Source: a virus (lineage: Duplodnaviria; Caudoviricetes). Taken from it: DNA of 55,442 nt. The position numbers and the translations under genes were made by a program. Location: positions 1-55,442 of IMG/VR virus record IMGVR_UViG_3300009159_000086; one strand, 5' to 3'. A model generated the notes under the pieces. It did not search any database. It was not told the origin of the DNA and saw only the letters and a list, made by a program, of their open reading frames with translations. Of this stretch, positions 1 to 55,442 are shown piece by piece (the stretch's first letter is position 1; every line of letters starts with the position of its first letter).

Positions 1-1
1 C

Positions 2-352
2 AGCACCAATCTTGCTGTTTCTGGTAATACTCGTATTACTGGTTCTGCAATCATTGATGGTGACTTGACGGTTGAAGGTGCAGTTACTTATATCTCATCA
101 TCGACACTAAACGTCGATGACTCTATGATTAAGTTGGCTGCTAATAACTCTACAGACGCAGTCGACACTGGTTTCTACGGTATGTACACATCAAGTGGTA
201 CTAAGTACTCTGGTTTCTTCAGAGATGCTACAGATGGTATCTACAAGTTATATACAGGACTAACGGTAGAACCAACATCTACTGTTAATGTTTCTGGTTC
301 TGGATATACGCTTGCTACAATCGAAGCAGTAATCGACGGCGGAACTTACTAA
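2..352 (+). CDS. Tail fibre/virion structural protein, C-terminal part (5'-truncated)
   Basis: Frame is open from the window start (STNLAVSGNTRITG...GDLTVEG...); T/S/G-rich; ends IDGGTY, a common C-terminus of phage fibre proteins. Confidence 0.65.
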   Translation, partial: STNLAVSGNTRITGSAIIDGDLTVEGAVTYISSSTLNVDDSMIKLAANNSTDAVDTGFYGMYTSSGTKYSGFFRDATDGIYKLYTGLTVEPTSTVNVSGSGYTLATIEAVIDGGTY

Positions 353-359
353 CTAAATA
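352..359 (+). promoter_or_regulatory. T4-type late promoter (ACTAAATA)
   Basis: Intergenic variant of TATAAATA; followed by hairpin CCAAGGGA/TCCCTTGG (372-395) and SD AGGAG (407-411). Confidence 0.55.
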
Positions 360-417
360 TAATCACTCAGGCCAAGGGACAAGTGTTTCCCTTGGACTTC
401 CTCTCTAGGAGTTGGGT

Positions 418-879
418 GTGGCTTCCACAATTAAAATAAAACGCAGTAGCGTTGCTGGCAAATTGCCGACAACTTCTGATATTGCTACTGGCGAACTTGC
501 AGTCAATACTAAAGACAAAAGAATATATTCGTCAAATGGCAGTGCTGTTTTCGGATTCACGAACGAATATCTTCAAGTAGCAAATGCGTCAGCTACTTAT
601 CTTACAAAAAACAATCCAATAATAACTGGAACATTAACAGCCAATGGTTCTATTGGCTCTAATGGTTATTATCTTCGATCAACTGGTTCTGGTATTCAGT
701 GGGCTCCTGCCCCAAGTGGTGGAGGTGGCATTTCAGTTACAACTAAAGCTCTTGATCAACTACTAGGAACTGATACTGTTGTTATCGGTGTTTCTGGAGA
801 AGGTGGTGGAGGCGGTGGGTCGGCAACAATATCCAGCGGTGATTTGTTCATAGGTTCAATGCTATTAGGCGGAATGTAA
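418..879 (+). CDS. Virion fibre protein with Mtd_N/hyaluronidase-like N-terminal anchor
   Basis: IKIKRSSVAGKLP...GELAVNTKDKRIY motif; GTG start at 418 after AGGAG. Confidence 0.6.
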   Translation: MASTIKIKRSSVAGKLPTTSDIATGELAVNTKDKRIYSSNGSAVFGFTNEYLQVANASATYLTKNNPIITGTLTANGSIGSNGYYLRSTGSGIQWAPAPSGGGGISVTTKALDQLLGTDTVVIGVSGEGGGGGGSATISSGDLFIGSMLLGGM

Positions 880-888
880 GAGGAAAAA

Positions 889-1218
889 ATGGCAACAACA
901 TACAAAGTATTAGGTAATGTTAATCCGTCCGCAATAACAGCTACGACGTTATACACAGTACCGTATGCTACGAACGCTATCGTTTCAACTATTAATGTTT
1001 GTAATATGAGTACTTTCATCGCTTCATTTAGAATAGCTATTAGACCGGCCGGTGCTTCATTAGCAGCAAATCAATACATAGCGTACGATACAGCAATTCC
1101 AGCTAACGATTCTATAGCACTAACAATGGGTATAACATTAGCTGCTACAGATGTCATAACCGTTTATGCTAGTTCTTCTTCATTAACATTTATGGCATTT
1201 GGTACTGAGATAACATAA
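889..1218 (+). CDS. Small virion-associated beta protein
   Basis: 109 aa, TTLYTVP...IVSTINVCN...FGTEIT pattern typical of fibre-cassette genes; SD GAGG. Confidence 0.55.
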   Translation: MATTYKVLGNVNPSAITATTLYTVPYATNAIVSTINVCNMSTFIASFRIAIRPAGASLAANQYIAYDTAIPANDSIALTMGITLAATDVITVYASSSSLTFMAFGTEIT

Positions 1219-2093
1219 TGTCTCTTAAAACTCTTTCTAAACAAAAGTTTTCTACGAAAATTCGTCAAAGAAACTCTGTAAAACACAAAATTTCAACATC
1301 CAACATAGGAAGTTCTACTGGAACAACTATGTTCATTCCAATTCGATATATAATTGTTGCTGGTGGAGGAGGTGGTGGCGGCGCAGGTGGCCCAAGTACT
1401 CCGAGATCAGGAGGCGGTGGAGGCGGTGGAGGTGTTCTTAGGGACACTAATTTTAATTTTACTCGGAGATTACAATATAATGTGACTGTTGGGGCTGGCG
1501 GTATTGTTCAAGGTTATGGCCTTAAAGGAACTAATGGCGCCAACAGTTCGATAATTTGTCAAGAATATCCATCTACAAGTAGTATTTCTTTGATAGCAAT
1601 TGGTGGTGGAGCTGGTGGTGGAGCAAATCAAAATGGCACTGATGGTACTGCTGGAAGTGGCGGCTGTGGTGGCGGTGGCGGTGGTGGCTGGACTGGTAAA
1701 GGTTATGGGACACCTGGGCAAGGCTATGACGGATCCGATGGAGCCCTTGCATTTAACGGTACTGGTGGCGGCGGAGGTGGTGCTGGTGGTCCTGGATTTA
1801 ACCAATATGGAAGTGGTGCTGGTTTAGCCCTTTTTGATGATATAACTGGAACAAGTTATGGCTATAGTAGAGGCGGTAACATTAGCTTTTCACAGCCTCC
1901 TACTAACTACGGTCAGGGCGGTAACAGCGCGACAGCTACTGACGGATCTTTTGGTGGGTTTCAAGGTGTTGTGATTATAAGATATACAAATGCTTATCCA
2001 TTTGCTACTGTAACTGGAGCTGTTACGCAAACATATGTCGATAGTGATATACTCTATATTTTTACTGGTGCTGGGACTATAACATTCAATTAA
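1218..2093 (+). CDS. Glycine-rich domain protein (fibre/adhesin associated)
   Basis: IIVAGGGGGG...GGGGGGG repeats ending GVVIIRY; start overlaps upstream stop (TAATG). Confidence 0.65.
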   Translation: MSLKTLSKQKFSTKIRQRNSVKHKISTSNIGSSTGTTMFIPIRYIIVAGGGGGGGAGGPSTPRSGGGGGGGGVLRDTNFNFTRRLQYNVTVGAGGIVQGYGLKGTNGANSSIICQEYPSTSSISLIAIGGGAGGGANQNGTDGTAGSGGCGGGGGGGWTGKGYGTPGQGYDGSDGALAFNGTGGGGGGAGGPGFNQYGSGAGLALFDDITGTSYGYSRGGNISFSQPPTNYGQGGNSATATDGSFGGFQGVVIIRYTNAYPFATVTGAVTQTYVDSDILYIFTGAGTITFN

Positions 2094-2126
2094 TTATCAA
2101 AAATAAATACGCAAAAGGGTTCATTG

Positions 2127-2672
2127 ATGCCTATTATTGCTAACACGACTCAATCTAACACTTTCAGTGCAGTTCGCGCACAGCTGAATTCTGTCACAAA
2201 AAGAATGAATCAATTTGCAGTCAATGAATCTTCATTGTATGCTAATACCATCATAGCTAACACATCGCTAAGAATATCTGGAACATTGTTAGCAAACAAC
2301 AACGCAGGTATTAACGGATATTATTTACGTTCAAATGGGTCTGGTGTTCATTGGGCTCCCGTAGTAGGATTTTCTAAAACTTTTAATCTAACAGGAAATT
2401 TCGCGTCTCCTGTTACAGGCACGGCTAGATTCGTTCCTGTTTCGAACACTACAATAACGAAAGTTAGATTAACAAATAGTGTTGCGGTTATAGATAACGA
2501 CTTAACAATTACAATATATAAAAATAATAGTTTACTCCGAACATTCGTTTTACCAGTAGGTAATTTTACTCGTTTATTTTCTAACACATTTACAGTAGCA
2601 ACAACAGATTATCTAACTGTTAATGTAACAACTGGTTCAGGTTCTGATTTCTCAATGACTATTTCAAGCTAA
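2127..2672 (+). CDS. Virion structural protein
   Basis: Shares GTL.AN...NGYYLRS.GSG..WAP module with the ORF at 418; AATAAATA at 2102-2109 upstream. Confidence 0.55.
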   Translation: MPIIANTTQSNTFSAVRAQLNSVTKRMNQFAVNESSLYANTIIANTSLRISGTLLANNNAGINGYYLRSNGSGVHWAPVVGFSKTFNLTGNFASPVTGTARFVPVSNTTITKVRLTNSVAVIDNDLTITIYKNNSLLRTFVLPVGNFTRLFSNTFTVATTDYLTVNVTTGSGSDFSMTISS

Positions 2673-2716
2673 ATAGTCGCACGAATTCTAATATTTCTTA
2701 AAAGAAGGGTTTTAAA

Positions 2717-4900
2717 ATGACAGTTACTAATACGTCATATACCACGAATAGTTATAAAGTGACTGTCGTAAACGAGGTCACTTTCACTAATATCATTGCT
2801 GGTATCAACACAGCAATTCTTGCTTGTGCTTCAGGCGCATGGGCTACTGGTGGAACTTATTACGATTTTGTTGATAGAACTACCTATTCGCCTATTCAGA
2901 CATACGTTTATCGCGCTATCAACGCAGACACATCAACATACAAATATTTCATTATCCGCTACGACACGATCAACTGTCGTTTCTTCACTTCTACCTGCGA
3001 ATCATGGAATACTACAACCAACGTAGCGACAAACGAATCTTGGTCTGGTGGTGGTGCTTTCCCACAATACTACGATCTTAAAGACTGTTTCATCTTCGTT
3101 TCTGCTACTGCTCGTCATATTTGCATTTGGCCATTCATCAAGAACGAGCCAGGTATGTGGTCTTCAGTTATGGAATTCGAGCGTGTAGCGTATGAAGATA
3201 CTGCTGGTGCTGGTTTCCCTTGCTGGGCATGGACCAACTCTGTTATGATTGGTACTGCTTGGGGCAGAGAACTTAATACCACTGCGAGCGCTACTATGTT
3301 TGCGTTCCCAAGAACTGGTGACGGTGCGACTGGTGCTGCTGCTGCAAAGCTTTATGCTCCTGTTACAAACCGCGGTATGTTCCCACCAAACTATCCGAAC
3401 TATCTAAGCAACTCGCTCGTAGTAACTGCTGATCCTAACCTTCTTCACCTTGCTTCTTTCTACAACATCACTTATGGTTGGGACGGTGCAAAGACCATCG
3501 TTTCTCCAATTTCTGCTGATGCTATTTCCAAATCAATGCCTGTTGGTCGCGCTTACAATTTCAGCGTAACTAAACCAATCGGTTCTTTCCTCGATACAAC
3601 GCTTATCAACATTGACTCGACTGGTGGTTGGGCAGATAGTGCTGGTGCATCAACGGAATGTGTTCTTCTACCTATGAACGGTGGATGTGAAGCTGATGCG
3701 GCATATGCTGCTGGTAAGATGGCTATCACAACTAACACTATCACAACAGCCAACTATCCAGCAAAAGGTATTGCTATCGGTGATGTTGTATGGTTCGCTG
3801 AAACTGGTGGCGTTAGAACTTGGTCAATGAATACTGGTGCTGGTGCTGGTGCTACAACGCTTTATGGTTCTGCTGGTACCGTGGTTGTTGCTGGTCTTAC
3901 TGCCGTTACAGATATCATCTTCGACGGCGAGCGTACTCTTTACGCAGCAACATCAACTGGTATCCATAAGATCGACACAGAAACTCCTTCAACAGCCACT
4001 TCAATCACGATTGGTACTGGTGGTATCGCTTATCTTTCAATGGATGCTAAGTTCATTTATGCAACAGAAAGAACTGCGGCTACTGGTTGTAGGGTGTTTA
4101 TGATTGATCGTGCTGCGTTCTCATCTGGTGCAGCCGCAACATATACTATTGCAACCACATTACCTGTTGTCGCGACAGGATTTGGTGTTCCGGTTCCTGA
4201 CTATAACGGCGTGTGTTATGTTGCTACACAAGCTGCTACAACTGGTATCACTCAGACTATGCGTATCGCGAGCTTTACAGCGGCAACTGGTGCTCAGCTA
4301 TTCAACGTGGTAAATCCACTTAGAACTGCTGCTGGTACTGATATGTCAACATCACCAACATCGTTCTACTATGACTATTTGGGTTCGAGAATTTATCTAT
4401 TCGTAGCTAACGTAGGTGCTACGGCTGCTGCAATTTACGAACTGAACACATCACTTGTTGCTACTACAACAATTACTTCAGTTACTTCGTCGGCGACTGT
4501 TGGTTCTACGTTGTCTCATATGACTACTGCTTCGGCTACGATGGATTATCGCGGTGACTTGAATATCGTTCCTATCAGAGGTATATTCTACGTCAGCGCG
4601 AAAAAAGTTGCACAACCTTTTGCTTCTCCTGGTGGTTTCGTAACAAGAGTGCAGTTCAACTCACCGCAGACTGCAACAGCTGGTCAGCCAGCAACTGGAA
4701 CTTCGTTCGCTACAGCTACGACTGGTATCGGTACTAACCCACAGGCTGCTGGTTCTGTTGTTACGACAAACGGTTCGCGTATCATTGCTTCAATGACAAC
4801 TACGGCAGCATCTTCTAATCAGTTGCATTATATCAACGGCGTTTATAACGTAACAACAGTTGCTGGTGCTGCTGCTGGACGTCTATTGATGAGAGGCTAA
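2717..4900 (+). CDS. Large T/A/G-rich virion protein, possible beta-propeller receptor-binding protein
   Basis: 727-aa ORF, GCTAAATA at 2668-2675 upstream; repeated short beta-strand patterns in the C-terminal half. Confidence 0.5.
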   Translation: MTVTNTSYTTNSYKVTVVNEVTFTNIIAGINTAILACASGAWATGGTYYDFVDRTTYSPIQTYVYRAINADTSTYKYFIIRYDTINCRFFTSTCESWNTTTNVATNESWSGGGAFPQYYDLKDCFIFVSATARHICIWPFIKNEPGMWSSVMEFERVAYEDTAGAGFPCWAWTNSVMIGTAWGRELNTTASATMFAFPRTGDGATGAAAAKLYAPVTNRGMFPPNYPNYLSNSLVVTADPNLLHLASFYNITYGWDGAKTIVSPISADAISKSMPVGRAYNFSVTKPIGSFLDTTLINIDSTGGWADSAGASTECVLLPMNGGCEADAAYAAGKMAITTNTITTANYPAKGIAIGDVVWFAETGGVRTWSMNTGAGAGATTLYGSAGTVVVAGLTAVTDIIFDGERTLYAATSTGIHKIDTETPSTATSITIGTGGIAYLSMDAKFIYATERTAATGCRVFMIDRAAFSSGAAATYTIATTLPVVATGFGVPVPDYNGVCYVATQAATTGITQTMRIASFTAATGAQLFNVVNPLRTAAGTDMSTSPTSFYYDYLGSRIYLFVANVGATAAAIYELNTSLVATTTITSVTSSATVGSTLSHMTTASATMDYRGDLNIVPIRGIFYVSAKKVAQPFASPGGFVTRVQFNSPQTATAGQPATGTSFATATTGIGTNPQAAGSVVTTNGSRIIASMTTTAASSNQLHYINGVYNVTTVAGAAAGRLLMRG

Positions 4901-6153
4901 TGGCACTTATCGCTCAAACATTTGCTCCTTTCAAATCTAAAGCTGGAAGGTATGAAACGGCAGTCACCTATCAAAATTTAAATCAGATAGGTGCGCCTGC
5001 CGTTAAGCGTGTTGTAGCAGATAACAATAGCAGAATTATTCCAATCTATAATCGCAAATTAGATGTTGAACCATGGGAACCATATTTCTATTCTACTCAG
5101 TTAGGGCTTGTTGTTCGTAAAATCACGTTAACTGATCCTAGCTTACGAATTATTCCAATCTATAATCGTAAATTAGATATTGAACCTTGGGAACCATATT
5201 TCTATTCTACTAAAATTGGTTTAGATACTCGTAAAATTACTATAACTGATCCAAGTTTGAGAATGGTTCCATTTAAAAACGTTCGTTTTGACAATAACAA
5301 CGAACCCTACGCAAATATCAATAAAATAGGTGCTCCACCAGTTAAACGTGTTGTAGCAGATAATAACAGCAGGATAATTTCTCACAGAAATATTAAATTT
5401 GACAATAACAACGAACCCTACGCAAATATCAATAAAATAGGTGCTCCACCAGTTAAACGTGTTGTAGCAGATAATAACAGCAGAATACTCCCACTCAAAA
5501 GAATAGAATTTGACGTAATTTCTTATATATCTTATAACTGGTATTACGATCTTGTTCGAACAGGCATTGGCACAAAACCAAGTTCTGCTGGAACAACAGG
5601 AATCGACGGAACTTCTCAACGAGCAACAAAACACAAAAACATACCATATCACGTCATATCGTATATGTCATATAACTATTGGAATGACATCAATAAAACC
5701 GGACTTTCTGTTATTGGTCCTAACAATGCTTCTTATATAAAAAATGTGACTGGTGTTGGAGGTTCTGCAGTTGATGGGACTACCCAAGCACCTGTTAATG
5801 TAAGCGATTCTACGAATTTTTCTATTTCAGATAGTCCATATCCGGATATAGTTAAAGAAGGTATAACACTATACAAAATCACGATTGATGGAAATCAAAG
5901 CAGTGTAACTTATAGTAATATTCGTTACGATCAGTCTATCAACTACATTTATAATGATCCACCATATAGAATAGGTTTACCAACAACATTCGGAACTATT
6001 GTCGCTAACGACTCTAGATCAATCCCAATAACAGTTTCTAAATTTCACAATCAACCTCTTGAAGGCCCATACTATGTCATGACTAGAGTTGGTCTTCAAA
6101 TGGGTAACATCACTGGTATCAGTATAGCAACTAACTATCAATTTTGGAGCTAA
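4900..6153 (+). CDS. Hypothetical protein with internal 37-38 aa tandem repeats
   Basis: 417-aa ORF coupled to upstream gene (TAATG); repeats visible in protein and DNA. Confidence 0.6.
   Translation: MALIAQTFAPFKSKAGRYETAVTYQNLNQIGAPAVKRVVADNNSRIIPIYNRKLDVEPWEPYFYSTQLGLVVRKITLTDPSLRIIPIYNRKLDIEPWEPYFYSTKIGLDTRKITITDPSLRMVPFKNVRFDNNNEPYANINKIGAPPVKRVVADNNSRIISHRNIKFDNNNEPYANINKIGAPPVKRVVADNNSRILPLKRIEFDVISYISYNWYYDLVRTGIGTKPSSAGTTGIDGTSQRATKHKNIPYHVISYMSYNYWNDINKTGLSVIGPNNASYIKNVTGVGGSAVDGTTQAPVNVSDSTNFSISDSPYPDIVKEGITLYKITIDGNQSSVTYSNIRYDQSINYIYNDPPYRIGLPTTFGTIVANDSRSIPITVSKFHNQPLEGPYYVMTRVGLQMGNITGISIATNYQFWS
5033..5483 (+). repeat. Coding tandem repeats (114-bp then 111-bp period)
   Basis: Degenerate 114-bp units at 5033 and 5147; identical 86-bp copies at 5287-5372 and 5398-5483. 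Confidence 0.9.
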
Positions 6154-6157
6154 AACA

Positions 6158-6388
6158 ATGTATGAACTTTTCGATGATCCTTATATCTATGGCCCTTTGA
6201 CAAAAAACGAATATGAAACTATTGCTGTTAATCATAGAATGACAGTAAATGAAAATGGCTATTACATTGGTGTAAGTCGCGAGATTCCTCAATATGAAGA
6301 ACGTCAAATTCACAGACCAGTACACATCACAAACCCTACACCTGAAAACAATACGATCGAAGGCGAGTTTTCAGTCAATCAGGGATAA
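6158..6388 (+). CDS. Hypothetical protein
   Basis: 76-aa ORF with GGAG upstream, fills the gap before the late promoter. Confidence 0.55.
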   Translation: MYELFDDPYIYGPLTKNEYETIAVNHRMTVNENGYYIGVSREIPQYEERQIHRPVHITNPTPENNTIEGEFSVNQG

Positions 6389-6400
6389 TCTGCCTTAAAT

Positions 6401-6408
6401 TATAAATA
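6401..6408 (+). promoter_or_regulatory. T4-type late promoter TATAAATA
   Basis: Exact gp55 consensus upstream of the head operon. Confidence 0.8.
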
Positions 6409-6430
6409 GACTATCATATTAGGAATTACT

Positions 6431-6631
6431 ATGGAACAGATTTATAACGCTATTCAAGCTGCTGCCGACCAAAATGCGAGTGGATTTCGCTCCGCTATTG
6501 ACGCAGCAATAGCAACTAAGATTCAAGACGCTCTCGAACTAAAGCGTATCGAGATCGCGTCAGCAATGTTTAACGCTCCTTCAGAAGAGCCTCAAGAAGA
6601 ACAGGAGATTGTTTCGGATGAAGACGTTTAA
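6431..6631 (+). CDS. Prohead core protein, gp67-like
   Basis: 66 aa helical with acidic tail (KIQDALELKRIEIASAMF); position upstream of g21. Confidence 0.6.
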   Translation: MEQIYNAIQAAADQNASGFRSAIDAAIATKIQDALELKRIEIASAMFNAPSEEPQEEQEIVSDEDV

Positions 6632-7187
6632 GCAGTTACGCGAAGCAATCGACTCAGCGAATAAAACAGCTCCTGATGAACGTAAGGCTCTTAAGCCTCG
6701 CGCGAAAGGCGAGCAAGATTTCTATAATCAGCACACGAAAACAGTAACAGATTATCCTGTATCTGGTGAAGGTGGATCCACTACTGAAGCAGATCACCAG
6801 CCAGTGAATGGTGATCGTGGTCCTATTCAGCAAGGAACTTCTAAGCTTGGTGATAAGTCTGGATTCAAAGGTCAGCAAACACCAAAGAGTATTGCCGACT
6901 CTGCTAGACAGGGTGATCTTAAGCCAGTTCGTTTGTCACCATCAGCTGTTAAGGAATCTGTGTTCAAAGCTATCACAGTTTCAGAATCAGAAGAAGATAG
7001 CATTTTCATTGGTTTCATGAACGGTGATTCAGCTACGATTAACGAAGATACTTATCAGGCGATTCAAGATGTGTTCGAACAACTAAGCCCTGACAATCAA
7101 GAAATTTTCCATACAGCCGTCAACGAAAGCGCAGAATCGTTTGAACGAATCTTAGACTTCGTCGTTGCAACATATGAGGAAGAATAA
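6618..7187 (+). CDS. Prohead core/internal head protein (gp68 position)
   Basis: Starts MKTFKQLRE, resembling the T4 capsid-targeting sequence; AGGAG upstream. Confidence 0.5.
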   Translation: MKTFKQLREAIDSANKTAPDERKALKPRAKGEQDFYNQHTKTVTDYPVSGEGGSTTEADHQPVNGDRGPIQQGTSKLGDKSGFKGQQTPKSIADSARQGDLKPVRLSPSAVKESVFKAITVSESEEDSIFIGFMNGDSATINEDTYQAIQDVFEQLSPDNQEIFHTAVNESAESFERILDFVVATYEEE

Positions 7188-7190
7188 GAA

Positions 7191-7574
7191 ATGGCTGAAG
7201 GTATTGTAAATAGACACGTTAAGGGTGGTTGGTTTATTGCCAAGTTTCATTCTGGTGGTTACATCAGTTTGAATTCTGCTACTGCAGGAATTGGAGCAAA
7301 CTCAGCAGGAGAAACAGTTCGTTCTATGAATATTGTTTCTGCTGAATGGTCTATTGGTAATAACGCATTTTGGACAGTAAAGCGTGGTGCTAATACTGTT
7401 CTTGTTCTTTCTGATGGTCAGCATGTTTTCGATATGTCAGACTCTCGTCTTATCGACATGGAAGGTGGAAACCCATCAGCCAATATCGTAGTAACAAAAA
7501 CAGGTTCTGGTCCTTCTACTCTTATTCTTAAAGTCCATAAGACCACTGCTATTACAGGAGGCTCGGGATACTAA
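7191..7574 (+). CDS. Hypothetical virion protein
   Basis: 127-aa ORF in head operon, coupled to g21. Confidence 0.6.
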   Translation: MAEGIVNRHVKGGWFIAKFHSGGYISLNSATAGIGANSAGETVRSMNIVSAEWSIGNNAFWTVKRGANTVLVLSDGQHVFDMSDSRLIDMEGGNPSANIVVTKTGSGPSTLILKVHKTTAITGGSGY

Positions 7575-8230
7575 TGAAACTCATCTGTGAAGTTCATGAA
7601 GAACTAAAAGTCATTACAGAAGCTAATGAAGTAACAGGTGAAAAGAATTTCTTTCTTGAAGGTATCCTGATGCAGGGTAATCTTCAGAATAAGAATGGTA
7701 GAGTATATCCTACAACTATACTTGCGAAAGAAGTTTCTCGTTATAATCGCGATTTCGTAGAACAAAATCGTGCATATGGAGAATTAGGTCATCCAACAGG
7801 ACCTACTATCAACCTAGAACGTGTATCACACATGATTAAAGAACTTCGTCAGGATGGAGATAACTTCATCGGCAAGGTTAAGATCATGGATACTCCGTAC
7901 GGAAATATCGTAAAGAACCTTATGAAAGAAGGAGCCAAGCTCGGCTTCTCTTCAAGAGGCATGGGTAGTCTCGTTAAAAAGAATGGAATCATGGAAGTTC
8001 AAAATGATTTCTATTTGGCTACTGCTGCTGATATCGTTGCCGACCCCTCTGCTCCTCACGCGCTCGCGCACGGGATCATGGAAGGTAAAGAATGGGCTTG
8101 GAATAACGGTATCCTTGTAGAAAAGGATGTCGAAGAAATCAAAGAAGAAATCGAAAAGGCATATGTTAGCGCAGCAGATCGCGAGACTGTTTTACTTAAC
8201 GCCTTTAGTCGTTGGCTAAACAAAATCTAA
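7574..8230 (+). CDS. g21: Prohead core scaffold and protease gp21
   Basis: NKNGRVYP, GELGHP.GPTINLERVSH, GFSSRGMGS, ADIVADPSAP motifs. Confidence 0.96.
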   Translation: MKLICEVHEELKVITEANEVTGEKNFFLEGILMQGNLQNKNGRVYPTTILAKEVSRYNRDFVEQNRAYGELGHPTGPTINLERVSHMIKELRQDGDNFIGKVKIMDTPYGNIVKNLMKEGAKLGFSSRGMGSLVKKNGIMEVQNDFYLATAADIVADPSAPHALAHGIMEGKEWAWNNGILVEKDVEEIKEEIEKAYVSAADRETVLLNAFSRWLNKI

Positions 8231-8243
8231 ATAATGTCGTTTT

Positions 8244-8251
8244 TATAAATA
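8244..8251 (+). promoter_or_regulatory. T4-type late promoter TATAAATA
   Basis: Exact consensus upstream of g22. Confidence 0.8.
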
Positions 8252-8293
8252 AACTAGAAGTATCTTCTACAAACCCTGAGGGAGAATAATAAT

Positions 8294-9388
8294 ATGTCAG
8301 TTCAGGACACAAATGTCGAAAAGCTCGACATGCAAGAAGCAAAGAAAGCGAGCTACGGCGTTGAAGCTGAGGTCGCTGAACCTACTGGAGTTCGTGCCTC
8401 TATTCCAGGTGGTACTCAGAATACAGGTGATGCATCCAACCCAACTCAGGGTTCAGGCATTAAGCCATACACTAAGGTAGGCATGATCAACTCTATGATT
8501 GGTGCTCTTTCGGGAATGAAGAAAGCCGAAGTGTCTTCTATGTATGATAAGTTCAAGGGTGACTCTTCGAATCCTATGCAGGGTTCATCTGTTAATCCAA
8601 AGAATCGTTCAATCGGTGAAGAAAAGCTTCCCCGTATGACTGTTTCAGATATCGAAATTTCTGACGACATCAAGGCAATCTTTGCTGGTACAGAAGTTTC
8701 CGAAGATTTCATTAATAAGGCTGCAGAAGTTTACACAGCTGCTGTTCTTGCTAAGGTTAATGAGCAAATCGAATCACTAGAAAATAAGTTCGAAGATTCA
8801 TTAACAGAAGAAATATCAACTGTCAGCGAAGGTCTCGTAGAGCGTGTTGATTCATATCTCGACTATGTTGTTGAGCAGTGGATGGAAAATAACGCTGTTG
8901 CTATCGAGCGTGGTCTTAAGGCAGAAATCGTTGAGTCATTTATGTCTGGTCTTAAGGGTCTATTCGAAGAACACTATATCGACATTCCAGACGAAGCAGT
9001 TGCAGTAACAGAAGAACTAGCCGGTCAGGTTGAAGTTCTTGAAGCTGCTATCAACGAGGAAATCGAAAAGAACGTTGAGCTTACTGCTCAAATTAAAGAA
9101 TTCGAACGCGCATTTGCGTTCGCAGAAGTTTCAGAAGGCCTGACAGATACGCAAGTTGCAAAGCTGCAGTCACTTTCTGAGTCCGTCGACTTCGAAGACG
9201 TTAAGACGTACGCGAAGAAGATTGGGACTCTTCGTGAGAGTTACTTCCCTTCAAAGTCTTCGGCCGGGACTTTGTCCGAAAGCGTAACTCTCGATGAGGA
9301 ACCAGTGGGTGACGAAGTCACTGAAAAGCAGGTTCCAGTTGAAATGGCTGCCTACATGAACGCGATCACTCGCGGTATCAAAAAGTAA
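8294..9388 (+). CDS. g22: Prohead core scaffold protein gp22
   Basis: Acidic coiled coil; VDSYLDYVVEQWMENN.VAIERG, GLKGLFEEHYIDIP. Confidence 0.93.
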   Translation: MSVQDTNVEKLDMQEAKKASYGVEAEVAEPTGVRASIPGGTQNTGDASNPTQGSGIKPYTKVGMINSMIGALSGMKKAEVSSMYDKFKGDSSNPMQGSSVNPKNRSIGEEKLPRMTVSDIEISDDIKAIFAGTEVSEDFINKAAEVYTAAVLAKVNEQIESLENKFEDSLTEEISTVSEGLVERVDSYLDYVVEQWMENNAVAIERGLKAEIVESFMSGLKGLFEEHYIDIPDEAVAVTEELAGQVEVLEAAINEEIEKNVELTAQIKEFERAFAFAEVSEGLTDTQVAKLQSLSESVDFEDVKTYAKKIGTLRESYFPSKSSAGTLSESVTLDEEPVGDEVTEKQVPVEMAAYMNAITRGIKK

Positions 9389-9411
9389 TTTTTATTTAAG
9401 GAGAAATTCAA

Positions 9412-10815
9412 ATGCAATCTCTGAATGAGCAAATTCAGAAAAAGTGGCAGCCAGTTATGGAACATCCTGATCTGGCTCCAATCAAGGACGTCCACAAGCG
9501 TAGCGTAGTTGCTCAGCTTCTTGAAAATCAGGAAAGAGCTGCTCGTGAAGATGGTTTCGGTTCAGGCGGTTATCGTGCTCCAGGTCTCTTGGGCGAAGCT
9601 GCTCCAACCAACGCAATGGGTGCTTCGTCATCTACTGCTGGTGACGGTTCTATCGACACATTCGACCCAGTGCTTATTTCATTGGTTCGTCGTTCTATGC
9701 CTAACCTAATTGCGTATGATATCTGCGGCGTTCAGCCAATGACTGGTCCAACAGGACTTATCTTCGCAATGCGTTCACGTTATACTGACCAGACTGGCAC
9801 AGAAGCTCTATTCAACGAAGCAAACACAACCTTCTCTGGTTCTGCTGTTGGTAATACTGCTTCACGTCGTGTTGTAGGTAACACCACAACTGGTCGTACT
9901 CAGTCGGGTGCTGATCCAACTGGTCGTACTTCAGCTGCTACAACTGGTTCCTATACCGTTTCAACTGGTATGTCTCGTAGCCAAGCAGAACGTCTAGGTG
10001 ACGGAACTGCTTCTGGTGGACAGTTCCAGGAAATGGCATTCAGCATTGAGAAGGTTGCTGTTACCGCAGTTAGCCGCGCTCTCAAGGCCGAATACACAAT
10101 GGAACTTGCACAGGACTTGAAGGCAATTCATGGTCTTGACGCTGAAACTGAACTTTCAAACATCCTCGCTGCTGAAATCCTTTCGGAAATCAACCGTGAA
10201 GTTGTTCGTACAATCAACTATACCGCTTCTGCCGGCGCTCAGGAAAACGTAACAACTGCTGGTACGTTCAACCTAGACGTTGACTCAAACGGTCGTTGGA
10301 TGGTAGAAAAGTTCAAGGGTCTTCTATTCCAGATCGAACGCGAATCTAACCAGATTGCTAAGGCAACTCGTCGTGGTAAGGGTAACATCATGATCTGCGG
10401 ATCTGACGTTGCTGCTGCTATGCAGATGGCTGGTGTTCTTGATTACACCCCAGCTCTTGCTAACAATCTAAACGTAGACGACACAGGAAATACTTTCGCT
10501 GGTGTGCTTAACGGACGTATCAAGGTCTATATCGACCCATACTTCGCTTCTGCTTCAGGTTCACAGTATTTCACCCTAGGCTATAAGGGCTCTTCAGCGT
10601 TCGACGCTGGTCTGTTCTATTGCCCATACGTTCCTCTACAGATGGTTCGTGCTATTGGTCAGGATTCGTTCCAGCCAAAGATCGGCTTTAAGACACGTTA
10701 CGGAATGGTTGCAAACCCATTCGCAACATCTTCTGCCGACGGTGCTATCGGTGCTCCAAACACCAAGGGTTACAACGTGTACTATCGCTTCGTGCAGGTT
10801 ACAAACCTTATGTAA
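9412..10815 (+). CDS. g23: Major capsid protein gp23
   Basis: DPVLISLVRRSMPNLIAYDICGVQPMTGPTGLIFAMR, SRALKAEYTMELAQDLKAIHGLDAE, FQPKIGFKTRYG. Confidence 0.99.
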   Translation: MQSLNEQIQKKWQPVMEHPDLAPIKDVHKRSVVAQLLENQERAAREDGFGSGGYRAPGLLGEAAPTNAMGASSSTAGDGSIDTFDPVLISLVRRSMPNLIAYDICGVQPMTGPTGLIFAMRSRYTDQTGTEALFNEANTTFSGSAVGNTASRRVVGNTTTGRTQSGADPTGRTSAATTGSYTVSTGMSRSQAERLGDGTASGGQFQEMAFSIEKVAVTAVSRALKAEYTMELAQDLKAIHGLDAETELSNILAAEILSEINREVVRTINYTASAGAQENVTTAGTFNLDVDSNGRWMVEKFKGLLFQIERESNQIAKATRRGKGNIMICGSDVAAAMQMAGVLDYTPALANNLNVDDTGNTFAGVLNGRIKVYIDPYFASASGSQYFTLGYKGSSAFDAGLFYCPYVPLQMVRAIGQDSFQPKIGFKTRYGMVANPFATSSADGAIGAPNTKGYNVYYRFVQVTNLM

Positions 10816-10872
10816 TCAAAACCCCGCTGATTCAAAGGCGGGGCAATATAAGACGGTTTCAAGCCGCAAACT

Positions 10873-10897
10873 GGGGAGCAGAAATGCTCCCCTTTTT
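10873..10897 (+). terminator. Rho-independent terminator after g23
   Basis: GGGGAGCA-GAAA-TGCTCCCC followed by TTTTT. Confidence 0.9.
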
Positions 10898-10901
10898 CTT
10901 T

Positions 10902-10909
10902 ACTAAATA
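10902..10909 (+). promoter_or_regulatory. Late promoter ACTAAATA
   Basis: Late-promoter variant ending 6 nt before the g3 ATG. Confidence 0.65.
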
Positions 10910-10914
10910 GGTAT

Positions 10915-11460
10915 ATGAGCGCAATAGATTCCCATCCAGAAAATATCAATTTTCTTAGTCAAAACAGTTTTCGATTCTCTATCAAGAGATTACCGAATAT
11001 CAACTATTTCTGTCAAGGAGTTGCACTTCCTGCAGTTTCTATTGGTGCTATAGAAAGCCCTACTCCACTTGCTTCTATTCCACGCCCTGGTGATCGTATA
11101 ACATACGATCCATTGATTATTAGATTTCGTGTGGATGAAAATCTTCAGAACTATCTTGAAATTCAAAAGTGGATTGAAGGAATGGGACATCCAGAAGATT
11201 TATCTCAAACAACTAAACTTGCTAGACAAATTCGTAATGAACAAGTAGGATTTCGCCCATTAACTGCTATGGTGAATTTCGTATCAGATGGCGTTCTGTC
11301 AATACTCACTAGCAATAAAAACATGAATAAGAATGTGTTTTTCAGAGACTGTTTCCCAACAAATCTTACCGAACTTTCTTTCGATTCTATGAACACAACT
11401 GTAGAATATCTTGAAGCTTCAGTCACGTTTCGTTACCGTAGATACGAAATCGAAGAGTAA
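10915..11460 (+). CDS. g3: Tail completion/tube terminator gp3
   Basis: NFLS...FRFSIKRLP.INYFCQ, F.VDENLQNYLEIQKW, FRDCFPTNL; synteny after g23. Confidence 0.88.
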   Translation: MSAIDSHPENINFLSQNSFRFSIKRLPNINYFCQGVALPAVSIGAIESPTPLASIPRPGDRITYDPLIIRFRVDENLQNYLEIQKWIEGMGHPEDLSQTTKLARQIRNEQVGFRPLTAMVNFVSDGVLSILTSNKNMNKNVFFRDCFPTNLTELSFDSMNTTVEYLEASVTFRYRRYEIEE

Positions 11461-11515
11461 TATGACCCCTGAGTAACACTCATATTATATCGTATATATC
11501 GTCATTCGTCAAGAC
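11461..11515 (-). promoter_or_regulatory. Antisense sigma70-type promoter element, copy 1
   Basis: Minus strand TTGACG(11512-11507)-N17-TATAAT(11489-11484); near-identical to 42600-42654. Confidence 0.75.
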
Positions 11516-11527
11516 TGTAATTCTATC

Positions 11528-11556
11528 TTGACAATAAGTTCACATTATGGTACTAT
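11528..11556 (+). promoter_or_regulatory. sigma70-type promoter of uvsY
   Basis: TTGACA-N17-TACTAT with TG extension. Confidence 0.8.
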
Positions 11557-11562
11557 TACAAT

Positions 11563-12000
11563 ATGAAACTAGAAGATATCTACGATATGTGGGAAAAAGA
11601 TGCCAAATACGATGACTTGGCATTAGACGTTAATTCCCTAGCAATCTCATCCCTTCACGCCAAATATAATCGTTTGCTGAGCGAAACGCGCAGTCAGCTT
11701 CGTAGTGCGATGATTAAGAAAAAAGCACATTTTAATACTCTACGCGAATATTATCTAGGCAATCTAAATAATCCTGACGACTTAGAACGTATCAATCGTC
11801 CGCCTTTTCTTAATAAGGTATTAAAGAACGAAGTCAATAACTATATCGACGCTGACGGTGAGTTGGTGCGTATCGACGAGCGTATCGCATTGCTTGAAGA
11901 AAAAGTCGAAGTCATTATGGAAATCATGAAATGTATTCACAAAAGAGGCTACGATATTAAGTCTGCTATTGAATGGAGAAAGTTTACGAATGGGTTCTGA
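11563..12000 (+). CDS. uvsY: Recombination mediator UvsY
   Basis: LHAKY, YIDAD, RGYDIKSAIEWRKF.NG; upstream of uvsW. Confidence 0.92.
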   Translation: MKLEDIYDMWEKDAKYDDLALDVNSLAISSLHAKYNRLLSETRSQLRSAMIKKKAHFNTLREYYLGNLNNPDDLERINRPPFLNKVLKNEVNNYIDADGELVRIDERIALLEEKVEVIMEIMKCIHKRGYDIKSAIEWRKFTNGF

Positions 12001-13483
12001 CATCATAATCACTAAAGTGAATGAAGCTTGGATCCGTATCGAAGGTAACGAAGGTATGGTGCGTGAGATTGCTGATTATCTCACGTTCGAAGTGCCTGGA
12101 GCTAAATTTTCTCCTAAGTTTAAGTCGCGTGTGTGGGATGGTAAGATCCGTCTACTTAACTCGCGTAACAACCAAACATATGCTGGACTCGCTAAAGATA
12201 TTCAAAAGTTGTGTCAAGATCTTGATTTCGATTATAGTATCGCGAGCGAGCTCAATGAAACTGAGGAGTTTTCACTTGCTGAAGCTAAAGAATTTACATT
12301 ATCACTGGGTCTCCCGTTCGAAGCCCATGATCATCAATTACGCGCATTCGCTGTTGCGGTTAGGAATAGACGCTGTGTTCTGGTTTCCCCTACTGCTTCT
12401 GGTAAGTCTCTCATTATTTATGCGTTGACGAGGTACTATGATTCCCGTACTCTTATTGTTGTGCCAACTATTTCTTTGGTGCATCAGCTGTATTCTGATT
12501 TTGCCGACTATGGTTATGTATCTGATGAGTTCGTTCACCGAATCTTTGGAGGACAAACTAAACAAACAGATAAACCAATTGTTATCTCAACCTGGCAATC
12601 GGTTTACGAAATGGATAAAGCATTTTTCGAATCGTTTGACGTAATCATCGGAGACGAAGCGCATCTGTTCAAAGCGCAGTCGCTGACGAAAGTCATGACG
12701 AATATGGTCAATACGAAATATCGTTTTGGTCTGACAGGAACGCTAGATGGTAGTCAAGTTAATGAGCTAGTGCTTACAGGACTGTTTGGTCCTGCTGAAA
12801 AGATTATCAGCACAAAAGAACTCATTGATAGTGGCAAACTTGCGACGCTTAAAGTCAAGGTACTTATGCTTAATCATCCTGTCGAAGAATGCAAGAAACT
12901 AGTAGGTGGAGCGTATCAGGATGAAGTTAAGCACATTATTTCTTTTGAACCTCGCAATAAATTCATTCGTAATCTTGCTGTATCTCTCAGGGGGAATACA
13001 CTAATTCTGTATGCCTACGTTGAAACTCATGGAAAAATTTTATATGACATGATCCGTGATAAGGCAGATAACCGCGATGTGTTTTTCGTTCATGGTGGAG
13101 TAGATGGTGAAGAACGTGAAGCTATCCGTGGTATAGTTGAGAAACAAAATGACGCTATCATCGTTGCGTCCTACGGCACATTTAGCACAGGCATAAATAT
13201 CAAGAACCTTCATAACGTGATATTTGCTAGCCCAACTAAAAGCCGCGTGCGCACGATGCAATCTGTAGGTCGTGGTCTTAGAATTTCTGACACGAAAGAT
13301 AGTGTGACTCTATTTGATATAGCTGATAATCTTTCTATTAACAATAAGAAAAATTTCACGTTGAATCATCTTATTGAACGAGTCAAAATGTACAACAGTG
13401 AAGAATTCCCATACGAACTTCACACTATCAAGCTAAGGAGTGACAATGGATCAGGGCGAAGTTTATTTTCTGAAGATGTATAG
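11990..13483 (+). CDS. uvsW: SF2 DNA helicase UvsW
   Basis: WDGKIRL, SPTASGKS, DEAH, GLTGT, QSVGRGLR; ATG 11990 after GGAG. Confidence 0.96.
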   Translation: MGSDIIITKVNEAWIRIEGNEGMVREIADYLTFEVPGAKFSPKFKSRVWDGKIRLLNSRNNQTYAGLAKDIQKLCQDLDFDYSIASELNETEEFSLAEAKEFTLSLGLPFEAHDHQLRAFAVAVRNRRCVLVSPTASGKSLIIYALTRYYDSRTLIVVPTISLVHQLYSDFADYGYVSDEFVHRIFGGQTKQTDKPIVISTWQSVYEMDKAFFESFDVIIGDEAHLFKAQSLTKVMTNMVNTKYRFGLTGTLDGSQVNELVLTGLFGPAEKIISTKELIDSGKLATLKVKVLMLNHPVEECKKLVGGAYQDEVKHIISFEPRNKFIRNLAVSLRGNTLILYAYVETHGKILYDMIRDKADNRDVFFVHGGVDGEEREAIRGIVEKQNDAIIVASYGTFSTGINIKNLHNVIFASPTKSRVRTMQSVGRGLRISDTKDSVTLFDIADNLSINNKKNFTLNHLIERVKMYNSEEFPYELHTIKLRSDNGSGRSLFSEDV

Positions 13484-13832
13484 CGGCGAAGACCTACTAT
13501 GTACGTTAGTAGGTGATGAACCCGATTTCCTATATGTGACACAACCTTATCGCGTCGAAATAATGCAAACGCCTGCAACAATGACTGTAACTACGGCTAT
13601 CATGCGTTGGATTCCATTCGAAAGCTTAATGGAACAGACCATTTGTCTTGATAAGAAAAACGTCTTGACATATATGCTAGTGGATGATATAGTTGCTAGT
13701 AAATATTTAAATACGATTGATCAGCAAGCTCAAAAAGAACGCCAAGAGCAAGCTGAAAAGATTAGACAAATGCTTATGATGCAAGCTATTCAACGTATCG
13801 CTAATAGTAGTCCGACAGGATCCATTCACTAA
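13446..13832 (+). CDS. Conserved hypothetical protein (Sm-like fold suspected)
   Basis: LKMYSGEDLLC...WIPF; usual position between uvsW and g55; SD AAGGAG. Confidence 0.6.
   Translation: MDQGEVYFLKMYSGEDLLCTLVGDEPDFLYVTQPYRVEIMQTPATMTVTTAIMRWIPFESLMEQTICLDKKNVLTYMLVDDIVASKYLNTIDQQAQKERQEQAEKIRQMLMMQAIQRIANSSPTGSIH
13665..13693 (+). promoter_or_regulatory. sigma70-type promoter inside CDS, upstream of g55
   Basis: TTGACA-N17-TATAGT with TG extension. Confidence 0.6.
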
Positions 13833-14401
13833 TGACCGAATCAGTTAAACCTCCAAAGAAAAAGACGCATTACGTTAACAATAAAGAACTGTACGCGGCT
13901 ATGGTCGAGTATAAGAAATCCGTTAATGAAGCTAAAGAAGCTGGTAAGCAGAATCCACGCATTCCCAACTATATTGGTGAGTGCATCATGAAGATTGCTA
14001 CACATTTGGCTTATCGCCCGAACTTCGCTAACTATACGTTCCGCGAAGAAATGATTTCTGATGGAATCGAAAACTGTTTGCTCTATATCAATAATTTTAA
14101 TCCGGACAAATATCAGAACCCATTCGCATACTTCACTCAAATTATCTATTTCGCTTTCATTCGTCGTATCCAGAAAGAAAAGAAACATCTGTATACTAAG
14201 TATGCAGCGATTGAGTATGCTAACATGATGGGAGAAACTTCTGATATCCAAGCAGGTGATAAAACCAACTACGACACTGATATCAAGTATGGTGAATGGT
14301 CGCAGGAGCAGATGGAAAAGTTTATGTTGGATTTTGAAACAACAAAAAATATCAGACGAGGCAAGAAACCTGCAGAGGTAGTTGAAACTAAGGCTGAATA
14401 A
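13832..14401 (+). CDS. g55: Late transcription sigma factor gp55
   Basis: HYVNNKE, YRPNFANY, MISDGIENC, NPFAYFTQIIYFAFIRRIQKEKK. Confidence 0.97.
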   Translation: MTESVKPPKKKTHYVNNKELYAAMVEYKKSVNEAKEAGKQNPRIPNYIGECIMKIATHLAYRPNFANYTFREEMISDGIENCLLYINNFNPDKYQNPFAYFTQIIYFAFIRRIQKEKKHLYTKYAAIEYANMMGETSDIQAGDKTNYDTDIKYGEWSQEQMEKFMLDFETTKNIRRGKKPAEVVETKAE

Positions 14402-15471
14402 TGAAAATCGCTTTGATTACTGATACGCACTGGGGCGTGCGTAATGACCAGATAGCATTCCTTGATAACAATAAGAAGTTTCTTGATGACATTTTCTTTC
14501 CGTATCTCAATACTAATAGCATTGACACTATTATCCATCTCGGGGATTTGGTTGACCGCCGTAAATATCTTAACATCAACACAGCTAAACGCTTGCGTAC
14601 AGATTTTCTCGACCCTATCCGAGACAGGAGTTTAGATTTCCATATCCTAGTAGGCAATCACGACACATATTTCAAGAACACGAATAGTGTTAACGTTCTT
14701 CAAGAGCTGCTCGTAGATAAGTATTCCGACTTTAAGATCTACGATGAATATGCTAAAGTTGTAGAGTTTGATGGCACAAAAATAATGATGCTGCCATGGA
14801 TATGTGATGAGAACAGAGATATCATTCTGCAACAGATAGGATCAACTAATGCTCAAATCTGTATGGGGCATCTTGAGCTTGCGGGTTTCGAAATGTATCG
14901 AGGTAGTCCGGTCAGTCATGGAGACGATCGTAGTCTTTTCGGTAGGTTTGATATGGTCCTTAGCGGTCACTATCATCACAGGTCTTCTGCTGGGAACATT
15001 CATTACCTTGGTAGCCATGCTGAATTTACTTGGAGCGACTACGATGACCCTAAAGGATTCCATATCCTTGATACGGAAACTCGTGAACTGGCGTTCATAG
15101 AAAATCCATATCGTATGTTTCGTAAGCTATGGTACAACGATAAGAACTCTACGACCGAAGAATTGCTCGACCGTGACTGGGCTAAGTATTCGGGAGCTTA
15201 TGTTAAGCTCATTGTGTCGAACAAAGATAATCCTATGAACTTTGATTTGTTCACTTCTAAGCTATACGAAGCTGCTCCGCTTGAAGTCACCATCGTTGAA
15301 GATCATCGCAATATGGATACTATCAGCGAAGCTGACCTAGTCGATGAAGCCCAAGATACGCTGACTATCCTATCATCTTACATTAAGTCAATTGAGTCTA
15401 ACGTGAACAATGATGATCTTGACAAACTGATGCGTTCATTATATAATGAAGCATTGAATATGGAAGTCTAA
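14401..15471 (+). CDS. g47: Recombination endonuclease gp47 (Mre11/SbcD-like)
   Basis: DTHWG, HLGD, GNHD, GHLE, SGHYH phosphoesterase motifs. Confidence 0.96.
   Translation: MKIALITDTHWGVRNDQIAFLDNNKKFLDDIFFPYLNTNSIDTIIHLGDLVDRRKYLNINTAKRLRTDFLDPIRDRSLDFHILVGNHDTYFKNTNSVNVLQELLVDKYSDFKIYDEYAKVVEFDGTKIMMLPWICDENRDIILQQIGSTNAQICMGHLELAGFEMYRGSPVSHGDDRSLFGRFDMVLSGHYHHRSSAGNIHYLGSHAEFTWSDYDDPKGFHILDTETRELAFIENPYRMFRKLWYNDKNSTTEELLDRDWAKYSGAYVKLIVSNKDNPMNFDLFTSKLYEAAPLEVTIVEDHRNMDTISEADLVDEAQDTLTILSSYIKSIESNVNNDDLDKLMRSLYNEALNMEV
15419..15447 (+). promoter_or_regulatory. Perfect sigma70 consensus promoter in 3' end of g47
   Basis: TTGACA-N17-TATAAT, 23 nt before the g46 ATG. Confidence 0.75.
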
Positions 15472-17174
15472 TGATTCACTTTACCAAAGTCCGTTGGAAG
15501 AATTTCCTTTCTACTGGCAACGCATTCACTGAAATCCAGCTCGACAAAAATGACTCTACTCTTATCGTTGGTGAAAACGGTGCGGGTAAGTCTACGATGC
15601 TAGACGCAATCTGTTATGGGCTCTACGGGAAACCATTCCGTAAGGTTAAGAAAGATCAGCTGATTAACTCGGTCAACGGACGTGACGTAGTCGTCGAGAT
15701 TGAGTTTCGTACGCATGATCATAGTTATCTTGTGCGGCGCGGCATCAAGCCTAATGTGTTTGAGATTCTTGAAGACGGCGTTCTGATAGACCAAGAAGCT
15801 GCCGTGCGCGACTATCAGGAAATGCTCGAAAAGAATATTCTCAAGCTCAGCATGAAATCTTTCACCCAGATAGTTATCCTGGGATCATCTTCGTTTGTTC
15901 CGTTCATGCAACTGACAACAAACGTAAGGCGTGAAGTCATCGAGGATCTGTTAGATATCCGCGTCTTTTCCTCGATGGCTCTACTGCTCAAGGATCGTGT
16001 AGCAACTAATCGTGAAGAGTATAAGCTCAACGAGCAAGCTATCCGTTATGCTCAGGATGCTATTAAGACACAAGAAAAACTTCGTGCTGAAATCGATGAG
16101 CAACGCGAAAGCAAAATCGCAGACTATAACGTAAGTATCGCACGGAACGAAGAAAATTTGAATGTGTGTAATTCACGCATCGAAGAATATCAAGAAGAAA
16201 TCAATAATCTACTAGAACAATGTGCCGACTATGATGCTATCGTAGGTCGCATTCATAAGATAGTATCGCTAGAGCAAAATCTTGAGAGCAAGAAAAGCAA
16301 TGCTAATAAATCAATCAAGTTCTTCACGGAAAACAATGAGTGCCCTACTTGCGCACAGCTCATTGAGGAAACCATTAGAAAGTCGAAGATCGATGAAAAG
16401 AAAAGTTCCATTGAAGAAATTAAAACGGCGCTTACCAGACTTGAGGATGAACATAGGAAAGCAGAGCATCGTCACAGTGAGATCCGAGGGATTCAGGCTG
16501 ATATTAGAAGGTTACAAACTGAAACGAATCGTTTTCAATCCTCAATTGAGTCCTATCAAAAAGAAATCGCTATTTGGAACAAAGAAATCAGCGACCTTAA
16601 CAAAACGCAGGGAACCTTTACCGAATCCGCGATTCTTTCATCCAAACTTGAGTTAGATAAAGCGCTCAGCTCGAAAGAGCAGATTCTTACTGATAAGGAA
16701 ATGTATGAGCTGGCTACAGTTATCCTACGCGATAGTGGAATCAAGTCTCGCATCATCAAGCAGTATATACCTGTCATAAATACGCTAGTCAATAAATATC
16801 TAGCAGCTATGGATTTCTTCGTGAAGTTCGAACTCAACGAACAGTTCGAGGAAAAGATACTTTCGCGTCATCGTGATGATTTCACATATGAGTCATTCAG
16901 TGAAGGTGAAAAGATGCGTATCGACTTATCGCTTCTGTTCACGTGGCGCGCAATTGCTCGCATGAAAAATAGCGCCAGCACAAATCTTCTGATTCTTGAT
17001 GAAGTGTTTGATGCTTCGCTGGATGCTAATGGTTGTGATGAGTTCTTAAAGCTCATCCATGATATGGAAGAAACTAATATCTTTGTGATATCACATAAAG
17101 GCGACGTTCTCAACGATAAGTTCAGCAATGTGCTGCGCTTTGCTAAACAAAAAAACTTCAGTAGGATAGTCTAA
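15471..17174 (+). CDS. g46: Recombination ATPase gp46 (Rad50/SbcC-like)
   Basis: GENGAGKS, CPTC zinc hook, FSEGEK, LILDE. Confidence 0.97.
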   Translation: MIHFTKVRWKNFLSTGNAFTEIQLDKNDSTLIVGENGAGKSTMLDAICYGLYGKPFRKVKKDQLINSVNGRDVVVEIEFRTHDHSYLVRRGIKPNVFEILEDGVLIDQEAAVRDYQEMLEKNILKLSMKSFTQIVILGSSSFVPFMQLTTNVRREVIEDLLDIRVFSSMALLLKDRVATNREEYKLNEQAIRYAQDAIKTQEKLRAEIDEQRESKIADYNVSIARNEENLNVCNSRIEEYQEEINNLLEQCADYDAIVGRIHKIVSLEQNLESKKSNANKSIKFFTENNECPTCAQLIEETIRKSKIDEKKSSIEEIKTALTRLEDEHRKAEHRHSEIRGIQADIRRLQTETNRFQSSIESYQKEIAIWNKEISDLNKTQGTFTESAILSSKLELDKALSSKEQILTDKEMYELATVILRDSGIKSRIIKQYIPVINTLVNKYLAAMDFFVKFELNEQFEEKILSRHRDDFTYESFSEGEKMRIDLSLLFTWRAIARMKNSASTNLLILDEVFDASLDANGCDEFLKLIHDMEETNIFVISHKGDVLNDKFSNVLRFAKQKNFSRIV

Positions 17175-17719
17175 TGGAATTGATTAAAGGTACAGACCCA
17201 AGACTTAATGAAATTTGCCCAGAGTTCAATTTTGAAACTGGAGTGACTCTTGAAAACGGAACTATCATGCAAGCGAAAGAGCTGTATGAACTCCTTCGCG
17301 ATAAGATGATTGAAAATAAGTGCGTGGGTCTTGCAGCTCCTCAGCTTGGTATTATGACTCGCGTGTTCGTTATCGGTAATCCTGGGGATCCAGCAAGTGT
17401 TATTGGTGTGTTTAATCCTATCATCGTAGATTATGAAAATGAAAAGGTTACATACGAAGAAGGTTGTGCTTCATATCCTGGTATGTTCATAAAGATTAAG
17501 AGGTCTCGACGTATCCGTGCTCGTTATCGTGGATGGGATGGAGAAGCAGGAACTACTCCTTATGAAGGATACACCGCTCGCGTATTCCAACATGAGTACG
17601 ACCATATTAACGGGATCACTTATCAACAGAGAGCTAATCGGTTTCATATTGAACAAGCTCAAAATTTCAAGAAAAAGATGGACCGTAGGGTTGCGAATAG
17701 AAAACAAACTGCTGGATGA
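17174..17719 (+). CDS. def: Peptide deformylase
   Basis: VGLAAPQ, EGCAS, QHEYDH (three PDF signature motifs). Confidence 0.93.
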   Translation: MELIKGTDPRLNEICPEFNFETGVTLENGTIMQAKELYELLRDKMIENKCVGLAAPQLGIMTRVFVIGNPGDPASVIGVFNPIIVDYENEKVTYEEGCASYPGMFIKIKRSRRIRARYRGWDGEAGTTPYEGYTARVFQHEYDHINGITYQQRANRFHIEQAQNFKKKMDRRVANRKQTAG

Positions 17720-17720
17720 A

Positions 17721-18155
17721 ATGTTCGCGGTCGCGGGCGTGAGTAAGGATAAGCTCCACTCATGTCTGCGGCTCATGGGAAAAGAACATCTCCACGATCA
17801 GCGTATGAAAGATATGTGGAAACCAGAGTTCCCATCTATCAACTACTGCTACACAGTTTGCGAATATATCTATTGGTATGTGTTCACTGCTGGTAGCGAA
17901 TGGGATATTCGCACAACCAACATTCCTAGTACGCCAGGGATAAAGCATTGGTTTCTGCGCCGTACTGATGGTCAGGTCGTCGATTTGACTGCCGATCAGT
18001 TTGACGACCACAGCGAAATAAACTATAATGATTCTAGACGAACTGGGTTCTTACAGAGTGGCTGTACGGGACCAAGCAAACGAGCTAGGATATTAGCCAC
18101 ATTGATGGGTCATGATGAACATTCTTGGAAACCAACAATCAACACCTTATTCTGA
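17721..18155 (+). CDS. Hypothetical protein, possible transglutaminase/papain-like Cys-His-Asp triad
   Basis: NYCY...HWFL...VVDLTADQF; start uncertain (ATG 17721 or TTG 17691). Confidence 0.45.
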   Translation: MFAVAGVSKDKLHSCLRLMGKEHLHDQRMKDMWKPEFPSINYCYTVCEYIYWYVFTAGSEWDIRTTNIPSTPGIKHWFLRRTDGQVVDLTADQFDDHSEINYNDSRRTGFLQSGCTGPSKRARILATLMGHDEHSWKPTINTLF

Positions 18156-19368
18156 TTGGCTTAAAAAGCAAACGTTCGTTCATCACGATACGGACACGCT
18201 TCGCAGAACCATACTTGATGAGCTGAGTAGATTCCGCGAGATATCGACGGAAGAGTATGTGCTGTGGCAAAAGTGGGAAGAAGTCAACAACATTTATCCT
18301 ATGCACAAGAGTGTTCTGTTTGATGAATATGCCTATGTCAATTCACAGGATGCGATTCTGATTCCTCAAGTCAAGTCGATGATGTGGGACGGAACAGACT
18401 ACGAGTCTATTGACCCCGAGCTAATCTATATCGGTGATAAAGAAAATCAAGATATCAAGGAGCACTGGGCGGTGCTGCGTATTATGATTCACACGCAGCA
18501 GCACTCTGGTTCTGTGGGTCGAGGAATGAGTTTCCTAGTGCGCGACAAGACCACCAAGAAATATCTAGGTGTGGTTGCTATCGCTAGTGATTTCCTCGAC
18601 CTTGCTCCGCGTGATAATGTGATTGGTTGGACACGCGAGCAGCGCACGAACGAGCAACGTATCAAGCACACGGCAGTCTGTTCGACTATTGTTCCTGTTC
18701 AACCGTTCGGCTACAATTTCGTAGGAGGCAAGCTGCTTGCGCTTCTGTGTCTATCAGACGTGGTCCAGGACAAATGGAAAGAGCTATATGGGTCGCGCCT
18801 CGCGGGAGTGACCACGACCTCGCTATACGGTAAGGACAAAGGTGGACACGGGATGTCACAATACGACAATCTCAAGCACTGGAAAAAAATGGGATACTCC
18901 ACAGGAAAATCTCCCTATCGCATGTCCATCGCTACTCGCAAGATGGCATATGAGTGGATGCACGCAACTCACCCTGAAACATATTTCCAATATATGATCG
19001 AGGAAAAGACGAAGGGTCGTCAAGGAGTACGCGACCGACTCAACCGATTGCAGCTAAAAATCTATAGCGCTCTGAAGATCAGCCTCAAGCTTGCGACTAG
19101 CAACCACGATCGAGGAATCTACTACTCGTCTCTTTTCACCAACTCCAGCGAGTTCCTTCGTGACGAAATTCCTGAGAGCGCTCTGGTTCCAGCTTTCTCG
19201 TCAGACGTCGGCTACCTCACAGGCGTATGGAAAAAGTATGCGGCGAAACGCATAGCCAACCTAAGCGCCAGCGGACGGGTGAGCGCCGAACCCCTATATT
19301 ATGACGATATGGGACGCTTGGACTGGGCAGAGGCTAGGGAAAAGTATCTGAAAAACGTAGGAAGGTAA
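18112..19368 (+). CDS. DUF4338 / Druantia DruA-like protein
   Basis: VQPFGYNFVGGKLLALL, GVTTTSLYG...SQY, MGYSTG, RDNVIGW match recalled DruA-family motifs. Confidence 0.65.
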   Translation: MMNILGNQQSTPYSDWLKKQTFVHHDTDTLRRTILDELSRFREISTEEYVLWQKWEEVNNIYPMHKSVLFDEYAYVNSQDAILIPQVKSMMWDGTDYESIDPELIYIGDKENQDIKEHWAVLRIMIHTQQHSGSVGRGMSFLVRDKTTKKYLGVVAIASDFLDLAPRDNVIGWTREQRTNEQRIKHTAVCSTIVPVQPFGYNFVGGKLLALLCLSDVVQDKWKELYGSRLAGVTTTSLYGKDKGGHGMSQYDNLKHWKKMGYSTGKSPYRMSIATRKMAYEWMHATHPETYFQYMIEEKTKGRQGVRDRLNRLQLKIYSALKISLKLATSNHDRGIYYSSLFTNSSEFLRDEIPESALVPAFSSDVGYLTGVWKKYAAKRIANLSASGRVSAEPLYYDDMGRLDWAEAREKYLKNVGR

Positions 19369-19383
19369 CAGACTGTGTTACAA

Positions 19384-19410
19384 AAAAAGCGCCCCTTTTG
19401 GGCGCTTTTT
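19384..19410. terminator. Bidirectional rho-independent terminator
   Basis: AAAAAGCGCCC-CTTTT-GGGCGCTTTTT. Confidence 0.85.
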
Positions 19411-19423
19411 GCATTTTAGGGCC

Positions 19424-19452
19424 TTGACAATCGGCTAATACGGGTATAGAAT
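19424..19452 (+). promoter_or_regulatory. Early sigma70-type promoter
   Basis: TTGACA-N17-TAGAAT. Confidence 0.85.
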
Positions 19453-19480
19453 GGCCATAGTGATTCAAAGGAGCTAGCTC

Positions 19481-19642
19481 ATGGCCACTACCGTTAAGCC
19501 CACCAACGTCAACTTGAACGCTGCTATTGCGGCGTACCTCGCCAACGCGACCGTGACTATTGCGCCTGCCGCCGTAGCTCAGGGTCTGCGGAAGACGAAA
19601 TATATCGCTCGGGTGACGAAAAAGGTCGCCAAAGGGGCTTGA
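19481..19642 (+). CDS. Small basic early protein (53 aa, not in ORF track)
   Basis: MATTVKPTNVNLNAAIAAYLANATVTIAPAAVAQGLRKTKYIARVTKKVAKGA; SD AAGGAG at 19469-19474; own promoter. Confidence 0.75.
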   Translation: MATTVKPTNVNLNAAIAAYLANATVTIAPAAVAQGLRKTKYIARVTKKVAKGA

Positions 19643-19667
19643 CAATTAGCCCTAACAGCGGTAGAAT
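19639..19667 (+). promoter_or_regulatory. Early sigma70-type promoter
   Basis: TTGACA-N17-TAGAAT, spacer similar to the 19424 promoter. Confidence 0.85.
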
Positions 19668-19700
19668 AGGGTATGATAACCCTTTAACCCAGGAGCCCAA

Positions 19701-19913
19701 ATGTCTCTAGTAACCCCTCTAGTAGCCCAGTTCCTCACCCGCTACCCCGCCACCGACGGCTACACCCTCATTTGCGTATGTGAGGAAATCAACCGTCGCA
19801 CCCAAGCGGCCGTTGGAGTCGACGGGATTCTGACTCAAGCTCTGCTTTTAGACAACGCCGGGGAATACCTCGCCCGAGTCTGTGAGCGTTTCCAGAACCA
19901 GAAAGGTCAATAA
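19701..19913 (+). CDS. Hypothetical early protein
   Basis: 70 aa; SD AGGAG. Confidence 0.7.
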   Translation: MSLVTPLVAQFLTRYPATDGYTLICVCEEINRRTQAAVGVDGILTQALLLDNAGEYLARVCERFQNQKGQ

Positions 19914-19914
19914 T

Positions 19915-20166
19915 ATGCTTCGTCCAGGATTCGTCAAGGTCATGCTCAACGACCGCCCTTTTCAGGTTCCAGCCGAACACGCCAAGAAATTCATCAAGAA
20001 GGACCAGCTCGTCCGCGAAGCGGTAAGCCTCCAAATGCTTCTCAAGAGCGGCGCTGACCTTGGCGGTCATCGTGCTACTCTTCAGGACCGACTTAGCCAG
20101 CTTTCAGGCAAGATCATTCGCCTGAACCGTCGTATCCCGCCTTGCGCCTTTTCTCTGGAGAACTGA
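19915..20166 (+). CDS. Hypothetical early protein
   Basis: ATG 19915 after AAGGT; basic 83 aa. Confidence 0.6.
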   Translation: MLRPGFVKVMLNDRPFQVPAEHAKKFIKKDQLVREAVSLQMLLKSGADLGGHRATLQDRLSQLSGKIIRLNRRIPPCAFSLEN

Positions 20167-20168
20167 AA

Positions 20169-20384
20169 ATGACTAACTCTTGGCACATCGAAGGAGCCCG
20201 TGTCGAAGGTCGCTATATGGGTGACTATCCGTTCACCGGCACAGTAGTCGAAAGCCGCGTCTGCTACGGCGGCGAGGTAAAGCACACCGTCGAGCTCGAC
20301 GAGCCGATTTTCGTGTTCGGTGCGAAGCGTGAGCTTATCATGGTGTTCAACGACCAAATCAATCTCATTCTGGAGAACGCATAA
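20169..20384 (+). CDS. Hypothetical early protein (SH3-like beta barrel suspected)
   Basis: G.RVEGRYMGDYPFTGTVVESRV.YGG.VKHTV.LD; SD GGAG. Confidence 0.65.
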   Translation: MTNSWHIEGARVEGRYMGDYPFTGTVVESRVCYGGEVKHTVELDEPIFVFGAKRELIMVFNDQINLILENA

Positions 20385-20548
20385 TGAAAGATAATATGGA
20401 AGTCGTCAAGATTCTTGGCGCAATGGCTATGCAGCTGATATGCCTTATCGCTGGCATCACGTGCATTGGGCTCGGTACAAACGCCTATGTTGCCGTTGGC
20501 GTGCTGTGTTTGCTCCTATATAATAACATGGCGAAAGATCCGTCTTGA
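20384..20548 (+). CDS. Small two-TM membrane protein (54 aa, not in ORF track)
   Basis: MKDNMEVVKILGAMAMQLICLIAGITCIGLGTNAYVAVGVLCLLLYNNMAKDPS; GGAG SD and TAATG coupling. Confidence 0.65.
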   Translation: MKDNMEVVKILGAMAMQLICLIAGITCIGLGTNAYVAVGVLCLLLYNNMAKDPS

Positions 20549-20573
20549 CAACCGACGCAGCGCCTGGTATCAT
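20545..20573 (+). promoter_or_regulatory. Early sigma70-type promoter
   Basis: TTGACA-N17-TATCAT with TG extension. Confidence 0.8.
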
Positions 20574-20598
20574 TAGTAAATGATAAAGGAGATTTCAT

Positions 20599-22920
20599 AT
20601 GGCTGACGTTAAGCTCGTAACGCCTGGTGGCGCGCTCGACAAGCTGGCTAAGTTGCTGGCTGCTGAGAATATCATGGTCGAGCATAAGCCTATCAAGACC
20701 GCATATTTCGATGTGAAGAATCGTGTGCTGGCGCTTCCTATGTGGAAAGAGATGACCGAGACTCTGTATCACATGCTCGTCCTACATGAGGTCGGTCACG
20801 CGCTCGAGACTCCTCCTGATGGTTGGAAAGGCGCTATCGACAAGGTCGCAGAAGAAAGCGAGTCTAAGCGAGCCGGTCGTACGTTCCAGGGCTACCTCAA
20901 TATCGTTGAGGACGCTCGTATCGAACGCAAGATCAAGGCGAAATTTCCCGGCTCGCGTCGCGATTTCATCGAGGGCTATGACTGGTTGCATCAGCAGGAT
21001 TTCTTTAACGTCAAGAACGACGATATCGAAGACCTTGCGCTCATTGATCGTATCAACCTCTACTTCAAGCTTGGTACTCGTATGCGTATCAAGTTCACTG
21101 AGGAAGAGCGCGAGTTCGTGCGCCGCGCCGAGCAGACTATCACTTTCGATGATGCGGTTAAGCTCGCAGAAGATCTGCTCGCTTATGCCAAACTGAAGAA
21201 AGAAAAAGACGACGAAGATATGCGCGACGTATCCACTCGTAAAGATGACAGCGAGGATGGTGAAGGCGACGAGTCTGACGATTTCGATGATGACTCTGAT
21301 GATTCCGAAGACGGTGAGCCAGGCGATGAAGGCGCTGACTCCGATGAGTCTGAGGAAGAAGACGAGGAAGGCGACAACGAAGACGGCAGTTCATCTGGGA
21401 AAGAAGGCGGCAACTCTACGCCGCTCGACGGTCCAGCAGAAGCTAAGACTGATAAAGCTATGAACGATCGCATGGAAGAGTTGCTTGATGCTTCTCTTTC
21501 TGGGCGCGAGTTCAAGTATCTGTATTATCCCAAGGACTTGACCCACGAAGAGTTCGTTGTGGGCTATAAGCAGCTTCTTAAGCTTATCGACCGTGATTTC
21601 GCTCAGGCAGTTAAGCCTGCGGTTCTTGTGTCGTATCGTACGCATCTGCTGAACAAGTTCCGCGTCGAGAACAGCTCCGCCATTAACTATATGGTGAAGG
21701 AGTTCGAGATGAAGAAAGCTGCTAAGGCGTATAGCCGCACGAAGCAGAGCAAGACCGGCACTATCGACACGAACAAGATTCACTCGTATAAGTTCAACGA
21801 TGATGTGTTCCGTCGTCTCAATATCGTACCTGATGGCAAGAATCATGGTCTGGTTGTTATCCTCGATATGTCTGGCTCGATGCAGTCCAACTATCGTGGT
21901 GCTATGGATCAGCTGATCTGCCTGACTATGTTCTGTCGTCGTGTCGGTATTCCTCACCGTATCTATGGCTTTACTAGTACGATGTCGGAAACTGCTGGCT
22001 TTAATCTGTACGATCGTAACACGACTAAGAATAACTTGCGTGCGCGTATCGCAAATCGTCTCCAGAAAGACTTCGTATGCCCAGACAACGAGTTTGACCT
22101 CGTCGAGTTGTTCAATGAGGGAATGAACCTCAAGGATTTCAACACGATGGTTGGCACGTTGCTTGTGACTGCTTCTCGCTACGTCTACAATGACGGAGAC
22201 GATTTTCCTTCTAGGAATGGCTACGATAGTCCGTATCGTTTGCTGAGCGGTCTGCTCCGCCCTGGCTATGATATGGGATATTTCAAGCTTGGAGGTACGC
22301 CGCTCAACGATGCTATCCTCGTGTCTCGTGATCTGCTTAAGAAATTCCGTAAGGAAAAGAATATTCAGATTATGAACTTTGTATGCATCACCGATGGTGA
22401 GAGTAACTGTCCTCAGTATTACAAGATGGAAAGGGGAGGTATCTATCACTCGCCTGTTAACTCATACGCTGGCAATAGGACCAACGTGACTCGTATCTTC
22501 ATCGACGAGGAATCCAAGATGCAGACTACGATCAACTTCCCTGATCAAAGCGATATCACCGGAATGTATGCGCGTATCGTGCGTCAGTCACAAGACGCCA
22601 CGTTCGTAGGGTTCTATATCATTGGTGGTGCGTACGATTTGCGCCATGTCGCTTATCGCTACGTCAAGGGCGCTGCTGAAAACGACAAGATGCAGTCGCA
22701 ATTCAAGAAGGAAAAAGCGGCTGTTGTGCCCAAGATGTTGAACTTCGATGAGTTCTACCTTATCCAGGGAGGCAAGAATCTCCAAGCACAACAAGCCAAG
22801 TTTGATGCGGCTCAAGACCTCAAGAAAGGTCAGCTTGCTCGGGCGTTTATCTCCGCCCAAAACAAGCGTGGAGCTTCTCGTGCGGTATTAGGTCGTTTCA
22901 TCGAAAAGATCGCTGTCTGA
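20599..22920 (+). CDS. CobT-like protein: HExxH metallopeptidase-like domain, acidic linker, vWA domain
   Basis: LHEVGHAL, NIVEDARIE, D/E-rich linker, MIDAS DMSGSM, GGTPL, ITDGE. Confidence 0.85.
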   Translation: MADVKLVTPGGALDKLAKLLAAENIMVEHKPIKTAYFDVKNRVLALPMWKEMTETLYHMLVLHEVGHALETPPDGWKGAIDKVAEESESKRAGRTFQGYLNIVEDARIERKIKAKFPGSRRDFIEGYDWLHQQDFFNVKNDDIEDLALIDRINLYFKLGTRMRIKFTEEEREFVRRAEQTITFDDAVKLAEDLLAYAKLKKEKDDEDMRDVSTRKDDSEDGEGDESDDFDDDSDDSEDGEPGDEGADSDESEEEDEEGDNEDGSSSGKEGGNSTPLDGPAEAKTDKAMNDRMEELLDASLSGREFKYLYYPKDLTHEEFVVGYKQLLKLIDRDFAQAVKPAVLVSYRTHLLNKFRVENSSAINYMVKEFEMKKAAKAYSRTKQSKTGTIDTNKIHSYKFNDDVFRRLNIVPDGKNHGLVVILDMSGSMQSNYRGAMDQLICLTMFCRRVGIPHRIYGFTSTMSETAGFNLYDRNTTKNNLRARIANRLQKDFVCPDNEFDLVELFNEGMNLKDFNTMVGTLLVTASRYVYNDGDDFPSRNGYDSPYRLLSGLLRPGYDMGYFKLGGTPLNDAILVSRDLLKKFRKEKNIQIMNFVCITDGESNCPQYYKMERGGIYHSPVNSYAGNRTNVTRIFIDEESKMQTTINFPDQSDITGMYARIVRQSQDATFVGFYIIGGAYDLRHVAYRYVKGAAENDKMQSQFKKEKAAVVPKMLNFDEFYLIQGGKNLQAQQAKFDAAQDLKKGQLARAFISAQNKRGASRAVLGRFIEKIAV

Positions 22921-22944
22921 CAAGAATTGGCGGGGAAAACGCTC

Positions 22945-22973
22945 TTGACATTTCCCCGCCAAACCTATATACT
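22945..22973 (+). promoter_or_regulatory. sigma70-type promoter embedded in an inverted repeat
   Basis: TTGACA-N17-TATACT; 12-bp IR arms at 22927-22938 and 22951-22962. Confidence 0.8.
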
Positions 22974-22979
22974 ATGCTA

Positions 22980-23159
22980 ATGATAGGAAAGGGGAAAGGC
23001 ATGTTCAAGGTATCGTATACGCTCAAGCGCGAAGACAAACTGCTCATTGATGAGGCAGCCACGTTTCGTTACATGAGAGACGCTTTCGAATTCATGCGCC
23101 AGCTCTTGACGCTCAATGGGCTTGTTGGCAAGCCGATCATTGAAAGAATTCGCTCTTGA
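22980..23159 (+). CDS. Hypothetical protein
   Basis: Start at 22980 (leaderless) or 23001; ends LVGKPIIERIRS. Confidence 0.6.
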   Translation: MIGKGKGMFKVSYTLKREDKLLIDEAATFRYMRDAFEFMRQLLTLNGLVGKPIIERIRS

Positions 23160-23184
23160 CAACTACCGCTCAACGTGGTATTAT
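23156..23184 (+). promoter_or_regulatory. sigma70-type promoter
   Basis: TTGACA-N17-TATTAT with TG extension. Confidence 0.75.
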
Positions 23185-23213
23185 AAGTTATATGATGATG
23201 AAAGGTGAATCGA

Positions 23214-24428
23214 ATGTTGAAGGCTAATCAGTCCAAGTTCCTCGAAGCCGCTACTGTCCGCTTCGGCGATCAGGCAGTTGTTGCTGCGCGCGACCTGTCC
23301 GATTTCGCTAAAGCTAACAAGTTTTCCAATGCCGATCATGGCTGGATTTTCAAGGCGGAGTATCGTGCTGGTCGTGCGCTCTATAAGCTTCCCGCCAATG
23401 AAACTGCTACTGCTGCTCCTGCTCCTGTTGCTCAGGAAATTTCTATGGTTGCTATGGCTGCTGATATTGTGCCGATTCGTAAAGATACTCTTGTGACCAA
23501 GACGTTCAATCCCAACGCCGTTTCCGAGCATGAGTATGCTAAGGTTCCTGGCAAAGACAAGAACTATGTGCCTTTCGGCGAGTTCAAGATGATTGAAAAG
23601 ATCATTGCATCTGGCAAGTTCTTTCCCGTGTTCATTTCTGGTCACTCTGGTAACGGCAAGACGTTCATGGTCGAGCAAGCTTGCTCTAAGGCTAAGCGTG
23701 CGATGATTCGTGTCCAGATGTCTCGCGAGACTGACGAAGACGATTTGATTGGCGGTTTCCGCCTCGTCGAAGGCGAAACGAAGTTCATGAAGGGTCCGGT
23801 GCTTCGTGCTATGGAACTCGGTGCGCTTCTGCTGATTGACGAAGCCGATCGCGCTGATCCAGGCAAGGCTATGTGTCTTCAGGGTATCCTCGAAGGCAAG
23901 CCTTACTACATGAAGAAAACTGGCGAAATCGTTACGCCTGCCGATGGTTTCAATATCATGGTCACCGCCAACACGAAGGGTCGTGGTTCTGACGACGGAC
24001 GTTATGTCGCTGCTACTATGCTTGACGATGCATGGCTCGAGCGTTTTCCCATCACCATCGAGCAGGAGTATCCTACTCCCGTTGTTGAGAAAAAGATCTT
24101 GACAAACTATCTCAATGACGGTACAATGACTGAAGATGATAAGTCATTCGTTGAGCACCTGACTGTCTGGTCAGATATCATTCGCAAGACTTTCACCGAG
24201 GGCGCTATCGACGAGTTGATTTCTACTCGCCGTCTTGTCCATATCGCACAGACGTTCCGCATGATCGGCGACCGCCAGAAAGCTATTCGCCTGTGCATTA
24301 ACCGTTTCGACGAAGAGACCAAGACTGCTTTCTTGGACCTCTATACCAAGGTTGATCCTACGATCAATCCCGTCACCGAAACTCCTGCAGCCACCACTGC
24401 GGAGAATTCTCAGGAAATCGCTTTCTGA
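23214..24428 (+). CDS. MoxR/CobS-like AAA+ ATPase
   Basis: GHSGNGKT, ETDEDDLIGG, LLIDE, TANTKGRG, ERF, STRRLVHI. Confidence 0.92.
   Translation: MLKANQSKFLEAATVRFGDQAVVAARDLSDFAKANKFSNADHGWIFKAEYRAGRALYKLPANETATAAPAPVAQEISMVAMAADIVPIRKDTLVTKTFNPNAVSEHEYAKVPGKDKNYVPFGEFKMIEKIIASGKFFPVFISGHSGNGKTFMVEQACSKAKRAMIRVQMSRETDEDDLIGGFRLVEGETKFMKGPVLRAMELGALLLIDEADRADPGKAMCLQGILEGKPYYMKKTGEIVTPADGFNIMVTANTKGRGSDDGRYVAATMLDDAWLERFPITIEQEYPTPVVEKKILTNYLNDGTMTEDDKSFVEHLTVWSDIIRKTFTEGAIDELISTRRLVHIAQTFRMIGDRQKAIRLCINRFDEETKTAFLDLYTKVDPTINPVTETPAATTAENSQEIAF
24099..24127 (+). promoter_or_regulatory. sigma70-type promoter inside the AAA+ gene
   Basis: TTGACA-N17-TACAAT. Confidence 0.55.
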
Positions 24429-24466
24429 GACTATAATCTAACCTAACTGAAACTGGAGTATATAAT

Positions 24467-24733
24467 ATGACTAAGACTGATTCGCTTCTCGCTGCTCTCC
24501 GTAATGGTGAGGAACTTTCTGTTGCTCAGATCCGTCATCGCTTTGGCGCTGGCAATCCTCATGAGGTTGTCCGTTCGCTTCGCGAGCAGGGTCATGCGAT
24601 TTATCTCAATGAGCGCAAGAACTCAAAGGGTGAGACCGTTTCTAAGTATCGTCTTGGTAAGCCTTCGCGCAAGATGGTTGCTGCTGCTTATGCCATTCTC
24701 GGTGGTGCAGTATTCGACAGCCGCGCTGCTTGA
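24467..24733 (+). CDS. Small winged-HTH-like protein
   Basis: LLAALRNGEELSVAQIRHRFG..NP...VRSLREQGHAIY...KYRLG. Confidence 0.6.
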   Translation: MTKTDSLLAALRNGEELSVAQIRHRFGAGNPHEVVRSLREQGHAIYLNERKNSKGETVSKYRLGKPSRKMVAAAYAILGGAVFDSRAA

Positions 24734-24743
24734 TACTATATAA

Positions 24744-24774
24744 GGGAGGGGAAGTGATTCCCCTCCTATCTTTT
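24744..24774 (+). terminator. Rho-independent terminator
   Basis: GGAGGGGAA-GTGA-TTCCCCTCC then TATCTTTT. Confidence 0.7.
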
Positions 24775-24789
24775 CAATGGAGTTTATAA

Positions 24790-25029
24790 TTGGCTACTGA
24801 TAATCGTGAGCCTTGGGAGCATCTCAAGGGTATTTCTGTCACTGTTCGCAATAATGATGTGAACGGTGCTTTGCGCATTTTGAAAAAGAAAGTTCAGCGT
24901 GAGAACCTTATGCGGGATCTTGCTGAACGTGAACATTACACTAAGCCTTCTATCAAGCGTCGACTCAAGCATCAGCAAGCCGTCATTCGCTGGAAAAAAA
25001 AGCAGGCTGAAACAGCTGAAATGCTCTAA
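24790..25029 (+). CDS. rpsU: Phage-encoded ribosomal protein bS21
   Basis: V.VRNNDVNGALRILKKKVQRENLMRDL.EREHY.KPS.KRR; TTG start after GGAG. Confidence 0.9.
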   Translation: MATDNREPWEHLKGISVTVRNNDVNGALRILKKKVQRENLMRDLAEREHYTKPSIKRRLKHQQAVIRWKKKQAETAEML

Positions 25030-25068
25030 CGTGAGCATATATAATAACATAATCACTTTGGAGTAATA

Positions 25069-25932
25069 ATGTCAACATTTGAAGTTTCGGTATCTATTGA
25101 AGAACTAAGAAAGCGCAAAATCTTTATCGCTACACCAATGTACGGAGGAGTTTGTGGTGGTCAGTATTGCAAATCTACTGCTGATTTGTCTTCTATGGCA
25201 GCTCAGTATGGGATGGATGTTAGGTTCTTTTACTTATTCAATGAATCACTAATCACTCGTGCGCGAAATTACCTCGTGGACGAATTTTTGCGTTCTGATT
25301 GCACGCATCTCATGTTCATCGACTCGGACATTGGGTTCGACCCTAATGACGTTATCGCGCTTTCTGTTATCGCAGCCGAAGGCACTGATAAGGAAATCGT
25401 ATGCGGCCCATATCCTAAGAAGTGTATCGCTTGGGAAAAGATCGTACGCGCAGTCGATAAGGGTTTCGCCGACAAGAATCCTGAGAATCTTGAGAAGTAC
25501 GTTGGCGACTACGTCTTCAATCCCAAGGAAGGCACTGGGTCTATCCCACTCGACGAGCCAGTAGAAGTGCTGGAAGGTGGAACAGGCTTTATGATGATTC
25601 AGCGCAGCGCATTCGAAAAGTTCCAGGCTGCGTATCCTCAATATATGTATCTTCCCGATCATGTTCGTACTGAACATTTCGATGGCACTCGTGAAATCCT
25701 TATGGCCTTCCAGGCTGAAGTTGATCCCAAGTCCAAGCGTTATCTTTCTGAGGACTATTGGTTCTGCCAGAAGATGTGGGATATCAACGTGAAAACTTGG
25801 TTGTGTCCTTGGATGAAGTTGCAGCATACTGGTGCGTATGTGTTCGGCGGTTCGTTGATTGACTTGGCTCAAATTGGCGCTGGTGCTACTGCTGACGAGT
25901 CATCTATGCCACGCAAGATCGGTAAGAAGTGA
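25069..25932 (+). CDS. GT-A fold glycosyltransferase-like protein
   Basis: IATPMYGG, ESLITRARN, FIDSDI (DxD), GTGFMMI, YLSEDYWFC. Confidence 0.7.
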   Translation: MSTFEVSVSIEELRKRKIFIATPMYGGVCGGQYCKSTADLSSMAAQYGMDVRFFYLFNESLITRARNYLVDEFLRSDCTHLMFIDSDIGFDPNDVIALSVIAAEGTDKEIVCGPYPKKCIAWEKIVRAVDKGFADKNPENLEKYVGDYVFNPKEGTGSIPLDEPVEVLEGGTGFMMIQRSAFEKFQAAYPQYMYLPDHVRTEHFDGTREILMAFQAEVDPKSKRYLSEDYWFCQKMWDINVKTWLCPWMKLQHTGAYVFGGSLIDLAQIGAGATADESSMPRKIGKK

Positions 25933-25933
25933 C

Positions 25934-25962
25934 TTGACGATCTCCCTAAACTATGATACTAT
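25934..25962 (+). promoter_or_regulatory. sigma70-type promoter of g45
   Basis: TTGACG-N17-TACTAT with TG extension. Confidence 0.7.
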
Positions 25963-25980
25963 TGAATGATAGGAGTAAAC

Positions 25981-26649
25981 ATGATGAAGCTATCTAAAGA
26001 AACTACGGAAATCCTAAAGAACTTTGCAGCGATCAACCCATCGCTCATCTTTCAGCCTGGTTCAGTTCAAAAGACTGTCAGTCCACAAAAGACTGTTCTC
26101 GCTAAGGCTAATATCAGCGAGAGCATCGCTACCGAGTTCGCTATCTATGACCTTTCACAGTTCATCAGCACTGTGTCTATGTTCGAAGACCCCGACCTCA
26201 ACTTCGGTGCCGAGTCTGTCGTTATCAGCAATGGCAAGGCAAGAACTACTCTGCGTTATGCGAAGAGCGACCTTATTCAAGCTCCTCCTGCTAAGGAAAT
26301 CAACCTTCCTTCTACGGAGATTTCTTTCACGCTTGAGGCTGGTGCTCTTCAGAGTGCATTGCGCGCCGCTGGTGTGCTTGGATTGCCTGAGCTTGGTCTA
26401 GTTGGTAAGAACGGCAAGGCTTATCTCACTGCGCTTGACTCGAAGAACGAAGGTTCAAACACTTTCGAGTACGAGGTCGGTGAAGCTGCGGCGAACTATC
26501 GTATGGTCTTCAAGATTGATAATCTCAAGATTCTTAATCGCGAGTACGAGGTTCGAGTTTCTGCTAAGGGAATCTCGCATTTCAAGTCGAAGACTGGGGA
26601 TGTTGAATACTGGATTGCCACTGAGCAAGGCAGCAAGTACGGTGACTAA
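25981..26649 (+). CDS. g45: Sliding clamp gp45
   Basis: MKLSKET.EILKNFA.IN.S, FAIYDL, YWIA.E. Confidence 0.96.
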   Translation: MMKLSKETTEILKNFAAINPSLIFQPGSVQKTVSPQKTVLAKANISESIATEFAIYDLSQFISTVSMFEDPDLNFGAESVVISNGKARTTLRYAKSDLIQAPPAKEINLPSTEISFTLEAGALQSALRAAGVLGLPELGLVGKNGKAYLTALDSKNEGSNTFEYEVGEAAANYRMVFKIDNLKILNREYEVRVSAKGISHFKSKTGDVEYWIATEQGSKYGD

Positions 26650-26652
26650 TAT

Positions 26653-26682
26653 AGGGGAGCTTCGGCTCCCCTTCCTACTTTT
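26653..26682 (+). terminator. Hairpin with UUCG tetraloop (terminator or processing site)
   Basis: AGGGGAGC-TTCG-GCTCCCCT, interrupted U tract. Confidence 0.65.
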
Positions 26683-26693
26683 GATATGGAGCC

Positions 26694-27635
26694 ATGATGC
26701 GCGAAGAATTCCTCTGGGTTGAAAAGTATCGTCCTCATAAAATCGCAGATTGTGTTCTGCCTGATAACCTAAAGACCACGTTTCAAAAATTCGTAGACGA
26801 TGGCAATATTCCTAATCTACTTCTGAGCGGAACAGCAGGAGTCGGTAAGACTACTGTTGCTCGTGCTATGCTTGATGAAATCGACGCCGACTATATCATT
26901 ATCAACGGATCTATGAATGGAAATATCGACACTCTTCGCAACGATATTCGAAACTTTGCTGCAACCGTATCGTTCGGCGGCGGCAGAAAGTATGTTATCC
27001 TTGATGAGTCTGATTACCTTAACGCTAATTCCACTCAACCTGCTCTTCGCAATTTTATGGAAGAGTTCTCGTCTAACTGTGGTTTTATCCTTACATGTAA
27101 TTTTATCAATCGTATCATCGATCCTTTGCATTCTCGCTGCTCTGTAATTGAGTTCAAGATTGGTAATAAAGAAAAGGCGACGCTCGCTAAGGAATTCCTC
27201 TCACGTGCGTGCGGAATCCTGGATCAAGAGAACGTCACCTACGATAAGAAGGTTGTTGCCGAAGTTATCATGAAGCACTTCCCCGATTGGCGTCGTGTTC
27301 TCAATGAGTTACAGCGTTATGGAACTTCTGGTAACATTGATGCTGGTATTCTTGCGTCGGTTGACAACGTAGAAATCAAGGAACTCGTCAAGTATCTCAA
27401 GGCTCGCGAGTTTGAGAATATGCGTAAGTGGGTCGGACAGAACGCTAGTATGGACGTGAACGTTCTGTTCCGTAGGCTTTACGACGCATCGAGTGCTATC
27501 CTTAAGCCTGAGTCTATTCCCGCGCTCGTGCTCGCGCTCGCGGACTATCAGTATAAGGCTGCGTTCGTGGTGGATCAGGAAATCAATATGTCCGCCTGTA
27601 TGACCCAAATCATGATGGACTGCGAATTCAAGTGA
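26694..27635 (+). CDS. g44: Clamp loader large subunit gp44
   Basis: LWVEKYRP, GTAGVGKTT, ILDE, PLHSRC. Confidence 0.97.
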   Translation: MMREEFLWVEKYRPHKIADCVLPDNLKTTFQKFVDDGNIPNLLLSGTAGVGKTTVARAMLDEIDADYIIINGSMNGNIDTLRNDIRNFAATVSFGGGRKYVILDESDYLNANSTQPALRNFMEEFSSNCGFILTCNFINRIIDPLHSRCSVIEFKIGNKEKATLAKEFLSRACGILDQENVTYDKKVVAEVIMKHFPDWRRVLNELQRYGTSGNIDAGILASVDNVEIKELVKYLKAREFENMRKWVGQNASMDVNVLFRRLYDASSAILKPESIPALVLALADYQYKAAFVVDQEINMSACMTQIMMDCEFK

Positions 27636-28336
27636 TCCCTATCTACATCCCTACTCGTGGCTTAGTGACTACGACCTACGACTCATTGCCTGATGCTCTT
27701 AAGGCTAACGTCGTACTCATGGGACATGATAAGCCTATCGCAGAAAAGCGACAGATCATCCTAGATGGTGCTGTGTCGCTTAATCAACCATTCTTTGTGA
27801 TGGTTGATGATGACTGTACGTTCACACGCTACGAAGATGGCGTATGCACGAATAAGCCTGCTACAGCTGAGGATTTCGCAGTTTTCTATAAGAAGGCTAT
27901 GAAGCTATTCACTCGCTACAATAATCTAGCGATGATCAGCGATCACCCGAGAGCCTTTTCCAATACGGATAAAGATTACTCTGGTGGTTTGAGCAAGTTC
28001 GTGTTACACTATACGGATAGAGTAAAGTCTGCGCGATATGATCGTATTGGCTTATTCGAAGACGTGGATTTCTACCTCCAGCTCGCGCGCGAGGGAAAAG
28101 CCTACGTCAAGCTGAAAAGGCTTGCAACTACGAACGACTCGCAGGACTACGTAGATATCGCCCCAGAACGTTATGAAGGTATCTTTAGAGACTGGGCTGA
28201 TAATTTTCCTAACGTGACTATCGACTGGTCCAAACCATCGGTGTTCGCTGGGAATAAAAAGATACCGGTGACTGTGAGATTCAAGTATAATAAGCTTGCG
28301 TCTCAATCTATCTTTGATATTATGGGAAATATGTGA
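27632..28336 (+). CDS. GT-A glycosyltransferase, TET-associated (TAGT)-like
   Basis: IYIPTRG, KRQIILD, FVMVDDD, FEDVDFYLQL. Confidence 0.55.
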   Translation: MIPIYIPTRGLVTTTYDSLPDALKANVVLMGHDKPIAEKRQIILDGAVSLNQPFFVMVDDDCTFTRYEDGVCTNKPATAEDFAVFYKKAMKLFTRYNNLAMISDHPRAFSNTDKDYSGGLSKFVLHYTDRVKSARYDRIGLFEDVDFYLQLAREGKAYVKLKRLATTNDSQDYVDIAPERYEGIFRDWADNFPNVTIDWSKPSVFAGNKKIPVTVRFKYNKLASQSIFDIMGNM

Positions 28337-28899
28337 TGAGTAAGATCAACGAACTCGCTACCCTTATCCAAGAACAAACTCCGTGGCAACCAATTTCTTC
28401 AGTGAATTCGCGTGGTGCTTATCATCCAGGCGTTAAGATGTCTGGCGTGTATCAAATATCGACGCAACAGGTCGACGAATATATTCATGAGGAAATCGGT
28501 TATGTTGGTATGTCCAAGAACGTCGAGGATCGTATCTACGGCGTGAAACTTGGGTTCTACGGCAAGAAAAGCAGCAATCATACGGCTGGAAAATGGTTGA
28601 AGTCGAATGGATTCGACCCTGATACAACCTATTATCGTATCCTTTTCTGTGAAGAAGCACTGAAGGTTGAACGTATCCTACACGAAGCTAATAGGAAAGA
28701 GTTTGGTTGCACATATAAATGGCAGGGAGCTGGTGGAAATCAAGCTGGTCGAGATTTCCAGTTGCAAGAAATGATTAACGAGCTTTCTATTACCTCTATC
28801 GTGGAAGACGTTATTCCTATGGTTGAGCGTAAGATTGGTCGCGAACTCCTTATCGCGCTGATCAATAAAGAAATCACTATTAAGGCTATCGACGAATAA
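28333..28899 (+). CDS. GIY-YIG-like endonuclease
   Basis: SGVYQI...IGYVGMSKNVEDRI...E. Confidence 0.55.
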   Translation: MMSKINELATLIQEQTPWQPISSVNSRGAYHPGVKMSGVYQISTQQVDEYIHEEIGYVGMSKNVEDRIYGVKLGFYGKKSSNHTAGKWLKSNGFDPDTTYYRILFCEEALKVERILHEANRKEFGCTYKWQGAGGNQAGRDFQLQEMINELSITSIVEDVIPMVERKIGRELLIALINKEITIKAIDE

Positions 28900-28910
28900 G
28901 GATATATATT

Positions 28911-29285
28911 ATGAATCGCGCTAACAACGTTCCTGTGATAACTCGCTCTATTCTTCCAACAAATGACAGACAAGTCGTGACCATAGAAGGTACGACTGGA
29001 CCTAATGTGAAATTTTGTGTGAATTGTAATCAGCTCTACTCTATCACGAGCTTTTATCTTCGTGCGCCTAATCGTCTCACTAAAGAAGGTCAGACGAATC
29101 ATGAGCTTAAAAGCAAGTATCATAAATATTCTGTTGTTAAGAACCAAACAGAAAAGCGTTGCATACCTTGTCGTGACGAACAAATTGACGCGAATCGCCG
29201 TAAGCAAACATTCTTGAAAAAGATACGTTCAGGTAAGATACAAGTGATTGGTCCGCTCGATAATCCAGAGCTCTATAATGAGTAA
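28911..29285 (+). CDS. Hypothetical Zn-finger protein
   Basis: KFCVNC...FY...RCIPC (two CxxC). Confidence 0.55.
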   Translation: MNRANNVPVITRSILPTNDRQVVTIEGTTGPNVKFCVNCNQLYSITSFYLRAPNRLTKEGQTNHELKSKYHKYSVVKNQTEKRCIPCRDEQIDANRRKQTFLKKIRSGKIQVIGPLDNPELYNE

Positions 29286-29670
29286 TCCATTTACCTACGT
29301 TGATAGTGTCAGCTATTCTAAAAAGAACCTGATGAGGGGGTCTGAGAACGACGAGCTTTCAGAAAAAGGATATAAACCTTTTCTAACGAATCGTTCGCTT
29401 TCTTATCACCAAGATTCTGTTCTCTACGCGAACGAAATGAACCTGCGACCGCAGCTCGATAATAAGCAACAATACGAGTATTTACTAAATACTTTGCGGA
29501 AGCGTAAAAGGTTCGCAAAGTGGAAAAAACAAGAACCTGACGCATCCGTTGAAATGATCATGGAGTATTTTGGCTATGGTCGTGCTAAAGCGGAACAAGC
29601 TATGCGCGTATTAACCGATGACCAGTTGACCATGATCGAGAGTGCTCTCGACAAAGGTGGAAAAGGATGA
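29278..29670 (+). CDS. g62: Clamp loader small subunit gp62
   Basis: NRSLSY..DSVLYANEMN, RKRKRFAKW, YFGY..KA, KGG. Confidence 0.95.
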   Translation: MSNPFTYVDSVSYSKKNLMRGSENDELSEKGYKPFLTNRSLSYHQDSVLYANEMNLRPQLDNKQQYEYLLNTLRKRKRFAKWKKQEPDASVEMIMEYFGYGRAKAEQAMRVLTDDQLTMIESALDKGGKG

Positions 29671-30074
29671 ATGCATCGGTTGAAAATATGGTCGAAGTTA
29701 AGCTACGATCAGCAGAAGATTTCCTTAAAATTAGAGAAACATTAACTCGTATCGGGGTCGCATCTCGACGCGATAAGGTGCTGTTTCAATCGTGTCATAT
29801 CCTACACAAACAGGGGCGATACTATATCGTTCACTTTAAAGAACTGTTTGCTCTTGATGGTAAGCCTACAAACTTTTCTGAAGAAGATATGGCTCGTCGT
29901 AATACGATTGCTAATCTGCTCGCCGAATGGGAGCTGATTGATATCGTAAATACTCAACGAACAAACGATATTGTTGCTCCTCTAAACCAGATAAAGATCA
30001 TAGCACACAAAGAAAAAACTGAGTGGAAACTCGAAGCAAAATATAATATCGGGAAGAAACGCACAAACGACTGA
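29667..30074 (+). CDS. regA: Translational repressor RegA
   Basis: DFLKIRETLTRIGVAS, QSCHILHKQGRYYIVHFKELFALDG. Confidence 0.97.
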   Translation: MNASVENMVEVKLRSAEDFLKIRETLTRIGVASRRDKVLFQSCHILHKQGRYYIVHFKELFALDGKPTNFSEEDMARRNTIANLLAEWELIDIVNTQRTNDIVAPLNQIKIIAHKEKTEWKLEAKYNIGKKRTND

Positions 30075-30082
30075 TATAAATA
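30075..30082 (+). promoter_or_regulatory. Late promoter TATAAATA of hsp20
   Basis: Exact consensus immediately after regA stop. Confidence 0.8.
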
Positions 30083-30087
30083 AAACC

Positions 30088-30132
30088 GTGATGCCCTCGG
30101 GGTCGCATAACACAACCTTGCTTAACAGGAGG
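30088..30132 (+). promoter_or_regulatory. ROSE-like RNA thermometer candidate in hsp20 5' UTR
   Basis: Two hairpins; second is CCTTGCT-TAAC-AGGAGG with a bulged G opposite the SD. Confidence 0.55.
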
Positions 30133-30139
30133 CAATATA

Positions 30140-30595
30140 ATGACTAAAGAATACGCACAACTTCCTTCGCCTTTCACTTCTTTTGATCCATTCTCTGTCG
30201 GTTTCGACAAGACATTCAAGCTGCTATCTTCGCAGTTGGATGGTATCGGTAAGAACCTTCCTGGATATCCCCCATATAATATCAAGAAGGTCGATGATAA
30301 CAAGTATGTTATCGAAATGGCGGTTGCGGGTTTCGCAAAGACAGACATCGAGCTGACTCTCGATGGTGGTAAGCTAACCATTGCTGGTAAGACTAAGGAT
30401 GCCAGCGATATGGATAAGGCTACCGAATACTACTTCTACAAGGGAATCGCAGAGCGTGCGTTCAATCGTACCTTCACTCTTGCTGATACTGTAGAAGTTA
30501 AGAACGCCGAGTTGATGAACGGCATTCTTAAGGTCTGGCTGGAAAACTTTATTCCTGAGAACCAGAAACCTAAGAAAATCGAAATCAAGGACTAA
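30140..30595 (+). CDS. hsp20: Small heat-shock protein Hsp20 (IbpA-like)
   Basis: YPPYNI, IEMAVAGF, KGIAERAF.RTFTL, NGIL. Confidence 0.95.
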   Translation: MTKEYAQLPSPFTSFDPFSVGFDKTFKLLSSQLDGIGKNLPGYPPYNIKKVDDNKYVIEMAVAGFAKTDIELTLDGGKLTIAGKTKDASDMDKATEYYFYKGIAERAFNRTFTLADTVEVKNAELMNGILKVWLENFIPENQKPKKIEIKD

Positions 30596-30623
30596 TTAAA
30601 ACCCATTGAGATTTTCGTAATGC

Positions 30624-30650
30624 AGCGGGCTGGGAAACTAGCCCGCTTTA
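30624..30650 (+). terminator. Rho-independent terminator
   Basis: AGCGGGCTGG-GAAA-CTAGCCCGCT then TT. Confidence 0.65.
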
Positions 30651-30669
30651 TCTGTTTCAGGAGACACAT

Positions 30670-30819
30670 ATGCTAGAATGGTACAAAAGAACACGTCGAT
30701 ATTACTCTGTAGTCACAGAACTTAATAATTTAAACGATAAAGAACTCGCAGACATTGGATTAACTCGTGGCGAAATCGTTTTCGTTGCATTAGAAATGTA
30801 TGCCAAACATGAAATCTAA
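30670..30819 (+). CDS. DUF1127 (YjiS-like) small protein (49 aa, not in ORF track)
   Basis: MLEWYKRTRRYYSVVTELNNLNDKELADIGLTRGEI...; L..L.D..L.DIGL.R signature; SD AGGAG. Confidence 0.85.
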   Translation: MLEWYKRTRRYYSVVTELNNLNDKELADIGLTRGEIVFVALEMYAKHEI

Positions 30820-30844
30820 TAAATAGCGTCAAAAGGAGGCCATC

Positions 30845-31462
30845 ATGGCACTAGTGACGTTTGATCAGCTTAACGAATTTTTCGAAGACACTTCTGAGAA
30901 TATTGTTCAAAACTATGTAGAACCACTCAACGAAGTATTAGAATTCTACGAAATCAATAACAAGAATAGAATTTCGATGTTTCTTGCTCAGGTAGGGCAC
31001 GAATCGGGTGGATTGTCTATCATTAAGGAAAACCTTAACTATTCAGCTGATCGTCTGAAAGTTATTTTCCCTAAGTATTTTCGTGGAGTTGACGTTAGTG
31101 GATACGCAAAAAATCCTAGAGCGATTGCTAATCGTGTGTATGCTAATCGCATGGGCAATGGTGATGAAAATTCTGGTGATGGTTTTCGTTACTGTGGGCG
31201 TGGTCTCATTCAATTAACAGGTAAGTCTAACTATACTGCTTTTGCGCAAGACATGAACATGTCACTCGAAGAAGCTACTGAATGGCTTAACGAATACGAA
31301 GGAGCTACCTGGAGCGCTGGTTGGTTCTGGGATTCCCGTGAGCTTAATCAATGGGCTGATAAGGGTGATATCCTAACTGTAACTAAGAAAATCAATGGTG
31401 GAACTATAGGTCTGGAAGACCGCAAATCTCATTATGAAGCTGCACTAGAAATTTTTTCATAA
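30845..31462 (+). CDS. GH19 chitinase-like endolysin
   Basis: FLAQVGHESGG, ENLNYS, GDGFRYCGRGLIQLTGKSNY, TKKINGG..GL.DR; AATAAATA at 30818-30825. Confidence 0.92.
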   Translation: MALVTFDQLNEFFEDTSENIVQNYVEPLNEVLEFYEINNKNRISMFLAQVGHESGGLSIIKENLNYSADRLKVIFPKYFRGVDVSGYAKNPRAIANRVYANRMGNGDENSGDGFRYCGRGLIQLTGKSNYTAFAQDMNMSLEEATEWLNEYEGATWSAGWFWDSRELNQWADKGDILTVTKKINGGTIGLEDRKSHYEAALEIFS

Positions 31463-31471
31463 GGAGATATT

Positions 31472-31942
31472 ATGCCTAAGTTCGGATTACCAGACGAAGA
31501 CGCATTACCAAAGCCAGCTATGGATCAGTTGCCACCTGCTACTAAGGGAGCAGCAGCTGCTATTCCATCTACATATGTAGACACGATGCCTCGTGCAGCT
31601 GCTCCTGCTCCTGCAATGCAACTTTCTGAAGCAGCTCAGCTTGCTAAGATTGAACTGGAAAAGAAACAGTGGGAAGCAGAAAACGCAAAGCAGAATGAAG
31701 ACTGGATGGTTAAGAAATGGCGTCCCGCTATGGGTTGGTGTTATATGGTTATCTGTTGCCTTGATATGGCCATATTCCCAGTCATGTGGAACGTTGTGCA
31801 AGTGCTTACTAAAGCTCCTATCACTCAGTGGAATCCACTCACGCTGCAAGGCGCTGGTCTATTCCACTTAGCTATGGGTGCAGTTCTTGGTATTGCAGCT
31901 TGGTCTAGAGGACAAGAAAAGATTCAAGGCGTGACAAAGTAA
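31472..31942 (+). CDS. Putative holin (GTA 3TM-holin-like)
   Basis: KWRPAMGW, hydrophobic helices, RGQEK C-terminus; directly after endolysin. Confidence 0.7.
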   Translation: MPKFGLPDEDALPKPAMDQLPPATKGAAAAIPSTYVDTMPRAAAPAPAMQLSEAAQLAKIELEKKQWEAENAKQNEDWMVKKWRPAMGWCYMVICCLDMAIFPVMWNVVQVLTKAPITQWNPLTLQGAGLFHLAMGAVLGIAAWSRGQEKIQGVTK

Positions 31943-31951
31943 GGAAGTGAA

Positions 31952-32293
31952 ATGAATATTAATCCTATGAATATGAATGATGAGAATCGCAATACAACTG
32001 TCATGATGCTGCGTTTGCTTAATGGTGATGAAATCGTAGGTAAGGTTGGTGTTGCTGGCAATATGATTAGAGTTCTTAAGCCAGCAGCAGTAATGCTAAA
32101 TCCAGGTCCAGGTGGCAAAGCTCAAATGGCTCTAGTAGATTTCATCCCGATGGCTCGTACTAAGGAAATTATTCTAGATCCTCGTAATGTTATGTTCACA
32201 TACGAACCAGATGACCAAATCGAATCTGCTTACAATCAGAATTTCGGTTCAGGGCTTGTGCTTCCTAAGAAAGGAATCTTGACAACTGTGTAG
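31952..32293 (+). CDS. Conserved hypothetical protein (Sm-like fold suspected)
   Basis: LRLLNGDEIVG...YNQNFGSGLVLP; usual position upstream of g43. Confidence 0.65.
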   Translation: MNINPMNMNDENRNTTVMMLRLLNGDEIVGKVGVAGNMIRVLKPAAVMLNPGPGGKAQMALVDFIPMARTKEIILDPRNVMFTYEPDDQIESAYNQNFGSGLVLPKKGILTTV

Positions 32294-32307
32294 TATCGTG
32301 GTACTAT
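32279..32307 (+). promoter_or_regulatory. sigma70-type promoter of g43
   Basis: TTGACA-N17-TACTAT with TG extension. Confidence 0.8.
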
Positions 32308-32312
32308 AAGAT

Positions 32313-34829
32313 ATGTCAAAATTTTATACAAATGCAGTAGAGCACGGTAACAACATTCTCGTTCGCGGTTACGACCGCGGCCGAGCGTTCGAAGAAAAGA
32401 TCCCTTATAAACCAACGATGTATCTGCCCTCGAAGCGTGAAAACGCTGAGTGGAAAGACATTCGTGGAAACAATTTGGATCCTGTCGAATTCTTGTCGAT
32501 GCGTGAAGCTAAGGATTTCATTAAGCAGTATCAAGATATCACCAACTTCAAGATATATGGGATGCCTCGTTTCCTTTACTCCTATCTGAACGAGGAGTAT
32601 CCTAACGAAATCATGTATGACCGCGACCTTATCAAAGTCGCGAATATCGATATCGAGGTGAGCTCGGAGAATGGGTTCCCGAGCGCGGATGTAGCCGCAC
32701 AAGAAATCACCGCAATTACACTCAGAAAAAATGGAATGTATTATGTGTGGGCATATCATGATTATGTGCCTTCGCGCAACGACGTCTATTACTATCAATG
32801 CAATAACGAAAAAGAGCTACTGACTAAGTTCCTAAGCGAGTGGAGTAACGGATATCCTGATGTTGTGATCGGGTGGAATATCATGTTCTTCGATATTCCT
32901 TATCTCGTGCGACGCATGAACCAGATTCTAGGTGAGTCGGCAACGAAAGCTTTCAGTCCGTGGCGTTTCTTCAATGATCGCAGAGTGAAGCGTAAGTATG
33001 GCAAAGAAGAAACAGTATACACTATCGCTGGTATTGCGACTCTAGATTATCTTGAGATGTATCAAAAATTCACTTACACTCAGCAGGAAAGCTATCGTCT
33101 AGATCATATCGGTTTCGTCGAGCTTGGTGAACGTAAGTTAGATTATTCTGAATACGATTCGCTTCATGATTTCTATATCAAGGATTTCCAAAAGTTCATC
33201 GACTATAACATTCGAGACGTTGAGCTGGTTCAAAAACTCGATGATAAGATGAAGCTTATTGATATGGCTCTCGCGCTCGCGTACGACGCGAAGGTGACGC
33301 TGCTAGATATATTCACACAAGTTCGTATGTGGGATGTTATTATCCACAACCATCTACATAAGCAAAAGATTGCAGTTCCGCTCGAAGGAGGCGGCGCTAA
33401 AGATGAAGCATATGTGGGTGCTCACGTCAAGGAACCTAAGCCTGGTGGATATGACTGGGTGATGTCTTTCGACTTGAACAGTCTGTATCCTCATCTTATC
33501 ATGCAGTATAATATCAGTCCCGAAACTCTGTATCGTGATGATCGTGGTCGTGCTGTTAAGACTAGCATTACTGTCGATGAGCTACTAGAAGGTGATATTC
33601 CATCTGTGCCTGATGGATATGGACTTGCTGCGAATGGTTGCTATTTCAAAAAAGATAAGCAAGGATTCCTTCCAGAAATAATGGAGCGTATGTATAATGA
33701 TCGCGTAGTGTATAAAGATAAGATGATTGCTGCTCAAAAGGAGCATGAGGCTACTAGCTCTAAGCAATCATATAATGATATTTCCCGATATAAAAATATG
33801 CAAATGGCTAAAAAAATCCAGCTGAACTCAGCTTACGGTGCTATCGGTAATCCTCATTTCCGTTTCTTTGACATTGATCAAGCAACTGCTATTACTCTTG
33901 GTGGTCAGCTATCAATTCGTTGGGCTGAATCTGAAATGAATAAGTATCTCAATAAACTATTGAAAACAGGGGATTATGATTATGTTATTGCGTCGGATAC
34001 GGATTCGCTTTATATTAGCTTTGACAAGTTGGTACATAGCGTCTTTGGGAAAAGAATTGAATCTGAGGGCTTATCTCCGCAACTCAAAGAGAAGATCGTT
34101 AATTTTCTGGATAAAGTGGCTTCAGAGAAACTGGAACCAGTTATTGATAATATCTATCAAGACCTTGCTGACCGTATGTCTGCCTTCCAGCAAAAAATGA
34201 ATATGAAACGTGAGGTTATCGCTGATCGTGGTATCTGGACTGCGAAGAAACGCTATATCCTAAACGTACACGATTCTGAAGGCGTGCGCTATGCTAAACC
34301 AAAACTAAAGATGTTAGGCATTGAGGCGGTCAAGTCGTCGACTCCTGCTGTGTGTCGTGAAGCTATTAAGAATGCGCTCACTATCATCATGAACCAACCA
34401 GAAGAAGAACTGCATAAGTTTATCGCTGAATTCAAAACCAAATTCTATACTCTATCATTCGAAGAGGTTGCTTTTCCCCGTTCGGTTCAGGATGTCGCTA
34501 AATATAAAAATGAGACCAAGAGTGTTCCTATTCATGTTCGCGGTGCTCTGACATACAATAATAAAATCAAGCAGCTCAAACTACAGAAAAGATATGAGCT
34601 TATCAAAGATGGTGAGAAAGTAAGATTCTCATATCTTAAAATGCCTAATCCACTGCAAGATAATGTGATTACTGCGTTTGCTACGCTTCCACCTGAGTTT
34701 AAACTCGACGAATATATTGACTATGACACACAGTTCGAAAAAGCATTCATGGCTCCGCTTAATGCTATTCTCGATACAATCAGCTGGCACACCGAAAAGC
34801 AGAGCACACTAGAGGATTTCTTTGGATGA
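32313..34829 (+). CDS. g43: Family B DNA polymerase gp43
   Basis: Exo DIE, GWN..FDIPY, YNIRD; pol DLNSLYPH, KIQLNSAYGA, SDTDS, KKRY; C-terminal LEDFF clamp-binding motif. Confidence 0.99.
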   Translation: MSKFYTNAVEHGNNILVRGYDRGRAFEEKIPYKPTMYLPSKRENAEWKDIRGNNLDPVEFLSMREAKDFIKQYQDITNFKIYGMPRFLYSYLNEEYPNEIMYDRDLIKVANIDIEVSSENGFPSADVAAQEITAITLRKNGMYYVWAYHDYVPSRNDVYYYQCNNEKELLTKFLSEWSNGYPDVVIGWNIMFFDIPYLVRRMNQILGESATKAFSPWRFFNDRRVKRKYGKEETVYTIAGIATLDYLEMYQKFTYTQQESYRLDHIGFVELGERKLDYSEYDSLHDFYIKDFQKFIDYNIRDVELVQKLDDKMKLIDMALALAYDAKVTLLDIFTQVRMWDVIIHNHLHKQKIAVPLEGGGAKDEAYVGAHVKEPKPGGYDWVMSFDLNSLYPHLIMQYNISPETLYRDDRGRAVKTSITVDELLEGDIPSVPDGYGLAANGCYFKKDKQGFLPEIMERMYNDRVVYKDKMIAAQKEHEATSSKQSYNDISRYKNMQMAKKIQLNSAYGAIGNPHFRFFDIDQATAITLGGQLSIRWAESEMNKYLNKLLKTGDYDYVIASDTDSLYISFDKLVHSVFGKRIESEGLSPQLKEKIVNFLDKVASEKLEPVIDNIYQDLADRMSAFQQKMNMKREVIADRGIWTAKKRYILNVHDSEGVRYAKPKLKMLGIEAVKSSTPAVCREAIKNALTIIMNQPEEELHKFIAEFKTKFYTLSFEEVAFPRSVQDVAKYKNETKSVPIHVRGALTYNNKIKQLKLQKRYELIKDGEKVRFSYLKMPNPLQDNVITAFATLPPEFKLDEYIDYDTQFEKAFMAPLNAILDTISWHTEKQSTLEDFFG

Positions 34830-35017
34830 GTAAGAGGTTAGGTCCGAACGATCTTGATAAGATGCCGTTTGAACAAAGAGAAAAATATAGGGACAAGATG
34901 CGAAAAGAAACAGCCTACACTAAATCTTTTAGTACAAGGCAATCTTTTGGTGCGGCTAGTAAAGTTAGGCATATATCTGTTGAAGACTACTTGAAGGAAA
35001 AACAAAATGGCAATTAA
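34826..35017 (+). CDS. Hypothetical protein
   Basis: 63 aa, ATGA overlap with g43. Confidence 0.55.
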   Translation: MSKRLGPNDLDKMPFEQREKYRDKMRKETAYTKSFSTRQSFGAASKVRHISVEDYLKEKQNGN

Positions 35018-35297
35018 AGTACCCGCAGAATATGCCGACTACGACTTTGGTTTCACTGGAGTCGATGAAAGCGAAATCAAGCACGATGTTCTACAAGAAC
35101 TAAACGCTAAGGGTGAAGCTCTTACTGCTAAGGAAGAAGAGCTAGCTCATAAGATTAAGGTTCTTGAAAGCATTATCGTACCTCTGCTGAATAATCTAAT
35201 CAAGACAGCAGAGAAAGAATATATCTATTGGCCGAATCGTACTGAGAAGTGTCAGGAGATGTTAGATAAGGTTCTTAGAACCACACGAGGTCTATGA
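35007..35297 (+). CDS. Conserved hypothetical protein
   Basis: DFGFTGVD...PLLNNL...YIYWPNR. Confidence 0.7.
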   Translation: MAIKVPAEYADYDFGFTGVDESEIKHDVLQELNAKGEALTAKEEELAHKIKVLESIIVPLLNNLIKTAEKEYIYWPNRTEKCQEMLDKVLRTTRGL

Positions 35298-36112
35298 CAT
35301 TTAGTTTCGACAGAGCACTTATTATGACGACGGGGATAGCACTCTCCGTCGTAGCTGCTTGGTATTCTGTCACAGGACTAACATCCATATTTGCTGGTGC
35401 TTTCTGGGCTATCGTTATCCTTGGTGGGACGTTAGAGTTAGGTAAGATCGTACTTGCTTCATGGTTGTACAGGAATTGGAAATATGTTCCGTTCCTAATG
35501 AAAGCATACTTTACTAGTGCGCTTCTGGTTCTTATGCTGATAACAAGTATGGGAATCTTTGGATTTCTGTCGAAAGCTCACTTAGATCAGGTCGCACCGA
35601 GTGGTGATGTAGCCGCTAAGATAGAACGAATAGATAGTAGCATCACGCGCGAGCGCACGCGCATCACGCGAGCGGAGCAGCAACTAAAGCAATTAGATAC
35701 TGCGATTGATTCTATCATCAATAAGAATAATCGCGCTCAGACAGCTTTGCAATTGCGCAATCAACAGAAACCCGAGCGCGCAGGTATATCAGCTGAGATG
35801 AAAGATGCTCAGGCTACTATAGAAAAGCTACTTGATGAAAAAACACCATTGCTTAAGGCTACACGAACGCTGAAGAATGAGGTTGGTCCTATTCGTTACG
35901 TCGCTGAGATGCTCTACGGCGCTGATAGCGAAAAGGACTTGGAGTCGGCGATACGCATTATGATTATGCTACTCGTGCTAGTCATTGATCCGCTAGCCGT
36001 ATTGCTTATCATTGCTGCAAGTAAAAATCTACGACTCGAAGTCGATAAGCTAGACGCAGTCCAGACGAATGGTGATTTCTGGGATCCCGTCACTATTGAA
36101 AAAACGTCTTGA
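35294..36112 (+). CDS. Membrane protein with coiled coil
   Basis: 3 N-terminal TMs (ITSMGIFGFLSKAH), coiled coil, EVGPIRY, C-terminal TM (DPLAVLLII). Confidence 0.75.
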   Translation: MTFSFDRALIMTTGIALSVVAAWYSVTGLTSIFAGAFWAIVILGGTLELGKIVLASWLYRNWKYVPFLMKAYFTSALLVLMLITSMGIFGFLSKAHLDQVAPSGDVAAKIERIDSSITRERTRITRAEQQLKQLDTAIDSIINKNNRAQTALQLRNQQKPERAGISAEMKDAQATIEKLLDEKTPLLKATRTLKNEVGPIRYVAEMLYGADSEKDLESAIRIMIMLLVLVIDPLAVLLIIAASKNLRLEVDKLDAVQTNGDFWDPVTIEKTS

Positions 36113-36137
36113 CAATCATTCATAACTAGAGTATACT
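36109..36137 (+). promoter_or_regulatory. sigma70-type promoter of uvsX
   Basis: TTGACA-N17-TATACT. Confidence 0.8.
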
Positions 36138-36182
36138 ATAATCATGTTGAAAGATTGGTTCTTTTTGAGAAGAGGAAGTGAT

Positions 36183-37238
36183 ATGTCACTAAAAGATAAG
36201 TTGATTAAGAATAGTACGATCGAGTTTACGGCTACGTTAGATAACAGTAAGATCTTCACTAAGAAGGACATGATCCCAACTACTGTGCCTATGATTAACG
36301 TGGCATTATCAGGTTCTGTGGACGGTGGCATTACTCCAGGGCTAACTATGCTTGCTGGTCCTTCTAAGCATTTCAAGACTGGTTTCGCCTTGCTCTTAGC
36401 ATCAGCGTTTCTTAAGAAGTATGATGACGGCGTTATTTTGTTCTACGATTCTGAGTTCGGTACGCCTCAATCATATTTCAACACATTCGGTATCGCTTTT
36501 GATAAGGTAGTTCATACGCCTATCATGGACGTCGAAGAACTCAAGTTTGATATCATGAAGCAGTTGACTACTATCGAACGCACTGATCGTGTTATGATTA
36601 TCATCGACTCGATTGGTAATCTTGCTTCAAAGAAAGAAGTCGAAGACGCTCTCAACGAAAAGTCTGTAGCGGATATGTCTCGCGCGAAACAGCTCAAGTC
36701 GTTGTTCCGTATGGTAACTCCGTATCTCACGATGCGCGATATTCCTATGGTTGTTGTCAATCATACATATAAGGAAATCGGTCTTTATCCAAAGGATATC
36801 GTTGGAGGCGGAACTGGTTCCTATTACTCATCAGACGCTATTTGGATCCTTGGTCGTCAGCAGGATAAGGATGCTGATGGTATACAAGGTTATCATTTTG
36901 TTATTAACGTGGAGAAATCAAGATATGTCAGAGAAAAGTCAAAGATTCCAATCACCGTATCATATGAGGGCGGTATTAACCGCTGGAGTGGTTTGCTTGA
37001 TGTTGCTCTTGATGGTGGTTATATCGTAAAGCCTAAGAATGGCTGGTATGCTACTGTAGATAAAGAAACAGGCGAAGTGCATACACCTAACGTGCGTGCG
37101 GCAGATATTGTAGATAATAAAGAGTTCTGGTTGAAAATGTTTAAGGAAACCGATTTCGGTAAGTATATCAAAGATAAATATTCTATGGCACATGGAGCAA
37201 TTCTCGATGAAGAAGGAGACAATGATGACGCTGAGTGA
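36183..37238 (+). CDS. uvsX: RecA-like recombinase UvsX
   Basis: AGPSKHFKT, FYDSEFG, DSIGNLASKKE, GGGTG; alternative in-frame ATG at 36144. Confidence 0.97.
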   Translation: MSLKDKLIKNSTIEFTATLDNSKIFTKKDMIPTTVPMINVALSGSVDGGITPGLTMLAGPSKHFKTGFALLLASAFLKKYDDGVILFYDSEFGTPQSYFNTFGIAFDKVVHTPIMDVEELKFDIMKQLTTIERTDRVMIIIDSIGNLASKKEVEDALNEKSVADMSRAKQLKSLFRMVTPYLTMRDIPMVVVNHTYKEIGLYPKDIVGGGTGSYYSSDAIWILGRQQDKDADGIQGYHFVINVEKSRYVREKSKIPITVSYEGGINRWSGLLDVALDGGYIVKPKNGWYATVDKETGEVHTPNVRAADIVDNKEFWLKMFKETDFGKYIKDKYSMAHGAILDEEGDNDDAE

Positions 37239-37440
37239 GTTTTGGAGTGATGATAAGAGTAAGACTGCCACTATCATATTGGATAATGGCACATATGGCG
37301 TAGAGTTCTATGAGAACAACGAACTCATAGAGTATCGTACGTTTCCCAATAAGTCATTGCGATATGCAGAAGATGCTGCTGAGAATTTCACTCTCGGTAT
37401 CTTGAGGTTTGATCCTCGTGTGTCAGTAAGGATTGACTAA
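37222..37440 (+). CDS. Conserved hypothetical protein
   Basis: KSLRYAEDAAENF.LG; SD AAGGAG. Confidence 0.7.
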   Translation: MMTLSEFWSDDKSKTATIILDNGTYGVEFYENNELIEYRTFPNKSLRYAEDAAENFTLGILRFDPRVSVRID

Positions 37441-37784
37441 TGAAAGTCATTGACAATCCAGCTGCTCCACGCTATACTACTGTTGAGAGGTTAGATGTAC
37501 CTAATTTCATTTGTATGCGTATTGAAGAAGGTGAGTTCGAAGGCGTCGTGTTTCACTATGAAAATTTAAAGATTTCTAGTGAAGTTGAAGATAGCGATGA
37601 ACCTTGGCTTAAATTCAATTATCACGTCGTCGAGTCTTTTTGGGCTGACGGAATGTTTGATGGTAAGCTCAAGGAAAACTTCGAAGATACTGTTGCGTGT
37701 ATTCTGCAAGACATTTTAATCAAGCAAGTAGGAAAGATTGGAAATGAAGATAGAGCTGACGATTCTAAAGAATCTGGTTCATAA
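37440..37784 (+). CDS. Hypothetical protein at the gp40 position
   Basis: Between uvsX and g41; IEEGEFEGVVFHY. Confidence 0.5.
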   Translation: MKVIDNPAAPRYTTVERLDVPNFICMRIEEGEFEGVVFHYENLKISSEVEDSDEPWLKFNYHVVESFWADGMFDGKLKENFEDTVACILQDILIKQVGKIGNEDRADDSKESGS

Positions 37785-39165
37785 TGAAGACTTTGCTCGT
37801 AAGACATTACCATTTCTAAAAGAAGAGTATTTCGGTGACTCGTCTGAGCGTCAGGTGTTCAAGCGTATCAATGACTTTATGCTCAAGTATAATAATCGAC
37901 CCACTCGTGAAGCGATTGGGATTGACCTAGAGTCTAGCACTAATCTAAGCGAAGAAGAGCATAAGCGCTCAATGGAACTGGTTCGCGAGCTTGTCGAACC
38001 AGAACCTTCTGATATGACTTGGTTGCTTGAAACAACCGAGGGATTCTGTCAAGAGCGCGCAGTCTATAATGCCATCATGGATAGTATCGCTATTCTTGAT
38101 GGCAAAGATAAGAACAGAACTAAGAACTCGCTTCCAGAAATTCTTGCTGAAGCGTTGGGCGTGTCGTTCGATAGTCATGTCGGTCACGATTTCATTGAGG
38201 ATTTCGAAGAGCGATATGATTTTTATCATCGTAAGGAAGAAAAGATTCCGTTCGACCTAGAGTTGATGAATACTATCACTCGCGGTGGATTATCTCGTAA
38301 GTCACTTAATATCATTCTTGCTGGCACTGGTGCTGGTAAGACTCTGATGATGTGTCATCTTGCTGCGGCTAATCTAACGCTCGGTAAGAACGTCCTGTAT
38401 ATCACTATGGAAATGGCTGAGGAAAAGATCGCTGAGCGTATCGACGCTAATCTGTTGAATGTGCCTCTTGATGATCTTGGTCATCTTCCGAAAGATATGT
38501 ACGATAGTAAGATTGCTCGTGTCAAGTCGAAGACTGAAGGCAAGCTTATCATCAAGGAATATCCTACTGCGTCCGCGCACGTAGGTCACTTTCGTCACCT
38601 CCTGAACGAGCTTAATCTAAAGCGAAGCTTCGTACCCGACATTATTTACATCGACTATCTCAATATCTGCTGCTCTTCTCGAATCAAGACAGGTTCTAAC
38701 GTAAACAGCTATACCTATATCAAGGCTATTGCGGAAGAACTGCGCGGACTTGCTGTCGAAAAGAACGTTCCTATCGTGTCTGCTACTCAAACAACTAGAA
38801 CTGGCTATTCATCAAGCGATCCTGGTCTCGAGGATACTTCCGAGTCTTTTGGTTTGCCTGCTACGGCTGACTTCATGATTGCTCTTGTTCGCACAGACGA
38901 ACTTGACGAAGCGGGTCAGGTCATGGTCAAGCAGCTTAAGAATCGCTACGCTGATCCTGCTATCAACAAGAAATTCGTACTAGGTATCGACAGAACCAAG
39001 ATGCGTCTATTCGACACTGAGGCGTCTGCTCAGGACGATTTGATTGACGATAATCGTGGTGGCAAAACGAAGCGCTCTGATGCTGTTATGGATAATAGCA
39101 AGTTTGGGATGGAAGATCGTGAACGCAGTAAGCCTAAAGCTAAATTCGGAAACTTCAAGTTTTAA
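37744..39165 (+). CDS. g41: Replicative helicase gp41
   Basis: AGTGAGKT, YITMEMAEE.IAERIDAN, IDYLNIC, SATQTTR, SESFGLPATAD. Confidence 0.98.
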   Translation: MKIELTILKNLVHNEDFARKTLPFLKEEYFGDSSERQVFKRINDFMLKYNNRPTREAIGIDLESSTNLSEEEHKRSMELVRELVEPEPSDMTWLLETTEGFCQERAVYNAIMDSIAILDGKDKNRTKNSLPEILAEALGVSFDSHVGHDFIEDFEERYDFYHRKEEKIPFDLELMNTITRGGLSRKSLNIILAGTGAGKTLMMCHLAAANLTLGKNVLYITMEMAEEKIAERIDANLLNVPLDDLGHLPKDMYDSKIARVKSKTEGKLIIKEYPTASAHVGHFRHLLNELNLKRSFVPDIIYIDYLNICCSSRIKTGSNVNSYTYIKAIAEELRGLAVEKNVPIVSATQTTRTGYSSSDPGLEDTSESFGLPATADFMIALVRTDELDEAGQVMVKQLKNRYADPAINKKFVLGIDRTKMRLFDTEASAQDDLIDDNRGGKTKRSDAVMDNSKFGMEDRERSKPKAKFGNFKF

Positions 39166-39185
39166 ACGGCTAAATAATTTCGGTC

Positions 39186-39214
39186 TTGACGAACATGACC
39201 AAATAAAGTATTAT
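39186..39214 (+). promoter_or_regulatory. sigma70-type promoter
   Basis: TTGACG-N17-TATTAT. Confidence 0.55.
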
Positions 39215-39241
39215 AGTCCAATAAGCAAGAAGGGAAACAAA

Positions 39242-39772
39242 ATGACCCCAGGAGCTTTGGAGTACGCAAATAATAAAGCCAAAATCAGTATTACAGGCGG
39301 CAATAAACATAAACGTAAAATCGTCAAAAATGCTGCACGATGGATGCTAGGATATACTCTAGGCCCTCGATTGGCTAATAATATAACACTTAAGATTAAT
39401 ATCACAGAAAAACTTAAAGATTCAAATGTGTATGGTTCTGTGATATGGGATGACGATAATCATCGCCCGCGCGAGTACGACATGGAACTGTGTAATTATC
39501 TAAAAGATAGCATACTATATAGAATACTTGCTCATGAGATCGTTCATATAAGACAATATGCTACTGGTGATCTAAAAGACCTAGCTACCCATGCTAACTA
39601 TTGTAAGTGGAAAAACACTATGGTTCAGTCGGAAGGTCGGGGAAGCGGTTCGTATTTTGATTTACCTTGGGAAATTGAAGCTCGTAAGCAACAAGGTATT
39701 ATTCTAGGTGATTGGAAACGAGCATACGGATATCGTTTTCGACAAAAGACAGGAGAATTATATAATGAATGA
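39242..39772 (+). CDS. Zincin-like metallopeptidase
   Basis: LAHEIVHIRQY and LPWEIEAR. Confidence 0.7.
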   Translation: MTPGALEYANNKAKISITGGNKHKRKIVKNAARWMLGYTLGPRLANNITLKINITEKLKDSNVYGSVIWDDDNHRPREYDMELCNYLKDSILYRILAHEIVHIRQYATGDLKDLATHANYCKWKNTMVQSEGRGSGSYFDLPWEIEARKQQGIILGDWKRAYGYRFRQKTGELYNE

Positions 39773-39989
39773 TCTTACTATCTATAGTACTCCAGGATGC
39801 CCTTGGTGTGAAAAGGCTAAAGATATTTGCGAAGAAAATGGTGTGACTTTCACTGAAATCGTAGTCGGTAAAGATATCGAACGCGACGAGTTTTTTAAGC
39901 AATTTCCTAACGTGAAAACTGCTCCTTTTATTATGAGCAAAGATAAAGCTATTGGTGGATATACTGAACTGTTAAGTCGCTATTCATGA
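39765..39989 (+). CDS. Glutaredoxin (NrdH/NrdC-like)
   Basis: IYSTPGCPWC.KAK, TAP, IGGY. Confidence 0.9.
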   Translation: MNDLTIYSTPGCPWCEKAKDICEENGVTFTEIVVGKDIERDEFFKQFPNVKTAPFIMSKDKAIGGYTELLSRYS

Positions 39990-40693
39990 ACAGCACAATT
40001 ATAATTGATAATTTTTTCCCTGATCCTATGGCTGTGCGTGAATTGGCTCTTGCTCAAAACTACACACACAATGGATATGCTACTGCACTAAGAACAGATC
40101 CATTAAATAAAACGGAACCAGCATTTTTCCAACAGTTCACAAAAAGTTTAGTCACCAAGATAACCGACTTAACAGATTGTCAATTAGAAATCGAATTAGG
40201 TTTTCAATACTCGCCAGAATATTACAACATAGGAGTTCCATCGTCCCATATCCATACGGACAATGGACCTTCCTGTGAATTCACTGTTATGGTTTATCTA
40301 AACCCAGATTCGTTTGGAAAAGGATATTTCGGTACTGCATTTTATGAACTCGACGAAATCAAAATGAATAGCTATGCCCATTTCATGGAAACAAAATTCC
40401 ATGAAATGATGGAAGGTAAACGAATTTACTGTTCCGAAGCTCACAGACTTAACGCTGAGGAAAAAGAAAATGTAGTATCTCTTATCAAAGAACACGATTC
40501 GCATTTCAGGCTCGTAGATTACGTTTCTAACGTATTCAATCGTTGTCTGATATTTCCGGCAAATAGACTACATGACGCAGTAGGCTATTTTGGCAAAACG
40601 TTGCAAGATTCGCGACTAGTTCTTATTGGTTTCGCGAAATTGCATTCAAAGGAGACTTATCGTTTTCTTACAGAAAAGCGATATACTAAATAA
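39986..40693 (+). CDS. 2OG-Fe(II) oxygenase-like protein
   Basis: IIIDNFF..P..VR, IHTD, VYLN, GTAFY, FNR, H, SRL (HxD...H...R). Confidence 0.75.
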   Translation: MNSTIIIDNFFPDPMAVRELALAQNYTHNGYATALRTDPLNKTEPAFFQQFTKSLVTKITDLTDCQLEIELGFQYSPEYYNIGVPSSHIHTDNGPSCEFTVMVYLNPDSFGKGYFGTAFYELDEIKMNSYAHFMETKFHEMMEGKRIYCSEAHRLNAEEKENVVSLIKEHDSHFRLVDYVSNVFNRCLIFPANRLHDAVGYFGKTLQDSRLVLIGFAKLHSKETYRFLTEKRYTK

Positions 40694-40696
40694 AAA

Positions 40697-41131
40697 ATGC
40701 TCAAAATTATAGCTGTTTTGGGTGTCAGTTTGCTTATTGGCGGCTGCGCCCCTACTATAATCGAAAGTCCAAAGCTCGCTAAGGCAAGCTGGTATCAAAT
40801 GGGTACAAGAACTGCGTCAGGAGAGCGCTATAACCCAGACGGACTTACGGTTGCACATAAAACATATCCTTTCGGTACTCTCCTAAAACTAACAAATCCC
40901 GAAAATAACAAAACCGTTATCGCGCGAGTGAATGATAGAGGTCCGTTCGCACACGGACGCGAATTAGACGCTTCGCGCGGTACTGCAAAAGAACTAGGGT
41001 TCATTAATAAAGGTGTAACAAATCTTCAGGTTGAGGTACTTTTAAATAAAGATTACGCCATTTATGCTATGACTAAACCCAATGATCCATGGGTCAAGAC
41101 TGCCCTATTACAGAATCGGGCTCATGACTAA
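40697..41131 (+). CDS. rlpA: RlpA-like (DPBB) lytic transglycosylase lipoprotein
   Basis: Lipobox LIGGC; ASWY, TASGE, AHKTYPFGT, VNDRGPF, LDAS; ACTAAATA at 40685-40692. Confidence 0.88.
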   Translation: MLKIIAVLGVSLLIGGCAPTIIESPKLAKASWYQMGTRTASGERYNPDGLTVAHKTYPFGTLLKLTNPENNKTVIARVNDRGPFAHGRELDASRGTAKELGFINKGVTNLQVEVLLNKDYAIYAMTKPNDPWVKTALLQNRAHD

Positions 41132-41156
41132 GGAGGTGCTTTTTTGTCATGAGTCA

Positions 41157-41186
41157 GGGAGGAGCAATAACGCTCCTCCCTTTTTT
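41157..41186 (+). terminator. Rho-independent terminator
   Basis: GGGAGGAGC-AATAAC-GCTCCTCCC then TTTTTT. Confidence 0.9.
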
Positions 41187-41190
41187 GTTT

Positions 41191-41198
41191 TATAAATA
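41191..41198 (+). promoter_or_regulatory. Late promoter TATAAATA
   Basis: Exact consensus ending 6 nt before ATG 41204. Confidence 0.8.
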
Positions 41199-41203
41199 TA
41201 TCT

Positions 41204-42604
41204 ATGGCAAATCCTATCAGAATGGCAAGCGGACTGACTTCATGCTATAAGTATGTCACTTATGCAATAGAAGTACTTAAAAAAGACGCACCTATCGCAT
41301 TCATTAATCAAAAGACTGGCGGTGGGGATCCCGTCATGCTTAATCCTACAAAAAAATCACGCGATCATGCTATTAATGTTCTTAAGACTTTTATCGAAGG
41401 TAATAAGCTACGAGCTGACATAACAGATCTAGCAGCATATAAAAATGCTGTCGATTCGATAGAATTAGATACTTCAAAAGAAGCTGACAAATGGTTCCCT
41501 GTTGGCTCTATCATGAAGAGCAGCGAAAAAGTTCCTTTCGGATATCTTGCCGAAGTTCTACTTCAGGCTGCTATTGTTGCTAGATTTGTGGAAGGTAGAA
41601 CTGGAACTAGTATCACTCCTACTCATGTAGCCAAATATCTTAAACAGTTTCTAACAGATAAATCAGATTCTGGTGCATATACTGCGGTTAAAGGTCCAAC
41701 AGATACTAAGAAATCTATAGCCAAAGCGTTTAAGTTTACTGTTCCAAACAAAAAAACTTCTGTGGGTGTAGACACAGTTTATGTATTCTACGTTCTTAAT
41801 GGATCGGCTTTTACATATCTTAATGCTAGAAAATCTGTTCTTGCTTCTAGCACCGACTTAGCACCATATATCGCAGACGCATGTAGATATGTTAACTCTG
41901 GAGCATGTAAAGAACATGCTGAATATTTTTACAACAACGGTCGTAGAGATCGTATAGACATCGTATCGACCAGCATTTCTGGTCAGGATAAAAAAAATCC
42001 TTCGAAAGCTGACATCGTGACTGCATACTATGAAGGTTGGTCTGGTAACGACTCTAGTCCAGGCAAACCAATCGCAATGAAACTTAATCTTTCTGTTAAG
42101 ATTAATCACATTACTCAGGTTGGTCAGGCTTCTGGTCTTCATTCTGAAGCTATGAAAACGTTCGCGAGCGCAGTTGGAATGACATTATCGACAACAACTA
42201 TCAACAAGATTAACAAAATTAATCTAGAACCAATCACGCCACAATCACAAACAGAAGTATATAAGTTGGTTTACAACGAAATGTCAAAAGCTAGTGATAT
42301 CGATAAACTCATAAATGGTATTAGCTATTTCATCTCATTCAACGATAAAACTATCAATGTCGTAGACATTGGTGCTGGACTTAAAGTATATTTCGTTGAA
42401 AACTTACAGATGCTCAAGCGTCAGTTCAAAGGTAAAAAAATGTCAGCTAAGGTTCGTACGACCGGTGGTGGTAATTATGTGCTAGACGTATATCTAGGAG
42501 ATAGTCAAATACTAGAACTAAGTTCACGTAAGACTGGTGGTATTTACCGCAACTTCGTAAATACGGGTGATGCATTAAGAAACATACTAAGCAAACCATT
42601 ATGA
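41204..42604 (+). CDS. Hypothetical late protein, possible PD-(D/E)xK-like nuclease
   Basis: 466 aa basic; GYLAE...KADI...NLSVK spacing resembles E...D...SxK. Confidence 0.45.
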   Translation: MANPIRMASGLTSCYKYVTYAIEVLKKDAPIAFINQKTGGGDPVMLNPTKKSRDHAINVLKTFIEGNKLRADITDLAAYKNAVDSIELDTSKEADKWFPVGSIMKSSEKVPFGYLAEVLLQAAIVARFVEGRTGTSITPTHVAKYLKQFLTDKSDSGAYTAVKGPTDTKKSIAKAFKFTVPNKKTSVGVDTVYVFYVLNGSAFTYLNARKSVLASSTDLAPYIADACRYVNSGACKEHAEYFYNNGRRDRIDIVSTSISGQDKKNPSKADIVTAYYEGWSGNDSSPGKPIAMKLNLSVKINHITQVGQASGLHSEAMKTFASAVGMTLSTTTINKINKINLEPITPQSQTEVYKLVYNEMSKASDIDKLINGISYFISFNDKTINVVDIGAGLKVYFVENLQMLKRQFKGKKMSAKVRTTGGGNYVLDVYLGDSQILELSSRKTGGIYRNFVNTGDALRNILSKPL

Positions 42605-42654
42605 CCCCTTCGTAACACTCATATTATATCATGTTACTTTTGTGTCGTCAAGAC
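42600..42654 (-). promoter_or_regulatory. Antisense sigma70-type promoter element, copy 2
   Basis: Minus strand TTGACG(42651-42646)-N17-TATAAT(42628-42623); near-identical to 11461-11515. Confidence 0.75.
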
Positions 42655-42659
42655 GTTTT

Positions 42660-42667
42660 TATAAATA
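42660..42667 (+). promoter_or_regulatory. Late promoter TATAAATA
   Basis: Exact consensus. Confidence 0.8.
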
Positions 42668-42673
42668 GATAAC

Positions 42674-42726
42674 GCAGAAAGCTAAGGCAGTCCTGCATGT
42701 ATGCGGTTAGGGTACGCCAGTCCCGC
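42674..42726 (+). promoter_or_regulatory. Tandem structured RNA motif in 5' UTR
   Basis: Two hairpins of the same architecture with compensatory changes and shared AGTC internal-loop strand. Confidence 0.55.
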
Positions 42727-42736
42727 TAGGAGTGTG

Positions 42737-43918
42737 ATGAAAGGTTTTAAAAGTTTCGTAGTGGAAACTGCGTTTTCTGCTGAAGAAGACAAGTCCCACT
42801 ACACACATATCGAAGATGAGCTGTATGTTTCAGGCGCTCGTTCTTTCGATAAGATCAATGGTTTTTTTCATGACCTTATCAAAGGCATTCCAGAAACTGT
42901 AAATCAGACTAAGATCGACGGTGCTCCTAGCGTATTCTATGGCTACAACAATGGTAAGTTTTTCGTAGCCACTAAGTCTATCTTCAACAAAGACCCTAAG
43001 ATCAACTACACAGTTGCTGACATCGAAGCTAATCATGGTCATGCGCCTGGGCTCGTAGCTAAACTAAAGCTCGCCCTAGAATATTTTCCCTCAATCACAA
43101 ACAATCGTAACGAAATCTTGCAAGGCGATATGATGTTCGCTAAGTCCGATTTGCGTAAGGTTAAGATTGACGGCGTGCTCCATTGGTTGTTCAAGCCTAA
43201 CACAGTAACAAATGCTGTTCCAGTCGATTCCGACTTGGGTAAGCTTATCGGTCGTGCTACTGTTGGTTTCGCGCCTCACACCAAGTACAATGCAGCTGGC
43301 AGCCGCGTGACCATACAGGCTCGCGATATCAAGAAGAACGCTCAGGTATTCATTATGCCTATCGACGCTCCTATGCTAAGTGGGGTGGGTCATATCCAGG
43401 GATATATCGACGAAATCTCAACTATGCTTTCATCACTTCCTAAGGATGGGCTTGCGTATGTTTCTTCACCGGAAATGAGCAAGTGGTTCCTACAGTATGC
43501 TAACGATGTCATTCGTAACAATACTAATCAGACCTACAACGGATTCGTCAAGTTTATGAATGATAAGTTGCAGAAAGAAGTAGATAAGGTAAAGAGCGAT
43601 AAGGCTAAAGCTGCCAAGCAACAGACGCTCGATGAAACGATTGCTAGTATCAAGCAGAACGCTAGTGGAATTGCTGCTGTGTTCGAAGCTCATACTGAAA
43701 TCGCTGACATGAAAGATAAGATTATTGACGAGCTTGATAAGTATCAACCAATTCGTAGATATTTCGAAAACGAGTTCGGTGGTCTTGTAAGAACGAATCC
43801 TGAGGGGTATGTGTTACTTGGAAAACACGGTACAGCTAAATTAGTCAAGCGTCGCGTGTTCAGTGCGCAGAATTTTGCTGCTGGTGCATACAGAAAAGCA
43901 GGAGCGAAAGATGAATAA
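42737..43918 (+). CDS. Ligase/capping-enzyme-like nucleotidyltransferase (DUF6267-like)
   Basis: KIDG (motif I), ILQGD (III), PEGYVL (IV), KLVK (V); N-terminus MKGFKSFVVE; SD AGGAG. Confidence 0.6.
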   Translation: MKGFKSFVVETAFSAEEDKSHYTHIEDELYVSGARSFDKINGFFHDLIKGIPETVNQTKIDGAPSVFYGYNNGKFFVATKSIFNKDPKINYTVADIEANHGHAPGLVAKLKLALEYFPSITNNRNEILQGDMMFAKSDLRKVKIDGVLHWLFKPNTVTNAVPVDSDLGKLIGRATVGFAPHTKYNAAGSRVTIQARDIKKNAQVFIMPIDAPMLSGVGHIQGYIDEISTMLSSLPKDGLAYVSSPEMSKWFLQYANDVIRNNTNQTYNGFVKFMNDKLQKEVDKVKSDKAKAAKQQTLDETIASIKQNASGIAAVFEAHTEIADMKDKIIDELDKYQPIRRYFENEFGGLVRTNPEGYVLLGKHGTAKLVKRRVFSAQNFAAGAYRKAGAKDE

Positions 43919-46900
43919 GTCTGTTGTAATCGTTCCGCTTGGTAGATTCAGTCCCCCTCATAAGGAGCATGAAAGCTTAGTCAACTCAGTATTGAAGTTG
44001 GCTAAACAAACACATAGTGACGCTAAGATATTCGTTTCGCGCACAGTCGACAAGAAAAAAAACCCACTGACTCCGCAGGAAAAAATTAAGTATCTGAACA
44101 AGATGTTTCCTGGGCATAAAGGTATGTTTGATATGCCTCCTGCGAATAATCCGACGATGATTGGTGCACTTGCCGCTCTATCTGGTAAGTACGAAACAGT
44201 TCATATCGTTCTTGGTGACGACAGAGTTGCAGCAACTGAAACACTAGTCAACAAGTACAACGGAAAAGATTTCACGTTCGACAAGATAGTCGTTCATTCG
44301 CGTCATTCTATCATAAGCACTCGCGTTGGTGATGCAGACGGCGTACACGCCTCAGATATTCGCAAATGGGCTCAACAAGGTGATTTCGATAAGGTTCGTG
44401 AATCTATGTCATCGCATTTATCTGATGCCGACGTAAAGGAGATCATGCACTTGATACAGTCACGTTTAGGAGCTCTTAAGGAATCTACGCTCGACGAAGT
44501 GTTTTCATACTATATCACTGAGTCTGAAGATGAGCCATCTATTTCTATGCCATCTGATGCTGATATGGCTAAGCAAATCGAAGCTATGTCTGATGAAGAG
44601 CTAGATCTACAAGATTCAGATGTGGTTATGTTAGACGTTATCGTAGGTCACGATATCGAAAAAGAAAACGTATCCGAAGCTAAGGTTCTTTCTATACAGA
44701 CTCGTCAGAAACTAGCTCAGCGCATGAAGGGGATGGCAAAGCGTTTGTCTCGTCTTCGTCAAATCAAAGCTAAGACTATGCCTGCGCAACAGCGTTTGCG
44801 TATGCGCGCTCGTAAGGCAGCTATCATGATGCTGCGTAAGCGCGCAACAGGTAAGAAAGATTTACAATATAGTTCACTTTCAAAGTCACAGAGAATTGCA
44901 GTTGACAACGCACTTGTTAATCGTTTTGGTAAGTCGCTCAACTCTGCTGTAGACAAACTATCAAAGAGAATCATGCCAATGATCCGTAAGAAAGCACAAG
45001 CTAATGTAGCAAAAGCCCGTGACGTTAACGAAAGCTTCAATGCTTTTATCTATGAAGATAAGAAGAGCAAAGAAGGAACTGCTGCCGACGTAAAGAGTGA
45101 TATCAAGCAGGCTAAGAAACGCGGCATCTCAGTTTCAGATTGGGAAAAGTCGAAGGCTGATACGGCGCACGATTCTCCGCTGAATATTGATCCCACGAAG
45201 CTAGACAATCTTAGAATTGATCCTACAAAGAACGATCGCACAGCACCTAATCCAGAACAGGGTCATTTGCATCAGAACAGAAAACTGATGCACTATGCTC
45301 GTTCTGTTGACGAAGGTCGTAAGTCTGCTTCTGATAAGGACGCTCGTGACGCAGGTGATACGAACATTATCTATCAAATGCGCAAGACTATTAACTCTCG
45401 CGGTGAACACGAAACTGTTTTCGCTGACGGACATAAGGCGCATATTTCAGTAAACGACGCTAAGAAAATGATTGCTAAGTTCGAAGCATTACGTCTCCCA
45501 GCTGATAAACACAGCTTCACTATTGCTGCAGGTAAAAGCTTAAACTCATTCCGTAGTGTTATGTCACATGGTATTCCTAAGGATAAGCCAAAGATCAGTC
45601 TTGGTGGAAAGCAGTTCAATGAGTTTTATCTAGGCGTTGGTCGTGCTCGTACTGTATCACCGTACGATAGAGACGAGCCACCTGGTACTCGTAACATCGG
45701 CGAAATTGCTAAGGACGAGAATCGCCCAACCGATCCTAATCAAGCACGACCACTAAGTCAGAAATTAGATTTGCTATTGCGTCTTGGTTTGTCTGATCAG
45801 GAAGAACTACAGAAGTATCGTCGTGCTTTGCGTTCTAGTAAGAAACATGCGTTGCAGAGTCCACAGATGCGCGAAGCACTAGCTAATCTGCTTGATAAGC
45901 TTATCGACTTGACAACTAAGGATCCTGCGACGTACTCGCGCGTGCGCTACAACGTAATGAATAAGGAAGCTAATGCGCTTCTTCGTAAGGCGTCAGACTC
46001 TGGTGTTCCTGTAGAAATTATCTACGAAGTGTTTACTCGTGGTTTCGAAGTAAACAATAACATGAACGAAGCGTTTGGTCGTGTTAACTCGTTTATCGCT
46101 GGTGGTAGAGCTGCTGATATGGATAAGGATCTTTCAGAAAAAGTGAAAGAACCAACAGGCGGACTTAAAGATGCTTGCTGGTCTGGTTACACAGCTGTAG
46201 GTATGAAGATGAAAAATGGTCGTAAGGTTCCTAACTGCGTTCCTAAAGAAGAAATGGAAACAGAAGCTAAGTCTAATTGGGATAAGCAAGCAAGATTTGC
46301 AAAGTACGACACGATCTCGAGTCGTGGTAGTCAAAAGAAAGCTTATGTAGATCGTAACTATACTCCTATGAAAACTGATCTTGCTAAAGACGCTGATGCA
46401 GTTAGAAATGCTTTCCTTGCCAAAGGCGGAACAATTCAGAAGATTGAGCCGGGTAAGAAAACTATCAAGTCTTATGTTAAGCCTAAAAAGTACATGACGC
46501 CAAATCAAGCTTCGCGTGTTACGGAAGGTACAGAAGGCGCTAAGGGAACTGATGCTACTAAAAAGCTTTCAGACTATTACAAAAAGAATAAGTCGATTGT
46601 AAAGGCTGACGAATCATACACTGGTTCTGAACCCGTATCGAAGGATAAGAATGATCCTAAGAATCGTTTCGTAGGAACTGACACTATCGTACAGAACTAT
46701 GCTGATGCTACGCCAGGTCAGGGTAAGATCGTTAAGGAAGCTACATATAAAGGTAAGACAGTTCCTTTGAATAAGCCTATGGCGGGTGACGTAAAGAAGT
46801 CAAAGGTTTATGTTGATCCTGATGGTGATGGAAAAGCTAAGAAAGTAAACTTCGGTGATAAGACACTAAGTATTAAGAAAGATCAGCCTGCTCGCAAGAG

Positions 46901-46988
46901 ATCATATTGCGCTCGCTCTAGCGGTCAAGGCAATTTAAGCAATAAGTCGAGCGCAAATTATTGGTCACGCAGAGCGTGGGATTGTTAA
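43911..46988 (+). CDS. Multidomain protein with N-terminal HxGH-type (cytidyltransferase-like) nucleotidyltransferase domain; probable internal head polyprotein
   Basis: GRFSPPHKEH, NPLT...K, VLGDDR, HASDIR; downstream modules separated by xxE motifs; CW.GY...VPNCV and VNFGD...SYCAR...YWS modules. Confidence 0.7.
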   Translation: MNKSVVIVPLGRFSPPHKEHESLVNSVLKLAKQTHSDAKIFVSRTVDKKKNPLTPQEKIKYLNKMFPGHKGMFDMPPANNPTMIGALAALSGKYETVHIVLGDDRVAATETLVNKYNGKDFTFDKIVVHSRHSIISTRVGDADGVHASDIRKWAQQGDFDKVRESMSSHLSDADVKEIMHLIQSRLGALKESTLDEVFSYYITESEDEPSISMPSDADMAKQIEAMSDEELDLQDSDVVMLDVIVGHDIEKENVSEAKVLSIQTRQKLAQRMKGMAKRLSRLRQIKAKTMPAQQRLRMRARKAAIMMLRKRATGKKDLQYSSLSKSQRIAVDNALVNRFGKSLNSAVDKLSKRIMPMIRKKAQANVAKARDVNESFNAFIYEDKKSKEGTAADVKSDIKQAKKRGISVSDWEKSKADTAHDSPLNIDPTKLDNLRIDPTKNDRTAPNPEQGHLHQNRKLMHYARSVDEGRKSASDKDARDAGDTNIIYQMRKTINSRGEHETVFADGHKAHISVNDAKKMIAKFEALRLPADKHSFTIAAGKSLNSFRSVMSHGIPKDKPKISLGGKQFNEFYLGVGRARTVSPYDRDEPPGTRNIGEIAKDENRPTDPNQARPLSQKLDLLLRLGLSDQEELQKYRRALRSSKKHALQSPQMREALANLLDKLIDLTTKDPATYSRVRYNVMNKEANALLRKASDSGVPVEIIYEVFTRGFEVNNNMNEAFGRVNSFIAGGRAADMDKDLSEKVKEPTGGLKDACWSGYTAVGMKMKNGRKVPNCVPKEEMETEAKSNWDKQARFAKYDTISSRGSQKKAYVDRNYTPMKTDLAKDADAVRNAFLAKGGTIQKIEPGKKTIKSYVKPKKYMTPNQASRVTEGTEGAKGTDATKKLSDYYKKNKSIVKADESYTGSEPVSKDKNDPKNRFVGTDTIVQNYADATPGQGKIVKEATYKGKTVPLNKPMAGDVKKSKVYVDPDGDGKAKKVNFGDKTLSIKKDQPARKRSYCARSSGQGNLSNKSSANYWSRRAWDC

Positions 46989-47001
46989 GGAGAACTGAGT
47001 A

Positions 47002-47421
47002 ATGAATGATGAACTGATTACTATTATTGCTTTTGTTGTTGTTGTTTTTGGTATTGGATGGTATGGTATTGGATGGTATTTTTGGCCTAAGCAAAAAGTA
47101 GAAGAACTAAAGCTAGATCCTGTTCCGGAACCAGCTCCAGCTCCTGTTGTTGAGGAAGTAAAGCCTGCTCCAGTTGCATCACTAGAACCAGTTGTTGCTC
47201 CTGAACCAGCTAAAGAAGAAATCAAGGCTAACATTGACGCAAAGACAGAAGAAGCTTTCGTTAAGGCTATGGAAACTGAAGCTAAGGTAGAAGCTCCAGT
47301 AGCTGCACCAAAAGCTAAGAAACCGGCTGCTAAGAAAGAAAAGACTTTCGTTCCTGCTGCTGCTCCTAAGCCAAAGGCACCAGCTAAAAAAGCACCAGCT
47401 AAGAAGGTAACAAAGAAATAA
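47002..47421 (+). CDS. Membrane-anchored Pro/Glu-rich protein with Lys/Ala-rich tail
   Basis: N-terminal TM, PAPVVEE linker, PAKKAPAKK tail; SD AAGGAG. Confidence 0.7.
   Translation: MNDELITIIAFVVVVFGIGWYGIGWYFWPKQKVEELKLDPVPEPAPAPVVEEVKPAPVASLEPVVAPEPAKEEIKANIDAKTEEAFVKAMETEAKVEAPVAAPKAKKPAAKKEKTFVPAAAPKPKAPAKKAPAKKVTKK
47050..47079 (+). repeat. Perfect 15-bp tandem duplication
   Basis: GGTATTGGATGGTAT x2 (GIGWY x2). Confidence 0.85.
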
Positions 47422-47855
47422 TGGAACTCGTAGAAGCACTCAAGAAAGCTCAAGCGACAACTTTTGCGTTGTATCTTAAAGCGCATAATTTTCACTGGAA
47501 CGTAGAAGGTCCTGATTTCGCGCAGTATCATGAGTTTCTGGGTGATTTCTACGCGGAAGTGTTTGGTGCAGTAGATACTATCGCTGAACTCATTCGTACT
47601 CTGGATGCTTATGCTCCTGGATCACTAACACGATTTAAAGAGCTATCGTCTATCGAAGACGAGCTATCTGTTCCCAAGGCTTTAGTTATGATTGCTAGAC
47701 TCAATGGTGATAATCAGCGTCTTCTTGTTGTACTCAACGAAGCGTATCGTATTGCGGAATCGCAGAGTAAATTCGGTATCTCAAATGCGATTCAGGATCG
47801 TATCACTGCGCATGAAAAGCATGGATGGATGCTTCGTTCATTTACTAAGGAATAA
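47421..47855 (+). CDS. dps: Dps/DNA-binding ferritin-like protein
   Basis: KAHNFHWNVEGPDF.QYH, D.IAE.IR, HEK.GWMLRS. Confidence 0.93.
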   Translation: MELVEALKKAQATTFALYLKAHNFHWNVEGPDFAQYHEFLGDFYAEVFGAVDTIAELIRTLDAYAPGSLTRFKELSSIEDELSVPKALVMIARLNGDNQRLLVVLNEAYRIAESQSKFGISNAIQDRITAHEKHGWMLRSFTKE

Positions 47856-47860
47856 TAATC

Positions 47861-48430
47861 ATGGCAAAGATAACGAATAGGATTTTTGTAGACAAGATGG
47901 GCGGTACTTACGCCAACACCTACATCGGTGTTCCTGGTGAAATTTTTTACGACACCGATGGGGCAACTCCTATTCGTTTATCTGACGGTACGACTCCAGG
48001 CGGTATTCCTTTTGGTATTGTTTCTATAAACGAAACATTTAATCCACAGTTCAAAACTGTTGGTGGTAATAATCTAGCCGGAACTGTTAGCACGGGTTCT
48101 TATGTTCTTCAGGGACTTATCTGTCACTTTAGAATTAATGTTAGTTTCGCTGCAACAACAGACTTCGGTTCAGCAAGTCAATATCAATTCACATTGCCAT
48201 TTCCATCAGTTGCAACTGTGACTATTCGCGGCGGTTCTTTACATTGCGTAAATACTTCTTCCATATATCATATTGCAGGAATTACAGATACTGCTGATTC
48301 TACAACTATAATGAAACTGTATTACACTGGAAGCACAACAGACTTGGCTTGGAAATCTTCAACTCCAGTTTCTGCAACAGATACTTCAAGTCACTTTGAT
48401 CTTAGCGGCGCATATCAAATCTATTCATAA
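47861..48430 (+). CDS. Virion fibre-like protein
   Basis: G.PGEIFYD...RLSDG.TPGG N-terminal anchor; FTLPF beta-rich C-terminus. Confidence 0.55.
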   Translation: MAKITNRIFVDKMGGTYANTYIGVPGEIFYDTDGATPIRLSDGTTPGGIPFGIVSINETFNPQFKTVGGNNLAGTVSTGSYVLQGLICHFRINVSFAATTDFGSASQYQFTLPFPSVATVTIRGGSLHCVNTSSIYHIAGITDTADSTTIMKLYYTGSTTDLAWKSSTPVSATDTSSHFDLSGAYQIYS

Positions 48431-48442
48431 TAAGGAATAACA

Positions 48443-48679
48443 ATGACTTATCGTAGCTTAGAAAACACAATTCGTTACGGAGCAGTATCTGAAGAAAAGG
48501 ACTACGAAGGTCAGATGGCTCGAGCGCAGCTACAGATGATTGCACAGCGTGCTACTGCCTTAGCGGAAATGATGAAAGACGATACTCAGCTAGAAGCCTG
48601 GGTTCAAAGCAAGATTACAACAGCTGAAGATTATGTAACAACAGTTCACGACTACATGACCACAAGAAAGGGTAACTAA
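48443..48679 (+). CDS. Conserved hypothetical (probable internal head) protein
   Basis: DYEGQMARAQL...LEAWVQSKIT.AEDY...V.DYM. Confidence 0.65.
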   Translation: MTYRSLENTIRYGAVSEEKDYEGQMARAQLQMIAQRATALAEMMKDDTQLEAWVQSKITTAEDYVTTVHDYMTTRKGN

Positions 48680-48680
48680 A

Positions 48681-49853
48681 ATGTCATCTATTGATAAAAA
48701 GGCATTTGGTATTAGCGATTCGCTAATCAATGCAGTAAACGAAGCACTAAAAGGTGGTCAGGTCAAGCTCGACAAGAACCACAACGGCAAGATTGATGGT
48801 CAAGACTTCAAGATGCTCCGTAAGGAAGAAGTTGTTGACGAAGGCAATCCCGCTAATAAAGAAAAGAAAAATGCTGCTGCAGCTGCTGTTGGTGCTAAGA
48901 ACAAAGATTCTCAGTATCTAACCAGAATTAATCCATCGGTTGCTGATAAGATTCGCGGACGCGAAAAGATGTCAGGCAATGATCGTAAGCAGTTCGAAGA
49001 AGTTCAGGTAGACGAAGCCGGTATGCCTGCATCTGTTATTAAAAGCAAGCAGAACCGTGCTAATATGACTGATAAACAATTTGCTGATTCGCACAAAAAT
49101 CACTCTGATGCAGATCTAAGATCAATGGCTTGGCGTCATGGTCTTGGTAAACCAGGTACGCCAGGACATGATCATTATGTCAATAAGCGCAATAAAGGTT
49201 TGAAAGAAGACGTTGAACAGGTAGACGAACTTTCAACTGACACATATCATAGCGCTGCTAAGAAAGCTGCTAAGAGAGCTATGGGTGATGCTCAGGGTCG
49301 TTCTGGTCCTATCTTCAAGAAGTATGCCGGAATGGCTAATAAGTTCCGCGATAAGGGAATGAGCCAGGAAAAGAAAGAAAAGGCTGTGAAGGAAGAAACT
49401 GACCCAGGTTTCGTAGCCGAAGCCGATAATGCAGTAGCAAAGCAGATTGCTGCTAAGAAAGACACTTTTAAAAAGCAGCTTCAACAAAAAATTGCTGCTA
49501 AGCAAATGAACACAATGCAAGCTAAGGCTAATAAGCGTTTGTCTAACATTCATGCAAGCAACGATAAATGCACTTGTCAAGAAGGCAAGGGAAAGAGCAT
49601 GACTTGTGAGATGCATGGTGATAAAGATAAAGCTATGAAAGGTGGAAAAGAACAGATTATCGTAAATCCTCCTATGCGTGAAGCAGCCGAGCTACCTAAG
49701 AAGGTGATTACTAAGGGACATGAAATTGCTAAGTCTCTTATCAAGCACAAATCAGGTGTAGATAATCCATATGCAGTAGGGATGGCTCAGGCTAAGAAAT
49801 CTGCGAAAATGAAGGCTTATCGTTCTGAAAGAGATAAGAACAAAGAAGACTAA
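48681..49853 (+). CDS. Probable internal head polyprotein with EF-hand-like loop
   Basis: DKNHNGKIDGQD; K-rich modules separated by EEVVDE, EEVQVDE, EDVEQVDE, VKEE. Confidence 0.6.
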   Translation: MSSIDKKAFGISDSLINAVNEALKGGQVKLDKNHNGKIDGQDFKMLRKEEVVDEGNPANKEKKNAAAAAVGAKNKDSQYLTRINPSVADKIRGREKMSGNDRKQFEEVQVDEAGMPASVIKSKQNRANMTDKQFADSHKNHSDADLRSMAWRHGLGKPGTPGHDHYVNKRNKGLKEDVEQVDELSTDTYHSAAKKAAKRAMGDAQGRSGPIFKKYAGMANKFRDKGMSQEKKEKAVKEETDPGFVAEADNAVAKQIAAKKDTFKKQLQQKIAAKQMNTMQAKANKRLSNIHASNDKCTCQEGKGKSMTCEMHGDKDKAMKGGKEQIIVNPPMREAAELPKKVITKGHEIAKSLIKHKSGVDNPYAVGMAQAKKSAKMKAYRSERDKNKED

Positions 49854-49855
49854 TA

Positions 49856-49863
49856 ACTAAATA
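49856..49863 (+). promoter_or_regulatory. Late promoter ACTAAATA
   Basis: Intergenic late-promoter variant. Confidence 0.55.
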
Positions 49864-49918
49864 ATAAACTATATTATGCCGAGTAGTCAGCTAACGAAAA
49901 GCGGAAAGGAAAAGACAA

Positions 49919-50656
49919 ATGGCACTTTGGGGTTTTTCAAGAGAATCAGGTCAGGTAGCATCTGGCGCAAACACAGTAGCAGGCATCGTTAAGGGATATC
50001 GTCCACTTCCACAAGTATCAGGATCTGAAGAACCAGATGTTGGTGGTAATATTCAGAACGCAAATAAGCGCAACGTAATTGCTACAACAGCTGGATGGGT
50101 TCGTCGTGCAAATCGCACAGATACACACGGAAACATTCGTCAGGTTGACGAAATTCTTGTTGCTGCTAATCCAGGAAGTGGATTTAGCTACACATCAAAC
50201 ACATATCTAGGTCGTCCAGATATCTGTGAAATTTTCGTCAAGACAAATGCTAATAACGTAATTTCAGCTAACGTATCAGCTAACCTTTATGTTGTATTCA
50301 ATATGCCTGTTCATCTTCGTGCGTCATCTAACGCTCTGTCGATCAGCATTTCGAATACAGCTGGTGGTAATCATGCTGTTGCTCGTATTGCTGCTTCTGC
50401 AGCTGCTCGCGCAAACGTTGCTAACAACGTTCTTGTGTTTACTATGCCTAAGTTGCAGGGTCGCACAGGATCACTAAAAGCAACTTATCATATCAACGCT
50501 CAGTCGATCTTGGTTACGGGTAATCCGCTCTACAATCCAGAACAGGGAACTACGCACGCTGCTAATCTTGTAATTACAGGAGCAACTGCTAACGCTCTTT
50601 CAAATGGTTGGGGTAATCGTATCACCAATTTCACAGTATCGCCAAAAGGCGTTTAA
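49919..50656 (+). CDS. Virion structural protein
   Basis: MALWG start, AGWVRR...EILVA pattern; A/N/T-rich beta C-terminus. Confidence 0.6.
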   Translation: MALWGFSRESGQVASGANTVAGIVKGYRPLPQVSGSEEPDVGGNIQNANKRNVIATTAGWVRRANRTDTHGNIRQVDEILVAANPGSGFSYTSNTYLGRPDICEIFVKTNANNVISANVSANLYVVFNMPVHLRASSNALSISISNTAGGNHAVARIAASAAARANVANNVLVFTMPKLQGRTGSLKATYHINAQSILVTGNPLYNPEQGTTHAANLVITGATANALSNGWGNRITNFTVSPKGV

Positions 50657-50673
50657 TAGATCGGAGTCGCTAA

Positions 50674-51054
50674 ATGGCTGACAAGAAAGTAACACAACTT
50701 ACAGCATTGACGACGCCAACGGCTCCAGATCTGCTGCTGATCGTTGATGATCCAAACGGAACACCAGTATCGAAGAAAATTACTCTTAAGAGTCTCTTCG
50801 GTGCTGTTACTTCGAATACGGTGTTCAGCGCAAACGTGACTGCTTCTGGCAACAGAGTTCAGCTTGCGTCGAACGTCAACATCACTAAGACTCTTACAGC
50901 TAACACAGTTAAGATTACGTTTGGATCTACTCCAGGTTCAAACAATGCAATTTCTGTCGGTATGGCTGTAGGTGAAATGCGTTTCACTAATACATATTTG
51001 TATATTGCAGTGAACGCGACAACAATCAAGCGAGTAGCACTGGGTACATTTTAA
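50674..51054 (+). CDS. Virion structural protein
   Basis: MADKKVTQLTAL...DLLLIVDD...SKKIT; C-terminal YLYIAV....KRVAL. Confidence 0.65.
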   Translation: MADKKVTQLTALTTPTAPDLLLIVDDPNGTPVSKKITLKSLFGAVTSNTVFSANVTASGNRVQLASNVNITKTLTANTVKITFGSTPGSNNAISVGMAVGEMRFTNTYLYIAVNATTIKRVALGTF

Positions 51055-51389
51055 TGACAACTGAAGTAGCAGCAAGTTATCTCGTAGCAAAAATTGTTTC
51101 AGCCGTCGGAGGGTTGTTCGGTGGTCTATCTATGTTTGCCTTCATGAAACCGCATACTATTATGGATGCAACGATTCGTGGAGGTATATGCACAGGATCA
51201 GCTATTATAGGTGCTCCTGTGTTGTGTCAATTTTTAGAAAAGGTAGAAACAGCAGAATATCTATTATTCTGTGGTGCTGTAATAGGATTCTTAGCATGGG
51301 GCGTGTTATCTATGATAGCACGCTTTTTCATTAAAGCAGAAGCGGCGAACAAAGATATTGTGGAGGCCGCCAAGGAAATTAAAAATTGA
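51054..51389 (+). CDS. Three-TM membrane protein, possible holin
   Basis: Three hydrophobic segments, charged C-terminus; near spanins. Confidence 0.5.
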   Translation: MTTEVAASYLVAKIVSAVGGLFGGLSMFAFMKPHTIMDATIRGGICTGSAIIGAPVLCQFLEKVETAEYLLFCGAVIGFLAWGVLSMIARFFIKAEAANKDIVEAAKEIKN

Positions 51390-51390
51390 A

Positions 51391-51780
51391 ATGAAGGGTA
51401 ATTTGAACGATAATAATTTTTTTCTGTATGCTGCGCGTTATTATATAAATCCTTGTGTTGATGAGCAAGAGTTTCTTGAAGATCTCACTAGAATTAAAAA
51501 TCTTCGTAGGCTATTCGGGCGCTATGAAAAACACGGTGAATTGAAAGATAGACTTATATTAAATCATCTAGTGATTTTGTACAATGTCTTTGATCACAAA
51601 GCGCTCACTCGAATGCTCGTGCTGAAATTGTACGATCATTTACACATATTAAAACCTTTTCTTATGCTGTTAAATTATTGGCCTGAGCGAGTTGAAGATA
51701 TCGGTCCAGAGAACGTAACGATTATATCTAGCGACGTTATCATGGACATGCGGATCGTTGATGTTCTAAGGAAAATCTAA
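51391..51780 (+). CDS. Conserved T4-like phage hypothetical protein
   Basis: NF.LYAA.YY.NP...EF.EDL.R...LK.RLILNHLVILYNVF. Confidence 0.75.
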   Translation: MKGNLNDNNFFLYAARYYINPCVDEQEFLEDLTRIKNLRRLFGRYEKHGELKDRLILNHLVILYNVFDHKALTRMLVLKLYDHLHILKPFLMLLNYWPERVEDIGPENVTIISSDVIMDMRIVDVLRKI

Positions 51781-52184
51781 TGCTCAATGAAATCTCACCC
51801 GAACTAGTCGGTAAAGTAAACAAAGCGCGAGTGATTGGCGGTAAGCCAAGCAAAACTCCTGCTGGTGATAAGACTCGTTCTATTGCTGTTCGTAAGGCTT
51901 GGCTTAAAACTAAAGTCGGAACTGTCAAAGAAGAAGGCGAAGGTGGTCCTGCTAATCATGCTGGTCCCGCCACTAGCACTTCTGACGTTCATTGGAGCAA
52001 GAAACAACCTAAAGTAGGAATGTCTGGCAAGCTTAAGAAGTATGGTCAGCCGATGATATTCAAAGCTATGGTGCGCCGTAAGGCAACGAACGAAGCTACA
52101 GTCTACTATAAAGCATTAAAGAAACGTGTTAAAGCAGTGAGTCGTACAAGCGCAATGGGAGACGGTTCAGACGGGAGTGCGTAA
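51780..52184 (+). CDS. Hypothetical basic protein
   Basis: 134 aa, coupled on both sides (TAATG). Confidence 0.6.
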   Translation: MLNEISPELVGKVNKARVIGGKPSKTPAGDKTRSIAVRKAWLKTKVGTVKEEGEGGPANHAGPATSTSDVHWSKKQPKVGMSGKLKKYGQPMIFKAMVRRKATNEATVYYKALKKRVKAVSRTSAMGDGSDGSA

Positions 52185-52645
52185 TGGGTATAGGAATTAA
52201 AATTGCAATCGCTGCAATCCTATTCTCGATAGTGTCTGGTGGATATTTCTATATTCAAGCACTAGAAGGGAAACTAGAAGCAGCTGCTGAAGTTCAGCAA
52301 CGCCTAGAAGGTGTTATTGATCAGCAGAAAATGGTTCTCGAACAGAATCAAAAAGACATCGAAAAGATGCAAGAACTCAATAGCAGCGTAGCCAAAGTTG
52401 CAGAAGATGCGCAGATCGAAGCTAATGCGTTGCGTAATAAGTTCGGTCGCCTTAGTGGTCTTGTTAAGAATAATCCAGGCGAAGCAGAAATGAGAGTCAA
52501 TCGCGGCACAAAAGATGCGCTGCGCTGCAATGAAATCGTGACAGGTTCACGCTTGACAGCGGACGAAATATCTGGTAAAATTCAAAACAATATATGTCCT
52601 GAACTAATAAAGACTAAGGCTCCTAAAAAGGAGGCAGCGAAATGA
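52184..52645 (+). CDS. Inner-membrane spanin (Rz-like)
   Basis: Single N-terminal TM plus coiled coil; overlaps lipoprotein gene. Confidence 0.7.
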   Translation: MGIGIKIAIAAILFSIVSGGYFYIQALEGKLEAAAEVQQRLEGVIDQQKMVLEQNQKDIEKMQELNSSVAKVAEDAQIEANALRNKFGRLSGLVKNNPGEAEMRVNRGTKDALRCNEIVTGSRLTADEISGKIQNNICPELIKTKAPKKEAAK

Positions 52646-52983
52646 GAATAGCTCTAGTCGCACTCTGTGGTCTTTTCTTGACAGGATGTAACGAAACAGT
52701 TAAGGTATTGGATAAACCTGTGCTTGTTGAAAAAGCCGAACTCATCCTCCCCACAACTCCGCCAGTAGTCCAATCAGAAATGACATGGACTATCATCACG
52801 CCGGAAAATTTCCTACAAAAGATTAAAGAGCTCGAAGGCAAACAAGAAGTGGTCTACTACGCCTTAACAGCCCAGGGCTATCAGAATCTTAGCATGAATA
52901 TCGCTGAGCTGCGTAAGTACATACAGAATCAGAACGCAGTCATAGCAGCCTACAAAGAATATTATAGAAAGAAAGCGAAATAA
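52642..52983 (+). CDS. Outer-membrane spanin lipoprotein (Rz1-like)
   Basis: Lipobox LTGC, Pro-rich linker, Y.NLS.N..EL..YI. Confidence 0.72.
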   Translation: MRIALVALCGLFLTGCNETVKVLDKPVLVEKAELILPTTPPVVQSEMTWTIITPENFLQKIKELEGKQEVVYYALTAQGYQNLSMNIAELRKYIQNQNAVIAAYKEYYRKKAK

Positions 52984-52986
52984 CTC

Positions 52987-53015
52987 TTGACATCCTTCCT
53001 AGGACTTATTATAAT
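52987..53015 (+). promoter_or_regulatory. Perfect sigma70 consensus promoter of g61
   Basis: TTGACA-N17-TATAAT. Confidence 0.85.
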
Positions 53016-53021
53016 GAACCT

Positions 53022-54026
53022 ATGTCTACTATCACTGATCATAAATATGCGAACATGATTTCTCACAAGCTTCTGCTGTTTAAGCGGAAGTCTGAGAGGG
53101 TCTATAATTTCCGCTGCCCGTTCTGTGGCGATTCACAAAAGAACAAATTGAAAACCCGTGGTTATCTGTTCGAGAAATCGGGCGGACTAATATATAAGTG
53201 TCATAATTGCGATGTCGGTACTAATCTTTATAAACTTATTGAGCTCGTTGATCCTAGTCTTGCCAAAGCGTACAGATTAGAATCATACAAAGATAAAGTC
53301 GAAGCTGGTAAGACAGACGACTTTATTATCCCAAAAACTGAAGCTCCGCGTCCTAAAATCATTCTAGACGAAATGTTGCCGAGGCTCGATGAGCTTCCAG
53401 CAACACATCGTGCTGTCGAGTATGCCAAAGGTCGTAAGATTCCTAAGGAACGCTGGAACGATCTTTACTACGCACGCGACATGAAGGTGCTAGAAAAACT
53501 TAATCCTGCATATGAAGGACGTATCGTTTCTGATGAGCGTCTTGTTATACCATTTCGTCGTGAAGATGGTTTGCTTACTGGCGTCAGTGGTCGCGCCATG
53601 GGTAACTCGTCATTGCGATATGTAACTATTCGTATCACAGATGATCCTTTGATCTATGGTCTCGATCGCGTATCTCGCGGGAAAACTATATATGTTGTAG
53701 AAGGACCTATCGACAGTATGTTCCTTGATAATGCCATTGCGGCTGGGGGAACGGACTTCGCACGAGCCCTATATAATGTTTCTGGTGAAGAAGTCGTATT
53801 AATCTTCGATAATCAACCAAGAAATAAGCAAGTCGTAAAGCGTGTAGAATCTTTTGTGCCTCGTGGTCATGGAATGGTTATCTGGAATTCTTCGTGGACA
53901 TATAAAGATATTAATGATGCTATTATGTCGGGTCTCAACAGTTCGCAAGTTGAGTATCTGCTAAATAAATCCACGTTTAAGGGCTTAGCTCTTAAGCTTG
54001 CAATCCGAGACTGGAAAAAGTGCTAA
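53022..54026 (+). CDS. g61: DNA primase gp61
   Basis: FRCPFCGDS...CHNC zinc finger, VEGPIDS, FDNQPRN, KDIND (Toprim). Confidence 0.97.
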   Translation: MSTITDHKYANMISHKLLLFKRKSERVYNFRCPFCGDSQKNKLKTRGYLFEKSGGLIYKCHNCDVGTNLYKLIELVDPSLAKAYRLESYKDKVEAGKTDDFIIPKTEAPRPKIILDEMLPRLDELPATHRAVEYAKGRKIPKERWNDLYYARDMKVLEKLNPAYEGRIVSDERLVIPFRREDGLLTGVSGRAMGNSSLRYVTIRITDDPLIYGLDRVSRGKTIYVVEGPIDSMFLDNAIAAGGTDFARALYNVSGEEVVLIFDNQPRNKQVVKRVESFVPRGHGMVIWNSSWTYKDINDAIMSGLNSSQVEYLLNKSTFKGLALKLAIRDWKKC

Positions 54027-54085
54027 CGTATGACGCAATGTCTGCGAACGATAAAGAACGTCTAAAGAAAAGAAACGGAGTACCT

Positions 54086-55442
54086 ATGTCGAATTCTCTA
54101 CCAACCCTTTACCAAGAATTTATTCACTTATCAAGATATTCAAGATTTTTATGGAACGAGGGTCGTAGAGAAAGTTGGCAAGAAACTATAGGTCGTTTCT
54201 TTGATTTCTTTGAAGGTCATCTCAAGGAAAACCATAGCTATGATATCACTGCGTTGCGTGCTGAACTCGAAGACGCAGTACTATCTCAGAAGGTGATGCC
54301 TTCTATGCGTTGCGTCATGACTGCGGGTGAAGCGCTCAAGCGCGAAAACATCGCAGCTTATAACTGCTCGTATGTCGCAGTTAATAGCCCACGTTCATTC
54401 GACGAAATCCTTTATATTCTCATGAACGGAACAGGCGTTGGTTTTTCTGTCGAGTCAAAGGACGTAGAGCAACTTCCTATTGTATCGGAAGATTTTCATA
54501 AGTCCGACACGACTATTGTTGTGGCAGATTCTAAGCTTGGTTGGGCTAAGTCGCTTAAAGAATTGATTGGAATGCTTTATGTTGGGCAGATTCCGCGTTG
54601 GGATTTGAGCAAGATTCGCCCAGCTGGTGCTCCTCTTAAGACGTTCGGTGGTCGTGCTTCCGGACCAGAACCTCTTGATGCGCTATTCAAGTTTTGCATT
54701 GAAGTGTTCAAGAAAGCTGCTGGTCGTCGTCTAAACACATTGGAGTGTCATGACATTGTTTGTAAAATCGCTGACATCGTTGTTGTGGGTGGCGTCCGTC
54801 GTTCCGCTCTTATTAGCCTATCTGATCTTTCGGATGATCGTATGCGCGTGGCAAAATCTGGTCAGTGGTGGATGGATCAGTCGCAGAGGGCACTAGCTAA
54901 TAACTCCGCTATCTATAAGGAAAAGCCAGATATCGGTTTGTTCATGGAAGAGTGGAAGTCACTCTATGAATCTAAGTCGGGCGAGCGTGGTATTTTCAAT
55001 CGCGCGAGCGCGAAGGCTACTGTTATCAAGCATGGTCGTCGTGATCCTAACTATGACTTTGGCACTAATCCTTGCTCCGAGATTATTTTGCGCGATAAGG
55101 AGTTCTGTAATCTGTCAGAAGTTGTTATCCGTGAAACAGACACGATGGAAACTCTTAAGGAAAAGGTCTACTGGGCTACCATTCTTGGTACATGGCAGTC
55201 AACACTAACTGGATTTAAATATCTATCATCATCTTGGAAGCGCAACTGTGAAGAAGAGCGTTTGCTCGGTGTGTCAATGACAGGAATCATGGATAATGAC
55301 CTCACAAATGGAAAACTCTCAGGAATTGAAGGCCGCTTGGCAGAGCTTCGTGAAATTGCAGTCGCCACGAATGCAAAGTTTGCTAAAGAATTGGGTATTC
55401 CGCAATCTGCTGCTGTTACCTGTGTTAAGCCTTCTGGGACTG
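54086..55442 (+). CDS. nrdJ: Class II (adenosylcobalamin-dependent, RTPR-type) ribonucleotide reductase, 3'-truncated; not in ORF track
   Basis: Translated from ATG 54086: YQEFIHLSRYSR, VMPSMR, YNCSY, GTGVGFSVE, GGRASGP, VVGGVRRSA, GTNPCSEI, VKPSGT. Confidence 0.92.
   Translation, partial: MSNSLPTLYQEFIHLSRYSRFLWNEGRRESWQETIGRFFDFFEGHLKENHSYDITALRAELEDAVLSQKVMPSMRCVMTAGEALKRENIAAYNCSYVAVNSPRSFDEILYILMNGTGVGFSVESKDVEQLPIVSEDFHKSDTTIVVADSKLGWAKSLKELIGMLYVGQIPRWDLSKIRPAGAPLKTFGGRASGPEPLDALFKFCIEVFKKAAGRRLNTLECHDIVCKIADIVVVGGVRRSALISLSDLSDDRMRVAKSGQWWMDQSQRALANNSAIYKEKPDIGLFMEEWKSLYESKSGERGIFNRASAKATVIKHGRRDPNYDFGTNPCSEIILRDKEFCNLSEVVIRETDTMETLKEKVYWATILGTWQSTLTGFKYLSSSWKRNCEEERLLGVSMTGIMDNDLTNGKLSGIEGRLAELREIAVATNAKFAKELGIPQSAAVTCVKPSGT

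Follow-up and report, generated by a model that had tools for sequence, protein, structure and literature searches.

The window analyzed here, a stretch of 55,442 nt, is a 55.4-kb fragment from an uncultured freshwater T4-like myovirus and represents ~31% of a genome by the CheckV estimate. Its plus strand carries 70 of the 77 long ORFs in the ORF list; the genes and signals around the two loci considered below are collected in Table 1. Long gaps in the ORF map at 17175 to 17516, 24734 to 25068, 39166 to 39707, 46989 to 47691, and 54027 to 54965 resemble coding sequence. Near-identical phage records were not found by megablast, and the sole blastn match of the window to phage records spans 77 bases. 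The nearest UvsY proteins from cultured phages (cyanophages and one Pelagibacter phage) are at most 38% identical to that of the window, as opposed to 54 contigs in IMG/VR whose UvsY proteins are 74 to 99% identical to it, indicating that the clade is large but uncultured. Two large relatives were available for scanning, one of them (G002) 90% complete and the other designated G001.

A short element, TATGACCCCTnnGTAACACTCATATTATATC, occurs at 11461 to 11491 (copy 1) and at 42600 to 42630 (copy 2), 31,139 bases apart, with 29 of 31 bases identical. In both places, it is followed by 14 unrelated bases and then by TCGTCAAGAC (11506 to 11515 and 42645 to 42654). At up to three mismatches, the repeat matches the window exactly twice, whereas matches in 100 shuffles numbered 0 on average and 0 at most. 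Copy 1 begins 1 base beyond the TAA of the g3-like gene, and copy 2 includes the stop codon of a 466-amino-acid (aa) gene (TGA, 42602 to 42604). Two claims of a preliminary description of this DNA thus hold: the duplicated 29/31-nt repeat has exact coordinates and arose as a pair 0 times by chance in the shuffles, and its copies abut the stop codons of late genes, each of which has a late-type promoter.

Table 1. Genes and signals at the two loci, in order along the window; start sites near 11477 and 42616 were placed by their spacing to the -10 hexamer.
Feature	Position	Strand	Details
Major capsid gene	9412-10815	+	
Terminator hairpin before g3	10873-10892	+	Strong
Late promoter of g3	10903-10909	+	CTAAATA
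g3-like tail completion gene	10915-11460	+	phrog_45; late; proposed target of copy 1; TAA at 11458-11460
Copy 1, initially transcribed leader with G-box	11461..11483	-	GTGTTACTCAGGGGTCATA; predicted start near 11477
Copy 1, core promoter	11484..11512	-	TTGACG 11512-11507, N17, TATAAT 11489-11484
uvsY promoter	11528..11565	+	TTGACA-N17-TACTAT (11528-11556), 6 bases, ATG at 11563
uvsY	11563-12000	+	Followed by a UvsW-type helicase gene
Terminator hairpin before the 466-aa gene	41156-41181	+	Strong
Late promoter of the 466-aa gene	41191-41198	+	TATAAATA
466-aa gene, no assigned function	41204-42604	+	phrog_3560; late; proposed target of copy 2; TGA at 42602-42604
Copy 2, initially transcribed leader with G-box	42600..42622	-	GTGTTACGAAGGGGTCATA; predicted start near 42616
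Copy 2, core promoter	42623..42651	-	TTGACG 42651-42646, N17, TATAAT 42628-42623; TG precedes -10
Late promoter and leader beyond copy 2	42660..42737	+	TATAAATA (42660-42667), two stem-loops, ribosome-binding site AGGAG

Read on the minus strand, both copies have the form gtcTTGACGa-N17-TATAAT, which matches 11 of the 12 consensus positions, and each is the top promoter match within its 5-kb surroundings. The forward promoters of the window share the extended form tcTTGACA-N17-TAnnnT, and the two copies likewise combine a tcTTGACA-like -35, a 17-base spacer, and a TAnnnT -10, the features that define the early sigma70 type. A scan with the pattern ATTATA-N17-YGTCAA, in which one mismatch was allowed, returned 16 forward and 2 backward matches in the window (1 and 1 for the reversed pattern that served as the control), and the only two backward matches are copies 1 and 2. 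The minus-strand TTGACG-N17-TATAAT promoters that had been proposed at these positions are therefore of the same class as the 16 forward promoters. The same scan returned 36 forward and 4 backward matches in G002 and 27 forward and 3 backward matches in G001. The placement of the backward copies in the window and its relatives is nonrandom. The TATAAT hexamer is perfect in all backward copies at the recurring sites, as opposed to one mismatch in most forward promoters, and the promoter of copy 1 is closer to the consensus than the adjoining uvsY promoter. At the second site, an A+T-rich region, TATTTATAAAAAC, lies upstream of the backward -35.

The backward -35 of copy 1 is separated from the uvsY promoter by 15 bases, the back-to-back layout that the preliminary description had pointed out, and this divergent pair is kept in relatives. 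Among the 54 relatives found for the g3|uvsY junction (site 1), 52 have enough flanking sequence, and all 52 retain the pair. Alignment of the 40 distinct sequences (39 relatives and the window) shows the backward promoter in every one of them, with the positions of TTGAC and TATAAT each conserved in 39 to 40 of 40. At the sixth -35 position, 29 sequences have A and 11 have G. The spacer has a constant length of 17 bases and a freely varying sequence, and 13 to 15 bases of varying sequence separate the two -35 hexamers in 40 of 40. The G-box positions hold a G in 28 to 37 of the 40 sequences. At synonymous codons of g3, the same relatives differ by about 0.52 on average, and the combination of constant hexamers, a free spacer, and divergent g3 codons is a signature of selection on a minus-strand sigma70 promoter. 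By their sequence, the two copies belong to the phage's own early class of sigma70-type promoters, and purifying selection on them in relatives is strong. The cassette is absent from the g3|uvsY junctions of the cultured phages SynMITS9220M01, S-CRM01, and HTVC008M, and in SynMITS9220M01, a marine relative, g3 and uvsY overlap.

The forward half of site 1 has a peculiarity of its own. In the window and in all relatives displayed, uvsY has no ribosome-binding site, and its TACTAT -10 is followed after exactly 6 bases by the ATG (11551 to 11565). With the -10 only 6 bases from the start codon and no ribosome-binding site, the uvsY mRNA is predicted to be leaderless and translatable only when made from its own promoter.

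The preliminary description saw no credible gene on the minus strand, and none is conserved among the 25 relatives compared. A minus-strand ORF of at least 25 aa beginning within 70 bases of the start site is missing in 11 of these relatives; in the other 14, the ORFs are short, vary in position, and have a GTG or TTG start in all but one case. The minus-strand ORFs of the window have no PHROG match, and a gene behind the cassette was rejected on both counts. A structured small RNA was rejected as well, since the cassette has no Rfam match and the 3' end of g3 shows no synonymous constraint: synonymous variation in the last 15 codons is 0.49, versus 0.525 for the whole gene, giving no sign of extra constraint on the body of an antisense RNA. 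Among metatranscriptomes, eight runs, all of them assembled contigs, share a few words with positions 9400 to 13400; the contigs assembled from four runs contain the capsid gene only and have zero coverage at 10874 to 11811.

Conservation extends 23 bases beyond the -10 (AGGGGTCA), which had been taken for a 5' tag special to the antisense RNAs. This claim is not supported as put, in that the same 23 bases constitute the leader and ribosome-binding site of a forward version of the cassette in relatives, where they precede a real gene. The forward cassette, present in G001, G002, and other contigs, has the form TTGACAA-N17-TATAAT-...TGTGATGAGGGGTCAG-(2-4 bases)-ATG, with GAGGGGTCAG, about 6 bases upstream of the ATG, as its ribosome-binding region. 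It drives a gene for a conserved basic protein of 130 aa that starts with MAILPIY (L093:1556-1948; also L100, L104, L141, and L145); this gene is absent from the window. In G002, the forward leader and the backward copy at the second site have 15 identical bases (GAGGGGTCAGTATAT) and differ at the would-be ATG. The common leader indicates that the backward copies are kin of a promoter-plus-leader cassette in which the G-rich box was kept and the start codon is absent.

The leader box of the forward cassette is complementary to a stretch of the promoter spacer. A GC-rich inverted repeat, up to 10 bp long (GACCCCTCAT...ATGAGGGGTC in L141), has the -10 in its loop and would mask the ribosome-binding site in transcripts arriving from upstream. 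A role of the box in late mRNAs as a trans-acting antisense to the ribosome-binding site of the forward gene was considered and set aside, the complementarity being 15 bases in G002, 6 to 7 in G001, and not general.

At the second site (site 2), the backward promoter stands next to a late promoter and a leader that together precede a DUF6267 gene, whose true start is likely the ATG at 42738. Three components stay linked in relatives, namely the backward promoter, the late promoter TATAAATA, and a leader containing one or two conserved stem-loops, while the cassette has at least 10 different upstream flanks and the downstream gene changes too. With a different gene upstream in at least 10 relatives, the association of copy 2 is with the promoter and leader beyond it and not with any particular late gene. 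Homologues of the 466-aa gene at five other loci point the same way: the cassette directly adjoins the stop codon in L071 alone and lies ~135 bases farther on in L070, after an extra small ORF; L072 and L073 are without it, and the distant L074 and L075 carry a terminator hairpin in its place. In G002, the DUF6267 gene precedes the cassette and a cytidylyltransferase-like gene follows it, whereas in the window the DUF6267 gene follows, so that site 2 is displaced by one gene between relatives.

The leader after copy 2 contains two similar stem-loops (42674 to 42731), GCAG...CTGC and GCGG...CCGC, whose conserved loops (about AGCTAAGGCAGTCC) recur once or twice before different genes in relatives. 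They have no Rfam match and may serve as a binding site for RNA or protein in late leaders.

A third site (site 3) occurs in relatives between a PAAR-like gene and gp25, beside a late promoter, in a region that falls outside the fragment represented by the window. The gap to the forward promoter is 13 to 15 bases at site 1, 7 to 9 at site 2, and 12 to 13 at site 3. All copies at the three recurring sites abut an upstream stop codon and lie 7 to 15 bases from a forward promoter, and there are only two or three copies of the cassette per genome. Homogenization of the copies within a genome is not general, as orthologous site-2 copies are more alike than the paralogous copies in G002.

A pattern scan of IMG/VR for the complete cassette layout yielded at least 108 distinct instances. 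By context, at least 15 are of the uvsY type, at least 13 of the gp25 type, and at least 13 of the site-2 type (8, plus 5 sorted as "late_other"); forward copies number at least 13 by pattern and about 8 more by eye. The other instances are in further contexts, and several of them, from other phage groups, again adjoin a forward promoter in a back-to-back layout. In such uncultured groups, at loci including L106, L122, L110, and L184, a TGACC box or GC-rich hairpin stands at the gene end and is followed by a backward consensus promoter, with a forward TTGACA-N17-TATAAT promoter back-to-back to it.

The surroundings of the two copies are alike in their late transcription signals. Strong terminator hairpins and late promoters precede both g3 and the 466-aa gene, and a plus-strand terminator between the late gene and the cassette was called at neither copy, nor was a minus-strand terminator downstream of the backward start. 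For both g3 and the 466-aa gene, just 5 bases separate the late promoter from the ATG (10903 to 10917 and 41191 to 41206), and at this distance the two late mRNAs may be nearly leaderless.

The firing, timing, and effect of backward transcription we infer from the promoter anatomy, selection, absence of a gene, placement, and portability that these comparisons establish. The reading that we prefer, tentatively and at a little under an even chance, is that the cassette is an orphan early promoter, as judged from its sequence, that would make noncoding anti-late RNA within a portable divergent-promoter module and would act as a boundary element. Host sigma70 RNA polymerase would fire early from the backward promoter, near 11477 or 42616, and a noncoding RNA would run backwards into the 3' end of the terminator-less upstream late gene and cover that end. 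The other half of the divergent module would be the early uvsY promoter at site 1 and the late promoters at sites 2 and 3. Transcription arriving from the upstream gene would be opposed both by antisense transcription and by polymerase sitting on a very strong promoter. What counts would be transcription itself or polymerase occupancy, not the RNA body, and the cassette would form a boundary between transcription units.

Several observations temper this reading. That the upstream gene at site 2 is variable among relatives argues against silencing of one particular late gene. SynMITS9220M01, the marine relative, manages without the cassette, which counts against a boundary element. Moreover, the conserved G-box is without an explained role in a model of pure interference.

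The constant proximity of the two promoters invites a different reading, in which the orphan would control its forward neighbor, for instance through negative supercoiling on linear DNA or through competition for the shared upstream region. Every backward copy at the three recurring sites is close to a forward promoter, the site-1 gap is held to within 3 lengths (13 to 15 bases in 40 of 40) despite its varying sequence, and the site-2 unit of backward promoter, late promoter, and leader travels as a whole while the flanking genes change. These features fit a coupling of the two promoters; however, the gap differs by site type (13 to 15, 7 to 9, and 12 to 13 bases), leaving no single geometry, and the partner promoters are of two kinds, early and late. 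We regard such control as unlikely.

By analogy with oriG of T4, the backward promoter might instead serve as a replication origin, its orphan transcript being kept as an R-loop that primes leading-strand synthesis. T4 offers the precedent of an orphan promoter antisense to a late gene, and its oriF is the uvsY transcript; in the window, the DNA spanning both promoters and the 5' end of uvsY is among the least stable 1 to 3% of 50-bp windows, and there is a G-run near the 5' end of the backward RNA. The 150 bp downstream of the backward starts, however, have ordinary helix stability (5th to 69th percentile by position), and an A+T-rich unwinding element was not found downstream of either start. 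The unstable zone is located toward uvsY, on the forward side, which makes the forward uvsY promoter a better fit to the T4 origin model. Further points against an origin are that the RNA from the cassette is neither G-rich nor C-rich, that the cumulative GC skew is monotonic across the window, and that site 2 shifts by one gene from relative to relative. An origin of this kind is accordingly improbable in our estimation, and if one lies here, the backward promoter is possibly a helper of the forward uvsY promoter. A wider version of the analogy, in which the backward promoters would be the replication-start signals of the clade, with divergent firing underwinding linear DNA, an R-loop (of the noncoding or the uvsY transcript) priming synthesis, and the neighboring promoter being activated, seems to us no less doubtful.

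Variation at the edges of the cassette also recalls the promoter early stem-loops (PeSLs) of T4-type phages, and the cassette might be a short patch of homology for gene swapping, its promoter activity being secondary. The 10 or more upstream flanks at site 2, the extra small ORF in L070, and the DUF6267 gene that lies after the cassette in the window and before it in G002 fit such a recombination module. But site 1 is between core genes and fixed in position in all relatives, homology alone would not hold 12 promoter positions while the spacer drifts, and the cassette is without a stable stem-loop, making this reading quite unlikely.

A function on the plus strand, whether as a 3' stem-loop or weak terminator of late mRNA or with TGACC as the -35 of a second forward promoter that shares the -10 region in a bidirectional arrangement, is highly unlikely: many site-1 copies do have a 3- to 6-bp inverted repeat just beyond the g3 stop, with compensating arms (TGAGT/ACTCA, GGAT/ATCC, GAATT/AATTC, and CTGTG/CACAG), and TATTATA matches the symmetric TAnnnTA form, but only 6 of 35 hairpins beat 95% of shuffles (minimum free energy, 0 to -6.3 kcal/mol), copy 2 has none, and the invariant backward -35 is left unexplained. 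A hairpin centered on the start site was likewise rejected as weak, with 6 of 35 significant, and TGACC as a forward -35 was rejected as a general feature, a TAnnnT at a spacing of 16 to 18 being present in 3 of 31 site-1 and 14 of 35 site-2 and site-3 instances.

Returning to the preferred reading of a backward early promoter opposing late transcription, a close counterpart is the "anti-late" RNA of T4, that is, early host-polymerase transcripts antisense to late genes. Much of this RNA in T4 arises from early and late genes being on opposite strands. Nearly all long ORFs of the window are on one strand, unlike in T4, so anti-late RNA would need dedicated orphan promoters, and a wrong-way promoter that is kept is probably no mere by-product of how the genes are arranged. 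Short cis-antisense RNAs of the P22 sar and lambda OOP type are defined RNAs with their own terminator and a conserved body; the cassette differs in having no minus-strand terminator, no conserved RNA body, and no Rfam match. To our knowledge, what the orphan oriG promoter does has been established in T4 alone, and the part played by anti-late RNA is, we believe, unsettled. The cassette provides a clean, small, portable test object for antisense early transcription in T4-like phages.

In the T4 record, the oriG primer RNA is annotated as running in the "opposite direction of adjacent gene 34," and oriF is annotated as the uvsY transcript, with uvsY behind the late gene 25. Like the cassette, oriG has an orphan host-polymerase promoter directed against a late gene and a noncoding RNA, and the forward partner of copy 1 has its match in oriF, which is located at the uvsY promoter downstream of a late gene. 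The cassette differs from both in its two or three copies, each tied to a forward promoter. In the account of T4 origins given in PMC3016281, they comprise ~100 bp, with a promoter and an A+T-rich unwinding element as the minimum; their promoters are MotA-dependent middle promoters with the unwinding element downstream, whereas the cassette has a plain consensus sigma70 promoter and no such element. Should the cassette indeed mark origins, replication starts in a widespread, uncultured group of freshwater phages would for the first time be recognizable from sequence.

Among T4-like phages, cyanophage S-PM2 provides a precedent for antisense RNA encoded in cis, cfrI, which is reported to be expressed from the 3' side of psbA (PMC5931967) and, like the proposed backward RNA, starts 3' of a gene. 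It belongs to another locus and sequence, links psbA to a homing endonuclease gene, and, as far as PMC5931967 describes it, is unrepeated and has no forward-promoter partner.

PeSLs are strong sigma70-like promoters with stem-loops that mediate gene shuffling in T4-type phages (PMC2839356, PMC4122927). The cassette resembles them as a short, repeated, strongly conserved sigma70-like promoter at whose edge gene content changes. PeSLs, however, face forward, have a stable GGGG...CCCC terminator stem-loop, and are crowded in hyperplastic regions (PMC2839356, PMC4122927), whereas the cassette faces backward, has no stable stem-loop, numbers two or three per genome, and at site 1 sits between core genes. 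The window also contains forward units of the PeSL type (19369 to 19700 and 22921 to 22973), in which a GC-rich hairpin directly precedes tcTTGACA-N17-TAnnnT; these sit among the small ORFs of the early region, at 19.4 to 23.2 kb.

In the literature searched on antisense early promoters in T4-like phages and cyanophages and on "anti-late RNA," supplements apart, no description of the cassette was found. Its elements are individually familiar, an orphan anti-late promoter from T4 oriG, a cyanophage antisense RNA from cfrI, and repeated promoter cassettes from PeSLs. What is new is an early promoter of consensus type that points backward, lacks a gene, and is fused to a forward promoter, and that is kept at two or three junctions per genome throughout an uncultured freshwater clade.
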